Notes under the pieces: model-generated
What the model was told of the DNA's origin: nothing
Database searches by the model: none
The model's input: only the letters and a program-made list of their open reading frames with translations
Shown: positions 1-64,000 of the stretch, piece after piece
Position numbering within the stretch: the first letter of the stretch is position 1
How the letters are laid out: every line of letters starts with the position of its first letter
Origin: Mobula hypostoma
Lineage: Eukaryota
Assembly: GCF_963921235.1 (NCBI RefSeq)
Contig: NC_086097.1
Location: 78,184,001 to 78,248,000 of the forward strand
Reading direction: 5' to 3'
Length of the DNA: 64,000 bases
Position numbers and translations under genes: made by a program

Positions 1-730
1 TTTGTCTGCAAAACAGTTTTATTTCTTCTCTTTTAATGATTTTTCAAGGTGGTTGGGGTCCTGTCGGCGTCCAGGATCTATAGCTGCAATCAAACTGCAG
101 TTCTTCACGATGATGTATTCTTGCTCTCAGAGTTTGCCGAGCAGCCTGGTGTTTTTCAATATCTCCAGGTATGGCTTGGAAGACGTGCACCCTCAGTGTG
201 CAGTCCTGTGAACAACCTGATTCCTCGCTGGTGTGGCCGACTGAAGTATCCCAGGAGATTAAAACATCGAGACAGCAGTGTAGGTTGCCGTCAAAATAAG
301 TTATGCTACAGATTGTAACATTGAAACAACAAGCTGTTTGTCTCCCTCATGCTTTGGCAGGAGAAAAATCTCTCACTCCTTCGTTAGTGAGAGAGTGAGA
401 GCCTGTCTGAGATATTGAAGTGTTGGGATGGCTTTTGATGGAATCTAGATCACTGGGGGGTGGGGGGCTTTGTTCTTGTTTGCATGATGGGTGGTGGAGG
501 ATGATGCTTTTGTGCTTTTACTGGGGCAAATATGGATAAGGGAGAGACATTGATTGATGCTTTTCTGCTTTTGTGCATGGGAGGTGGGAAGGGGGATTTG
601 GGGATCTAACATTTTCTGTCATTCATTCTTTGAGATTGTTCTCTCTGCTTTGTGGATGTTTGTGAAGAGTAAGGATTTCAGGTTGTATACTTACACATTC
701 TTTAATACTAGATTGAACCTTTGACCATAG
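1..730 (+). repeat. Non-coding interspersed repeat (ray-type non-autonomous retroposon-like), 5' end may be outside window
   Basis: GC/CpG-richer 5' part, then a G/T-rich body ending in '...ttcaggttgtatac...ttgaacctttgacc', a tail style shared with 7800-8500; no recognisable protein. Confidence 0.4.
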
Positions 731-1529
731 AAATATTTTCATATTTCTATGTTTCTATTATTGCTCATTAACGGATGATATTTAATTTTAAGAAGGAATG
801 AGATTTTAGAGTAAATTATTTTGAATTAAAACACTCATAAATAACTCAAAATTTCCAAAGAAATGAAATGGATATGCCACAAAAATATTGAAAATTTGGA
901 GGGAAAATACAAATATAAATGTACAAGGGTTAATTTTCACACTCATCAGAGAAGTGTACTTTCATTCTGGACACAAACCTTCTGGTTTCCACTTGAATTA
1001 AATTTAATTAAGTTAAAATCTGAGAATTTCTATATTGAGTGGGCAAGTTACTCTATTAATTTACTGAACAAATGGTGAAAGTTATTAAATCACTAAGAAC
1101 TTGAAAAATAGGGTGGATTACCCATAATTTGAAGGATTGGTTCCAAAATAAGCAATCTGCAGAATCCACAGGACATAGCAGACATGAACTCACATTTCAT
1201 GGAAAAGTGTTAACTATTTTTCATACAGTTTTCAAAGAGACTAAAGAGCAACCCAAACTGTGTGAACTCCATGGACTGAAATGATGGAAGAGTGATATAT
1301 TACAATGTAATCCCATGACTCTTTTGATGCTCATCAGATAATCTTTTGCCTACGTCAATTGTGAAAAGTGGGAATCCTGCCAAGGAGAGCAGAGATGCTT
1401 GCATCAGTTGAAAGAAACAGATTTATACAGGAAGCTCTATTAATTGTGAGATTTCTAGTTGAGACAAAATAATGGCTAATTTCAAAGCAGATGAATTAAA
1501 TCGGCATGTAGCTTTCATTAGAAGAACAT

Positions 1530-2331
1530 TATAACCATATAACTATATAACAATTACAGCACGGAAACAGGCCATCTTGGCCCTTCTAGTCCATGTTGAA
1601 CGCTTGCTCTCACCTAGTTCCACCGACCTGCACTCAGCCCAAAACCCTCCATTCCTTTCCTGTCCACATACCTATCCAATTTTTCTTTAAATGACAATAT
1701 CGAACCTGTCTCTACCACTTCTACTGGAAGCTCATTCCACACAGCCACCACTCTCTGAGTAAAGAATTTCCCCCTTGTGTTACCCCTAAACTTTTGCCCC
1801 CTAACTCTCAACTCATGTCCTCTTGTTTGAATCTCCCCTACTCTCAATGGAAAAAGCCTATCCACGTCAACTCTATCTATCCCACTCATAATTTTAAATA
1901 CCTCTATCAAGTTCCCCCCTCAACCTTCTACGCTCCAAAGAATAAAGACCTAACTTATTCAACCTTTCTCTGTAACTCAGGTGCTGAAATCCAGGTAACA
2001 TTCTAGTAAACCTTCTCTGTACTCTCTCTATTTTGTTGACATCTTTCCTATAATTCGGTGACCAGAACTGTACACAATACTCCAAATTTGGCCTTACCAA
2101 TGCCTTGTACAATTTTAACATTACATCCCAACTCCTATACTCAATGCTCTGATTTATAAAGGCCAACATACCAAAAGCTTTCTTCACCACACTATCCATG
2201 TGAGATTCCATCTTCAGGGAACTATGCACCATTATTCCTAGATCCCTCTGTTCTACTGCATTCTTCAATGCACTACCAATTACCATGTATGTCCTAATTT
2301 GATTAGTCCTACCAAAATGTAGCACCTCACA
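1530..2331 (-). mobile_element. CR1 LINE, 5'-truncated 3' fragment (ORF2 C-terminus and 3' tail)
   Basis: ORFs 1894-2325 and 1614-1910 give LYKALVRPNLEYCVQFWSP...ERVQRRFTRM...RG and TRGH...FFTQRVV..WN.LP, typical of the CR1 ORF2 C-terminus; one frameshift; short repeat tail near 1530. Confidence 0.92.
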
Positions 2332-5300
2332 CTTATATGTAGTATATAATGTATATTATGTTACTATAATTATCATGTCCTGTGAATTAAGTTCTGAAAA
2401 GCCAATCGGACAATGTAATTTTACTCAAGTTTGACTCCACTTTGAAAACACGGCGTTAAATTATCAGTTAAAGACCAATATAAACTTGTGCATTTTTTTC
2501 TTTTTTATTATGTATTTTTCTTTTTATTATCAATAATCTTCTTCAGAAAATGAGCAATAAGGGCCAGAAATATTTTCTTCTGGAAAATAATGATTACATT
2601 CATGCTTTTGTCTTCATTACAGTAATAAATTGTGTAAGAATATTCTGCCTTAAAAAATTATACTGTTCTAATCATTTACTTCTTTGAGATCCAAGCTCAA
2701 AGAATCAATTTTTCCCTCCAAAGGAAGAAGACTTTCTTTTAGTTGAGTTAATCCAGCGATGATAGAGCTCATTTGAGTCTCTAATCTATTAACCTAGGCT
2801 GGCTCTTCAGAACCTTTGTCAATTTTTTTTAGATTTACCATTACCTGTATCCGGGAATTTTTTTAGTGCTTCTCGAGGTAGCCATGGTTGTAATTATCAC
2901 TTTAACAGATCTGACTGAATAAAGTTAAAATTTCAAAGTTTAAGTCAGGAAAGGGAGAAATTAAAGGCAGACAGAAAGACACATGTCCACAGGCGGAAGG
3001 CGGAGTCACTGTTCTAGTCATTAAACATCAGAAAGACACTGGATTAGATTTATTGCAAACTGGTGGTTTACAGAATATGCCAAAGGGAAATCAATCACAC
3101 CTTTTACCACTAAAATCTAACAAAGAATGAGTTAATAGAAATCTTCAATAAAAGAGATGCAATACCTTGGTTCATTCTTCCTCTCCAATCTAATTATATT
3201 TTGTTTTCATCTGGATGGTCTCTATAAGCTAAGGGTAGGTCTGGCAACTGTAAATTATCCTGAGTCTAGGTGAGTGGTAGGAAATCACATGGGGTTTGAT
3301 GACCATGTAAGGGCATACAGGTTATGGAGAAGAGCGGCAGTAGGTTTTTCTTTGAAAGGGAGTAGAGACTCAATGGGTCAAATGTACGAAAATACTAGAG
3401 ATAATCATTTATTAGTCAACTAAACTTACTATGGTGAGTTCTATGTACAAACATTGTACTAATCCAGTTGGATCAACAGAAGTACAACGTGGTTAAGGGC
3501 AGCAATATAACTGTGTGACACTGAAAGCAAAGTGGCCCTCATCATTGAACAAGTTATGACACTCTGTAACTCACTGGGTGTACTTTCCTTGCCACAAGTT
3601 ACAGGCCAATTTATGCTTTAATAATTGCATGTCAGTCACACATTATTATTTTTAACAAAATCTGGGATACCAGTTCCAAAGCATCTAAAAGTGCACCATT
3701 AGGTCATGTCATCCTCAAACGTTTGCCAAGAATCTCTTTGTCAACTGATTTATTGAGTTCACCCTAACTTAACCCTTCGCATTAGTTCAATTTTGAAAAC
3801 TAAGTTAAAGACTATAAAGGAAAGCGAGCCTTCTGCAACACTAAATCTATGGCATGAGAAGTGAAATGGTGAAGATATATACCTGGCAATGGGGCAAAAA
3901 CTATCAGTGAAACAGGAAGAAAATTGTCAAAGTTGGCAAATCTGGAAGAGTTGAGGAGATTTCGTTCAGGTGGTGTAAGCGGATCCAGAAGTAATTTCAG
4001 AAGGGACTTGGAAAGTTACTTGAGGAAGAAGTTATTCAAGGTAAGGGACTGAGAATGGGATGCCTTCCTCTGACTCACTTGTCAGTGGTCTGCGTTTACA
4101 TGAAGATTCATGGACAGGGAAGTGGGAAGACAGGTGAAGCGCGAAGTGAACAGCTAGTCAGTATCAGGAAAATACAGACTATTTGAACTTAATAGCAAGG
4201 TATTATTTAAAGAAATCAAGACAGTCTCCCACCTTTCTGGCTGACTTGATTGATTAGCTGGTTATAGGAAGTGTAAGTGAGCAGTTGCAACAATGAATGT
4301 ATTGAGGCAGCTGTCAGTAATCAACCAAAAGCAACTGGCTCTTGGACACTCAGGAGCTGAGAAGGCCAGAGTCTTCCTTGCAACACTGAGAAGTACTCCT
4401 GGTCTTCCAGAACCAATGAAGCATGAACAATTATGTATTACTTGGACCAATAAAATGTAAATTAAACTTGCATTTCTCCAAACTGTCTGCAGCATTAAAT
4501 ATTTCCATAATAATTCTTAAAATGCTGGGCACATTCATTGGGACTGGGAGTTTCAGTTCTCTTTCTTCTCAGGGGCCCAAATATAATGAAAATCCATTTC
4601 CCAAATGAAGAATAAAAAAAAAAGAACTAGCAGTCAGAATGCCCAGGTTTAGTTAGCACAAGAAAGATTAAGAGTGGAAAGGAACAAGAAAGACTCCAAG
4701 ACTAAAATTGTTTCTATGTAGAAGTCTCGCCTACTCTGCAGGGATCAAATAAAGTTTGCTTACTCCAGGGCAAAGCCAGTCATTTAATTCCGGGCATCTT
4801 CAGGCAACTAAGAGTCAAGCTGCTCCCCACAATGATCTGACATTCTCATCACAGGGTATTCTCAAATAACAAGATGTGTTCCAAATTGTAATAAAGAAAA
4901 TCCCTTTACAACACATTCCAAACATTATTCCTCAGCTGTAATATTTGGAAGGGAGCGAGTGTGTGTGAAGGAGAGAGGTATAGATCAAATTAATTACTTT
5001 TCTGCAACCAAGTAGTCGAACGCGCAGTATAGTCACAAGCACCTATCTTACATTTAGTCCATGAGTTAAAGAAACGCCTTTGCTCTGGTCTATTGCATGG
5101 TGTGACCTCACTGATAAGAATGATTGGGTGTCCTGCCGTAAGTGGTGATCAGGTCAGACCTCACAGCATAACAGTAAGAAACCATTCACCATGTTCGGAG
5201 CTCAGGCAACAGGAAGAAAAATGAGGCAATCATTTCAAAATTGTGACCAAAATAGCACTGCTTGTCTTTGCTGAGGAAAAGGTAATTTGAGGTCAGCAAT

Positions 5301-7799
5301 TCAGCTGAGTATTCCCTATCTTCATCAGTAAATTACAGATACAGGGTTTGAATTCAGTTCTAACGACTAAAAGTAAAAGAGTGACTGGTAAAATAAAAAC
5401 AAGAAGTGTTTACAATTTGAATTACACAGGGAAATAACCTGTGAACTGGTACACTTTATGTTAAGGTTATCTTTGAACTAGTTATGTTTTCCAAAAATAT
5501 CATCAAGAAAATTTTGCATGAGTAAGTTAATATATAGAGAAGAATGTGAGATTATTAACACATTCTTAGTCCATATTTTAAAACATTGTTAAGAACAATA
5601 AATGAATACCCAAGAGGATTCTGCTGATCAGTTGAGATTGGCATTGACACTGACTATCAAGGTTTCAGCGTTGCTTTGCAAATAACATTGGACCATTAGG
5701 AGAAGCTCTGCGGGAACTCATTCTGAAATAATTAGATCCTCACATACCTCAAGGTCTTCCTTCAATCTACTGGCTATTTGCAGACATGACTGGAGTAAGC
5801 AACTTTTATGTGTGTTGCTGGAGTATATCTGCCTTTCATCGTCAATGGCTCAAGTTCAGGAGTCAGGCAAAAAAAGAAAACATCCACAAAATATACTCAT
5901 TTCTTCATGATCTGAACAAATAAAAGGAGGATTTCTTTTGCATAAATCCAACAAAAGAAACATGGAAGCAAAATGAACAGTTTTCAAGGATCAGTCAATA
6001 TAACTCAGCAATATCTATCTCTTGTCCTTTCATTATCAGTTCAGCAGAGGCTGACATTTTTGCTCTGAAATGAGAGGATCGTTTAGTAAAAGAGTAGGAT
6101 TTGACCAAGCTCAAGAGCTGCCCACTGGAGCCATCAGAGATGAATGCTAGTGCACAAAACTTAACAATTAAAAGCAGAACATGCCACTCAGCCCCTTGAT
6201 CCTGCTCTGTTATTAGCAAGATTGTGGCTGATCTGGTTGCTACCTCAATTTCACGTTCCTGCCTCTCCCTGATAAACTTTCATATCCCTGCTGATCAAGA
6301 ACTCATCTGCCACTGCCTGGAAAACATTTGTCACTCATCTTCCACTTCACTTTAAGGAAGAGAGCACCAAAGACTCACAACTGTGTGAGAAAAAATGAAT
6401 TTTACCCTCCAGGAAATCAGCTGCTTTAAAATGTCAAGCTCATATTTTAAAACAATGCTGTGTGCATCTTCTCCTGTAAGAGAAAATATCCACTCCAAAT
6501 CTATTCAGTAAGGAACCCTCAAGATGTTATAGAAGTAACAGTCATGAAATTATTCAGTTCAGTTTACTGTATATCTGTGACAACTCTTTGGGGGAGCTGT
6601 ACAGTCAACCTTACTGCTCTGCCTTTTCTCAGTTTTTTCTTCCAATTTGAATCTACATCTAGTTCTCTTCGCAATTACTGCTGAAGCTGTTTTCACCACC
6701 CTTTTAGGGAGTCACTTTATTCACTTACCAGCCCATGGAATGCGAACATTCCTTGAGTATTCCACTTGCCCTTGGGAAAAGAGTGGTGGCCTGCTGCTGT
6801 GCTCATGGTGAGGTGTGTTCATAGAGCTGTTAGGGAAAGATGTTCATGATTTTAACCAGCAATGATGAAAGAATGATGATATATCTCCAAGTCCGGTGGT
6901 GTGCAACTTGAAAGCAAACTTGCTTTGTGCATGTTGCCTTTAATATTTTACATGGCATTGATTGTAGGCCAGAGAGGCGCTGTCGAAGAAGTGTTGCTGA
7001 ATTTCAGATCACAGAAGACTTGCTGTCTTACACCATCCAAGTGATCAGACAGGATTAGCTAGATCATTGTTGGGAACAATTGTCATATTCAGGTTTTGCT
7101 ACTTGACCCAAGAATTAAGACAGCAACTTTATGAAACCCATTACAACTATCTCTGGGCTGGTGATCAAAGACTGGACTTTTCTGATCTATTTCACTCAAT
7201 ATCACACCACAAGGCAGCTTTGGACTGAAAAGCATTAGAAATCCATGAAACTCTTTGAAATTTATTTAACTTCAGCATGTTTGGCACACCTTTACTACAG
7301 AACGGCTTCACTTTGGGTGGCCTGGTATCACAGGTGGTGGAGCACCTGCCTTGAAGCTAAGTTTGGGTAAGTTCATCCCAAATGCTCGATTCCTTTATTA
7401 CTTCAGGCTTCACGTTTGAACTTTGCAAACCATATCACATTACCTCAGCAGCAATTCTATCACGTGCCAGTGTTTCTATTTTACGTTTTATGAGAAACAT
7501 GTAGCTTACATTATGAAACAAAAGTTAAAGTTAGAATTGTAGCTATGGATTGAGATGAAAAACTCTTCAGTGTTTTCTAATCATTTTGAAAAAGAGCTTG
7601 TGTTCTGAATTAAAATAACATACATACTAAGTGTTCTGCTGACAATCTTTGTGCTCAATGTACTGAACAACAAAGCAAAAAAAAACTTTCAGTTTAAGGT
7701 GGTGTGATAGCTTACTGGTAGTTCGAAAGCAACAAAATTTGATTAAAAATATAATTAACCACACTTTTTTTTGAAGTAAGTTGGGATAAACCATCAGCA

Positions 7800-8505
7800 C
7801 AAACAATGAAGAGGTGAGCGAAGGCAAAGCAAATTTGAGAGGTGTGCCCTGCTGGTGTGCTGCAAAATCAACACACTTGGAGTTGGAGCTGTGGGGGCTG
7901 GAGTGAACAATTCAGAGAGAAGACGAGGCAGAGGAGTTCCGATGCCAGTCCAAGTGACCTGGGTGCAAGGGTAGATCGCTCTAAGTGCTGAGCCAATTTG
8001 AAGAGGGTGAGAATGGTTTCTTCGGCAGCGAAATCTCAGCACAGAGCAACTTACTGTGGCGGAGCCCGGGTCCGAATGCAAGCTTCAATCCACTGTTCAG
8101 ACAATTTAAACACCAGCCCAGATAGACTGGGGGCTCCTCTCTCCAGGATGCTAGGCTATGAGACTGACCCTGGCTGCTGTGCTTCATGTCTATGAACTTT
8201 GCGACGATTTGCCCCGCTAATATAATGTACTGAATACCGAGGTTTTGGATCTACTCTGGGCTGCTCTGTGGGTTTGGATCCAAGGATTCGTTTTGGTTCA
8301 GAATGCTGTTGTTGTTGTTGTTGTTGTTGCTCTCTTTTACTGTTTGCATGATTTGTGTCTTTTTTTCACTTTTTCTGTGTGCATTGGGAGGGTTGGTCTT
8401 TATTATTTTTTATATTTGGTTCTTTTGGGCTTCTTGCTTTCTGGCTGCCTCCAAGCAAACCAATCTCAAGGTGTATAATTAATACATTTTTTGAATATTT
8501 GAATA
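7800..8505 (+). repeat. Non-coding interspersed repeat (non-autonomous retroposon-like) with internal (GTT)n
   Basis: CpG-rich head, T-rich body, tail 'aatctcaaggtgtataat...tttgaa' similar to the 1-730 element. Confidence 0.4.
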
Positions 8506-9739
8506 CAGAGAGGTATACCAAATATAGAAAAGTGTATCAAATATAGAGAAGTGTACTATCTTACCCCAAACCAGTTTGATTCCCCAAATACAGAGGTTTA
8601 GCAGTTGGGCTGTGCAACCCACAAATATGTTAATGAGTGAGCTCTAGGTAAATGAACTGCATTGTCAGCTATATCGCCAATTAATTCCTGGAAGATCTTC
8701 CTTTGTTCTCTACTTACAATAAAATTTCAAATTAATTTGTCATCATTTAGCCATGTTCCTCATTGGTGACATCACAGCCCCCCAGTCTGTATTAACTGTA
8801 GGTACAATTGAAAGTGAACGTTAAAGAAATAGCCACATCTTGCTTATGCTCCCGATTTTTCATATATTTCCTGCAACGTGCTTCAAATTGTTTTGTTTTC
8901 CTGGTAACAGGCAATGGGGATGTGACCTGCAAAAGATAGGCTGTATGAAGGAAATATTTCCAGATGGAAACCATCTTGAACCAGCACCAGAGGAACTCAC
9001 GAGAAACTGAACAATGTTCATAACACATGGATTGCTAGGAGTACATGTGACTGACAATAGGCCACAAAATTCTTCAACACAGTTTGAAAGATTTATGCAC
9101 TTCAAAGTTGTAAGTACTTTTTCACATCTCTGTACTGCATGAATCAGATGGGGAGGTTGTGCATTCTGTCCACACAGCAGAGACGACACTCAAAGGACAG
9201 CTCAAATTTGCCCAAATGGTATAAGATGGCTACTTTCCTGTTAATATGCAGGAATGCACTCAATACATCCTGGCTGAGATGTTCGCGAACTGCAGGCTCA
9301 GGGAAACCATTGACATGTACAATAATAAACTGCCTTTCCGTAACAATTAATTCCAGCTACAGCAACAGACACATGCTACAACTTAATATCGCTTCTGGAG
9401 CACTCTTTTGCCTTCAATAATAAAAGCAAAAATCACTGCGTACTCAGCTAGACAGGCGACATTAACATTTCTAGGCAATGTTAAAGATGTAACAAGCTTT
9501 AAGAAGGAACAATAAAAAGGTCTGGGTATGGTGGAAAACAGGAGAGGTTAGATAACAACAAGAATGATGTTACAAGGCCAAATGAGGTAGTAACCAGCTA
9601 AGTAAATGAACAAGAAATGGACCAGTGAAAATAGCAAAAAGAAACGCAGATAATGGAAATACAAAATACAAAAAGAAAGTACTGAAAATATACACCAAGT
9701 CAGGTTGCATCCATGGGAAGAGAAAGTCAAAAGTTGCAA

Positions 9740-10375
9740 GTGGATGTATTGTCATATCCACACATTCAGGTATGCATAGGTGCAATGAAAAACTTACTTG
9801 TAGCAGCATCACAGGCACATACCATCAGATAAGCAGCATTTACAAGAGAAACATGGACTACTTAAATGTTATATAAATGTTTTACAGAAAAACAAACAAC
9901 TGGAACAAAACATCTTAGTGCAAATGATGGAAGTGTTCAGTGCTGCTAAACTGTAGTGATTAGGTCAAGAAATATATGGTTGGAGCCAAGCGGTTGTTCT
10001 TGAATCTGGTGGTGTGGGACTTCAGGCTTTTGTACCTCCTGCTCGATGGTAGCTGCAAAAAGATGGTATGGTCCACATGGTGGGGATCTTTGGTAAAAGA
10101 TGTTGCCTTTTTCAGACAGTACCTCCTATAGACACGATGAATGGTGAGGAGGGAAGTAACTGTGATATACTGGCCAAGCCCACTACTCTCTGCAACTTCT
10201 TACGTTCCTGTGAATTCAAGTTGCTGTACCAAACCATTATCCCACCAGTCAGGATTCTTTCAACAGTACATCTTTAGAAGTTTGTTAGCGTGTTCCATCA
10301 CAAGGTGAGTCTTAACCTCTTAAGAGAGTAATGATTTCAGCATATTTTCCTTACGATTGCATCTATATGCAGGGC
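9740..10375 (-). mobile_element. Rex1/Babar-type LINE 3' fragment, decayed
   Basis: Similar to the 3' regions at 41852-42380 and 60900-61310 (ttcaggcttttgtacctcct...gatgg, the LPSGRRY.SLK region). Confidence 0.65.
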
Positions 10376-13300
10376 TAACATTTCAGATTAAAGATGCTCC
10401 ACCTGAAATAACAACTTTGTTTTAGCAATGGACTGGAGTAGGTATGAATGATAACGGTAGAAGTCCTCAGATGCCGTTGTAGGTTTAGAAGCTGTGGTTA
10501 TGATGTGAAACTGTTGAGCTTCATATTGGACCCACTTCGTTTCTGTTCTTCAGTCATTCTCATCTATTCATTTAAAACCCTTTTGAAAGCCCATTACCCT
10601 GAAGTGTTAACATTTTTCCTTTCTCCATAAGTGGCCTGACCTAAAAAACTTTTCTAAATGCCTTGTTTATTAGTTTTACTACAGGTTGTTCAGTAAACAT
10701 CACTAAACAACATCCACCACAGGCTTTGCACTCTTCACACAGTATTCTTACTATCCTTTTGGACATTTGATCCACAGGTTTCAGTGGCAAAATTCCCAGA
10801 AACTGTTTAAAATTTGAAAGTAATTTTATTCTGAGACCATGGAGTCTGTTGTTGAAACAGTGGAAATATTTAGCAAATAACAAATGAAGGAGTTTATAAA
10901 AGAACTTGCACCCCGGTTATAGAAAGGCCACAGCTGATTTGCTTCATATATAAACACTGTATTGTATCTGCTCATATCCATGTTGCGGCTGCAAATAATT
11001 AAGAAAATGTTAGTATAACGTGATCCTTATTGTGACATACCTTTAGGGAATATTGTACAGAAATAGAATATTGTTTTTATGTGCTAACGATGAGGCCTCC
11101 ATTCCCTTTCCTGGTGCTCCTTCTCCATCACATTTGCTATGATGATGAGATGTTCCACACAATTGCCTCTGAAATGCTTTCCTTTCTCTTTTTTCCTTTC
11201 CCTTGACTGTAGCCTGACCTGTTTAGATTTTTTTCTGGCATTTCCTGTTTTTCTTTTAACAAAATAAAATTGGTTAAACAATTTGACAATGAAAGTTACT
11301 TCTTGAAAACATTTCATATGGTCTGATGAAGGTGACAGTTCAGATTTAACTTATTTTAAATATAATGACAAAGTTGAGAAGGACTCAAAACAATTGCTCA
11401 TAATTTGTTGAAACCCATCTGCCCAATCCAAGGCCACCAGGACTTTTCTAACAATGAAGTATAGTTCTGCACAGCTGCAGTCTTTCAACACCGAATTGCA
11501 AAAGGTTTTTGCAAAATCCTAAATGCTGCTAAGACAACAAACCAGGGTAACTAATCTTAGCCAAACCTTAACATAAAGTGAGCATTTTAGTTACAATTAT
11601 CGAGTAATTACTATACATTTATCACACAAATCCTGAATATATCCTCTCCCACCAGCAGGACAAGACATCAGAAGTGGAATTAAATGATATACGGTGGAAA
11701 GGAGAAGTGAGAATCCCCAACTTTCATCCAAGGCATCCAAAGGTTTCATGGAATTAGGTCAAACATGGACAAAGAAATCTTCTCCTGATTTCCGCCTATC
11801 ATCCACTCTCAGTTAATGAATCAAGGATCCTGTACCTTGAACAATACCTTGAAATATCAAAGGCACAGAATACACTCTAGGTGAGAAACTTCATTGTCCA
11901 AGGGTGGTTGAGATTCCTTCACCATTGCTATGTCTAACTCCACTCTTCAAACCCTGTTAAGAGTTTCTATGTTTCAACAAGATCACTTCATATTCTTCTT
12001 GACTCTGGAAAATCTGCTTAATTTCTGCTCAAACAACAAACCAGGATTCAATCTGGCATACTGGTATACTCCTCCCTTACATTAGGTGACTAGATCTGTT
12101 TTTGATGTTCTAAGTGTGGCAATGTCTTGCACAATATAATTGCTATAAGACATCTTTATCCGTATTGAAATCTTGTTCTTTCAGAGTTGAGAAGGAATGT
12201 CTTCTATCAAGGTTCCATGAATCTTTGGAATTCCTTATTCCAATGAATTGTAGAAGCAGAATGATGGAACAGAGTTTGGCATGCAAACTACAGGAGTTTT
12301 AAGGGGTATGTGGAGAGAAAAAAAAAAGATCTTTAAGCCAAGATTGGATCAGTCATGACCTTAAAGGAACAAGCTCAAAGGGTCAGCAGGCCTGTTTGTG
12401 CATTTATTTCTTATGTTCTTATCATGTTATTTAAAAGAAAAGCACTGTTTGCTGTCCAAACTGCTTGCTTAACCTGCATGTTAACCTTCAGTGATTTATG
12501 CACAAAAACACCCAAGTACCTCTCAATACCAATACCTTCCAATCTCTAACCATGTAAAAAGTGGCCCACCCAACTATAGTTTTATCAAAGTGGATTATAC
12601 AACATTTCTAATCATATAATATTCCATCTATTGAGCTCTCACCCATTCAACAAACTAACCTCTATCACCACTGAATCTTCTCCACACCTTTCTCACAACA
12701 TGCACTGTTGCCCCACCGAGCACTGACTCTGTTTATCTTGATGCACTCATCCAAATTTAGCTTGTTGGGTCCCTTGCAGCATCCCAATACTCAAAACACA
12801 ATCACAATATCATAAACACAGATGGTTCTCCCAAAATAAACCCATTTATGTTATTCTCTGTTTTCCCTTTCTCAATCACATGTTGGTCCTATTCAATTGA
12901 AATCTTAAATGTTCCTAGTATTCAGACTGTCTGCTCTTTTAAGGAGCGCACTAATCCTTTTCCGTTCATGTAACACTGTCCTTCACTTCTCTTGTTAACC
13001 ACAAATTGGCTCTCAACTTGCTCTCATCTGTTTTACACCATCACACTTGATGTTTTCAATTCCCACATTTGAATTTAATGAAAGCAACACTGGCTCTGCT
13101 TGAAACCATTTATCATTTCCTAAATTGAGCAGCACAATCCAAATGAATCAAAATTTGCCCCCACTGGAACTCCAAAGCAATTGGAAAACACAACTCAAGT
13201 AACAACAGTAAAAAGTTTAAGTTTTGCTCATATTAACATGCTGCCCATGTAGACCAGTAACAGGCGCATAAGAAAAGATGAATATTTACTCTTTTTTAAT

Positions 13301-13676
13301 TCAGAGTCAAAGCCTGCCATGAAGATGTCAGCCCCTGAAATATTACAAGTTTCTCTTATTTGGTCAAAATGTTTGAAATATTCATAATTGGTGCATGCGT
13401 TTGCTAATAAAGGCAATATCAATGATTCAAGCCATAATATTACAGATTTTGCAAGTATTGGATGTTTTGTTGATAATTAGAAAAAAAAATTGTACATTGA
13501 AAGAAAACTTGAATCTGGTTCAGAAAAGTGGGAGAGTTTGAGAGATTTTGAGAACAGCCTGGAGCTTTTATTCTCCCAGAGGGCATGCATTGAAGGTAAA
13601 AGGGGACAAATTATTTACAAAGAGAGTGGTAGGTGCCTAGAATGCACCACCAGGGTGAAGGTGGATATGATAGAGT

Positions 13677-14590
13677 AACACACACGAGATGCTGGAGGGA
13701 CTCAGCAGGTCAGGCAGCATCTATAGAAATGAATAAATAGTTGACTTTTTGGGCCAAAACCCTTCAACAGGACTGTAAAGTGGAAAGAAAGGTGGAAGAC
13801 GCTGGAATAAAAAGGTGGGGGGTAAGTAAAGGAGTACTTGCTAGAAGGTGATAGGTGAAGCCACACAGGTGGGAAAGGTAAAGGGCTGGAGAAGGAGGAA
13901 TCTGATACGAGAGGAGAATGGACCATGGGAGAAAGAAAAGAAGGAGGAGCACAAGGGGGAGTTGATTGTCTGGTGAGGAGAAGAGGTAAGACGCCAGAGT
14001 GAAGAATAGAAGAGGGAAGAGGGCGGGGAAAAATTACTGGAAGAAGAAATTGATGTTCATACCATCAATTTGGAAGCTACCTAGACAGAATATGAGGTGT
14101 TGCTCCTCCACCATGAGTGTGGCCTCATCATTGAAAAAGAAGAGGCCATGGACCGACATTTTGGATAGGATTGGGAGAGAAAGTAAAGTGGTTGACCACT
14201 GGGAAATTCTGAATTTGGATGATGGAGCAGAGGTGCTCAACAAAGTGTTCCCCCAATTTACGTCAGGTCTCAATGTAGAGGAGGCCATATCAGGATACAA
14301 TAAACAACCCCAACAAATTCTTAGGTGAACTATTACCTCGCCTGGAAGGGCTGTTTGGGGCCCTGAATGGAGGTGAGGGAGAAAGTGAATAGGCAGGTGT
14401 AGCATTGCAGGGATGTGTGCCAGGAGGCAGATTAGTCGGGGAGGAATGAATAGACAAGGAATTTAGAGATAGTGATCCCTACAGAAAGCAGCTTTGGGGG
14501 AGGGAGAGGTAAAGACGTGTTTGGTGGTAGAATCCCATTGAAAATGGCAGAAGTTACAGTAAATAATGTGTTGGATGTGGAAGCTCATGG
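13677..14590 (-). mobile_element. Penelope-like element (PLE) fragment: GIY-YIG C-terminus plus pLTR, inserted in a CR1 tail fragment
   Basis: ORF 14034-14405 ends MSVHGLFFFNDEATLMVEEQHLIFCLGSFQIDGMNINF, matching the PLE endonuclease C-terminus; terminal 'cacacgagatgctggagggactcagcagg' motif; CR1 tail sequence resumes after 14597. Confidence 0.85.
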
Positions 14591-16321
14591 AATGTGCTAG
14601 AGGTGTCTAAGAGGCCCTTAGGTAGACACATAAATAAGTTGAGAGTCGAGGAATACAGACTTGTTTAGGCAGGTAGGATTAGTTTTAATAGACTTTTAAG
14701 ACTTCTAATTACTAGCTTAATTATTTCAATACATTATTGTGTACTAAGGGGCCTGTTTCTATGCTGTACTCTTCAATGAACACCAGAATTTTATGTTAAC
14801 TATCAAACAATGGCAGGGTGCTGAGTAGTGCAGAGGACCAGAAGGGTAATGGAGTGTAGACTCATAGATAATTCAAGAATGCAGGGAAGGAGCTTAAGGC
14901 AAAAAGGATAACTTCCTTTATAAGGACAGAATACAAGAATTCTTGGGTTGCAGATGGGGTGCTGTGTACTGTTCTGGACAACAAGTTACTTATGCCAGTT
15001 TGACAATTGATATACAAGAGATCAATAAGGATGTTGCCTGAACTGCAGACTCTTAAATATGGGGTAAGGCTAGATGCTCTGATATCATTTTCTTTAAGGC
15101 AGAGGAAGATGAGGATGTGATTTTACTGAGGTATTTATAGTTATAAAGTCACTAGAAGGAGTGGATAGAAAGCTATTTCCAAGAACAGCAATAAGTAAGG
15201 TCATAAGCATCCATGGCACTTCCAAGCACCACCTGTCTTCATCTTTCCTTAAAGTGCTCGAGCTGTAAGTGGGTATAAAAATAGAAGGCAAATATTGGGG
15301 TTCCTGGTTATATTTCCTTAATTTTGTTCAGAGCTTCCTTTCCTTGCAAGCAGAGTCAAAAAAGTGAAAGCCAAGCCGCAGCCTGCAGTGCACATGGATA
15401 TTGTAGCCAAAGCTTTCAGCAAGTCTGCCTTAACATCTAGTAAACCAACGTGGACTAAAGGTTCCTCAGAGCTACCCCAGCACACTCTGATGGACCATGG
15501 GGCTCTGTAATAGGCTATCCAAATAGCTTGTGTTTTGAGAAAGAAAAACGCCAGTTTATGTGCAATCAAAGCAATTCACTGAACCCTTGTGTTTTGATGG
15601 TCAAGGAAGGTTTACGAGGAATGACAATGGTCCTGGTGTGGCTGGTTCTGTGCCTTATAGTCTTTAGATGTGGTAAACATCACTGCCACAGGAGTAGAAC
15701 ACATTCATTAATTCTTCAGAATGTTGACAAGCTATGAGATTTCCCCATCAAGACATTGATGTTGTGCTTGAGATCGAATACGAAACATTTCTATATGAGG
15801 GAGTCCATGGCCTTGCAGCAGACAAACAGGATTGTGATGGTACAATTAAAGGGGAACATGCATCACTTAAGTTGTCTGGAATGTGATGATTGCATGATAA
15901 AATAAAAGGGGTTTGGGATGGATATTCCCTTCCTGCGCCAGGGGCCCTCTTCTTTTTTTTCTGCCAAGCTTAGCTTTCTAAACACAAGAGCTGCCATTTG
16001 TAAAGATCAAAAAGTTGTAAGATAAACTTCCATCTGCATTCTTTGTTTAGCTTCTGGTTGAAAATGGAAGCCAGTGTTCAGTTCTTAAAATATACAATAT
16101 ATATACAAACCACAAACCATTTCTGAAACACAAAGTGTTTCCAAAAGATAGGTTCAATTCCTTTAAGATAAAAAGACATACCAATAATACAGATGAACCA
16201 GTCATCTGTCACAGAAATCGAAGACAAAGGAATGGATTTTGGTTCACCAATGGATTTTTTTTTCATGCTTCTTGATATTCCTTACCACATTCCTAATAAG
16301 CCTGAACTGCTCTCTACATTC

Positions 16322-16940
16322 AGACCATAAGATCATAAGGCATAGGAGCAGAATTAGGCCATGATCTGCCCCATCATGTCTGATCTGCCATTCAATCATG
16401 GCTGATCCTTTTTTTTTATCTCCTCCTCAACCTCAGTTCCTGGCCTTCTCCCCGTAATCTTTGATGCCATGTCCAATCAAGAACCTATCAATCTCTGCCT
16501 GAAATATACCCAATGCCCTGGCCTCTACAGTTGCATGTGGCAACAAATTCCATAAGTTCACCACCATTTGGCTAAAGAAATTCCTACGCATCTTTGTTTT
16601 GAAAAGGTGCCCTTCTATCCTGAGGCTGTGCCCTTTTCTCCTAGACTGTCCCACCACGGGAAACATCCTTTCCACATCTACTCTGTCTAGGCCTTTCAAC
16701 ATTCAAAAGGTTGCATTGAGATCCCCCCTCATCCTTCTGAATTCCAGCGAGTACAGACTCAGAGCTATCAAACATTCCTCGTATGATAACCCTTTCATTC
16801 CTAGAATCATTCTTGTGAACCTCCTCTGGATCCTCTCCAGTGCCAGCACATCTTTTCTAAGATGAGGGGCCCAAAACTGTTCACAATACTCAAGGTGAAG
16901 CCTCATCAGTGCTTTATAAAGCCTCAGCATAACATCCTTT
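16322..16940 (-). mobile_element. CR1 LINE 3' fragment
   Basis: ORFs 16703-16930 and 16433-16702: LYKALMRLHLEYCEQFWAPHL...RRFTRM, FFSQMVVNLWNLLP; 'accataaga' tail. Confidence 0.92.
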
Positions 16941-17654
16941 ATACAGTTTATACAGTTAAAGATTTATACAGTTTATTTGCCACTCGGGTGATTTCACACA
17001 CACATGATATTCTTTCAGACATCTTTTAACAAAGACAGTCTTAAAGCTTCTTGGAGACACAGATGCTAGGTACCCACAATTAATACAATGAATCTAACTT
17101 TCCCGAGTACATAAGCCTTCCAAATTATCAGTTATTGATGTGCTACGTGATTGTCTCCATCTGATCTTCAAACTTCCTTGAATAAAGTAACTTAGCTACT
17201 GTTGTCTATTTTTAAACAAGCCAAATTAAATAATCCATTGTCTTATACTGCACCTCTGGGTGCCTAAGGCCAATGCACAGTGCTGTCCTTGTCAACGTGG
17301 AGTGGAGAGCAAGTTTGTAAATCTGGCCAGATCAAAGGATATTGGGAATGGTGGGTGTGGGGCGCTGTGGGACAAGTGGCAAAGAAGAAGTGTCCGGGGT
17401 GGAGGGTGGCATGTGTGCATTCACACCCAGCCCTGAGACACCAGGCAAGGTCATTTGATTCCAAACAATTATTTTATTGATCATTACAGAATGTCTCCCT
17501 GGTGCTTCCCACTTTCTCCACTCTCCCTTTTCCTTTCCCCAACCATGATTCCCCACCCCTGCCCCCTTCCTACTCTCAGTCCACAAAAAAGCCCCATATC
17601 AGAATCAGGTTTATCATCACTCACATATGTCAACAGCAGTACATAAAATTACTA

Positions 17655-17721
17655 GAGTACTGTGCAAAATTCTTAGGCACCCTAGCTATATATATGTGTC
17701 TAAGGCTTTTGCACAGTACTG
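17655..17721. mobile_element. 67-bp palindromic Tc1/mariner-type mini-MITE
   Basis: Arms (g)agtactgtgcaaaattcttaggcac / gtgtctaaggcttttgcacagtactg form an imperfect inverted repeat, flanked by TA on both sides. Confidence 0.7.
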
Positions 17722-17944
17722 TAAATGGAAAGCAGACATCAGTTTGAAGTTGAGAAAACACAGTTTTGCAAACAAGCACTGAACGGAGCCTATCCCTCTG
17801 GAGTCCATTTTTCTGTCTTCAATTTCTGTGATGAATGACTGGTTCATCTGCATTGTTGGTATGTCTTTTTGTCTTACAGGAATTTTATCTGTGTTTGGAA
17901 ATCCTTTGTGTTCTAGAAATGGTTTGTAATTTGAAAACCTTTTA

Positions 17945-20217
17945 TAAGACCATAAGACATAGGAGCAGGATTAGGCCATTCAGCCCATCAAGTCTTCTCT
18001 GCCATTCCATTATGCCTGATCTTGGATCCCACTCAATCCCAAACACCTGCCATCTTTCCATATCCTTTGATGCCCTGACCGATCAAGAAACTATCAATTT
18101 CTGCCTTAAATATATGCATGGACGTGGCCTCCACCGCAGTCTGTGGCAGAGCATTCCACAGATTTACAACTCTCTGGCTAAAAAAATTCCCCCTTACTTC
18201 TGTTCTAAAGGGTCGTCCCTCAATTTTCAGGCTGTGCTCTCTAGTTCTGGATACACCCATCATAGGAAATATCCCCTCCATATCCACCCTATCTAGTCTT
18301 TTCAACATTCAAACTCAAAACAGGAATTCTGCAGATGCTGGAAATTCAAGCAACACACATAAAAGTTGCTGGTGAATGCAGCAGGCCAGGCAGCATCTCT
18401 AGGAAGAGGTGCAGTCGACGTTTCTGGCCGAGACGTCGACTGCACCTTTTTCAACATTCGGTAGGTTTCAATGAGATCTCCCCCGCATTCTTCAAAATTC
18501 CAGTGAGTACAGGCCCAATGCTGCCATATTCTTCTCGTATGTTAACCCCTTCATTCCCAGAATCATCCTCATGTATCTCCTCTGGACTCTCTCCAATGAG
18601 AAAACATCCTTTGAGATATGGGGCCCAAAACTGTTGACAATACGTTAAGTGAGGCCTGACTAGTGTCTTATAAAAAGTTCAGCATTATCTCTTTGCTTTT
18701 ATATTCTATTTCTCTTGAAATAAATGCCAACATTGCATTTGCCTTCTTTACCAGAGACTCAACCTGTAAATTAACTTTCTGGGAGACTTGCACATGGACT
18801 CCTAAGTCCTTCTGTACCTCTGATGTTTGAACCTTCTCCGCATTTAGTTAATAGTCCACTCTGTTGTTCCTTTTACTAAAATGCATTGCCATACATTTCC
18901 CAACACTGCATTCCATCTGCCACTTTTCTGCCCATTCTTCCAATTTCTCTCAGTCCTGCTGCAATCACATTGCTTTTTCAGCACTACCTACCCCTCCACC
19001 TATCATCATATCATCTGCAAACGTTGCCACAAAGCTATCAATTCCGTTCTCTAAATCACTGACAAATTATGTGAAAAGCAGCACTCCCAATACTGACCCC
19101 TGAGGAGCACCACTAGTCACTGGCAGACAAACAGAAAAGGCTCCTTTTATTCCCACTCGCTGCCTGCTGCCTGTCAGTCATTCCTGTATTCATGCCAATA
19201 TCTTTCCTGTAATCTCATAGGATTTTATCTTGTTAAGCAGCCTTATGTGTGGTACCTTATCAAATGCCTTCTGAAAATCCAAGTAAATGACATCCACTGC
19301 CTCTCGTTTGTGCACCCTGCTTGTTACTTCCTCGAAGAACTCTAACACATTTGACAGGCAAGATTTCCCTTTACAGAAACTATGCTGTCTTTGACTTATT
19401 TTATCATTAGTCTCCAAGTACCTTGAAACATCATGCTTAATAATAGACTCCAACACTTTCCCAACCACTGACTAGCCTATAATTTCCTTTCATTTGTCTT
19501 CCTTCCTTTTTAAAGAGTGAGAAGACATTTGCAATCTTCCAGTCCTCCGGGACCATGCCAGAATCAAGTGATTCTTGAAAGATCATGACCAATGCATCTG
19601 TTATCTCTTCAGCAACCTCTCTCAGGTCTCTGGGTTTTGACCATCTGGCCCAGGTGACTTATCCACATTAAGACCTTTGAGTTTGCCTTGCACTGTTTCC
19701 TTTTTAACAGCAACGGCACTCGCTCCTGCTCCCTGACACTCACAGATCTCTGGCACACTGCTCATGTCTTCCATAGTGAAGACAGATGCAAAGTACCCAT
19801 TAAGTTAATCTGCCATTTCTTGGTCCCCCATTACTACCTCACCAGCATCATTATCCAGTGGTCCAATATCAACTCTTGCCTCCCTTTTATTCTTTATATA
19901 ACTGAAAAAAACTTCTGGTATCCTGCTTTATATTATTGTCTAGTCTGCCCTCATATTTCATCTTTTCCCTTCTTATAACTTTTGAGTTACATTTTGTTAG
20001 ATTTTAATAGTTTCCCAATCATCCAACTTCCCACTCACTTTTATTACCTTATATACCCTTTCTTTGGCTTTTATACAGACCTTACCTTCCTTTATCAGCC
20101 ACAGTTGCCTACCCCTGCCATTTGAGAACTTCTTCCTCTGTGGGACATGTCTATCCTGTGCCTTGTGAACTCTTCCTAGAACTTCAGCCATCTCTGCTCT
20201 GCCGTCATCCCTGCCAG
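17945..20217 (-). mobile_element. CR1 LINE, ~2.1-kb decayed ORF2 (RT) fragment, interrupted by a PLE insert
   Basis: ORF 19190-19468 has VDVIYLDFQKAFDKVPH (RT); minus-strand FADD-type motif near 19010; ORF 18033-18308 is the C-terminus. Confidence 0.92.
18311..18447 (-). mobile_element. Short PLE pLTR-derived insert with fold-back end and 12-bp TSD
   Basis: TSD ttttcaacattc at 18299-18310 and 18448-18459; inverted repeat ggtgcagtcgacgt...acgtcgactgcacc. Confidence 0.8.
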
Positions 20218-23200
20218 AGTCTTAAGTATGTTTTAAGAATGTTATTAGGATTTAAATGTATATCACTGAAACTAAATGAACTGTTTTTAAACTATTTTAT
20301 TAGCTGGAAGTATCTTCTCCTTGATAGGGACCCAACAGTGGGTCTGTTAGAGTCTGTTAAATCTGTTAGAGTTCTTCGAGGAAGTAACATGCTGGCTAGT
20401 GGGTATTGGCAGCTAAAATCGCCATGGACAATAAACAGCGAAATGACCTACTGTTTGAAGAATAGGTAGTTACAGTATAACCTCCCTTTAGTGAGGGCAT
20501 TTGTAGGTATTTATATCAAATAGGGCTTAAGGTCTTCGTTTGAGTTTAGAACTTCATGGTCAGCAAACCCATTACCATCACAGGCTCAAGATAAAATATA
20601 GCAACTTGTAATGGAACTACATACAGGGAAAGACTTCTGTGAGTGATCACCAGGATGAAGTGTGTTCAACCTTCTCCAAAAAAATAAGCTGCTATTTAGA
20701 AGATTAAGGGCATCTTGCAAAGGAACTGTGAAGAGAGAAGATCTCCTGTGCACGTGAGGCTGGGCCTTCCAAGTGCCCACTGCTGCAAGTTACATTCAAA
20801 GTCAAAGTTTGAAAGAACTATTGCTTGATTGGAAACCTTTGTTACATTTTAAAGTTAAAGTTGCATAAGATATGGTGCACAGAGGCCAAGTGATGGAAGT
20901 CTGTAGTATTTTACATAACCTGTTTTCACTTAACTTTTTTGTGGGACCTTTTCCAGGTTGTGCTACTCTGTGACCCTTGACCAGAAGGGTTCAGTTCAAA
21001 TGCTAACAGGCGTACGAGACAACTACCTACAATGTGAGGATACTGCACAACATGTTGTTGTCAGATTACATGAAATACTTGGGCTGAATGGTTGCATGAT
21101 ATGAGTGAAGCAAGAACTGCAGCAGATGAGTGTAACTCTAAAGGAAGGGTGATAAGGGTTAAGTGTGTGACGAGGCAGTCAGTAATTCCTGGAGATAAAC
21201 TTGGCAGGGTGTCTCTATGCTGGCGACAACATTGTTTCCCCTTTGAATAACCAGTGTAAGTGCATGTTCTAAGATGCAGCAACATGTGGGGAATATCACT
21301 CTGTAGCTACAAGAGAAAGTGTGGAGCTTATCATTGGTGCCAGTAAAGCTGCCCTGCCTCCCTCTGATTATTTTTCCTCTCTTCCTCCTAACAATGCAGG
21401 GGGACACTGTGAGAGCAGTGAATAGTGTTAAATCAAAGGGAAATATTGCCAGAAAACTGTGTGTGGTGCAAAGCCGACAGAAAACTGGCATGACAGATCT
21501 CCATCCACATTTCCAGCTGATTTATGCTTTTCCAAATAAAACCCTTATTGGAGAATTCAGAATATGATTATCTCAATCCCTGCCCCATCCAACAGTATGA
21601 TCATTGTAAGTCAGTGTGACAACAGTCATTATATCAATCCAAGCTAAAGAATTGCTAAAAAATCAGAACTTTCATGGGAAATATCTAACTAAATTGGATT
21701 TCGAATGTAATTGTTTGATATTTTCAGAGATGTGTCAATCTTCTAACCATTTGATGATTTTTATGAGAGCATTTTAGACTGAAGTGATGCCACACTGAAA
21801 CAATGGAAACAGTCCCAATGTGAACAGCCGATTTCAGCAATTCCATGTGGCAACACAAGATACAGCTTTAACTTCGTTGACTGTGCCCAACGGGTGGCCT
21901 TGGTTTGAATATCCATTCAGACACACAAAGTTTTGACTTTCCATTAATGTGCATAATGTAAAAAGGTGTTTTATCTCTGTGTTTATGAAGCCAGAACACT
22001 GCCATGTTCAATGGTTTCTGTATTCCTGTTCTGCAAGGTGAAAGAGAGGTATTCAGTTATTTAGAGAAATTTTTCTTCTCAGTAGCCAGCCTGGTACGGT
22101 GACAAGGCCTAGCTTAATACAAACTTACAATCCATTGTCATCAGGTTACTATTAAACAAGCCATAGATCTGGATAGCAGTGCATTTCTATTACTTACCTT
22201 GGTCACAAGGATTGATTTCTCAATGAATGAAGAAAGGGACAAATGCAATTCTTCCTCCTTTTTACCCGCGAATTGTAAAAAAAAGCAATGTCAATGACTC
22301 ACAATTTGTTTTATTTATTCTGGAAACAGAGCATCAGCTTCCGGGCCAATATCAATTAGCTCGGGAACCTTCTTGAGAAGCTAATGGATAGACTTTCTCT
22401 AGAGCTGCAGCAAGGCATATGGCAAAAGATGTCAATGAATTTTGTAAATTGGAGAGTTCAGGGATGGCGGAAGAAGTGCCACACCTCCCCTTTCTCCTCC
22501 TCCCTCAGCTCTATTCAGGGCCCCGGACAGTCCATCAGGTGAGGCAACACTTCTTCGTCACCAATAATAAAATAAAATAAAGTAACTGGGCCTAGAACAC
22601 ACATACTCTTAGACCTCCGGCATTCTCCGTATTTTACTTGCCCCCTGCCACCCACGTTGTTCTGTAGTCTGGAAAGAAAACTTGCTGTTTTATGCAGAAT
22701 TGGCTGATCAGTTGTGGATATTGACTATTTGGTAAATTGTACAAATGGAACTCCTTGCTAGCAGTATCAATTGCCATTCACAATAGTGGTGCCAAAGTCA
22801 ATCGAAATTTCAGGCGGACAGCTGATGACATTTTGAAATTAGTAAAGGCAATTGTGCCCTAGTATGTTTCACATCCTTCCAATGTTCTTATCTCATCGGT
22901 CTCCAGCACCCCTATTGTGTAAAGGGACGCTATGTTTTAGGAAGACCTTTCCGGAAAAGTCTCATTACAGAGGTCTCACTTGTCTGGCCTGAGCATTCAC
23001 TGCCACAGTCACCCCAGCCTATCTCATCTGTAGTAGGCAGAGGCGTCTCCAGCAGTCTCACTTCAAAGGTCCCACTTGACTACAACTGCCTCAGGTTATC
23101 CTTGTCCGGACGTTGTCTTTAACTCTTGTCTGACCACATCTTCCACACTCTCTCCTCTTTGTCCTTTGAGGACAACATAAATAATATTGAACTGCAAGAG

Positions 23201-23839
23201 TACAGAGTCTCTGAAACTCTGTGATGGTTTCATCAGGGATGGTTGGGTATGGATATAAGAAACTTACACGCAACACTCCTGGCTAATAATGGCACAAGTA
23301 CCACCTCTCTTAAACAGCAGAAAGTCTAGTGCTGGTCAGTTTTGGGGACCACAATGAAGATTGCCAGCATTTCAGCAGTAATGTCACTGATGGCCTGGCT
23401 CACGCCATGTTGCACTGAGGCTGTTTTAGAAGCTGGATTCTCCAGCAGTTCTGAGGCCATGTTATTGCATTCATGAGTCAGTCTGGAAGGTTCCCAGACT
23501 ACGATGGCACCCCCACACAGTAGGATGTAGAGATAAAGTGGGTAGTTTTATACTGTGCCTGTTTTTTCTGTGTCTTTACTTTCTTTAACTTTTGCTTACT
23601 TTCCCTGTTTTTTTTTACAAGATTCATCTAACTGCCTTTACATTTCACATCTACATTAAGCAAACACAGACCACCATACAGGCTTCTCACGGTACACACA
23701 CACACACACACACACACAAAAGATCTTACGTGATCACAACTGCCCTCAGGCTATTCTTGCCTGGACATTGATTTTAAACCTTTGCCTTATCACAACTTCC
23801 AAAAATTCAGCTACAAGTCAATCAGGGACTTGGGTCCAG

Positions 23840-24440
23840 TGGTCCTGATGCATCCTCCTCTACATCAATGAGATCTGATGTAAATTGGGGGACTGCTTTG
23901 TTGAGCATCTTCATTTCACCCGCATCAAGCAGCATTTCCCAGTGGCCAGCCATTTTAAATCCAGTCCCCATTCCTATTCCAGCATTTCAGTCCATGGGCT
24001 CCTGTACTGACACGATGAGGCCACTTTCAGTGTGGAGGAGAAACACCTCATGTTCCACTTGGAGTAGCCTCCAAACTGATGGCATGAACAATGATTTCTT
24101 TAAAATCCAGTAATTTTTCCATCTCTCCCTTCCTTCTTCTTCCTTTCCCTATTCTGGCTCCACTATCACCTCTTTACCTCACCTGCCTGTCACTCTTGGT
24201 GTCCCTCCTCCCTTCCTTTCCTCTATGGTCCACACTACTCTCTTATCAGATTCTTCCTTCTTCAGTCCTTTACCTTTTTCGCCTATCACCTCCCAATTTC
24301 TCACTTGATCCCTCCTCCCACCTCCGTCTTCTGCCTCCTTCCTCATTGTTTTCTAGTCCTGATGATGGATCTCAGACTGAAATGTTGACTGCTTTCCATA
24401 GGTGCTGCCTGACCTGCTGGTTTCATCTATGTGCTACTCA
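23840..24440 (+). mobile_element. PLE fragment (GIY-YIG region plus pLTR with degenerate hammerhead motif)
   Basis: Frameshifted ...LYINE...LQTDGMNNDF; 'agtcctgatgatggatctcagactgaaatgttgactg' near 24355-24392. Confidence 0.8.
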
Positions 24441-25738
24441 CGGATAGAATGGGCTGGATTTCCTGGACCCAGCTCACTACCTGGAGAATCTGCCCTCAAT
24501 CCCCAAATACCTGGACTTGCCTCTTCCTGATGTGAAAGGGTAAGCTTGTTGGGGGCAACTAGAGCTCAGGTGGTTGAAGTGCTGAGGCCCTGCGTATGAA
24601 ACATTCTGACGGACTTTGACAGAAGGGAATTCTCTGACATTTATAAACATTTAAAAGCCATCAAAACTGGTGTTAATAATTCAAAATATATTATGGATAT
24701 TTAAAAATAAAAAAGATAGTAAAAATAATTCAGAAATAATGAAAATCATTCAATTAAAGTACTTTTTTAATGACTTGCATACCTCTTTGCCTTCACTAGA
24801 GAACCTCTAGTGAAATGAAGGAGGTCAGACCACTTCAGATCTGGTCCAGTAAAGGACTGGGGAAACTATCCCAGCAAAGGGACTGGAAATCCCAGCAACA
24901 CTGGAGTCTGCAGGTGGATTCCACATGGAATCCATGATAGAGCATAACTTGGAACAAGGTGGAGCCAGCGACCAACAGCGACATCCTGCAGACAGTTCAC
25001 AAAACTACTCGTTCTTCTCTTAAATATGCTTTTACTACTAAACTGTATGTGGTTGAAGCCTGTAATTTACATTTTGATGATGTGCTTTTGGCCCAGCTGA
25101 ACAATTTGGTGCTCTTGTTGTCTTTGGGAGAATTCACTGAGGCTGAGAGCAGAGTGTGTGACCTAAAGGTGGAGGGTGAACCCACAATCGGGTCCATTGC
25201 TCCTCACCAATTAAAGCATTGAACAAGATTGGAACCATCGAGGAATGAGAGTGGAAGGAGAGCTGCTGTTCAGTGCCACCTGCCAGCGTTTGACTGGTCT
25301 CCCTTGCTTGCTGCTGCTGAAGGAAGGAGCAGGAGTCTTCCAAGTAAGGGTGGCCAGTGACCTGGAAGTGAGAGTGATTCCTCTGGAACTGCGGCTGATG
25401 TCCTTGAGAGAAAAAAAATTAATTGCAGCATTTGGCTACAACAAGATGAGCCGCAGTCATAACAAGAATCAATTAGACTGGGTAACATCAGAAATATTCT
25501 AACCATGTATATATCTAAGATCAACAAAACAACCTGTTTCCCGTCTTTAGCTTCAAGTTCATGTTTCTTGTTATTTCAACCATATGCATGTTCCTCTTTT
25601 CCAAGGTAGACCACACAGCCCATTTAACCCATATTGCCATAATAAAACAATATTGCCACTAACAAATTAACAAACAATAAAGGTGTATTTGCAGAACAAA
25701 TTAAAAATTAAACAGTATCCTGCTATTGGTATTTCATA

Positions 25739-27697
25739 TGTGATGAGACACGGACGGGGGCAGGGAGCTCTTTAGTTTTAAAAATCTATACACAGTCGGA
25801 GTCCACTATTCTTCTTCACCACATAGGAAAAGCCCACATCAGCTGGGGATGTGGAGGGGTGGATGAAACAGAATGCTAGGTCATCACGGATTTGCCCCTT
25901 CGTGGCCACCCTTTCTGGAGATGACAGGGAGTAGAGTCTTCCTTGGGGTGGACAGATTCCAGGCAGCAATTCAGTTGCGTGGTCATGGGTTTGATGCGGT
26001 GTGACTGTTGTGGCCCTTTTCTCACTAAAATCCTTTGGCAGGCTATCACACTTGAGAGGAACTCGAGACGGCTCAGGAGAGACAGGAGGCAACTCGGGAG
26101 AAGCAGGATGCAGCCCGGGAGAAGTGGGTAGGTACATGACCTGGCAGCGAGAAGACCATCCATGGAGTGCATTGGTGATTCAGTCAAGTTGCGGGTTGTG
26201 GAGAGCTAACCAGCGGTGTCTTAAGTTCAAGATCAGGAGAATGAATGTGATGAAACTGGATATTCTCAGTATGGCGATCTACACATAGGTAGAAGGAAGC
26301 AGTGAGATGGCAGATCCTCTCAGGGCCCAGATATCTTCCATCCAGAGTGTGGCCATGACAGGTTGGTCAAGACACATCAAGGGAACTCAGAGATGTCTTT
26401 GTCTTGCTAACCCAAGGTCCATGAAATTGCCTCCTGCGCTGAAATCCATGAAGGCTCCAAAGGCATGCTGTCATTAGCCCCAGGAGATTGAGGTAGGTAG
26501 AAGGACTCTGAGGGGAGCTTGGGGTGTGTATAACAACATCAAGGACAATAAGGCTGGAGGGGCTTAGAGAATGGCAACTCTAGAGGACTCACTGTGGCAC
26601 TGGTGACGATTGTCAATCTAGATGGAGGTATCGATGAGAGTCTTGAGATCTTCAGCTGGGTCTCTGGCTGCCAATTCATCTTGAGTTTCACCTGATGGGC
26701 CATGGTGGAACATGGCTATAACGTCTTCAGTGTTACAACCACTATGCACCCCCAGGATGCAGAACATGATTATGTAGTCAGCCACACTGTGGGTATCCTG
26801 ATGACGTTGGACGAGTCTGTTGGCCACCTCTCATCTGTTGCCTGGGTGTTTAAACACCCTCTTCATCTCCCTAGTGAAGAGGGAACTTGATCTTCTCCCA
26901 GAGTGCCATAGTGGAGCAAGAGCTTTGCCAGAGAGGAGAGAGATGGTACAGGCCACTTTGCAGTGGTTGGAGGGTAACTTGGTGGGATGCAGCTCGAAAG
27001 CCAGAGAGCACTGAGTAAAAAACCCTCTACATGTCCCTGGGTTGCCATCAAGTCACTTAGGGTGCCACCATGGAAACCATGGGGAAATGAAACTGAACAA
27101 ACAGATGATGTTTCCATGTTGACTGGAGACTCAGGAGTTGGGGTGGTAGCAGGGGTTTGCTGGCTCAGCCAGATGGTCTTGATGAATGACTGCATAGTGG
27201 TCAAGATCTACTGGAGCCTATGCTCATGTCTACTCACCATGATTTCTCTGGCCAGCACGGATCGGAGATGCTCATTCTCTGTTTGGCCTCAGCCCTGCTG
27301 TAGCAAGGGTGATTGCCAGGCTGGGTTTGAACCGAGGTTGTTATGGTGAAGTTCCATATATTTAACCAGTGGATTACCAGGAGAGACTTAGACCAGGTGG
27401 ACCCAAATGCAGAGGAGACCAGGGACAAGGATGGAACTGAACAAAGAACCGTTGCTTGTGGATTGGTTCACAGAGAACATAAACCTAAGACATGAGAATG
27501 ACTACACATAGGGTAGGTGGATTCAAGACAAAGACGATCAAAACAGAGTAAACATAAACAGACAAACAAAACAAGGCACAGGTGTGTTGATAACTAAAAC
27601 AAGATACAGGTGAAAATAATCAAGAAATAACCAAGGGAGAAGGAGCATCAGAGCCGAGAGGACTCTGGTGTTTAGGTGGTTAGACTGAGGCATGACA
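25739..27697 (-). mobile_element. Decayed Sushi-like Gypsy LTR retrotransposon: 5' LTR, gag, protease and RT N-terminus; 3'-truncated
   Basis: Gag remnants (CRGFFTQCSL; SVADY..MF...SG; DELAARD), protease-like 'FMDFSAGGNFMD', RT start 'PPQGRLYSLS.PE...IHPSTSPADVGFSYVVKKNSGLRLCIDF'; LTR about 27339-27697 bounded by TG...CA; many frameshifts. Confidence 0.85.
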
Positions 27698-30196
27698 TTT
27701 GGTGGTAGGTAAGGACAAGGGGGAAGGAAGAGTCCATAGAATGAAATACATTTAATCCTGTCTGTAATATATCCTAAGGATCTTACATCATGACTCAGAG
27801 ATCTAATACAATATGGTCATTAAATTAATTATAATTTCTCATTGGATACTACTTCCTAATTTGTTTTCTTTGTTTCTAATTCTTCAATCTTTTTAATGGT
27901 TCCAAACATGCTTTGACTCTATTAATATCTCCATTATTATATAATTAACACAATACAAATTATATCTGAGGCTACCATACATACATTTTGTGTTATCTTC
28001 ATCGAAAGGTTATGTTAGATTCTTTCACTGAAAGATATACAACCATTCCTACATAAAACATAAATACTCATCTACTAGAATTATTGTAAAGATGCTCAAC
28101 AAAACAACGCTGAGCTTTGTAGGCAGCATACAAAAACAAAACTGTTCTAGGAAGCTAGCCTCAATATTTAAGTTCACTTCATTGGAAAGAATCCTACTTG
28201 CACAAATGCCCAATTTCGGAAATTTCTGTATTGACATAGGGAGCAAAGGCAGGACAATAGAGAAATATTCAACCCACATATTTGTTCCAACACTCAGCAG
28301 CTGAAATGCACAAAGAAATTTTGCAATTTCAAACAGTAAATAAGTGAGTTGAATTATTCATTTTGTTTCAATCAAGCAAAATTTTTACGGAAGTCAGTTA
28401 CTGTTATTCAATAAATATTGCAGAAAGTAGCACCGTGATCAAATCCTTACAAGCTGTGACCTTAAGAGCAGTCAGGCAATCAAATCAGAACTGCACAAAA
28501 AGCTATTCAAGCCTGACTTTTCACATTTTTAATTTCCTTGATTTTATTGTTCTCTTTAGCCTCAACAAACTTTTGTTGATGTCGCACTCCCACTTTGGCC
28601 AGAAATGGCACGTACATAACCACAGCATAAAATGTGTCCCTTTAACTCACACAGTGCCCAAATCCTTTTAATTTCCTTCCGTGCCTTTGTGGTCAGATCC
28701 GTCTTTTGGACATTCAGTAAGTCAATTAGCATGCTCTCCCACAGGAATTCCACAGCATCATCCAAAATCATAAGGACTGTGTTCAGGATTGTTTCTCTGA
28801 CAACTCAAGTGCAGACAATGACAAAAAATAAAAATGGCCATTGATTCCCATGTTAACTCATTGTATCTAAAATTAGTTTCAAAAGTCAAGAATGAAGAAA
28901 GTCTCTGTAAGGAAAATGCTAAAGGAGACATTTTACTTTCAATAAATGCTGTTTTCTGACAACCCTCCAAGTAGTGCTTTTTTTCACAAATTACAGCATT
29001 TGGTATTCCCACCTGCCTGTAACTCAACCACAAGAATTTAGGCTAGACTAATGTTGATCCATGCAGTTTACAGCAATTGATAAGAAATCACTATGTAATT
29101 TGCACTTGTCAACATTAGCAAATTCTATCTTTGTCCCCACGTCCTTTTGGAATCCTACATTAGTTCTCCTCTGTACATCAGGGTGGCCTTGTCTAGGTGA
29201 TCATACTGACCGCAGATTACATATCCTGATCAGCCACTTAATAAAGATAAAGACTTGCAAGTACTGAAAATCTGGAACAACACACAAAATGCAGGAGGAA
29301 CTCAACAGGCCAGACATCTATGGAGGGAAATGGACAGTTTTGGGTCAAGACCCTTCATCAGGACTGACATTTAATAAAAGTGTGAAACCAGTTCAAAGGA
29401 AGGTTTACAGATCCTTGTCTGACAATTATGCCCATTCCTTCAGAAACATTGGATCAATCATCTACCTTTCTCTGATCAGCTGCCCTACCAAAAAAATACA
29501 AACATTCCAATTGTGCAAGTGAATCTTGAGTCTGCAATAAAAATAAGTTGCATAATTTATTATCTCTACAATATTGTTACAAAAGACCAAATCCACAATA
29601 AAACTACCTTATTAGTTAACAACTTGATGATCATAGAATCATAGAAATCTACAGCACATTACAGGCCCTTTGGCCCACAATGTTCTGCCGACCATGTAAC
29701 CTACTCTAGAACCTACCTAGAATTTCCCTACTGCATAGCCCTCTATTTTTCTAAGCTCCATGTACCTGTCTAAGATGATGTCCTTTGTTGCGTACAAGGC
29801 TCACTAGTCAGAGATCTGACATCCATGTCTTCTCCCAATAACATCACCCCTATTCCTTTCAAGCTCCACGGGGGACCCTTCCATCACCTGTTTGACTCTT
29901 AAGACCTGTGCTCTCATCAAAGCAATGTATCTTCTTGAAGTAAATGCCAGCTCGCATACTCCATGCCACTGATTTCAGATTATTCTTCATTTCACCACCC
30001 AAGCCCATATTTCAGCCACCATTTCTTACAAAGGTTATTGCTGTTGACAGTGTGAATCGGTTTGAGAATTACTTCCTTCACTATTTTTACCATAGCCTGA
30101 GGGATCTTGCTAACATCTCAGTTAGAGGGCTTTTGATATCCTCTCTAGGGTTTTACAGTTGGTTTTACAGGTCTGAGAGAAGGCTGGTTTGATAGA

Positions 30197-30266
30197 GGCA
30201 ATAGTGAATTGAGTTGGTACTCCCTTGCAATAGTGAATTGAGTTGGTACTCCTTTGCAATAGTGAA
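30197..30266. repeat. 29-bp tandem repeat, about 2.4 copies
   Basis: gcaatagtgaattgagttggtactcc(c/t)tt repeated. Confidence 0.85.
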
Positions 30267-30294
30267 TGATTAGTTTAAACTCCGGTTTTATAGA

Positions 30295-30365
30295 CAAGAG
30301 AAAATCTGCAGATGCTGGAAATCCAAGCGACGCACACAAAATGCTGGAGAAATGCAACAGACCGA
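30295..30365 (-). mobile_element. Tiny PLE pLTR-terminal insert with 11-bp TSD
   Basis: 'aaatctgcagatgctggaaatccaagc..cacacaaaatgctggag'; TSD ggttttataga at 30284-30294 and 30366-30376. Confidence 0.75.
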
Positions 30366-31891
30366 GGTTTTATAGATTCAGTTATCTGATGAGGCCAGTG
30401 TTGGAACCTTTGACTCTTCCATAGATGGGATAGGGGTTGCATGATTGGAGTTGCATATTAGTTTCTGAGATGGCACACTTCTTCCACTATTTTACCGTGA
30501 GTTTAGAGAAAAAAAATGGTCTCAGGATAATCTTGAAAGTACTGGTCAGGGAAATGCAGACACATTTGACATCAAACCTTGAGAAGTCAATACCACCAAA
30601 AACAAAATCGTTTGTCAACTGTCTCATTTTCAATTGTAGGTTCGGATACTAATTCTAGAGAGGATTAAACTGAACACTCAGGAAAGATTCATAAGGCATT
30701 TGCCTACACAGCAATAGTGACTATTTTTCAAATATAATTCATTGGCAATAAGTATTTAGGAGGTCCAAAAAATGAAAAGAAATGTGTTGAATAGATCATA
30801 CTGTATATAGTCAATAAAATTAAATTTTTTTTAAACGTTAAATAAAATCAGTCTGGCATTACAGGACAGTGGCCTCTTGGCAGTTACTATTTCATGGGAA
30901 GCTCAGATACCCATCAGTTCAGTGGGGGGCAAGGAATGTGTATAATAGTAAAACAGTAGTGAGGACAAACTTCACAAGAATCAAATGCTGCCTCAAACGT
31001 AAACAGGAATTCAGTGTTGCGTGTAGCATAACGGCCACACTAATTCTGAAGAAGAGCAAACAGTACCCCCAGCAGAGATTTATCATGCTTCTAACTAATA
31101 GATGGAATTAAGACCTTCTGTCGTACAAAACTTCGTGAACCATCCTCTGGGATGTGTTGAGAGACATTCTAAATAATTTATTACCCAAATAAAGGAATTC
31201 TTGCATTCTTTCCACTTAGCTCATTTTTGATTCTTAACATTGTTTTTTTTAACCATAGTTCTCCTGGGAGAACTCTGACCACAGAACTTCCATTAATTGT
31301 TAATATTGAAAAGCGACGACAACTTAACTTACATTTTAAAGGAGGAACTAATTAATAGTAATAAATATTTGGCCTGCATTACTTCATAATGTGCTTTCAG
31401 AGGAGAGATTGGGTTGCTTTAATGATGATATGTGAATTCCAACAGGCTCTAACTGCACACAGTATTTAACATAGCTGAAAACAGCCATTCAACCCCAGTG
31501 GACTGTGTTGGTGTTTTATGTTTCACCTAGTCTCTCATATAGAACATTACCACAAAGGAACAGGCCCTTTGGACCATAATGTCTGTGCTGAACACAATGC
31601 CGCATTAAAATAATTCTCATTTTCCTGCCCACGATCCATATCCCTCCATTCCTTCCACATGTCTAACAGCTTCTTAAACACCACTTATATCCCATAGATT
31701 TTTGTAAGGAAAAAATATTACAGGTGGCTAAAATTAAATGAAGTAACAAAGTTTATATATGACAGAACACATTTTGAGAAAATATTTAAAGAAAGAAAAG
31801 GTAAGTAGAAATACTTACATTTATGAGAATTTATATCAGAATAATTGAAAGCACAGTATAGTTCGGACTGAAAGTATAACAAATGTAAAAT

Positions 31892-32965
31892 ACACATACA
31901 AAATGCTGAAGGAACTCAGCAGGCCAGGCAGCATCTATGGAAAAGAGTAAACAGTCGAAGTTTCAAGCCGTGACCCTTCATCAGGACTGGAAAGGAAGGG
32001 TTAAAGGAATCAGACTTCAGGTGGGGGGAGGGGAGGAAATAGTACAAGGTGGCAGGTGATAAGTGAAACTGGGAGATAGGGAAGGTCGAAGTAAAGAGCT
32101 GGGAAGTTGATTGGTGAAAGAGATACAGAGCTGGAGAAGGGGGAATCTGATCGGGGAGCACAGAAGACCATGGAAGAAAGGGAAGGGGGAGGAGCACCAA
32201 AGAAAGGTGATGAGCAGGTAAGGAGATAAGGTGAGAGAGGGAAACAGGAATGGCGAATTTTGAATAGAGGAAGTGGGGCAATTACCGGAAGTTCAAGAAA
32301 ATGATGTTCATGTCATCAGGTTGGACCCTACTCAGATGGAATGTAATGTATTGCTCCTCTAACCTATGGTCAGCCTTGTTGTGGCAGTACAGCAGGCCAT
32401 GGACTAATTGACATGTCGGAATGGGAATGGGAAGTAGAATTGAAATGGGTGGCCACCAGGAAATTCCATTTTCTGTGAAAGATGGAGCAAAGGTGCGTGA
32501 CAAAGTGGTCTCCCAATGTACATCAGGTCTCACCGATAAACAGGAGGCCACACCAAGAGTACCAGATACAGAGTATGACCCCAACAGACTCACAGGTGAC
32601 GTGCCGCCTCACCTGGAAGGACTGTTTACAGCCCTGAATGGTAGTGAAGGAGGAGGTGTGGAGCCATGCATAGCACCTGTTCTGCTTGCAAGGAGGGAGA
32701 TCAGTGGGGAGAGACTAGTGGACAAGGGAGTTGCGTAGGGAGTGATCCCAGGGGAAAGTGGAAAGTGAAGGGGAAAGAAAGGTGCCTTGATGGTGGAATT
32801 CCATTGGAGATGGCAGAAGTTACAGAGAATTAAATGCTAGAGGCTAGTGGGGTGATAGGTGAGAACAAGAGGAACCCTATCCCTGCTGTGGTGGCGGGTG
32901 GATGGGGTGAGGGCAGACGTGCACAAAATGAAAGAGGTGTGGGTGACGGCAGCATGGATGGTAGA
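31892..32965 (-). mobile_element. PLE fragment (RT end, GIY-YIG, pLTR with hammerhead motif)
   Basis: ORF 32282-32593 ends VHGLLYCHNKADHRLEEQYITFHLSRVQPDDMNIIFLNF; minus strand cagtc-CTGATGA-agggtcacggctt-GAAAC-ttc-gactg near 31952-31989. Confidence 0.85.
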
Positions 32966-33519
32966 AGAAGTGTGTGCATATGTGTGTGTGCGTGTGTATG
33001 TGTGCGTGCGCGTGCGTGTAATGTGACAAGGAGATTAATTTGACAATGATATTGTTGTTAATCACCTGCTGCCCTTGTATTTCTAGGTGGTAAAGGTTAC
33101 AATTATGGGAGGTGTTGTCAATTTAAATATTGATCATTCGTCTGACCAGGATCTCTTGGAAAATCTACAGCAGCCCAGGGCTTAAATGATAAGCAGTAAT
33201 ATTAGTCTAAAGAGGTACTTTCCAAAGGGGCATGCAACATCCAATTTGTAACTAATAACCACATGCATCAATCTCATGAATCCCCGGACAAAACAAGAGA
33301 TGACCTGCTAGAAGGCTGACGACCTATAAAACTCCTGTGATGCAACCAGAGGTAACAAATGATTCCATCCCTTCTCCAATTATAACAAAAGTGTGAAAAT
33401 ATGTAAAGATTGTGTTGCCCATAATACGTATTTTACCGAGGGCAGACTGAGCTCTCCAGGTTTAAAGGATTAGATCTCAATATTATGACAGAGGTTACAA
33501 AGGTCAGGCAATGGGCCAG

Positions 33520-34190
33520 TAAATTTCAAGTTGCATTTGCAGTACACAAGAGCCAGGCAATTGTCATCTCCAAAAAGAGGGTGGGTCATCTCCACCCACT
33601 CTTGATATTTTGACTTTCAACAGCTTCATTATTGCCACATCTTGGTGAGTTCTGGGTTTTCTATAGTGAGTGACTCACTACGAACTCCTCCACACCTTTC
33701 CATTAATAATAGAGCATATGTCAGGATGATTAAATACTCTTCACTGTCCTGGATGAGTGTGGCTCCTGCAACGCTATTAAGTAAGGGTAAAGCAGCCAGT
33801 TTGATTACAACCCCGTCCACTAGTCAATGACATTGAACCCATGCAACCAGTGCACTATGACAACAGTAATAATCGTCTCTAAGATCCCTTGACACAAATC
33901 ACCAAGGCTTCTTTGGAATATCTCCTTAAGCTGCAGTCTCTGAGACCGAGAGGCACAAGGGCAGCAGAAGCATAGAAGCACACATTTCCAACTCATAAAG
34001 CAATCGGACTGGGAAATACATTGCTGCATCTCCATTGGTATTGGGTCAAAACCCCGGAATTCTCTAGTTAAAAACTAAACAGTAACTTAGGTAAACAGAC
34101 TGCTTTAATTCATAAAGACTGCTCATTAAGACAACCTTTAGGGCATTCATAAATGTGTAATACATGCTGGCTTTACTAATATTGTCCAAG
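33520..34190 (+). mobile_element. Old, decayed CR1/L2-group LINE 3' fragment
   Basis: Translation remnant 'VRMIKYSSLSWMSVAPAT...KAASLI' resembles a non-LTR ORF2 C-terminal region; a related minus-strand piece lies near 6720-6990. Confidence 0.55.
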
Positions 34191-34819
34191 TCATGTGTAT
34201 AATAACAATAAAGAACATTCAGAGGAGTTTACTGCCTGAGGGCCTAGATAGAGCATGCATTGCTAGGTAAATCAGACTATTACATATTGCTAGGTAAATC
34301 ATAGATAGAGCACTTATTGCTCGGTAAATTGGACTATTGCATATGATGAGGAGTCAGAGAGACTACATTAAGCATTGGTCTGAACTAGTTATTGGACAAG
34401 GCAATGGCTACTTTCAACTGAGTGAATCAAATGGGTGAGGGAATAAAGATGTGCATGAGGAATGTACAGTGCCCCAGAAAGGATGTAACTCAAGTCAGTC
34501 ACCTGGTCAGGTTTTTTAACTAGCGATTCATAAATTACGTATGAGACTCAATATATTTTCTGGAGTAAAACAGCGTCAATTGCTCAGAGCGACATGTTTT
34601 CTATTTCCAACATTTTCAGGCAATCTAGTATTGGAATGTGCAGGAAATATTCCCACATCAAAGTCAGAAGCAAATCTAAAACCCACATTGCAAATGTGGC
34701 CATACTTCAGAAAACAGACGACTGATGCTACAAGTTTACATTCCCAACAGTAGCCTCCAGAGAGATTTCAAATGTCTTAAACCCTTGAACAGTTTCACTT
34801 GAAATCATCAACAGGAAGG

Positions 34820-35875
34820 AAGTTCATACAAATTTGGTAGATTGGACAAAAAATGGTGGTGATGGGAGTAGGGGTTTGTTATCTTGACTGGTGGACTTTG
34901 AGCAGTGCTGTTCCACAGGGGTCAGTGTTAGGAACTTTATGACCTCTGTTGTTTGTGATACACTGGACCCAAAAGTAGGTGGGATAACTATTAAGTTCTT
35001 CAGACAACAGCAAAGTTGCCAGAGTTGTGGATAGTGATGAAGGTGATCAAAGGATATAGCAGGATATAGATCAGTTGGAAACGTGGGGAGATAAATGGCA
35101 AAAGGAGTTTAATCTGGACATGTGTAAGATGTCACATTTTGGGATGCAAGAGGAAAGTATGGCATAATCCTATGGAGCATCGATGTTCAGAGGCAACCTA
35201 GAGTGCAAGTCCATAGTTGCTGAAAGTGGAAACACAAGTAGAAAGGCATACAGCATATTTACTTCTATCAGTCAGTGAGTACCAAAGTTAGCAACTTTTG
35301 TTGGAGCTTTATAAAGCTTTAGTCAAACCATATTCTGAATATTCTGTGCATTTCTGGTTGCCGCAGTGCAGGAAGGATAAGGAGGCTTGGGAAAGGGTGC
35401 AGAAAAGGTTCGCCGGAATATTGTCAGGATTAGAATGTTATTACCTATAAGGAGTGGTTGGACAAACTTGGATAGTTTACTCTAGAGACTGGATGGGGGA
35501 AACCACTGTCTATGCTCATACATAAAATTATGATGAGCATAGACAGTGCAGGTAGATTTCTTTTCTCTGGGTGGAAGCTTCCAATACTAGAATGCATCAT
35601 TTTAAAAATGAGGGGGAGGTTTAAAGAAGATTTATGAGATAATTATTTAATACAGAGAATGGTAGATGCCTGGAGCATACTGCCAGTCAACGTGGTAGAG
35701 GCAGATATGATAGCAATAATTAAGAGGCACATGAACAGGCAGAGAATGGGGGGATGGGGAGGGGAATATAGATTACGTGCAAGTAAAAGGGAAGAGCTTA
35801 AACTGGCATCATGTTCAGCCAAGACATCATTGACCAAAAGACCTGTTCCTGTGCTGTCCTGTTCAATATTTTATT
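34820..35875 (+). mobile_element. Decayed CR1 LINE RT and C-terminal fragment
   Basis: 'agtgctgttccacaggggtcagtgttagga' (VPQGSVLG); LYKALVKPYSEYSVHFWLP; CR1-type 3' UTR. Confidence 0.85.
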
Positions 35876-36746
35876 ACCCAAAATAAAGCTGCACTAATAA
35901 CTTAACTCTGTAAAAGTGTACAGTATATGCAAAATAAAGATTGCTTAATAAAAGAACTGGAGATAATTATCTTATGGCATGTGTGAAAATGCTTGCTATA
36001 TGTATTAACTTGTTCTTATAAGTGCAACACGTAACTCCAATTGCAAGAATTAAAGTTTCCATTGATTCAGCAAAAGAAACTAAAGACATAAGGACAAGAG
36101 CATTACTGAAGGAAAGAGTAACAACTGGACAAATTGGGAGGCTGTTGAAGCAATTGATTCAGGTTAATGCCAAGATTTGGGTGTAGTACAGCAACAAGTT
36201 ATAAGCTTGTCTCACGTGCATAGTTAAGGCTAATACATTTCAAATCCAGTGAACAGCACCACAAGCTTCAGAAAGTGCTCAATGCCAATATCTATCAACA
36301 CTCAGCTACAGCTTTCAACTGCATCACCTCAGCAACACTCCAAATATTACATTTCATTTAACAGCTTACATCTATCACCAGCTGTTGCATAACTACATGC
36401 AAACCCACAGCACACGCACACATGCATAAACACAAACACTTCCCTCTCAATTACAAGATATAGTATCGTACAAATGCATATAACTAAATGCAGCTCATGA
36501 GACAGATGGGTCTGCATTTCCAAACTTTGTGGGTCAGCAGCAAAACTGAATGCATTGAAACATTATACCACGCCCTCCAGTCTACTGGTCAGCCCACAAC
36601 CTCTTGAACTCGCAAGCAGTCGATGTTGCATCTCCTACTTTATCTCTCACCATACTCTAACATTACAGCCATATGTTTTTCTTTACAGATAATGAAGAAC
36701 TGTAACTTTTATAGTTAATGCAGAGCAGCAAAAAGATACTCATTCA

Positions 36747-36945
36747 GCAAACACAAAGTGCTGGAGGAATTCAGCAAGCCAGCTGGTTTCGTCCCCTTTC
36801 CTTTCCAGTCCTAAAGATAGGTCTTGGTCCAAAACATTGACTGTTTATACACTGCCATAGATGCTGCCTGACCTGCTGAGCTCCTTCAGCACTTTGTGTG
36901 TGTTGCTCAATTTGTCCAGCATCTGCGGAATCTCTTGTGTTTAAA
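36747..36945 (+). mobile_element. PLE pLTR-derived insert with inverted 5' segment and 11-bp TSD
   Basis: TSD atactcattca at 36736-36746 and 36946-36956; 'acacaaagtgctggagg' is inverted relative to 'ccttcagcactttgtgt'. Confidence 0.8.
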
Positions 36946-37046
36946 ATACTCATTCAAATTCACACTCACAGCCACCAGCGTAGACCCTGGTAGTGATTGT
37001 TATATAGTGAATTACATGGACAGGTCAGATTTACATGTGGTGAAGT

Positions 37047-37690
37047 AAGATTAGATTAGATTAGATTATGAGGACATGCAGTCCTCTTTTAGTGTCATTT
37101 AGTAATGCATGCAATGTTTTTCCAGAATGATATCACAGAAACACATGACAAACCGACTTAAAAACTGACAAAAACCACATAATTATAACATATAGTTACA
37201 GCAGTGCAAAGCAATACCATAATTTGATAAGAACAGACCATGGGCATGGTAAAAGTCTCAAAGTCTCTTGAAAGTCCCATCATCTCACGCAGACGGTGAA
37301 CCTCCAGCGCCGCAAACTTGCTGATGCAGCATCCTGGAAGCATCCGACCACAGTCCGACTCCGAGTCCGTCCAAAAACTCCGAGCCTCCGACCAGCTCTC
37401 CGACACCAAGCACCAAGCACCATCTCTGCCGAGCGCTTCAACCCTGGCCCCGGCAATAGGCAATAGGCAAAGCTGAGGATTTGAGGCCTTCCCCTCCGGA
37501 GATTCTCGATCGCACAGTAGTAGTGGCAGCGAAGCGGGCATTTCAGAAGTTTCTCCAGATGTTCCTCTGTGCTTCTTCACGTCTGTCTCCATCAAATCAG
37601 GATTGTTCACGGCATCCTACTTCACAGATACAATATCATTCAGAACAGCCGTGCGCGCTGCGTCACGCCGCCATCTTCTCCTCCCTCCTA
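37047..37690 (-). mobile_element. Non-autonomous retroposon with AAGATGGCGGCG head and (TCTAA)n tail
   Basis: Minus-strand head gaagatggcggcgtgacg near 37680; CpG-rich body; tail reads ttagattagattagatt on + at about 37050-37068. Confidence 0.65.
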
Positions 37691-38429
37691 AAGGCATGAA
37701 TGAAGTGCAAGGTGGGGAAAAACAAGTATCTACTTGCTAGAGAGCAAGCTCTGTTGGCAAGAACTAAGGTTAGGACTGTGATAGGATAGTCTGTGGTGGA
37801 ATACTGGTTAAAATTAATTGCCCAATGTATTGCAAGGCTTGCCTAAAGAACGGTATTCCATGTTAATGAGTACAGAGCAGTCTGATATGACCTTGTGCAG
37901 TGTCAAGCCACATAAAGAGTCCAGCATCAAAATCACACAGGGTTTTGAATGAGCTTGGAGATGTCATGCATCAGCATAGTGTTATGATCAGCTCAGTTTG
38001 CACAGATAGATCCAGTGATTCAGCGTCCACTGAAAACCATGTAGCATCCAGCCGAAGCCAAACTCAGACTGCTCCCAGGAAACGTAGTTTGTTGGCACAC
38101 CTACAATTCATAAAGATTTGCAAGTGTATGAGTGGTGGGTTCTGCAAATTTGCACTAGCTGGAGACTTGATCTGGCAAATTGAAACTGCTTACAAATTGC
38201 TGACACAGTCCATTTACTTTGCACACTTGCAGTTGAGTTTTCAGCATGCGTCTTACTGCGCTCACCAATGTGGCATCCAGTGTAAAGCAAATCTGCACAT
38301 ATGCCAGAACAAACCTCAAATTATGACAGCTGAGTTGCTACTCCTGAAGGTGTTTGTAGGAATGTACTCCATTAAAACTGAATTTTCTCCAATGTGTCAA
38401 AACAGTGATGAGCAAACCAAGAAAAGGCT

Positions 38430-39070
38430 TGGCATTCATTCCTGGCCATCCCATTACAGGGAGGATGTGGAGGCTTTGGAGAGGGGGCAGAAGATGTTTA
38501 CCAGGCTCTTGCCTAGATTGGAGGACAAGTGCTATTGGAGAGGCTGGACAGACTTCAGTGGTTTTCTCTAGGGTGATGGAGACCTCACAGAAAATTATGA
38601 GAGGCACAAATAGACTAAACATCTGGGATCTATTTTTCCAGGGTTGAAATGGCACGTATTTCAGGTGAAAGTGGGAAAGTTCAAAAATCATGTACAGAGC
38701 AAATTTTTCTACACCGTGAGTGGAGAGTGCCTGGGGTGTACTCTTCTTAAAAAGGTGTGACACAGTATTGTAGTGATTAGTGTAATGTCTTATAGCACCA
38801 GTGAGTTGGGTTCATTTCCCGTCACTGTCTGTAAGGAGTTGATACATTCTCTTCGTAACTGCAATGGTTTCCTTTGGGTGCTCCCACATCTCAAAGACAT
38901 GTGGGTTAAGAGGTTAATGGGTCTCATGGGTGTAATTGGGTGCTGTGGGCTACTTGGGCTAGAAGAACCTGTTACCGTGCTGTGTCCCTAAATAAAATAA
39001 ATAAGATGTGCTTCCAGAAGTGGTAGTGGCGACTGATATAATAGAGATGTTTAATAGACTCTCAGATAGG
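38430..39070 (+). mobile_element. CR1 fragment interrupted by a V-SINE
   Basis: HYREDVEALERGQKMFTRLLP; CR1 sequence resumes after about 39005. Confidence 0.7.
38755..39003 (+). mobile_element. tRNA-derived V-SINE (HE1-like)
   Basis: tRNA-like head (tgtagtgattag...gggttcatttccc), V-domain-like 'ctgtctgtaaggagtt...tcccacatctcaaagacatgtgggtta', A-rich tail. Confidence 0.7.
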
Positions 39071-40744
39071 TTTCAATACAGCTGAGAAGTGCTTTAGTTT
39101 TAAAATTTGGAGAATGGATAAACATGAGGCAAATGCAGAGTAGTTTTATTTGGGGATTTTAACTCTCATAAAAAGCCCAGCTCATGCCAAAAGAATAGTT
39201 TCCAGAATGTGTATTGGCGAGGTTTATAAAATATCAATAATGTCAGGGAACCAGCAAGATGGTAGATCATAAAATATTCAGTGATGAGTAAGATCACACC
39301 TAATCTGCAGAATGAACCACAGCTGAGATGCAGACAAAACAGGCCAAATTGCAGCAAAGTAATACGAATGTTTTAATAATATGTCAGTAAGCTAACTTGT
39401 TTCTGAAGGGTGGATTTGCAGCTTGAACAATATGAGCACTATTTATAATACTTTAGAATTAAATGAAGTCCCCCACCTAGATCTACTCTGCACTCTTGAT
39501 TCTCACAGCGCTTTCTCCAAATGTTCAATATATATACAAATACTAACTCATTGGCTGAGAAGGAGCAGTAGATGGAGAACAGGAAGGGTTTCTTTGCTGT
39601 GTTTGACCTAAAGTCATGAACTTTATGGGGTTCTGAGTCAATATCAGGACTGCAAGGGCCACATTTTATCTAATGCATACTATTGTTCCTTTCATGAGTC
39701 AGTCTGCCAAATGGGAAAGAACAAAAGGTTAATTTTTATCTGTCCCAGCTTGATATCACTACTGTGTTCCTAAAGAAGACTTTGCAGTGCTGACTGGAAT
39801 AGGAATGTTTTCTACTTGACCAAGTCTAACTGTAATCTGCCATTTCTATTTATTGAACATAAATGCAGTAGTTTGATAGAATGAAGACACTTACTGTGTT
39901 GTTTCAATGGATAGTTTAAAAAGAACCACCACTAATTCACACTTAGATCAGACAAGACAAAGTCATCAACTTTCTTTGAAGGATCTTGGCAAACCCAGAA
40001 AAGTTTTAAAAGCAGTTCTGTGGTTTAATTAGTACAATTATTTTTAATATCGAGTTATTGAATTAAATGAATTTAAATTTCCCATCTGCTCGATAGGATA
40101 ATTACTAACAGATCTGGATCTTTTTCCAGGCGTTAGGATTACTACAGTAATTTAAACAACATTGCTTTAGTAACCATAGGAGTGAGTATGTTACATAAGC
40201 AGGAAAGAATTCTCTGTTTACATGCAATCATACTTGCTTTTGGTAAAATAGATAACCACAGAGACAAGCCTAGAATCCAAGAAATAAATATATGTGGCAA
40301 TTTATTGTGGCCAAAGACCATGAAAATATTTCATCAAGCAGGAGAGCAGATATTCTCAAAATGAACACTAACAATCCTCCTGATCATATATATTTTCATA
40401 CATTTAATCTTTCAAGTGAATTAAATTAGCTAAAATACATTAGATTATATAATCCTCACAATATGTAAGCAAATTCCAATGAGTTAAGGCCAAGATTTAA
40501 ATTAAAACCAAAATTATTAACAGAAGGCTCTAGTTTAAGATTTCTATCAAATTTATAAACATCCCATCACTTCAAACTGGGAATATATTAGATATATTGC
40601 CAAACATATGTTACTGTCCCTACTCACTATTCTCTATCTCACTGATGGGTCCTGAGTGGAAATACAGCTGTATTCTTTGTATCTGCTGCTCCCCCTGACA
40701 TCCAGTGCCCCTGTCAAAATTAGTCTCTAAACCCAAATCATTTA

Positions 40745-40920
40745 ACAAATTGTGTAGTCATTCTTACATTGCTATTTCTGGAATCTTGCTGCACATGCTT
40801 TGGCCACCACATTTCCAAATTGCAATGGTGACTGTACATCAAGAACACAGCATATCATTCATTGTCATCCACTTTGGGATGCTCAAAAATTGTATCTAGC
40901 ACCATAAGATGCAAAAGCCT
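40745..40920 (+). mobile_element. Deu-SINE (SacSINE/AmnSINE-like) 3' fragment
   Basis: 'cattgctatttctggaatcttgctgcaca...catttcc...gtgactgtac..tcaagaa...ctttgggatg...gatgcaa' resembles the recalled Deu-SINE 3' consensus. Confidence 0.5.
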
Positions 40921-41249
40921 TTTACTGTGTCATTCACTGGAAGACTGGGTAGGTGGGGGGGAAGATGCCGTTTGGGACATTTGGTTTGATAGATCAGGTG
41001 GGTGTAAGGATACAAGACTGCAGAATTGTGCACACATGTTACTTTTACGCTTCTACTCCTGCAGTCGATTCAATTGTACATGGCTACTTACTCCCTACTA
41101 CATGGAATGAAATGATCCGAAACAACTCTGATGAGATCACCACGCCACTTCATCTACTAGAAGAAGTCACCTTGGGCGGAAATGTCATAATGGACCTCAA
41201 TGAGGAACAGTTTTAAGATGTGCAGAGCAATGATAATAACAGCCCCATG

Positions 41250-41545
41250 GATCCTCGACCCCTACAATCTTCACCATCCAGGATATGATCTCTTCTCATT
41301 ACTACCATCAGGGAGGAGATACAAGACCCTGAAGACCCACACTCAAAGATTCAGAAACGTCTTCCCCTCTGCCATCAGTTTTGTGAATGGTCCATGAACC
41401 CAAGACCACTACCTCATTATTCAATTTTTTGCATTGTTTAATTTGTAATTTATTGTAATTTCATGTAATTACATTGTACTGCTACTGCAAAACAACAAAT
41501 TCCACATTATATAAGTCGGTGATAATAAGTCTGATTCTGAACGTG
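41250..41545 (+). mobile_element. Rex1/Babar LINE 3' end
   Basis: HHPGYDLFSLLPSGRRYKTLKTHTQRFRN; tail 'gataataagtctgattctga'. Confidence 0.8.
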
Positions 41546-41851
41546 AATAAGTTACCCAAGAAATTTGTCAGTTGAAGGTCTCAAAGTCCTTTCCTTCCAG
41601 CCATTGCTCGCTATAATTTTACACTGGACAGATATATTTTAAAAGAGCTCATGTCTTCATTTTCTTGCTGTTATCCTTCTTGTCCAAATTTGGTCAGTTT
41701 GACATGCAAGACCAGAGCTTTCCCTCCTCTAGGTACTGGTCTAAGTTTTCCTGAACTGAATGCCTACTTCCCACAGTTACACATGGGAAAATCCGTACTA
41801 CACCTGTGCCAGCTTCAGTAAACCCATTCACCTCTTTGATTATCCATAAAT

Positions 41852-42380
41852 ATCAGAATCAGAATCAGGTTTATTATCACCGGAATATGTCGTGAAATTT
41901 GTTAACTTAGCAGTTCAATGTAGTACATAATATAGACTAGAGGAAAAAATAAATAAATAAATACATACATAAACAAATTACAGTATACATATATTGAATA
42001 GATTAGAAATTGTGCAAAAAAAACATTAATAATATATATTTTAAAAAATGAGGTAGTGTTCACAGGTTCAATATCCATTTAGGAATCGGATGGCAGAGGG
42101 GAAGAAGCTGTTCCTGAATCACTGAGTATGTGCCTTCAGGCTTCTGTACCTCCTACCTGATGGTAACAGTGAGAAAAGGGCATTTCCTGGGTGCTGAAGG
42201 TCCTTAATAATAGATGCTGCCTTTCTGAGACATCGCTCCTTGAAGATGTCCTGGGTACTTTGTAGGCTACTACCCAAGATGGAGCCGGCAAGATTTACAA
42301 CCCTCTGCAGCTTCTTTTGGACCTGTGCAGTAGCCACCCCCCCCCCCCCCGCCCCTCCATTCCAGACAGTGATGCAGAGA
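41852..42380 (-). mobile_element. Rex1/Babar LINE 3' end
   Basis: ORF 42119-42526: RCLRKAASIIKDLQHPGNALFSLLPSGRRYRSLKAHT; (GATTCT)n tail. Confidence 0.85.
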
Positions 42381-42549
42381 TATGTTACAAATAAGGTAAT
42401 TGTCTGCCATTTTTCTGAGACTACAAATATAACTTTGCCAGTTGTCAAACAGTTCAGCAACTCTGTAGGTAGATCTGCCACATGATGCCAGTAAAAGATA
42501 CCAGAAGAGCCTACACAGAGCATCATTGCCCAGATTCAGATTTAGATAT

Positions 42550-43409
42550 TGTTACGTACCCCGTAACTGGGTTGCCAAACCAGCAGAAATGGATCACTCA
42601 GTTGGAGTCTGGAGTACTAGAACTAAGAAAGTTTTATTAAGGAAACAAGCAACACAGTAATCGAAAGGATAATAAATGCAACAGTTCAGTGATGATAAAC
42701 ACACATGTGCACAGAATTAAGATAACAGCATCAATCAAGCTCTATCGTTGTCTAGGGGTAAATGACCAATTTCAAAATGACTCAAAGTTCAGTCCAGTTT
42801 AGTAGTTCAGTTCGCAGTAATCGTTGCCATGGCGGTGGACAACGTGGGGGAAGAGAGACATAGAATAGGAACAACTCATCATTCAGCACAGCTTCACTCA
42901 CAGACCAGCGAGATGGCTCACAAACAGCATTTGGGCGGGTCCTTGGTGATGTCACCTGAGGTCACCGACTGTGACCCCTCCTCCAGATGCGGTCGATCCT
43001 CTACAGTGAACCCGGCACCCAGGCAAGGGCGGACACACACCGGGTTCCCGCTGATCGTACCTTTCCACCCTTGTCGTTGTCTGGGACTTCTCACCCACTC
43101 GTGAGAAGCGCACCGCTTCCAGGGTCTCGTTACCTCGGGTGGCGTGTGTGTCTGTCTTAGCGAACCTGTCCCTTTTTATCCCCCTGCTGGGGTATCGCCT
43201 GTCCATCACTTCAAACAGTTCAGGGTTCAAAGGGGGGAGCCGCTCCAGACAGCTCTTCCTCCCACATCCCTTCATTACACATCTCCAGACGCTGCTCCAT
43301 TGTTCCTTATCTCTCCTTCCCCCGAGGGCAGGTGGCAGACCAACTGCTGATGCCACTGATGCTAGCCCAGGCCAGCAAACATCTTAATTTTATGTGTATT
43401 CTCGTAACA
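42550..43409 (-). repeat. 3' LTR (860 bp)
   Basis: Direct repeat of 46543-47402; differences seen at 43003/46996 (A/G) and 43323/47316 (C/T); minus-strand AATAAA near 42633-42638. Confidence 0.97.
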
Positions 43410-43422
43410 CTTCCCCCCTTTA
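43410..43422 (-). other. Polypurine tract (PPT)
   Basis: Minus strand AAAGGGGGGAAG abuts the 3' LTR. Confidence 0.9.
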
Positions 43423-43581
43423 AGGATTTTTACCGGGAGGTAAAAATTACAAACATGACTACATTATCTGATACATACACAATATACATCTTTAACAGTT
43501 ATTTAGCTAATACAGAGAATTTGAAGCTGTCAACACCTTGACAGACAGTCATCACATTTTCTGTTCCTTTTACACGTGTTA

Positions 43582-46443
43582 TTAATAATCCCTTAGACCA
43601 GGCTCCAACTCAGCAAACTTCATAGTGGCCAAAAACACTGATGAATTGCGACCAATGTAACCTCTCATTTGGTTTTGTCCCGGACCACAACAACAAGGGT
43701 CGTCCCATTCCGACTCAATTTTCTCTCGCAAGGGCTTAGTAGGAGGGGGACGGGTATTGACCGCAGAGTTATTGCAAAACTTCCTGCAGTACCCCACCAT
43801 CTCCAAAAGCCTTCTGAGGGCCCTCCTGTCTGTCGGGGTTGGGAGGTCAGCGATAGCCTGCACTGTAGCTTGCATCACTGCCAGCTGCCCCTGTGTCACC
43901 ACAATTCCCAGGTAAGTGACTCTCGTGTGGCCGAATTCATTTTTTTCAAGGTTCACTATCAAGCTGGCTTCAGACAGCCGTGTTAAATTGCCAATACACA
44001 CCTCTGTGTTCATCAGCCCTTTAGTCACTGAATTACTCGAAAAATATGGGTGTTGTTTACTTGGCCGCCCTATTGTAACCGACATAACCCAACGTCCCAG
44101 TTCTTTGCATTTCCTCGGGACAATCAAACACATGGGTGCGAGTCGTTTAATTACTCCTTCGGGGATTAAGGGAGAGACCTTATCAGTAGACCTGGCCAAA
44201 ACAATAGCCTTCTCCCATCTGACCGATCCCATCCTAATCTTTTCAAAATGGTTTTTTCCTCTTATCAAGGGGCCCCTAGCTTCATTGATTTCCACGCTAA
44301 CACCGACTAGGTTTGTTAGCATATCAAAAGCCGGTGACCGTCTCAGTTCGCGTCGGTCATGATCAATAACATTCTTCCCCCTGGGCAGCCGGTAAATCTC
44401 TTTCATGATTCCACCAACTGTTTCCTCCAGCACCGCAAAATGTCCACCGGGGGGTACCTCGTGGGCCATGTTAAAAACCTCATCCCCATAACTCTTTTGC
44501 ACCACCCCCCACTCCTCATCTGCGGATGCTGTACTTGATTTCCCTTTCTTCCTTAGCACCTCCTTATCCGCACAATAGCTTGTCAAGGCTGTGTCAGAGA
44601 GAGCGGTCTCGGCAAAAACCATCAGCCCCTCGTCTCGCTCCTGCGTCTGCACAAATTCTTTCCTGGCTACTGCTACGTCTGTCCCAGCTCCCTCACTACC
44701 TCCTATCTCACTACACCCTGTCTCATACAAGGTTGGCAGAAATGTTTCAGCCAAATTCACCATCGCGGGCGGGGCCTCCATGCTGGCAGGCTGACCCGTC
44801 AATCTCACGACTGGGAACACGATTCCTCCGGCGATGTCATTACCGAGCAAGACTTCCACGTCTTTCATCGGTAATTCGGGCCTCACCCCGATCGTGACTA
44901 GTCCAGAGACCAGGTTGCTCTGTAAATGTATCTGGTGCAAAGGGACTGACTCTGTCCCTTCCCCAACACCTTTGACCTCTACCTCCCCAGTCTGGGTCTC
45001 TGAGCTAAACTCTAATACACTCTTCAGTATTAGTGACTGACACGCTCCCGTGTCTCTCCAGATCCGCACTGGAACTGGTTTTAACCTCTTTTTCACTGAC
45101 ACCAGTCCGGCCGAGATAAACCTCTCGCGCCCTTCCTGGACTTTTTCAGACCTGTCCTTCCCTAGCGGTTCGCTTAACAGCTCGATACAGCCATTCAAAA
45201 TTTCCGCTTTTCCTTTCCCCGTCTCCTTCCTTGGGGCAAAGCACCTGGACGCAAAGTGTCCGACTTTCCCACAATTATAACAGACGACCCCAGGAGACTT
45301 CCTACCAGACTGCTCCCGGTCTACCTTATCCTTTTCACTAGTCCCCGGCTTACTTTCTGACTTTTCCGGTGGACTCTCCCCGCCGTCCTGACTACACTTC
45401 TGGTAGCCTTTACTCGGGGCAATCTTCATTTTATGCGTCAACGCATACTCATCCGCTAACTTAGCAGTTGCGGCTAACGTGGCTGCCTCTTTCTCATCGA
45501 GGTAGGGTCTCATACCCTCAGGGACACAACCTTTAAACTGCTCAATCAGAACCAGTTGCAGCAGTCTGTCATAATCCCCCTCTACCCCTTTCGAGGCGCA
45601 CCAACGCTCACAATATGTTTGCATCTCACGAGCAAACTCCAAATACGTGCGGTCCCACTGCTTCCTCGCATTCCGGAACCTCTGCTGGTATGCCTCCGGG
45701 ACCAACTCATAAGTCCTGAGGATGGCCTCCTTCACCACCTCATACTTCTGGGCATCTTCCGGGGATAAGGCGGAGTAAGCTTGTTGGGCCTTCCCTTTCA
45801 GTACACTCTGAAGTAAAACAACCCACTTATCCCTCGGCCAGTCCTGACTTATAGCTACTTTTTCGAAGTGGAGAAAGTACCGATCCACATCGGTATCGTC
45901 AAATGGGGGAACCAGCCTAACCTCCTGGGTCGCCCGGAACCCTCCACCTTGGTTCGGCACGAGCCCCTGCTCGGCCCTTATCTTTAACTTCTCCAGCTCA
46001 AATTCCCTTTCCCTCTGTTTCTCCTCTCTCTCCAACTGTCTGTCCCTCTCTCTCTCTTCTCTCTCCAACTGTCTTTCTCTCTCTTGCCTTTCTAACTCTT
46101 TCTCTCTCTCCCGCCTTTCTAACTCTCTCTCCTGCCTTTCTAACTGCTTCTCTTCGTGTTCTAACTGCCGTACCCGGAACTCGTGCTCGAGTCTCAGTTT
46201 TTCAAGCTGTACCTGTACCGCGTCTCCAGCAGGTTTTTCAATAGACACCACCCCCAGCTCACCTTGGGGAAACACACCTTTAGATACATAGTGCTCTACA
46301 ATAGCTCTGTGTATCTCCTCTCTCCTCATTGTCGACTTCACCTTAGCAAGATTCACCCGTTTGGCCACAGCTATCAATTCCGATTTCCTGGCATCCTCTA
46401 ATGCCTCCAAGGTCGGCGCCTTTATAAATTCCTCAACCTCCAT
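43582..46443 (-). CDS. 953-aa Gag-protease polyprotein (coiled coil, SCAN-like capsid, CCHC knuckle, aspartic protease) fused in frame to vestigial integrase and RT segments
   Basis: LVPPF...FEKVA...WP...LKGKAQQAY...YELVPEAY..RFR capsid; LIEQF (SCAN-like); CYNCGKVGHFASRC at 45241-45282; RDTGA at about 45046-45054 and LLGND; integrase remnant AHEVPPGGH precedes RT remnants PSKQHPY, LIVNLEKNEFG..VTYLG, LRRLLEMVGYCRKF. Confidence 0.93.
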   Translation of the reverse strand: MEVEEFIKAPTLEALEDARKSELIAVAKRVNLAKVKSTMRREEIHRAIVEHYVSKGVFPQGELGVVSIEKPAGDAVQVQLEKLRLEHEFRVRQLEHEEKQLERQERELERREREKELERQERERQLEREERERDRQLEREEKQREREFELEKLKIRAEQGLVPNQGGGFRATQEVRLVPPFDDTDVDRYFLHFEKVAISQDWPRDKWVVLLQSVLKGKAQQAYSALSPEDAQKYEVVKEAILRTYELVPEAYQQRFRNARKQWDRTYLEFAREMQTYCERWCASKGVEGDYDRLLQLVLIEQFKGCVPEGMRPYLDEKEAATLAATAKLADEYALTHKMKIAPSKGYQKCSQDGGESPPEKSESKPGTSEKDKVDREQSGRKSPGVVCYNCGKVGHFASRCFAPRKETGKGKAEILNGCIELLSEPLGKDRSEKVQEGRERFISAGLVSVKKRLKPVPVRIWRDTGACQSLILKSVLEFSSETQTGEVEVKGVGEGTESVPLHQIHLQSNLVSGLVTIGVRPELPMKDVEVLLGNDIAGGIVFPVVRLTGQPASMEAPPAMVNLAETFLPTLYETGCSEIGGSEGAGTDVAVARKEFVQTQERDEGLMVFAETALSDTALTSYCADKEVLRKKGKSSTASADEEWGVVQKSYGDEVFNMAHEVPPGGHFAVLEETVGGIMKEIYRLPRGKNVIDHDRRELRRSPAFDMLTNLVGVSVEINEARGPLIRGKNHFEKIRMGSVRWEKAIVLARSTDKVSPLIPEGVIKRLAPMCLIVPRKCKELGRWVMSVTIGRPSKQHPYFSSNSVTKGLMNTEVCIGNLTRLSEASLIVNLEKNEFGHTRVTYLGIVVTQGQLAVMQATVQAIADLPTPTDRRALRRLLEMVGYCRKFCNNSAVNTRPPPTKPLREKIESEWDDPCCCGPGQNQMRGYIGRNSSVFLATMKFAELEPGLRDY

Positions 46444-46513
46444 TTCTGCTGTTTGTCTTTTCTTTCTTTCGGGAATTTTAACCCAATCAATTTACTCCGT
46501 CCCAAATTTAGCG

Positions 46514-46538
46514 TTCAAAATCGCGGACGAGAACCCCA
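46514..46538 (-). other. Primer-binding site, tRNA-Pro-like (imperfect)
   Basis: Minus strand TGGGGTTCTCGTCCGCGATTTTGAAC, 4 nt from the 5' LTR, versus the tRNA-Pro complement TGGGGGCTCGTCCGGGATTTGAAC. Confidence 0.8.
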
Positions 46539-46542
46539 CTTA

Positions 46543-47402
46543 TGTTACGTACCCCGTAACTGGGTTGCCAAACCAGCAGAAATGGATCACTCAGTTGGAG
46601 TCTGGAGTACTAGAACTAAGAAAGTTTTATTAAGGAAACAAGCAACACAGTAATCGAAAGGATAATAAATGCAACAGTTCAGTGATGATAAACACACATG
46701 TGCACAGAATTAAGATAACAGCATCAATCAAGCTCTATCGTTGTCTAGGGGTAAATGACCAATTTCAAAATGACTCAAAGTTCAGTCCAGTTTAGTAGTT
46801 CAGTTCGCAGTAATCGTTGCCATGGCGGTGGACAACGTGGGGGAAGAGAGACATAGAATAGGAACAACTCATCATTCAGCACAGCTTCACTCACAGACCA
46901 GCGAGATGGCTCACAAACAGCATTTGGGCGGGTCCTTGGTGATGTCACCTGAGGTCACCGACTGTGACCCCTCCTCCAGATGCGGTCGATCCTCTGCAGT
47001 GAACCCGGCACCCAGGCAAGGGCGGACACACACCGGGTTCCCGCTGATCGTACCTTTCCACCCTTGTCGTTGTCTGGGACTTCTCACCCACTCGTGAGAA
47101 GCGCACCGCTTCCAGGGTCTCGTTACCTCGGGTGGCGTGTGTGTCTGTCTTAGCGAACCTGTCCCTTTTTATCCCCCTGCTGGGGTATCGCCTGTCCATC
47201 ACTTCAAACAGTTCAGGGTTCAAAGGGGGGAGCCGCTCCAGACAGCTCTTCCTCCCACATCCCTTCATTACACATCTCCAGACGCTGCTCCATTGTTCCT
47301 TATCTCTCCTTCCCCTGAGGGCAGGTGGCAGACCAACTGCTGATGCCACTGATGCTAGCCCAGGCCAGCAAACATCTTAATTTTATGTGTATTCTCGTAA
47401 CA
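46543..47402 (-). repeat. 5' LTR (860 bp)
   Basis: Direct repeat of 42550-43409, adjacent to the PBS. Confidence 0.97.
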
Positions 47403-48387
47403 ATATATATATCATATGTACATCAAAGCATACAGAGAAATCTGTTGTTTGCCGTAACTGCCATCACATCTAAGGATGAGCAGGAGCATCCCTCTTCAGC
47501 ACCAGCATAGCATGTCCACAATGCTGGCAGAACACCACCAGTGACAAAACAACAACAGCAAAATAAGCCCCATTCCTCCCTCATACCCACTCACCCAAGC
47601 GCCTACACAGTCCTCTAACCCAGGACAGGCCGTCTTCAGCTTTCAAACTGTTATCTTCTCTTATGTTCTGATTTGCAGCCTCAACTTCTGGACTTCAAAT
47701 TGGCCTTTGGGATTCAATCTGGACTTCTGATTGACCTTTGGGCTTGATCTTTGGTATTGACCCAGTACTTGCTGATGACGACGAATGAAGACCCTGGATG
47801 AGGACCTGAACTTTAGGCTCCAAACTCACCACTAGCCCACATTCTCGCTGGTCTGCTGACCCGACATCTGACCACATGTGCAGGGAGAAGGGATTAGGCA
47901 TCATTGGCTTAACCAGTTCAGCATAACATTATGGGCTGAAAGGTCTGTTCTTAAACTCTAGTGTTTTATGTAATGTATTTTCTCTCCACTAACCCATTCA
48001 TGTCTCTCCAAACAAATTTTTCTCAATCCCTAGATCCAAAATACAATGTAGGTTTTTCTTTTTGCTATGTGCTTTCTATACACTCACCTGCCCCGTCATG
48101 CATTTTACCTGTTCACTTGCCAACATTACAATCCAGCACCATAACACATAGATAAGCCTGTTCAGACTGCTTCTTTCACTAGGGTGTTGGCCTTCCTTCA
48201 TGCAGAACTGCTGTCATCCAGCACTGGTCTGTTCACTAAACAAACACAATCTCACACACACACACAAACAAACACACAAACTTCCTTGAACATGCCACAA
48301 CATTTGGCAAAGAGAGCAATCCACCCACGAGCAAGCACCTCTCCAGGGTTGGGCTCACAAGTGGAACTTGCTGCAGTATCAAAAAGC

Positions 48388-49947
48388 TGTCACAATGGGC
48401 GGGGGCTTTGGGAGCAAGGGTGGACCCAAATGCAAGACACATCTTGTGAGGTTAATTAAATTTAGTTTATCATTCAATACCAGGAGAGCAAGGCACGAGC
48501 AGGAAATAACAAACTGAACAAGGACTCAGGACTACGACTAGGCTGGGACTAAGGGTCTGGGCTTGGGCTGTGAATCGGCTCCCAGAACTAGAGGAGACAT
48601 GAAGAGGCTAGGGTATGGACTCCGAGCCAGAGACTGGGCAAGGACCCAGTACCTGGGTCTTGCCTCGGGCTTGGACCCCAGAACCAGGCAAGGCCATGAC
48701 ATGGGCTAGGGAGAGGAGGAACATGGGAACACAGAGCCTCGGTCTTGGGAGAGCAGGTACATGGGACCATAGGCACATACACAGAACAGAGAGCCGGGAC
48801 CCCTCCTTGGGTACAGGACATAGGACCGGAACTCACACACAGAACAGAGAGCCGGGACCCCTCCTTGGGTACAGGACATTGGGCCGGGACTCATGAATCT
48901 CCACGGGGCAACAGCAAGACGGCCTGACTTACCACACGGAGGCAAGGACAAGCCAAGACAAGACATGACTCCCCACGGGGCAACGGCAAGACGGCCAGAC
49001 TTACCCCCACGGAGGCAAGGACCAGTCAAGACAAGACATGACCTCCCCCGCGGAGCAATGGCAAGACGGCCTGACCTACCCCACGGGGGCGAGGACAAGA
49101 CAAGACAAGACCAACACAAATGGACACCAGACAGTACCTATCTAGCTCAGGTGATGGAACTAGACCAAAGTGCAGGCGGGGGCTGCAGACGAGGGCTAGA
49201 GGCGAGAGAGGCAGAGAAGGGATTCAGACGAGGGGATAGGACAGGAATCACAGACCGCCAGGGCCAGGACTTGGTGCTCGAATGCCGCCAGGGCCAGGAC
49301 TTGACTTGGTGCTCGAATGCCGCCAGGGTCAGGACTCGACTTGGTGCTTCAATGCCGCCAGGGTCAGGACTCGACTTGGTGCTTCAATGCCGCCAGGGCC
49401 AGGACTTGGACTTGGACGTCTTACTTGGATGCTGACAGGGCCAGGACTTGGACTTGGATGTGGTACTTGGATGCCGCCAGGGCCAGGACTTGACTTGGAT
49501 GTGGTACTCGGATGCCGCCGGAGCCAGAACGTGGTACTTGGAACCTCCGGGTAGTGGCGAGCTCTAGACTCAGCCCGGGAACAGTAGACAGCTGCTTCTG
49601 ATTCTCTCCAGCGGGTAACTGATGGACCCACCTTGATGAGGAAACTTTGCAGGCTCGCTTCAGCGAGGTAACTGGACTGGGTTGCTGTGGTGCGGAAGGG
49701 CGAATTTCCGGCACTCGCTTCGGCAGAGACTAGGCTTACACCGGCCAGATGACATTAGCACGCCTTGACTTTGCAGACGCTCCCGCTCCAGACGGCTGAT
49801 AGCCGGAGACTATAAACTACCGGTTCAGTCTAGTGTTAATTGTCTCTAATCACCAAAGTCGAGGGACACGGGAAAACAGGGAATCAACGGTCCGGATTGT
49901 AACATAAACAAGGTAAATTTAAAGGGACCCCAAACCGGACGATGACA
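48388..49947 (-). mobile_element. Solo LTR-like element (1,560 bp) of Sushi/Gypsy type with internal tandem arrays
   Basis: TGTCA...TGACA termini; AAAGC TSD at 48383-48387 and 49948-49952; 'ggtggacccaaatgca' also present in the LTR near 27397-27412. Confidence 0.85.
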
Positions 49948-51365
49948 AAAGCTGAAGTAAGTAGCATTTAAAGAGGAGAGAAGCATGCGTGAGAATATGA
50001 CCTGGCTACAGTGTGAAGAGGCTCATAATGAACATAAACACCAGTGAGAACCTGTTGAGTAGAATGACCGGCTTTGGTGCATAAAGTCCTATCTTAATGT
50101 AATCTGCTGCTGCTCCGGGAACAGCTCTTCTTAAGCTCTTTTTAGTCCTTATATGTAAGCATATCACCTCAGCAACATTAGAAATGATTTCACAAGACAT
50201 TGTAGATGCTGGAATATGAAGCAAAAACAACTGCTGGAAAAGCATAGCAAGGCAAACCGCATCCGAGGAGGGAAAGCAACAGTCGACATTTTGAGTCCAG
50301 AAGCGCCTTCTGGACTCACCTCAATTGAAACATAAACTTTTCTTTTCCTTTCAGAGACACTGATTCACCCACTGAGTCCCTGTCTATGTTGTGTTTTGCT
50401 GAAATAAGATTGGGTTCTATTTGCATTATATTAAGCTCTAGGTTTGTGTCTCACCACAATGATCTCCAATTGAGCAACTATTGCTCTGCTATCTGAGTGT
50501 TTCTTGGACAAGCAAAAACGTATAGCTCCAGAACCTTCTATAGCCAATAACATTCTCTCAAGATTACTCATACAAAATGAAGTTCAAAATGCAGTACAAA
50601 TTGGGAATTGGTCAGTGGGAATTTTCAGTAGAAGGCTTGGTCGATGGTGTTCTATCCCTAAATTAAGGAAGATCAGTAGATTAGTAAAAGGGTAATGGAA
50701 TGGTTTAGAGTTTGATGAGGAGGAACTGAATAAGAGAAAGCATTAAATGTGGAAAAACCAGATTAAATCAACAAGCCCAACCAAAATAACAACAGGATGG
50801 TGAGAGGAGAGCTAAAGAGAGGCTTGCGGGGATTACACAGACCTACAGAGCAGGTCTTAGCTCCTGCCCATCTTCAGAAGCACCTGAAATTGTGACACAG
50901 TGGAACGACTGCCGCAGTGCCAGAGACCTGGATTCAATGCTGACCTCAGACACCATCCATGAGTCTCCCTGTGACCACAAGTGTTTCCTCTAGGAAGTCC
51001 AACTCCTTCCCACGTTAGAATCAGATTCATTATCACTGTTACTTTGCTATAGCAATACAGTGCAAATATGTAAAATTTGTAAAAAAAAAATTACAGAAAT
51101 AAATAAATAATGCCAAAAAGTTAATGAGGTGGTATTCATGAATTCATGCACCGTTCAGAAATGTGATGGAGAAGACATGAAAGTCATGTCGGTAGGTCAA
51201 CTGGCCTCTGTAGATGGTCCCCAATGTGAAGTAATGATAGAAACAGGGAGAGGGGATTAACGAGAATGTGGGGAGAATAGGAATGGGATAAATGTACGAT
51301 GTTGATGGTCAGCACAGAATATATTGCCCAAAGGTTCTATTATGCATCTCTCCATGGTTTTAAAT

Positions 51366-51437
51366 CAGAAGTTCCCAACCTGGAATCCACGGACACCTCC
51401 GTTAATGGTAAGGATCAAAAAAGGTTGTGAACCCCAG
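51366..51437. mobile_element. Small hAT (Charlie-like) MITE remnant
   Basis: cagaagttcccaacct...aggttgtgaaccccag imperfect terminal inverted repeats; TSD not clear. Confidence 0.5.
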
Positions 51438-51779
51438 CCCCCTCACTTTAAATAGCCTTACTTGGATCTGACGAAGTCAATAGTTTGTGAGGGGAAGAGT
51501 TGGTGCAGAATGGGGAAAGGGAGACAAAAAATGAAATTTACAGGAAACAGAGGATTTACATTTGATGAACTGATTGCACTCATAAACAATATCAGTCCAG
51601 CTACCTATACATGATGACTATAGGGGAAACCCATGGTGTGAACTGGGGCATGATGTTAATGTTGATCAAGCAGAGTGGTGATGTTTCCTTTAGTCAGGCA
51701 AGCTGTAATTCACTGTTAAATCCATTGGTGAAGAGCAGGTATTTAACTGGGGGAGGGGTGTGATTATGCTGCGAACTGA

Positions 51780-53130
51780 GGAGCATCCAGGTGGATATAA
51801 AATCACTGAGTACACGATTGCCTCAGAATCGCGTGATACGCTACACGTATCAATACCACAATCCGGCACAGCAGAGTGGATGAAGTAAACGGCCGTGCTC
51901 AGACCTGCAGAGCAGGTAACAACAAACACTGACTGGTGCTCCCGCCCAGACACACATGCCGAGGTTGTTGATGTCTGCACTGGTGACAGCTGAGTCGTCC
52001 TGAAGTTCCCCGGCTGACCTTTGGCACATTTCATTTAGTGTGCAATGCATGGTGCTCAGAAAGCGAACGCACTTAACACGATCAGCCGCACTGGGGCCGG
52101 CTGGGAGAAGTGAATGAGGGAAAATAACATGGGTTTGACAGGATTTTGTTTATTCCTACTGCAGGTTTGGTCGGGATACATCTGTTATGCTGTTTGTTAA
52201 CTGGATTACTTACTTGTGTTGTGTTACATTAGAAAATGGGGTAACACGCTTCTTAGTTATGCATATGAGGATATCCGATTGTTAACTTCCAATTTTGGGG
52301 TATTAACTGCAAGGTGCGCGCCGTTTTCAACAACATTGAGAGTATTTAATATCAGACGTCGGGCAAGGGAAAGGGGGGAGAAAGCGAGTGGAGGTAGGCA
52401 GAAGGGATTGCGGGAGAGGAGGAGTGGGTGAGGGGTTGGGGTGGGAGGGGGGAGAGAAAGCGAGTGGAGGTAGGCAGAAGGGATTGCGGAGGGAGGAGTG
52501 GGTGAGGGGTTGGGGTGGGAGGGGGAGAGAAAGCGAGTGGAGGTAGGCAGAAGGGATTGCGGGAGAGGAGGAGTGGGTGAGGGGTTGGGGTGGGAGGGGG
52601 GAGAGAAAGCGAGTGGAGGTAGGCAGAAGGGATTGCGGGAGAGGAGGAGTGGGTGAGGGGTTGGGGTGGGAGGGGGAGAGAAAGCGAGTGGAGGTAGGCA
52701 GAAGGGATTGCGGGAGAGGAGGAGTGGGTGAGGGGTTGGGGTGGAAGGGGGAGAGAAAGAGAGTGGAGGTAGGCAGAAGGGATTGCGGGAGAGGAGGAGT
52801 GGGTGAGGGGTTGGGGTGGGAGGGGGGAGAGAAAGCGAGTGGAGGTAGGCAGAAGGGATTGCGGGAGAGGAGGAGTGGGTGAGGGGTTGGGGTGGAAGGG
52901 GGAGAGAAAGCGAGTGGAGGTAGGCAGAAGGGATTGCGGGAGAGGAGGAGTGGGTGAGGGGTTGGGGTGGGAGGAGCGGGTTTCAGCTGAGCCTGACACC
53001 AGCTCCGCTCCGAGCGACTTCTGCGAAACTGGGCACAGAAGTCCTGACCCTGTGACTCTGACTGACGGGCAGAAAGGGTCTGCAGAAGCCCAGATGTTGG
53101 CCGAAATCCCGAGATCCCGCCCAAAGAATT
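51780..53130. promoter_or_regulatory. CpG-enriched, apparently unique sequence flanking a minisatellite; possible promoter or first-exon region
   Basis: Local CpG density is higher than the surrounding non-TE DNA; GC-box-like cccgccc near 51941 and 53116; no TE motifs recognised. Confidence 0.35.
52372..52975 (+). repeat. G-rich minisatellite, 73-76-bp unit, 8 copies
   Basis: Unit aaagcgagtggaggtaggcagaagggattgcgggagaggaggagtgggtgaggggttggggtgggagggg(g)gag starts at 52381, 52457, 52530, 52606, 52681, 52756, 52832, 52907. Confidence 0.97.
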
Positions 53131-53371
53131 AGTAGTGGCTAGTGGATGAACTGACAGACCCTCTCAAAAAGATGAGCAATCGCTGGAAACCCTCTCACAA
53201 TTGCCAGTTACCAGCACCTGATTAATTAATGGACAAGCTTGTAGATAGTTCCTAAACTAGTCTGGTGGAATGTGGGTGGCGAATGGGGTAGGGGGAGGGT
53301 GGGAGTGGTAAAGAATTAAGGAGAATTTGCATTATGAGCAAATATGAGTAAGTGTTGAGCAGTCAAGGGCC

Positions 53372-53900
53372 CTTTACCTAAGAAAGGATGTGCTAGCCTT
53401 GGAGAGGGTCCAGAGGAGGTTCATGAGAGAGATCCCAGGAATAAAAGGGTTAACATATGACTTTGGGCCCGTGATCAATGAAGTTTAGAAGAATGCGGGT
53501 GTGGGGGGGGTGGAATCTCATTGAAACTTTCTGAATATGGAAAGGTCTAGATAGAGTGGATGTGGAGAGGATGATTCCAATAGTGGGAGAGTCGAGGACC
53601 AGGGAACACAACTTCCCAATAGAAGGACATCCCTTTAGAAAAAAAGAGATGATAGAATTTCTTTCGCCACAGCATGGTGAATCTGTGGAGTTCATGGCCA
53701 CAGACCGCTGTAGGGCCCAAGACTTTGGATATATTTCAAGTGAAGGTTGATAGGTTCTTGATTAGTAAAGATGTGAAACATTACAGGGAGAAGGCAGGAG
53801 AGTGAGTTTGAGGGGGATAACAGATCGGCCATAGTTGAGGGGTAGAATGGATTCAATGGGACGAATGGCCTAGTTCTGCTCATGTGTCTTATGGTCTTAT
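53372..53900 (+). mobile_element. CR1 LINE 3' fragment
   Basis: LRKDVLALERVQRRF; DRVDVERMIPIVGESRTREHN; 'tcttatggtcttatg' tail. Confidence 0.88.
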
Positions 53901-54119
53901 GCAGTGGAGTCACAAGAGACTGCAGATACTGGAATCTGGAGCAGCAAATACTCTGCTGTAGGAACTTCAATCAGGATCTGTGGAAGGAAAGGAATTAACA
54001 AGTTCCTTTATACAATTCCAGTTGTCCTTTGGGTAATTAGTTTTCCTCCACAGATGCTGCTCGACATCAACGCCCAACCAAGTCCGTCTGGAAGGTTGTT
54101 ATTGCTGCATTGATAAGGA

Positions 54120-54320
54120 GTTTCCCTGTGACTGTGTGAGTTTCCTCCGGGTGATCTGGTTTCCTCCCACATTCCAAAGACATATCAGTTGGTAGGTTTA
54201 ATTGGTCATTGTAAATTGTCCCGTGATTAGGCTCAGACTAAATCAGGAGAATGCTGGGTGGCATGTCTCGAAGGGTCGGAAGGGTCTGTTCCACACTGTG
54301 TCTCAATAGATAAATAAAAT
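54120..54320 (+). mobile_element. V-SINE fragment
   Basis: 'ccctgtgactgtgtgagtttcctccgggtgatctggtttcctcccacattccaaagac' V-domain motif; A-rich tail. Confidence 0.7.
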
Positions 54321-54439
54321 AATTAATAGTGCTCTCTCCATCTCCTTCAGGGCATTGCAAAATGTTTCCAAGTCAATCACCGGTGTAGTGGAGGAGAGGC
54401 TGATCACACCGTTCACATCAGACTGCCGGGGGGAGAAAG

Positions 54440-54750
54440 AGAGAGAGAAGGATTCAAGGATGTGCTCAAAAACTTCTTGATTAAGTGCAACATCCCAGAA
54501 TCTCTGGCCCACCTCCAATCAAAGTGGTGCCGGAGCATTCAGGATGTTAAAGTGAATCTCTATCAGTTGCACAGGGTGGCTATGTGCGGGCAACAAGTTG
54601 TGTGAGCCACTTCACAAACCAGCCACCCACTCTGACAAGGCACGCCCACCCCCACCCCCACTGTGTCAGAGTCTGTAGTTCCCACACTGGCCTCATCAGC
54701 CACTTCAGACCCATAGGAATGCAGTAACACTCAGTCCTGAAGGACTGCCT
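54440..54750 (+). mobile_element. RTE-type LINE C-terminal remnant
   Basis: Remnants LKTS.IKCNIP...SLAH...KW and C.RVCSSHTGLISHFR.H. Confidence 0.6.
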
Positions 54751-54837
54751 AAGATCTAGAAGGAAGACACAACAGACCTACTGTTTTGAAGAGTACTGTG
54801 CAATAGTTTACATGGAACAGAGACATTGTTTCCGAAT

Positions 54838-55736
54838 AAAGACCATAAAAAATAGAAGAAGAATGAGGCCATTTGGCCCATTGAGTCTGCTCCACCATTT
54901 CATCATGGCTGATCCAATTTTCCTTCATCACCTGCCTTCTCCTTGTATCCCTTCATGCCTTGACTAAACAAGAATTCATTAATCTCTGCCTTAAATATAC
55001 ATAAAGACTTGGACTCCACAGCTGCCTGTGGCAACAAATTCCACAGAAATTCCCTCTTCATCTCCTTTCTAAAAGGATGCCGCTCTATCCTGAGACTGTG
55101 TCACTGGTCCTAGACTCTCCCACGAGATGAAACATCCTCTCCACATCCACTCTATCAAGGCCTTTCACCATTCGATAGGTTTCAATGAGGTCACCCCTAA
55201 TTCTTCTGAATTCTAGCAAATACAGACCCAGAGCCATCAAACACTTTTCATATGACAAGCCATTCAATCCTGGAATCATTTTTTGTGAACCTCCTTTGAA
55301 CTGTCTCCAGTTTCTGCACATCCTTTCTAAGATACTGGGCCCAAAACTACTCACAATACTCCAAGTGAGAACTCACCAGTGCTTTATAAATTCTCAACAT
55401 TACATCCTTGCTTTTATATTCTAGTCCTCTTGAAAGGAATGCTGACATTGCATTTGCTATCCTCACCACAGACTCAACCTGCAAATTAACATTTCGGGAA
55501 TCCTGCACAAGAACTCCCAAGTCCCGGTGCACCTAAGTTTTTTGTATTTTCTCTCCACTTAGAAAATAGTCAACCCTTTCCTTTTTTCTCGCAAAGTGCA
55601 CGGCCATACACTTTCCAACACTCTATTCCACCCATCATTTCTTTTCCCATTCTCCTAATCTGTCTAAGTCCTTCCGTAGTCTCTCTACTTCCTTAAATCT
55701 ACCTGCCCCTCCACCTATCTTCATATCATCTGCAAA
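54838..55736 (-). mobile_element. CR1 LINE 3' fragment
   Basis: ORFs 55347-55532 and 55085-55354: RDLGVLVQ...YKALVSSHLEYCE, RGDLIETY. Confidence 0.9.
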
Positions 55737-55959
55737 TAAAGTTGGGATAGAAGTTGGTCCAGTGGGTTTATATGTGGAAGATTAAGCATATATCATTTGC
55801 TGCTTTTAAAGTTTCCTTTTCGATTTCTCAACTATATTTTGTTTTCTGGTTTTCCAATTTCAAATCAAGAATAACAGGAGCTATAGATTTGTCAGTATAT
55901 GTATTTCAACTTTGAATGTAACTATGCATCCTTCAGGAGAATTGACTATATCTGAAATT

Positions 55960-56110
55960 TTGTTGGTAGCAATTTCACCTCTGTAGCTGAGGATTATGGG
56001 TTCAAATTTCACTCCAGAGACAAAAAACTCACTAATTTAGGCGGACATTCCAGTGTTGTAATGGGAGGTGCTATATTTTGGGTGAAATGTCAAATAAGGG
56101 CCTTTCCTTG
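55960..56110 (+). mobile_element. Deu-SINE 5'/core fragment
   Basis: tRNA-like 'gggttcaaat..cactccagag' followed by 'ggcggacattccagtg...ggaggtgct...gaaatgtcaaataagggcc'. Confidence 0.55.
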
Positions 56111-56681
56111 AAAAGCATTATATGGATTTGGTGCCAGATGGTTCTAGTTTTATTGCTTCTCTATTTCAGTGTACAAGTGAGTGGACCGCTCAGCATGTTG
56201 AATTAATACTTGAATGCGTGTCCACTTGTGTCATTTTCTGATCCCATTTCAGATTTACAGCATACTTGTCCCTTTTCCCAATCATGAACATATTTCCAAT
56301 GCACAACCAATTTTGCAGGTCTGCTGTACTTCAGAAACAGAACCAGGTTTATATCATTGGCATTTATCATGAAATTTGTTGTTTTGCAACACCACTGCAG
56401 TGCAATAATAATATTTTAAAAGCTATAAATAACAGTTATATATACTGTATGTGTGTGTGTGTATCTGCCTATAAAAGCTATTCATCTCTCTTGGAAGTTT
56501 TCATGTTTTATTGTTTCATAATATTGAATCACAGTGGATTTAATTTGGCTTTTTTGACACAGATCAACAGGAAAAGACTCTTTTATGTCCAAGTTAAAAC
56601 AGATCTCTATAAAGTGATCTAAATTAATTACAAATATAAAACACTAAATAATTGATTGCATAATTACTCACCCCCTTCAAG

Positions 56682-57697
56682 TCAGTATTTAGTAGATGCA
56701 CCTTTGGAGCAATTACAGCCTTGATTGAGTCTGTGTGGATGGGTCTCTATCAGCTTTGCAAATCTGGACACTGCAAATTTTCCTCTTTCTTCTTTACAAA
56801 ACTGCTCAAGCTCTGTCAAATTGCGTGAGGATTGCGAGTAAACAGCCCTTTTCAAGTCCAGCCACAAATTCTCAGTTGAATTGAGGTCTGGACTCTGACA
56901 TGGCCACTCCAGGACATTACCTTTGTTGTTTTTTAAGCCATTACTGTGTAGCTTTGGCTTTATGCTTAGGGTCATTGTCTTGCTAGAACAAATCTCCCAA
57001 GTTGCAGTCCTCTTTCAGACTGCATCAGGTTTTCCTCCCGGATTTCTCCGTATTTTGCTGTATTCATTTTACCTTCTACCTTCACAAGCCTTCCAGGGCC
57101 TGCTACAGTGAAACATCCCCACAGCATGATGCAGTCACCACCATGCTTCATGGTAGGGATGGTCTCCTTGAAGATGTGCGAAGTTTGCCTTACTCCAAAC
57201 ATAGCTTTTAGTCTGATGGCCAAAAAGCCCAGTTATAGTTTCACCAGACCATAGAACCTTCTTCCATTTGATTTTAGAGTCTCCCACATGCCTTCTGGCA
57301 AACTCTAGCTGAGATTTCATGTGAGTTTTTTTCCTGTGGCTTTCTCTTTGCCACTCTCCCATAAAACTGTGACTGGTGAAGCATCCTAGCAACAGTTGTT
57401 GTCCGTGTAGTCTCTCCTATCTTAGCCACTGAAGATTGTAACTTCTCCAGAGTTGTCATAGGTCTCTTGGTGGCCTCCCTCACTAGTCCTCTTCTTGCAC
57501 AGTTACTCAGTTATTGAGGAATACCTACTCTAAGCAGATTTACAGCTGCGTCATATTCCTACCATTTCTTGATGATTGACTCAACTGTAATCCAATGGAT
57601 AATCAGTGACTTAGAAATTTTCTTGAATCCATCTCCTGACTTGTGCTTTTCAATAACCTTTCAGTGGAGTTGCTTGGAATGTTCTTTTGTCTTCCTA
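56682..57697 (-). pseudogene. Tc1 DD34E transposase pseudogene
   Basis: Frameshifted fragments KTKEHSKQL..KVIEKHKSG, WKKVLWSGET, KHGGDCIMLWGCF, VLEWPCQSPDLNSTENLW, KGASTKY. Confidence 0.92.
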
Positions 57698-57743
57698 GTG
57701 TAGTTTTTGCCAGGATACTGACTCACAAGCAGTTGGATCTTCC

Positions 57744-59732
57744 TCCTCTTCCTCCTCTTCTTCTTTTTTGTTTTATGGCTGTTGGCAACCAATTATCTGT
57801 GCATTACCGCCAACTGCTAGACTTCATGTGTTCCAACCAAATATGTCCTGGAGTTCTCTACTTTAGACAATCTAGTTCAGCCTGCAGTTCTTTATTAGCA
57901 TCACTCTGTAGTTGCAATTCCTCGTGAATGCTTAATGCGCTCATTAGATAATGCCGCAAAATGCTATTCTTCCCTAACTTTGTCACATGTTTTTGCGAAG
58001 TTGCATTACCTCAATCACATTGATTTCATCTACATCATTTGTAGGACTAAAATTGTCTTGCTAAAGAATAGTAATTATCGCGCGTTATACTTTTAAAATT
58101 GCTGTTTTTCCAAGTCTATCTGCTTTTTCAGGTTTTCCTTTTCTTGGATTGTAGCCTGCAGTTGTTTACTGAGACCTCAGAGTTCTTCATTTGCTTCCAT
58201 GTTTTCATCTTATAATCTGAATGTAGATAATTCACTTTGCAACAAATTCCTTTTCCATTTGTATCCTTGTAATAATTTCCTCCATTTTCCAATCTCTTCC
58301 CAACTCACTCTTGTTCTTGTCAGGTACTTCTATTTGTTGTTGGAGTTCTGCACATTTACTCTGGGCTTCAACCATAAAATCTGAGGATTTTCCTTAAGTT
58401 CTGAAACATTTCTTAAATTCCTGACCATTTGCGATAAATATACTGCCATTAAGATTCCATCTCCCCTGCCTGTGAACTGTTGTATCCTCCATTCAGCATT
58501 TCTTTGACTTCTTCCAACCTAATTCCTTTAATACCAAGATACTTTTCTGCAGACTTGACGTTATTTTTAATTTTCTCAGTTCTTTTGCTTGTTTGCGCTG
58601 AACAATTAATTGCATCCACCATAAAAAACACGAAATCCTTTCTACACATTAATAGTGTATCCTTATTTTTCATATTACAACTCTCACAATTCACCAGTTT
58701 ATTATTCCCTGTATTTGTTTGCTTGACAGCCTTTTTTTCAGCAAATTCTTTCACTGCCTCTACATAACTGATTCCTTGAGTTACTTTTACATATTGTATC
58801 TCAGCCGCCTTCTTGCTATAAATGCACCCTCGATAAGCTGCGCTGTGTTCCTCGCCACAATTGCAGCATTTCAGCCTAGCTCCCGCTTCACATTTCCCAT
58901 ATTCATGTTCTCCAGCGCATCTCCCACATCTTTGTTTCCCTCTGCAGACCACCGCAATGTGCCCGAATTTCTGACATTTATAGCATCTTAAAGGCGGTGG
59001 TATATATATTCTAACCGCATAACACATATACCCTAAGTAAACGTTAGTCGGCAATCTCTCTTCATCAAAGTTAATCATTACCGATAAACTATCACACGTT
59101 TTCCCATCTCTTGTAACTTTCAAACGTTTGGCCTCAATAATTTTTGCTCCTTTTATGTTCTGTTTAATCTCATCCATAGTAACTTTTGTTGGTATCCCCG
59201 AAATAACTTTAGTCCGCTTTCTATTGTTGGGTATTGAGCATTGTACTTCTTTGCCATCTATTTTACATAATCTTATCACTTGGCCTTGCTGAGCACTATC
59301 CCGACAAATCACTAATAGTGATTCATTTCGTAAAATCTTTGCTCCTTTAACCTCACCTATAATTTTGTTGAGCATCTTCGTCAAATGAATCAGGTTCCAG
59401 TCACCAAAAGATGCCCCGTCTTCACTTAGTTTTATAATTGCTTTAATCTCATCTTCTTTCCATTGTTTTGCTGTCCTGTTTTGATCATCTGCTGATTCCT
59501 CAGAGTCTGATATCCCATACCTCTGCTTTCTTTTCTTCCTCTTTCCATTCCGTTCCTCTTTCCCACCAATCTCCATCTCTAGTTCACTTTCACTCTCGCC
59601 AAAAACTTCCCTCAACGGCTCTTTCCTTGATGTTCTCTCTCTCCACCATTTTCCAGTCACAATTCGACTCTCTTCGAACAACTCAATTTACTTTCCACCA
59701 CAACACCCAGCAGCAGCCCTATCCCATCAGCC
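57744..59732 (-). mobile_element. ORF1-only non-autonomous Nimb/I-group LINE derivative (~2 kb)
   Basis: TSD agcagttgga(t/c)cttcc at 57728-57743 and 59733-59748; (GAA/GGA)n tail; 3' hairpin gttggc...gccaac at 57781-57814; open ORF1; no RT. Confidence 0.85.
58449..59681 (-). CDS. LINE ORF1 (Gag-like nucleic-acid chaperone with three CCHC-type knuckles); first ATG at 59576
   Basis: PPPLRCYKCQKFGHIAVVC-RGKQRCGRCAGEHEYGKC-LKCCNCGEEHSAAYRGC; ISYVEAVK; stop overlaps a downstream ATG (TAATG). Confidence 0.88.
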   Translation of the reverse strand: MFEESRIVTGKWWRERTSRKEPLREVFGESESELEMEIGGKEERNGKRKKRKQRYGISDSEESADDQNRTAKQWKEDEIKAIIKLSEDGASFGDWNLIHLTKMLNKIIGEVKGAKILRNESLLVICRDSAQQGQVIRLCKIDGKEVQCSIPNNRKRTKVISGIPTKVTMDEIKQNIKGAKIIEAKRLKVTRDGKTCDSLSVMINFDEERLPTNVYLGYMCYAVRIYIPPPLRCYKCQKFGHIAVVCRGKQRCGRCAGEHEYGKCEAGARLKCCNCGEEHSAAYRGCIYSKKAAEIQYVKVTQGISYVEAVKEFAEKKAVKQTNTGNNKLVNCESCNMKNKDTLLMCRKDFVFFMVDAINCSAQTSKRTEKIKNNVKSAEKYLGIKGIRLEEVKEMLNGGYNSSQAGEMES

Positions 59733-60089
59733 AGCAGTTGGACCTTCCAGATACAGATGTATTTTTACTACAATCAATTGAAACATCTTGATTGCACTCA
59801 GTGATCTCCATTTAACTAATTATGTGACTTCTAAAACCAATTGGCTGCACCAGTGATGATTTGGTTTTCAAGAAAGGGGGGTGAATACTTATGTATTCAA
59901 TTATTTTGAGTTTTATGTTTGTAATTAATTTAGATCACTTTGTAGAGATGTGTTTTCATTTTAGCACGAAAGACTTTTTCTGTTGATCAGTGTCAAAAAA
60001 GCCAAATTAAATCCATTGTGATTCAACGTTGTAAAACAATATACATGAAAACTTCCAAGGGGGGTGAATACTTGTTATAGGCACTGTAT

Positions 60090-61310
60090 ATGTACTTGCT
60101 CCCACTTGTTTCAAGAGGGCTATAATTATACCAGTGCCCAAGAAGAGTAGTGAAAGTTGCCTTAAGGACATTCGTCCAATAGCGCTCACATCTATGGTGA
60201 TGATATGCTTTGAGAGGTTGGTCATGGCTAGGATCAACTCCTGTCTCAGCAAGGAACTGGACCCACTGCAACTTACTATCACCACAATAGATCTACAGCA
60301 GACACAATCTCAATGGCACTTCACACAGCCTAGGATCACCTGGACAATACAAATACCTATATCAGGATGCTGTTCATTTACTATACCTCAGCATTTAACA
60401 CTATCATTCATCCAGTCCTGATCGATAAGTTACAGAACCTGGGCCTCTGTATTTCTCTCTGCAATTGGATCCTTGACTTCCCAACCGGAAGACCACAATC
60501 TATGCGGATTGGTAATAACATATCCACTGTGCTGACAATCAATAATGGCACACCTCAGGGATGTGTGCTTAGCCCACTGCTCTACTCTCTCTATAGCCAA
60601 GACTGTGTGTCTAGGCATAGCTCAAATGCCATCTATAAATTTGCTGATGATACAACTATTGTTGGCAGAATCTCTGATGGCGACGAGACAGTGTACAGGA
60701 GCGAGATAGACCAGCTAGTTGAGTGGTGTCGTAGCAACAACCTTGCACTCAAGGTTAATCGAGGGAACACAAACAAATCATTGTAGAGGGATCAGAAGTG
60801 GAAAAAGTGAGCAATTTCAAGTTCTTGGGTGTCAAAATCTCTGAGGATCTAACCTACTTCCTACATACTGATGCAGCTATAAAGAAGGCAAGACAGCAGT
60901 TACATTTCATTAAGAGTTTGTGGAGATTTGGTTTATCACCAAAAACACTCAAAAACTTCTCCAGATGTACTGTGGAGAGCACTCTGAGAGGCTGCATCAC
61001 TGTCTGGTATTTGGGGTGGGGGGGGGATCTACTGCACAGGATCAAAAGAAGCTAAAAAAAGTTGTAAAATTAGTCAGTTCCATCATGGGTACTTGCCTCC
61101 ATAGTATCCGAGACATCTTCAAGGAACAGTGCCTCAGAGAGGCATCCATTATTAAGGACCCTCATCATCCAAAACATGCCCTCTTCTCACTGTTACCATC
61201 AGAAAGGAAGTACAGAAGCCTGAAGGCACGCACCCAGCAATATTCAGGAACAGCTTCTTCCCCTCTACCATCCGATTTCTAAATGGACATTGAACCCATT
61301 GACACAACCT
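60090..61310 (+). mobile_element. Rex1/Babar LINE RT-to-3' fragment
   Basis: PVPKK...[55 protein letters not shown]; frameshifted. Confidence 0.92.
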
Positions 61311-61439
61311 CATGTTTTATATATAAATTAATAGTGCAAAAATTAGAGTTAATGTACATGGATTCATTATCCATTTGGAAATCTGATGTTTTGGCAGCAG
61401 GGAAGAAGCTTTTCCTCAAATGTTGAGTGTATCTTCAGG

Positions 61440-62090
61440 TCCTCTTGAAATGAATGCTAACATTGCATTTGCCTTCCTCACCATCAACTCAACCTGAAAA
61501 TTAACCTTTAGGGAATCCTGCACAAGGACTCCCAAGTCCCTTTGCACCTCCCATTTCTGAATTTTCTCTCCACTTGGAAAATAGTCTATGCTTTTATTAC
61601 TTCTACCAAAGTACCTGACCATACACTTCCTGACACTATATTCCATTTGCCACTACTTTGTCCATTCTCCCAATCTGTCTACGTCCTTGTGGAGCATCTC
61701 TGATTCCTTAACACTACCTACCCATCTACCTATCTTCATTTTGTCCGCAAACTTGGCCACAAAGCCATCAATTTCATTATCTATCATTACCGCTTCCTTT
61801 CGCATATAACATAAAAAGAAGTGGACCCAATACAGACTCCTATGGAACACCATTAGTCACCGGTAACCAACCAGAAAAGGCTCCCTTTATTCCCACACTT
61901 TGCCTCCTGCTAATCAGTCAATGCTCTATCCATGCAGAATCTTTCCTATAATACCATGGGCTCTGAACTTGTTAAGCATCATCATGTGTGGCACCTTGTC
62001 AAAAGCCTTCTGAAAATCCAAGAATGCAACATCCACTGATTCTCCTTCGTCTATCCTGCTTGTTATTTCTTCAAAGAAATCCAACAGATT
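61440..62090 (-). mobile_element. CR1 LINE RT fragment
   Basis: VDVAFLDFQKAFDKVPH; AKFADKMKIG; QRDLGVLVQ. Confidence 0.9.
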
Positions 62091-62099
62091 TCCGTCAGA

Positions 62100-63060
62100 T
62101 CCATCCCTAACTTCAAACCGAATTGTGTATTCACTTTTAAGATGGTATTCCAAAGGACATTTTTGGACTTCTTGTATTGTTCTGGATCACCAGTCTTGGA
62201 TGACATAGATCCAGCCCTCCGCAGACTATGAATTTCCTGGTTCATCTACACCTTTTGGTTTTGGTATGTTACTATGTTGTCAAAGGTACACACTCATCCA
62301 CAAAGCTCTTGATGAAGTCACTGACAACTGTGGCATATTCATTCAGATTCAAAGATGAATCTCTGAATATTGTCCAGTCCACCAACTTAAAGCAGTCTTG
62401 TAAGCACTCTTCCATCTCCTTTGACAATACGTTCTTGGTCTTCACCACTGGTGCTGTGGTCTAGTCTATGCCTGTGTGCTGGGAGTAGAAGTACAGCCAA
62501 TGATCAGGCCTTCCAAAATGCAGGCATGGGAAGGAATGGAAAGTGTTCTAAATGCTGGGATAACAGTGGTCTTGTGTGTTGGCTTCTCTGTTTCCACGGG
62601 TGATATGATGTTGACCTGGTTGAAATTCCCCATGATAGAAGGCATCAGGGTGCACTGTTTTGTGACTGCTGATCACAGTGTTCAGCTACTCCAGTGCCTG
62701 CCTGATGTTGGCCAGGTGTGGAATGTACACCACTACCAATATGTTGACTGAAAACCCTCTTGGCAACTAAAATGGATGCTAGATATTCCAGGTTGGCTCA
62801 GCAGTACTGAGACAGAACAGTCACATGAGTTGATCATGAAGTATACTCTCTTCCTCCTCTACCTTTAAAAGCCTGTACTGTCCTGTCATAGTGGTGGATG
62901 GTGAAGCCTTCAGGCTGATCCCTGCATCCCAAAATGGTGGGGGTAAGCCATGTTTCTGTGAAGCAAAGTACATAGCAGTCCCTGATATTCCTCTGGTACT
63001 GCGATCTTACTCTGAGGTCTTCATTTTATGTACATTCACCGGCAGGATAGTAGAGACAGA
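62100..63060 (-). mobile_element. Rex1/Babar LINE APE-endonuclease region, decayed
   Basis: Minus strand VLCFTETWLT near 62945-62970; MNQEIHSLRR...GDPEQYKKSK linker. Confidence 0.75.
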
Positions 63061-63559
63061 GGGTCCAAGGGCTCTGAATTTCAATTGTACCTGATAACCA
63101 GCATGCTTTCCTCTCTTCCTTTGGTGGACCCCAGTCTGCCATCTGGGGTTCACCAATTTTGAGGATTGATAGATTTTTTTAAACACCTTAAAGTGATGTT
63201 GCTTACTGAAGTGCCCTTGGCTGCGACTGAGGATTTCAGCTGCACGAGTCCTAAACACAATTACTTAATAATTCCCTTCAGAGCTATACGCACATACCAC
63301 TGCGGCATGCACCCATGGCACTCAAGTACTTCTTCGTACATAGGTGCACAAATCAAGCAAAGCAGCACACTAAAGGCACATGACATTAGTGTTTATAAGT
63401 GTGTATATTAAGCATGTCACTCCAGAATCCTGCATATGCCCCTTTTTTTAGTTCCAGAGGCAATAAGTCACACAGGATATTATTAGCTTCCAATATCCAC
63501 ATGAATCCTGTAGAAAAGAATAACAAACTGCATTGTATTAGTTTATAATTGTCAAATGT

Positions 63560-64000
63560 ACCAGTGAAAAACTTGTCTTGCATTCTGTTTATGCTGACCA
63601 AATCATTACACAGTGCATTGAGCTAGAGTAAGGTAAAACAATTACAATACAGAATGAAGTGTAAAAGATATCATACAAAGTACAGCACAGGTTAACGATG
63701 AAGTTCAAGATCACAACAAGGTAGATTGTGAAGTCAAGGGTCCATTTTGTTATAGAAGAGGTCCACTCAAGGACTGATAACAGGGTGACCAAACTGTCCC
63801 TGTTCCCTGAGCCTGGTGGTGCATGCTTTCAAGCTTTGTATTTTAGATGGGAGAGGGGAGAAGAGAGAAAGTCCAGGGTAGATAGGGGCTTTGACTATTC
63901 TGGCTGCATAATTGGGACAACAAGAGTATAGACAGAGTCCATAGAGTGGAGTTTGATCCTGTGATGTGCTGAAGTCACTGCAGTCTCTTGTGGTCACATG
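63560..64000 (-). mobile_element. Rex1/Babar-like LINE 3' fragment
   Basis: IVKAPIYPGLSLFSPLPSKIQSLKACTTRLR, similar to the other Rex 3' ends in the window. Confidence 0.65.

Follow-up and report, generated by a model that had tools for sequence, protein, structure and literature searches.

The window analysed here (64,000 nucleotides of the Mobula hypostoma genome, contig NC_086097.1) holds one copy of what is probably a long-lived, high-copy deletion derivative of a Gmr1-like retrotransposon, which has kept Gag and protease (PR), likely borrows its reverse transcriptase (RT) and integrase (IN), and likely maintains a condensed pol remnant for the sake of translation itself. The element spans 42550-47402 on the minus strand (4,853 bp) and has all the LTR-retrotransposon hallmarks, i.e. 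paired TG...CA LTRs, target duplication, primer site and polypurine tract. Two mismatches separate its 860-bp LTRs, and a single 953-aa ORF fills most of the 3,133-bp interior between them, as the first-pass annotation of this DNA had said. Its features, in the direction of transcription and in window coordinates, are:

47403..47406, no strand: target-site duplication ATAT, right copy (read from the sequence)
46543..47402, minus: 5' LTR, 860 bp, TG...CA; 95-98% identical to LTRs of young full-length copies
46520..46538, minus: primer-binding site, an imperfect tRNA-Pro complement, same as in the full-length partner
43582..46443, minus: single ORF of 953 aa, Gag-PR plus condensed pol remnant (ORF reading)
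45949..46218, minus: E/R-rich coiled-coil repeat of Gag, its length varying in frame among copies
45430..45699, minus: SCAN (capsid C-terminal) domain, aa 249-338 (Pfam)
45241..45285, minus: CCHC zinc knuckle, aa 387-401 (Pfam)
44809..45123, minus: aspartic protease, DTG at 45046-45054 (alignment and predicted fold)
44350..44763, minus: integrase N-terminus remnant (HH half of HHCC), ending at a 867-nt deletion
44044..44349, minus: remnant of the integrase end, IN-RT linker and RT start, ending at a 384-nt deletion
43693..44043, minus: RT palm and thumb remnant with eroded catalytic motif, ending at a 258-nt deletion
43585..43692, minus: RNase H C-terminal scrap and 12 frame-shifted terminal codons (alignment to full-length relative)
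43410..43421, minus: polypurine tract (read from the sequence)
42550..43409, minus: 3' LTR, 860 bp, 2 mismatches against the 5' LTR
42546..42549, no strand: target-site duplication ATAT, left copy (read from the sequence)

By its SCAN domain and domain order the element is classed as a Gmr1-like LTR retrotransposon derivative. In the accessible parts of two accounts, this Ty3/gypsy clade has a SCAN capsid followed by PR, IN and RT-RNase H (PMC8220671; bioRxiv 2025.03.03.638093); the ray element differs in having lost the catalytic core of each of IN, RT and RNase H. Its closest named proteins are from Mobula rays, full-length homologues carry SCAN, IN, RT and RNase H in Gmr1 order, and the integrase-before-RT arrangement claimed at first pass is seen in homologues (PR-IN-RT-RH), in the partner described below and among the remnants themselves. 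Pfam finds SCAN (1e-12) and CCHC in the ORF and nothing else, with no rve, Integrase_H2C2, RVT_1 or RT_RNaseH, and aa 561-953 have zero matches even at E up to 10; the SCAN and CCHC hits and the absence of complete rve and RVT_1 had been predicted. The protease region has a predicted retropepsin fold (pLDDT 80) that Foldseek matches to FIV, HIV and RSV proteases; Gag and protease look complete, as claimed. Alignment with a full-length relative puts all pol scraps in the native order that had been proposed, and in the native frame too. It moves WEKAIVL, first read as a late-integrase remnant, into the integrase-RT linker, and shows that the RT scrap picks up again upstream of the catalytic motif rather than past it. 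An eroded form of that motif survives: the full-length element and one old copy have YIDD, later ones YIGD and the window copy CIGN. It also adds an RNase H C-terminal scrap to the pieces recognised before. The RT-thumb piece weakly matches Ty3 RT. The element lacks catalytic RT and integrase, in agreement with the first reading, and is non-autonomous. An AVTR-like motif after the protease, which may mark a cleavage site, is conserved in four homologues and deleted in intermediate and young copies.

The element belongs to a family of at least 1,422 young copies, this being the number of exact genome matches to a 22-mer of the remnant; 22-mers of gag and LTR match 2,087 and 6,271 times, the interior gives 3,190 candidate matches, and all these counts are lower bounds. 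All 40 interior matches scored are full length, at 97-100% identity. Among the best 30 copies, 29 have matching 4-bp target duplications, distinct from copy to copy, LTR pairs differ at 0-10 sites, and the full ORF is kept in 22; it is kept in 13 of 40 copies taken in genome order from the remnant 22-mer list (three previously analysed copies were skipped, and one was unscored as it had no start motif). The same remnant occurs in DNA contigs of a second organism. Deletion junctions are shared across the family and its older relatives, as the first-pass annotation expected, where private deletions in a single copy would have told against its reading. That a single copy decayed privately, or that splicing or misassembly produced the structure, is extremely improbable, and nothing speaks in its favour: more than 1,400 copies have the structure in common, with full-length matches and distinct target duplications, the junctions show microhomology and no GT-AG ends, and the second organism's contigs carry the remnant too. 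The run search found no sequencing run carrying the element on record as RNA; contigs from runs guessed to be RNA cover it and are uninformative on expression. Public gene models name the ORF as host genes (MACC1, phosphatidylserine decarboxylase, UBE2G2 isoforms), names that reflect either annotation errors or element-driven chimeric transcripts.

The condensed form was reached stepwise. A Mobula birostris protein has the same architecture with fewer deletions, and its relatives in the M. hypostoma genome have three common junctions, at which 867, 384 and 258 nt were removed. These founding deletions, all in frame, took the integrase core, the RT core and most of RNase H. Splicing was rejected as their source, since the junctions lack GT-AG ends and carry microhomology (about 5, 9 and 1 nt). 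Twelve further, smaller in-frame indels form a ladder from the founding deletions to the window copy, some of them still segregating among young copies, and the remnant has lost only about 13% of its length on the way. Uncalibrated LTR-pair divergence is 4-6% in the least-deleted copies, mostly 2-3.5% in those between and near 0 at the young end. Several frame-keeping deletions in a recent insertion had been proposed; they do keep the frame, but the deletions themselves are old. Of 20 loci that have gag but not the young marker, the condensed type accounts for 16 (15 of them intermediates) and the full type for two; one is tail-less and one uninformative.

Trees of 41 and 47 rows (the omitted rows being truncated or duplicate copies) give the parts of the element different histories. 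In the remnant tree the 33 condensed rows group together as a single clade (support 100). A single condensed clade is rejected for gag (AU p 3e-60) and for the LTR (25 rows, p 7e-10), and in both of these trees condensed copies interleave with full-length subfamilies of matching age. On this phylogenetic evidence the pol remnant has a single origin, and LTR and gag have been swapped with successive full-length subfamilies. That the protease was swapped with the helper in the manner of gag was considered and dropped: with intermediates included, its descent runs mainly along the condensed ladder, although a single clade is then rejected (one full-pol copy lies inside and basal rows are unresolved; it is not rejected without these rows). 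One full-pol element carries condensed-lineage gag-PR, so exchange went at least partly towards the partner. Template switching is established biology for co-packaged retroelement RNAs and would be the route of exchange.

The partner is found in the same genome, where an integrase query retrieved full-pol relatives, of which 20 were examined. The youngest are 95-98% identical to the window copy in the LTR and ~93% across LTR-gag-PR, and only 70-80% identical in the remnant. Uninterrupted frames of 1,535-1,564 aa with catalytic motifs are present in three of the eight young full-length copies examined. A 22-mer from the young full-length integrase has 17 matches (again a lower bound) against 1,422 for the remnant 22-mer, about 1 to 84, a ratio for the young subfamily only, older and mostly decayed full-pol copies being far more numerous. 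The primer site is common to partner and condensed element and complements a tRNA-Pro gene of the M. hypostoma genome, and this full-length element is a candidate for the helper with matching LTR and primer site envisaged at first pass. The condensed element is very likely its non-autonomous passenger. The imperfect tRNA-Pro site occurs in most copies, full-length and condensed, of all ages, and is the main form across subfamilies; an exact complement is seen in nine young copies of the 40 sampled frame-blind, as though the primer had been copied over it. Two of the full-length elements lie in tandem, with one LTR in common.

Selection was gauged by a counting method on triplets of real copies rather than a codon likelihood model. 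Branch dN/dS by this method is 0.17-0.23 for gag and 0.23-0.29 for the protease, against 0.66-1.09 for the remnant, whose intervals include 1; the corresponding pol pieces in the full-length line have 0.22-0.26. Among young copies (68 of 70 used, two dropped), the N/S ratio of variants shared by three or more copies is 0.46 in gag and 0.54 in PR, versus 1.7-1.9 for singletons, a depletion of amino-acid changes with p 9e-4 for gag and p 0.02 for PR. By both measures, Gag and protease are under purifying selection. Together with the helper candidate, this supports the proposal that the element supplies its own capsid and protease and would borrow RT and integrase. The remnant may be weakly constrained, to judge from its shared N/S of 1.56 versus 2.85 for singletons (p 0.058, same 68 copies) and a dN/dS of 0.66 (0.41-1.27) on the latest branch.

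The open frame of the remnant is very likely under selection, as expected of a lineage selected to stay translatable, which the first-pass annotation took this to be. Lineage indels are multiples of 3 in 15 of 15 cases in the body, but in one of six at the end and in the UTR; the end is taken to start at a fixed 14-nt deletion some 40 codons upstream of the old stop, a boundary set after viewing the data. No stop is fixed in the remnant lineage, whereas neutral simulation over 0.2 changes/site expects about 7 (zero stops, P about 7e-4), and all 10 stop codons among the 68 young copies are singletons. An indel count from copies picked by protein search was set aside as biased and redone frame-blind. 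The in-frame bias persists in the frame-blind samples: in 23 old copies (of 30, seven being left out for large private indels or truncation), 12 of 16 shared indels are in frame versus eight of 40 private ones (p 4e-4). The other four shared indels break the frame, in small old groups; three copies have in common a +1 shift at an early point of the remnant, a sign that one frameshifted sub-lineage gained a few copies. The lineage tolerates a fixed frameshift close to the end, and also -1/+1 pairs that compensate each other. A search for longer homologues of the remnant gave none, which is weak evidence. Translation as such, not the protein sequence of the remnant, is probably the reason for the open frame.

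A scheme of this kind can be put together as follows. The RNA of the element would be translated into a Gag-PR-filler, which would assemble with the full-length products, the two RNAs being co-packaged. tRNA-Pro would prime reverse transcription of the condensed RNA, and RT and integrase from rare full-length relatives would copy and insert it in trans. An early stop would add about 1.2 kb of untranslated RNA, and RNA decay or lost cis-packaging, i.e. loss of the coupling of Gag to its own RNA, would remove such variants, while frameshifts near the ORF end would be harmless. The frame would thus be kept, likely, because the RNA must be translated nearly to the 3' LTR. Of the roles suggested earlier for the pol scraps, a docking surface or specific protease substrate is unsupported, remnant dN/dS being near 1; protection from NMD may fit best, in the form of protection coupled to translation.

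A second Gmr1-like family in the same genome, more decayed yet open, is a supporting lead for the same translation reading. It is without SCAN, CCHC, DTG, integrase core and RT start, and four copies, hand-picked for long frames and with LTRs covered in part, have 817-1,110 open codons and common deletions; dN/dS is 0.75-1.16 in their gag and integrase remnants and 0.44-0.65 in RT-RNase H. A related query gave 150 matches out of 150 scored. Proteins of the stingrays Hemitrygon and Hypanus, and one other, combine Gag-PR with an integrase stub and a tail of ~300 aa that is open and resembles a decayed gag-PR; it is 36-45% identical, at the protein level only, to the gag remnant of the second family. 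They are possibly recombinant passengers with another filler. Such a Gag-PR with duplicated tail was also expected in the M. hypostoma genome, but the four loci examined are a different decayed family. Internally deleted Gmr1-like polyproteins also turn up in fish, a crinoid and other samples; these may represent additional in-frame passengers, deletions private to one copy or splicing introduced by gene models. Elsewhere in the window, a 412-codon open frame with CCHC-type knuckles (58449-59687, minus strand; Pfam only zf-CCHC, E 0.016) presumably resembles ORF1 of a non-LTR retrotransposon, and tandem arrays of 27-74-nt units at 48668-49539 and 52257-53163 contain long low-complexity open frames.

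The frame might instead be kept for the protein, with the remnant as a sequence-tolerant part (a spacer, a degron or an aid to Gag-PR processing). The hint of weak constraint and the small loss of length point this way, as does a derivative missing 979 nt of the remnant that did not spread and is single-copy. We consider this unlikely: the remnant dN/dS intervals include 1, its erosion has been continual, the second family stays open without recognisable Gag or protease motifs, and the stingray relatives have an unrelated tail that is open all the same, as seen in their proteins. The lone 979-nt deletion derivative may equally hint that remnant RNA or its length matters, and two 30-nt windows of low divergence (0.04) would suit RNA signals for packaging or second-strand priming; the open frame would then be a by-product or an effect of copy picking, the window copy having first been noticed for its ORF. 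This is very improbable, given that frame-blind samples show the same in-frame bias, that synonymous divergence in the remnant (0.18-0.24) is similar to that in gag, and that RNA signals do not predict an absence of stops.

A further alternative concerns what the condensed element does for its partner. It could give surplus Gag and protease that a single-ORF full-length element cannot, the two being mutually dependent. Its persistence alongside several successive full-length subfamilies, purifying selection on the protease of its own lineage, the full-pol copy with condensed-lineage gag-PR and the preponderance of condensed loci among those bearing gag would all accord with such a division of labour. 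Selfish use of Gag in cis accounts for the same selection, however, and the full-length line is older than the deletions; we find mutual dependence decidedly unlikely. On a broader view, this would be a two-part vertebrate retrotransposon with a common LTR-gag pool and two mutually dependent pol cassettes, the abundant one providing translated filler and most Gag and protease and the rare one RT and integrase, and more widely there would be Gmr1-like passengers selected for translation alone, with junk frames of up to 1,100 codons; this is a speculation to which we give little credence at present. Translation as such is the reading that we retain.

Several known systems resemble the ray element in part. 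Coronavirus (MHV) defective interfering RNAs, reportedly the subject of van der Most 1995, concern an RNA virus and, as far as the available account goes, were shown by experiment, while the ray element is read from genomic fossils. Mouse IAP 1Δ1, on which the paper is said to be Saito et al. 2008, is likewise an in-frame gag-pol fusion made by internal deletion, non-autonomous and outperforming a rare full-length helper, at least in the excerpts available. There, a 1.9-kb deletion gives a fusion acting in cis and most new insertions, according to the accessible text (PMC6466679, PMC7411935). In the same excerpts, cis action of the fusion product or of its translation is reported, whereas for the ray element it would follow from selection on the frame; IAP 1Δ1 is described as an endogenous retrovirus derivative whose single deletion removes part of gag and which needs Gag and Pol in trans. 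The ray element is gypsy-type, its Gag is collinear with that of the partner and selected, its PR is intact and selected, and 15 stepwise in-frame indels have left a near-neutral remnant. The plant TR-GAG elements, to which it was likened at first, are a looser analogy: in the part of the source consulted, they too are non-autonomous, young, multi-copy LTR elements with one ORF, encoding Gag alone, but are <4 kb, lack pol domains and have 5-bp duplications, and for TR-GAG1 a partner could not be identified (PMC4350172), whereas the ray element has 4,853 bp, a 4-bp duplication, a protease and pol remnant and an identified partner. In SNARE/SARE of soybean and Dasheng/RIRE2 of rice, LTRs are matched to the partner by swapping (PMC5491270, in the portion available); in the ray, the swapping extends to gag, and the passenger's protease keeps to a lineage of its own and its remnant stays open. 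LTR matching between partners is called a hallmark, and coding remnants are common in sugar beet non-autonomous families, in such passages of this literature as were accessible. We found no earlier description of the family in the literature reachable, most subscription journals and repeat databases lying outside the search, so that a repeat-library entry is possible.

Non-autonomous LTR elements, LTR swapping and in-frame deleted passengers are thus each known singly. The ray family contributes a fossil series, within one vertebrate genome, in which selection on the frame can be told apart from selection on the protein: Gag and PR are conserved, the remnant is near neutral, and the frame is intact through 15 indels. 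Why a defective genome must be translated becomes a question testable with over a thousand natural alleles. The family is also a caution: a long open frame in a repeat, of the kind already deposited under uncharacterised or misnamed host proteins, does not have to encode a function.

Follow-up and report, generated by a model that had tools for sequence, protein, structure and literature searches.

A 1,989-bp insert on the minus strand (57744-59732) of the window, i.e. the whole 64,000-nucleotide stretch of Mobula hypostoma DNA analysed here (NC_086097.1, positions 78,184,001 to 78,248,000), is a Nimb/I-type LINE derivative that lies inside a decayed Tc1 element and has an ORF1 followed by scraps of ORF2. 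The question raised by this locus is whether such an insert is a full-length element that decayed in place or a member of an ORF1-only family that spread as a unit, as a preliminary description had proposed, and what occupies the place of ORF2.

The insert and its recipient transposon

The features identified are listed in Table 1. The insert is bounded by 16-bp direct repeats with one mismatch and a spacing of 2005, in agreement with the preliminary description, and the chance of such a repeat at a given pair of positions is ~4e-8. At the empty Tc1 sites present in public contigs, exactly 2005 bases are skipped (joint 57725>59731), and the letters of these sites suggest that the target repeat may be 18 bp long with two mismatches. 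The (GAA/GGA)n tail described earlier is present, and in the region 57726-57760 the CTTCC at the end of the target repeat continues this tail, as would be expected if the tail had paired with the target during priming. The G-rich leader at the opposite end is presumed from its sequence to be a putative internal promoter.

The inverted repeats of the recipient Tc1 element (56466-56675 and 59877-60083) are 14.5% apart, i.e. ~7% each, and a DDE_3 match was detected in it at E 1.2e-4, which is below the Pfam cut-off. Four family contigs in a public assembly (X13, see below) diverge from the insert by 3.9%, and in comparison with the 14.5% between the inverted repeats, the Tc1 element looks older than the insert. 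No second copy of the insert was found in a self-search of the 64-kb window.

Table 1. Coordinates of the features of the insert and of its recipient element (positions in the window).
Feature	Position	Strand	Basis or remarks
Decayed Tc1/mariner DNA transposon, recipient of the insert	56466..60083	.	Inverted repeats and DDE_3
Target-site duplication, 5′ side	59733..59748	.	Direct-repeat search; may extend to 59731 (18 bp)
5′ leader, G-rich	59650..59732	-	Sequence; weak alignment to the L001 5′ region
ORF1	58449..59687	-	Stop-to-stop frame of 412 codons with two RRM-like domains in tandem, three zinc knuckles, and a helical C-terminus
ORF2 endonuclease N-terminus remnant, with deletions	58360..58450	-	~15 bases shared with the beginning of the GCC2 piece
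Host GCC2 (GCC185) coding fragment	57864..58375	-	Sense to the element; Hemitrygon GCC2 residues about 610-822
~40 bases holding the junction from GCC2 to the 3′ end, no confident match	57824..57863	-	Stretch left between the GCC2 alignment and the L001 3′ match
Nimb/I-type 3′ terminal segment	57769..57823	-	Conserved stem 57776-57812
Tail, A-rich and then (GAA/GGA)n	57744..57768	-	Sequence; runs into the target repeat; L001-L004 also GAA-tailed
Target-site duplication, 3′ side	57728..57743	.	Direct-repeat search; may extend to 57726

Several other repeats were observed in the window. The LTR element located about 10 kb from the insert (42550-47402), which is young and has 860-bp LTRs that are 99.8% identical, had been described as Gag-only, a term that does not strictly apply: one 969-codon frame carries SCAN and zinc-knuckle domains and a protease-like stretch, and short RT remnants are apparent by eye, so that it is better regarded as a gag-pro element with a shrunken pol. 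A tandem array of ~75-bp units (95-98% alike) occupies 52367-52974, and self-inverted stretches are located near LINE fragments at 61243-61419 (70% over 184) and 17653-17723 (78% over 72).

Host GCC2 coding sequence at the place of ORF2

About 30 codons of the ORF2 endonuclease remain behind ORF1, and 18 of 32 residues in this scrap are identical to the start of ORF2 in L001, a related element; the endonuclease fragments reported at this position were thus correctly recognized. The following ~500 bp had been described as lacking RT, and tblastn with eight autonomous ORF2 proteins indeed gave no match in 57600-59900 at E<=1, but the stretch is not featureless: the middle of the insert is host GCC2 coding sequence. 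The middle reading (90 residues) had two matches among 54 candidates, both of which are ray GCC2 proteins (Mobula hypostoma and Hemitrygon akajei), and the clusters of both also include M. birostris and Hypanus sabinus. The tblastn E values of the GCC2 match ranged from 1e-15 to 1e-18, and in a frameshift-aware alignment of Hemitrygon GCC2 residues 610-822 on 58369-57864, 119 of 166 residues were identical. Pfam searches of the short middle frames gave sub-threshold coiled-coil noise only.

The GCC2 piece is damaged by a 41-codon deletion, five frameshifts, and five stops. Because identity among the GCC2 proteins of rays is 89-97% in the captured region, most of the divergence of the fragment arose after it left the gene. 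The match begins within the last endonuclease motif, where ~15 bases can be read as either sequence. Since the captured GCC2 stands where ORF2 was, the insert is not a plain internal deletion. The orientation of the coding fragment, sense to the element, fits an RNA template without proving one, and the captured region presumably lies within one large exon. GCC2 is a Golgi tether gene that is not known to have a role in the piRNA pathway.

The 3′ end and the parent element

The 3′ terminal segment, which is presumed to be the putative recognition signal for ORF2, is 80% identical to L001 over 81 columns and 72% identical to L002-L004 over 76. Its stem is kept in the relatives as TGGCGGT with ACCGCCA (n=3 sequences), one pair being broken in the present copy. 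The gttggc…gccaac hairpin that had been proposed for this end proved to be a folding of this copy alone and was rejected as a conserved structure (z -1.09; 29 of 200 shuffles fold equally well).

L001 is a two-ORF element of ~5 kb, the ORF2 of which encodes an endonuclease, an RT, and an RNase H. The insert matches it in ORF1 (65% DNA identity) and in the last 80 bases (80%), with no match between. L001-L004 are distant relatives from metagenome contigs and not the true parent of the insert; the architecture of L001 points to an RNase H-bearing LINE of the I group as the parent. Pfam searches identified APE, RT, and RNase H domains in the ORF2s of L001, L002, and L011, and two-ORF relatives that combine these domains with a three-knuckle ORF1 fit Nimb and, equally, the I clade. 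The parent clade is likely to be Nimb, as judged from the architecture. The search for a partner element, in which the query was a contig ORF2 whose named relatives are teleost, yielded no cartilaginous fish among the named proteins in the best 120 of 1,269 ORF2 matches, most of which are nameless.

The ray ORF1 (58449-59687) and the corresponding part of L001 (600-1640) share 59% identity in protein and 65% in DNA, which is high for the ray-teleost split. Horizontal transfer of the parent element is possible from these values.

ORF1

Relatives of ORF1 numbered 120 among 2,960 candidates; the best (P0001/L001) is 59% identical, and the named strong ones are from teleosts. The protein contains three Cys/His knuckles, two of which are CCHC knuckles identified by pattern at residues 235 and 254 and the third of which was recognized from the alignment. 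The structure model (pLDDT 55, pTM 0.28) is usable only at residues about 80-210, and, with the low overall confidence of the model, it matches tandem RRM domains (Foldseek, best E 4e-7). The TAATG overlap that had been noted is present at the end of ORF1, and in L001 the ATG of ORF2 precedes the ORF1 stop; in the insert this overlap is without consequence because ORF2 is dead.

The earlier reading of an open three-knuckle ORF1 holds for the frame and the knuckles, but the gene is not clean. A frameshift-aware alignment to P0004 is free of breaks over 373 codons, and a frameshift near 59604, i.e. within the first 15 codons, was placed in three of five homologue alignments. This slip puts the upstream ATG at 59649, the probable natural start judged from the alignments, out of frame, and the first in-frame ATG is located at 59576, where the Met is conserved; the stretch around the slip is predicted to be disordered. 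In addition, several conserved residues are altered in this copy only.

A multi-copy family in public assemblies

In total, 20 of the 24 listed public runs (8 studies) contain part of the element, with a best share of 0.50, and the runs of organisms B-F contain 0.18-0.41 of the sampled element words. Four runs, namely X1, X13, X17, and X21, whose species may differ from that of the window, were aligned to the element at 82% likeness. The element is present in three of these (X1, X13, and X17) and is essentially missing from X21 (raw reads, organism G), in which 4 of 10,085,944 reads were aligned, all <90% alike, which says nothing about copy number.

In X1, all 30 bins of the element are covered. 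The summed depth is 9,900-17,700 in the six GCC2 bins, 9,100-37,000 in the ORF1 bins, and about 8,500-8,700 at both element ends, whereas the single-copy reference (8 long contigs listed) has a depth of 8-20. The GCC2 part would thus correspond to about 170-900 single-copy equivalents, a rough value, and because summed depth is not copy number, only a family of probably hundreds of copies is claimed. The depth crosses the endonuclease/GCC2 junction without a step (12,500, 15,700, and 11,000 in successive bins), which makes an abundant close sibling continuing into ORF2 unlikely. At the 5′ end (59588-59665) the depth is similar to that at the 3′ end, and this flat profile suggests that the copies are mostly full length.

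X13 is a skin-metagenome assembly of 17.5 million letters, in which only abundant host repeats should assemble. Its depth is 11-19 over most of the element, and a 761-nt contig (depth 12.7) was aligned to 57799-58409, from which it departs by 26 other letters and 5 gap letters. It reaches from the 3′ segment through the whole GCC2 piece into the endonuclease scrap and so includes both junctions. X17, in which all 30 bins are also covered, was counted as a second assembly and not as evidence for transcription, its RNA nature being only guessed. Single contigs in X17 skip 182 bases (57923-58106) and 78 bases (58247-58326) within the GCC2 piece. Splicing was rejected for these skips, whose ends are not of the splice type on the strand of the element; they are read as deletion variants, and shorter variants of the GCC2-bearing family may exist.

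The X13 contig across both junctions and the X1 depth without a step establish that multiple ~2-kb copies with the same internal junctions exist, as had been predicted. The opposite possibility, that the deletion pattern is unique to this locus, was examined in the same public assemblies, and a family was seen instead. None of the displayed contig alignments contained a further copy together with a flank and a target duplication of its own, and no pile of loose ends was found at the element ends among the 18 entries listed of 513, tail-repeat entries being excluded.

Probable selection on ORF1

The breaks in the GCC2 piece provide a measure for those in ORF1. One X17 contig (record 18) is aligned to 57880-58109 with 20 other letters and 0 gap letters, which indicates that four of the five GCC2 frameshifts are shared; likewise, in an X13 contig (record 9), the gap letters number only 2 once one in-frame triplet is set aside. 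At a rate of 4 frameshifts per 166 codons, the expected number for the 373 aligned ORF1 codons is 9, and 0 were observed (P about 1e-4). Shared GCC2 frameshifts together with the lack of breaks in 373 codons indicate that selection probably preserved ORF1 in the source copies.

The ORF1 differences point in the same direction. Those private to this copy, i.e. sites at which 95% or more of the other depth differs from it, change the amino acid in 9 or 10 of 10 cases, whereas silent changes make up 6 of the 9 found to vary among copies (Fisher P 0.009-0.02). This comparison is based on 19 ORF1 rows among 40 of 318 listed, a small and support-selected sample that includes some CpG sites and to which, at 82% likeness, contigs of related families may have added. 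For 9 of these 10 private differences, including the one at invariant G122, the family residue agrees with more of 14 homologues (the teleost ones) than does the residue of this copy. Private differences that mostly change amino acids are as neutral decay gives. In simulations with 3.5-5.5% neutral change, 12-26% of the copies still had the frame open, and the open frame in this copy alone therefore proves little. It is in the source copies, and not in the present damaged copy, that ORF1 would probably have been selected.

Origin of the family and alternative explanations

We consider it probable that the insert belongs to an ORF1-only LINE family in which ORF2 was replaced by GCC2 sequence, probably by two template switches, and which has spread with its own chaperone and the ORF2 of a partner. 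On this account, hardly any of ORF2 would have remained in a Nimb/I-type element, and GCC2 coding sequence of about 0.5-0.65 kb would have taken its place, most likely as reverse transcription passed from the Nimb 3′ end to a GCC2 RNA and then to the Nimb 5′ part. The resulting chimera would have retained the 5′ leader, ORF1, the 3′ stem, and the GAA tail. Source copies would make their own ORF1 protein, which would package their own RNA, and the ORF2 of an autonomous relative would recognize the 3′ end and insert the 2-kb RNA by target-primed reverse transcription; the borrowing of ORF2 proposed earlier is retained by analogy with known LINE biology. In the source lineage, ORF1 would then have been maintained while damage accumulated in GCC2 and the endonuclease scrap as neutral filler, and the family would have expanded to probably hundreds of mostly full-length copies, of which the copy at 57744-59732 would have landed in an already dead Tc1 element and decayed afterwards. 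The proposal of an ORF1-only parasite in a non-L1 LINE clade therefore stands with respect to a multi-copy family with the same junctions, but not with respect to a plain deletion of ORF2.

It is unlikely, though it accounts for part of the data, that the chimera formed in one step from a GCC2 pseudogene fragment that was already broken and from the 5′ part and 3′ end of a young Nimb, and spread in a SINE-like manner with both proteins supplied in trans, ORF1 being intact only because of its youth in the chimera. The shared GCC2 breaks would then need no selection on ORF1, the deletions in the endonuclease scrap and in GCC2 could be slips of a single reverse-transcription event, and the probable N-terminal frameshift of ORF1 would fit if it were family-wide. 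However, the endonuclease scrap beside ORF1 is also deleted, X13 records 9 and 10 have few or no gaps there relative to this copy, and the shared ORF1 variants lean towards silent changes.

A bolder version of the favoured account, in which the ORF1-only LINE outnumbered or outlived its parent, ORF1 was under cis-selection, and GCC2 was favoured at capture as a small-RNA camouflage or as a source of anti-GCC2 piRNAs, is improbable. The high divergence of the fragment from GCC2 argues against small-RNA targeting of GCC2 by it at present; in the available text on Drosophila telomeric elements (PMC13534243), host-directed piRNAs were almost none at 79-82% identity.

Amplification as a passenger, i.e. 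a single insertion of the chimera into Tc1 that was copied by Tc1 DNA transposition or segmental duplication, is quite improbable. The recipient Tc1 is very abundant (X1 depth about 250,000-330,000, ~20 times that of the insert), and the flanks of other copies were not seen in the contig alignments. Against this, the Tc1 copy, at 7% per repeat, appears to predate the spread of the insert (~4%), every listed joint across the insertion site is an empty Tc1 copy, and the shared ORF1 variants are mostly silent (P 0.01 for 6 of 9 versus 25%), which passive copying does not predict. Finally, decay confined to this locus, or a chimera formed only once from a full-length Nimb, can scarcely be right in spite of the private damage in this copy, since decay of ORF2 cannot yield GCC2 sequence, the depth has no step at the endonuclease/GCC2 junction, and a single X13 contig spans both junctions. 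Duplications of host GCC2, as a source of that depth, would not connect endonuclease with 3′ Nimb sequence.

Comparison with known elements

Non-autonomous LINEs in which ORF1 is present include HeT-A (Jockey), HAL1 (L1), and Ag-Sponge (CR1), as given in the available text of Kojima (2018; PMC5786205), in which 'Nimb' has 0 occurrences; HAL1 is also described as an ORF1-present element of the L1 clade in the available part of PMC5753468. The idea of an ORF1-only derivative outside L1 is thus less new than the preliminary description implied, HeT-A and Ag-Sponge being listed already in that text. As in these elements, the 5′ part with ORF1 and a parental-type 3′ end with its tail are kept, a functional ORF2 has been lost, and many copies share the same junctions. 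The insert is unlike them in that its parent is Nimb/I-type with RNase H-bearing relatives and in that its gap has been filled by host coding sequence instead of being closed by deletion. Nor is it HAL1 proper, as its relatives have a knuckle ORF1, an endonuclease-RT-RNase H ORF2, and GAA tails. L1 elements are not known to have a knuckle ORF1, an RNase H-bearing ORF2, or GAA tails.

Host-gene capture is known from the telomeric elements of Drosophila. TART-A with nxf2 is given as the first such case in the available text of PMC7785250, and captures of aub, piwi, and CG12520 by telomeric Jockey elements are reported in that of PMC13534243, according to which ~40% of the families are ORF1-only, 20 carry host fragments of 140-235 bp, and, in the legend of its Fig. 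4, some capture elements lack ORF2. The insert resembles these captures in being derived from an I-group LINE and in that a piece of host coding sequence is a constant component of the family. It is unlike them in that it was found in a vertebrate and is apparently dispersed, that its fragment is longer (512 bp versus the 140-235 bp reported there) and stands at the place of ORF2, and that this fragment comes from a Golgi tether gene and is heavily decayed.

Among autonomous fish Nimb/I elements (Nimb-2_DR and L001-L004), likeness extends to ORF1 (59%), the 3′ 80 bases (72-80%), the GAA tail, and a long target duplication, but these elements have a 1,250-aa ORF2 with endonuclease, RT, and RNase H, which the insert lacks. 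The target duplications of Nimb-2_DR are mostly 10-15 bp (70%; available text of PMC4245944), compared with 16-18 bp in the single copy of the insert. In the literature searched, no description of the GCC2-bearing family or of an ORF1-only case in vertebrate Nimb/I was found, and the family may already be present in a repeat library such as Repbase or Dfam.

Implications

On the favoured reading, in which an ORF1-only LINE with GCC2 in place of ORF2 spread with a partner ORF2, the range of ORF1-only parasitic LINEs would grow to include a vertebrate member of the Nimb/I lineage, and an ORF1-only LINE would be combined with host-gene capture, a pairing that we found in the literature only for the Drosophila telomeric elements. 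For rays, GCC2-bearing copies can confuse the annotation of GCC2 and the mapping of reads to it. The family would also hold a built-in control for the standing question of whether non-autonomous LINEs need ORF1 in cis: ORF1 and a neutral coding passenger are carried in the same RNA, so that their decay may be compared across hundreds of copies, and the two are similar in base composition (A 0.39 and 0.41 in ORF1 and the GCC2 passenger, respectively).
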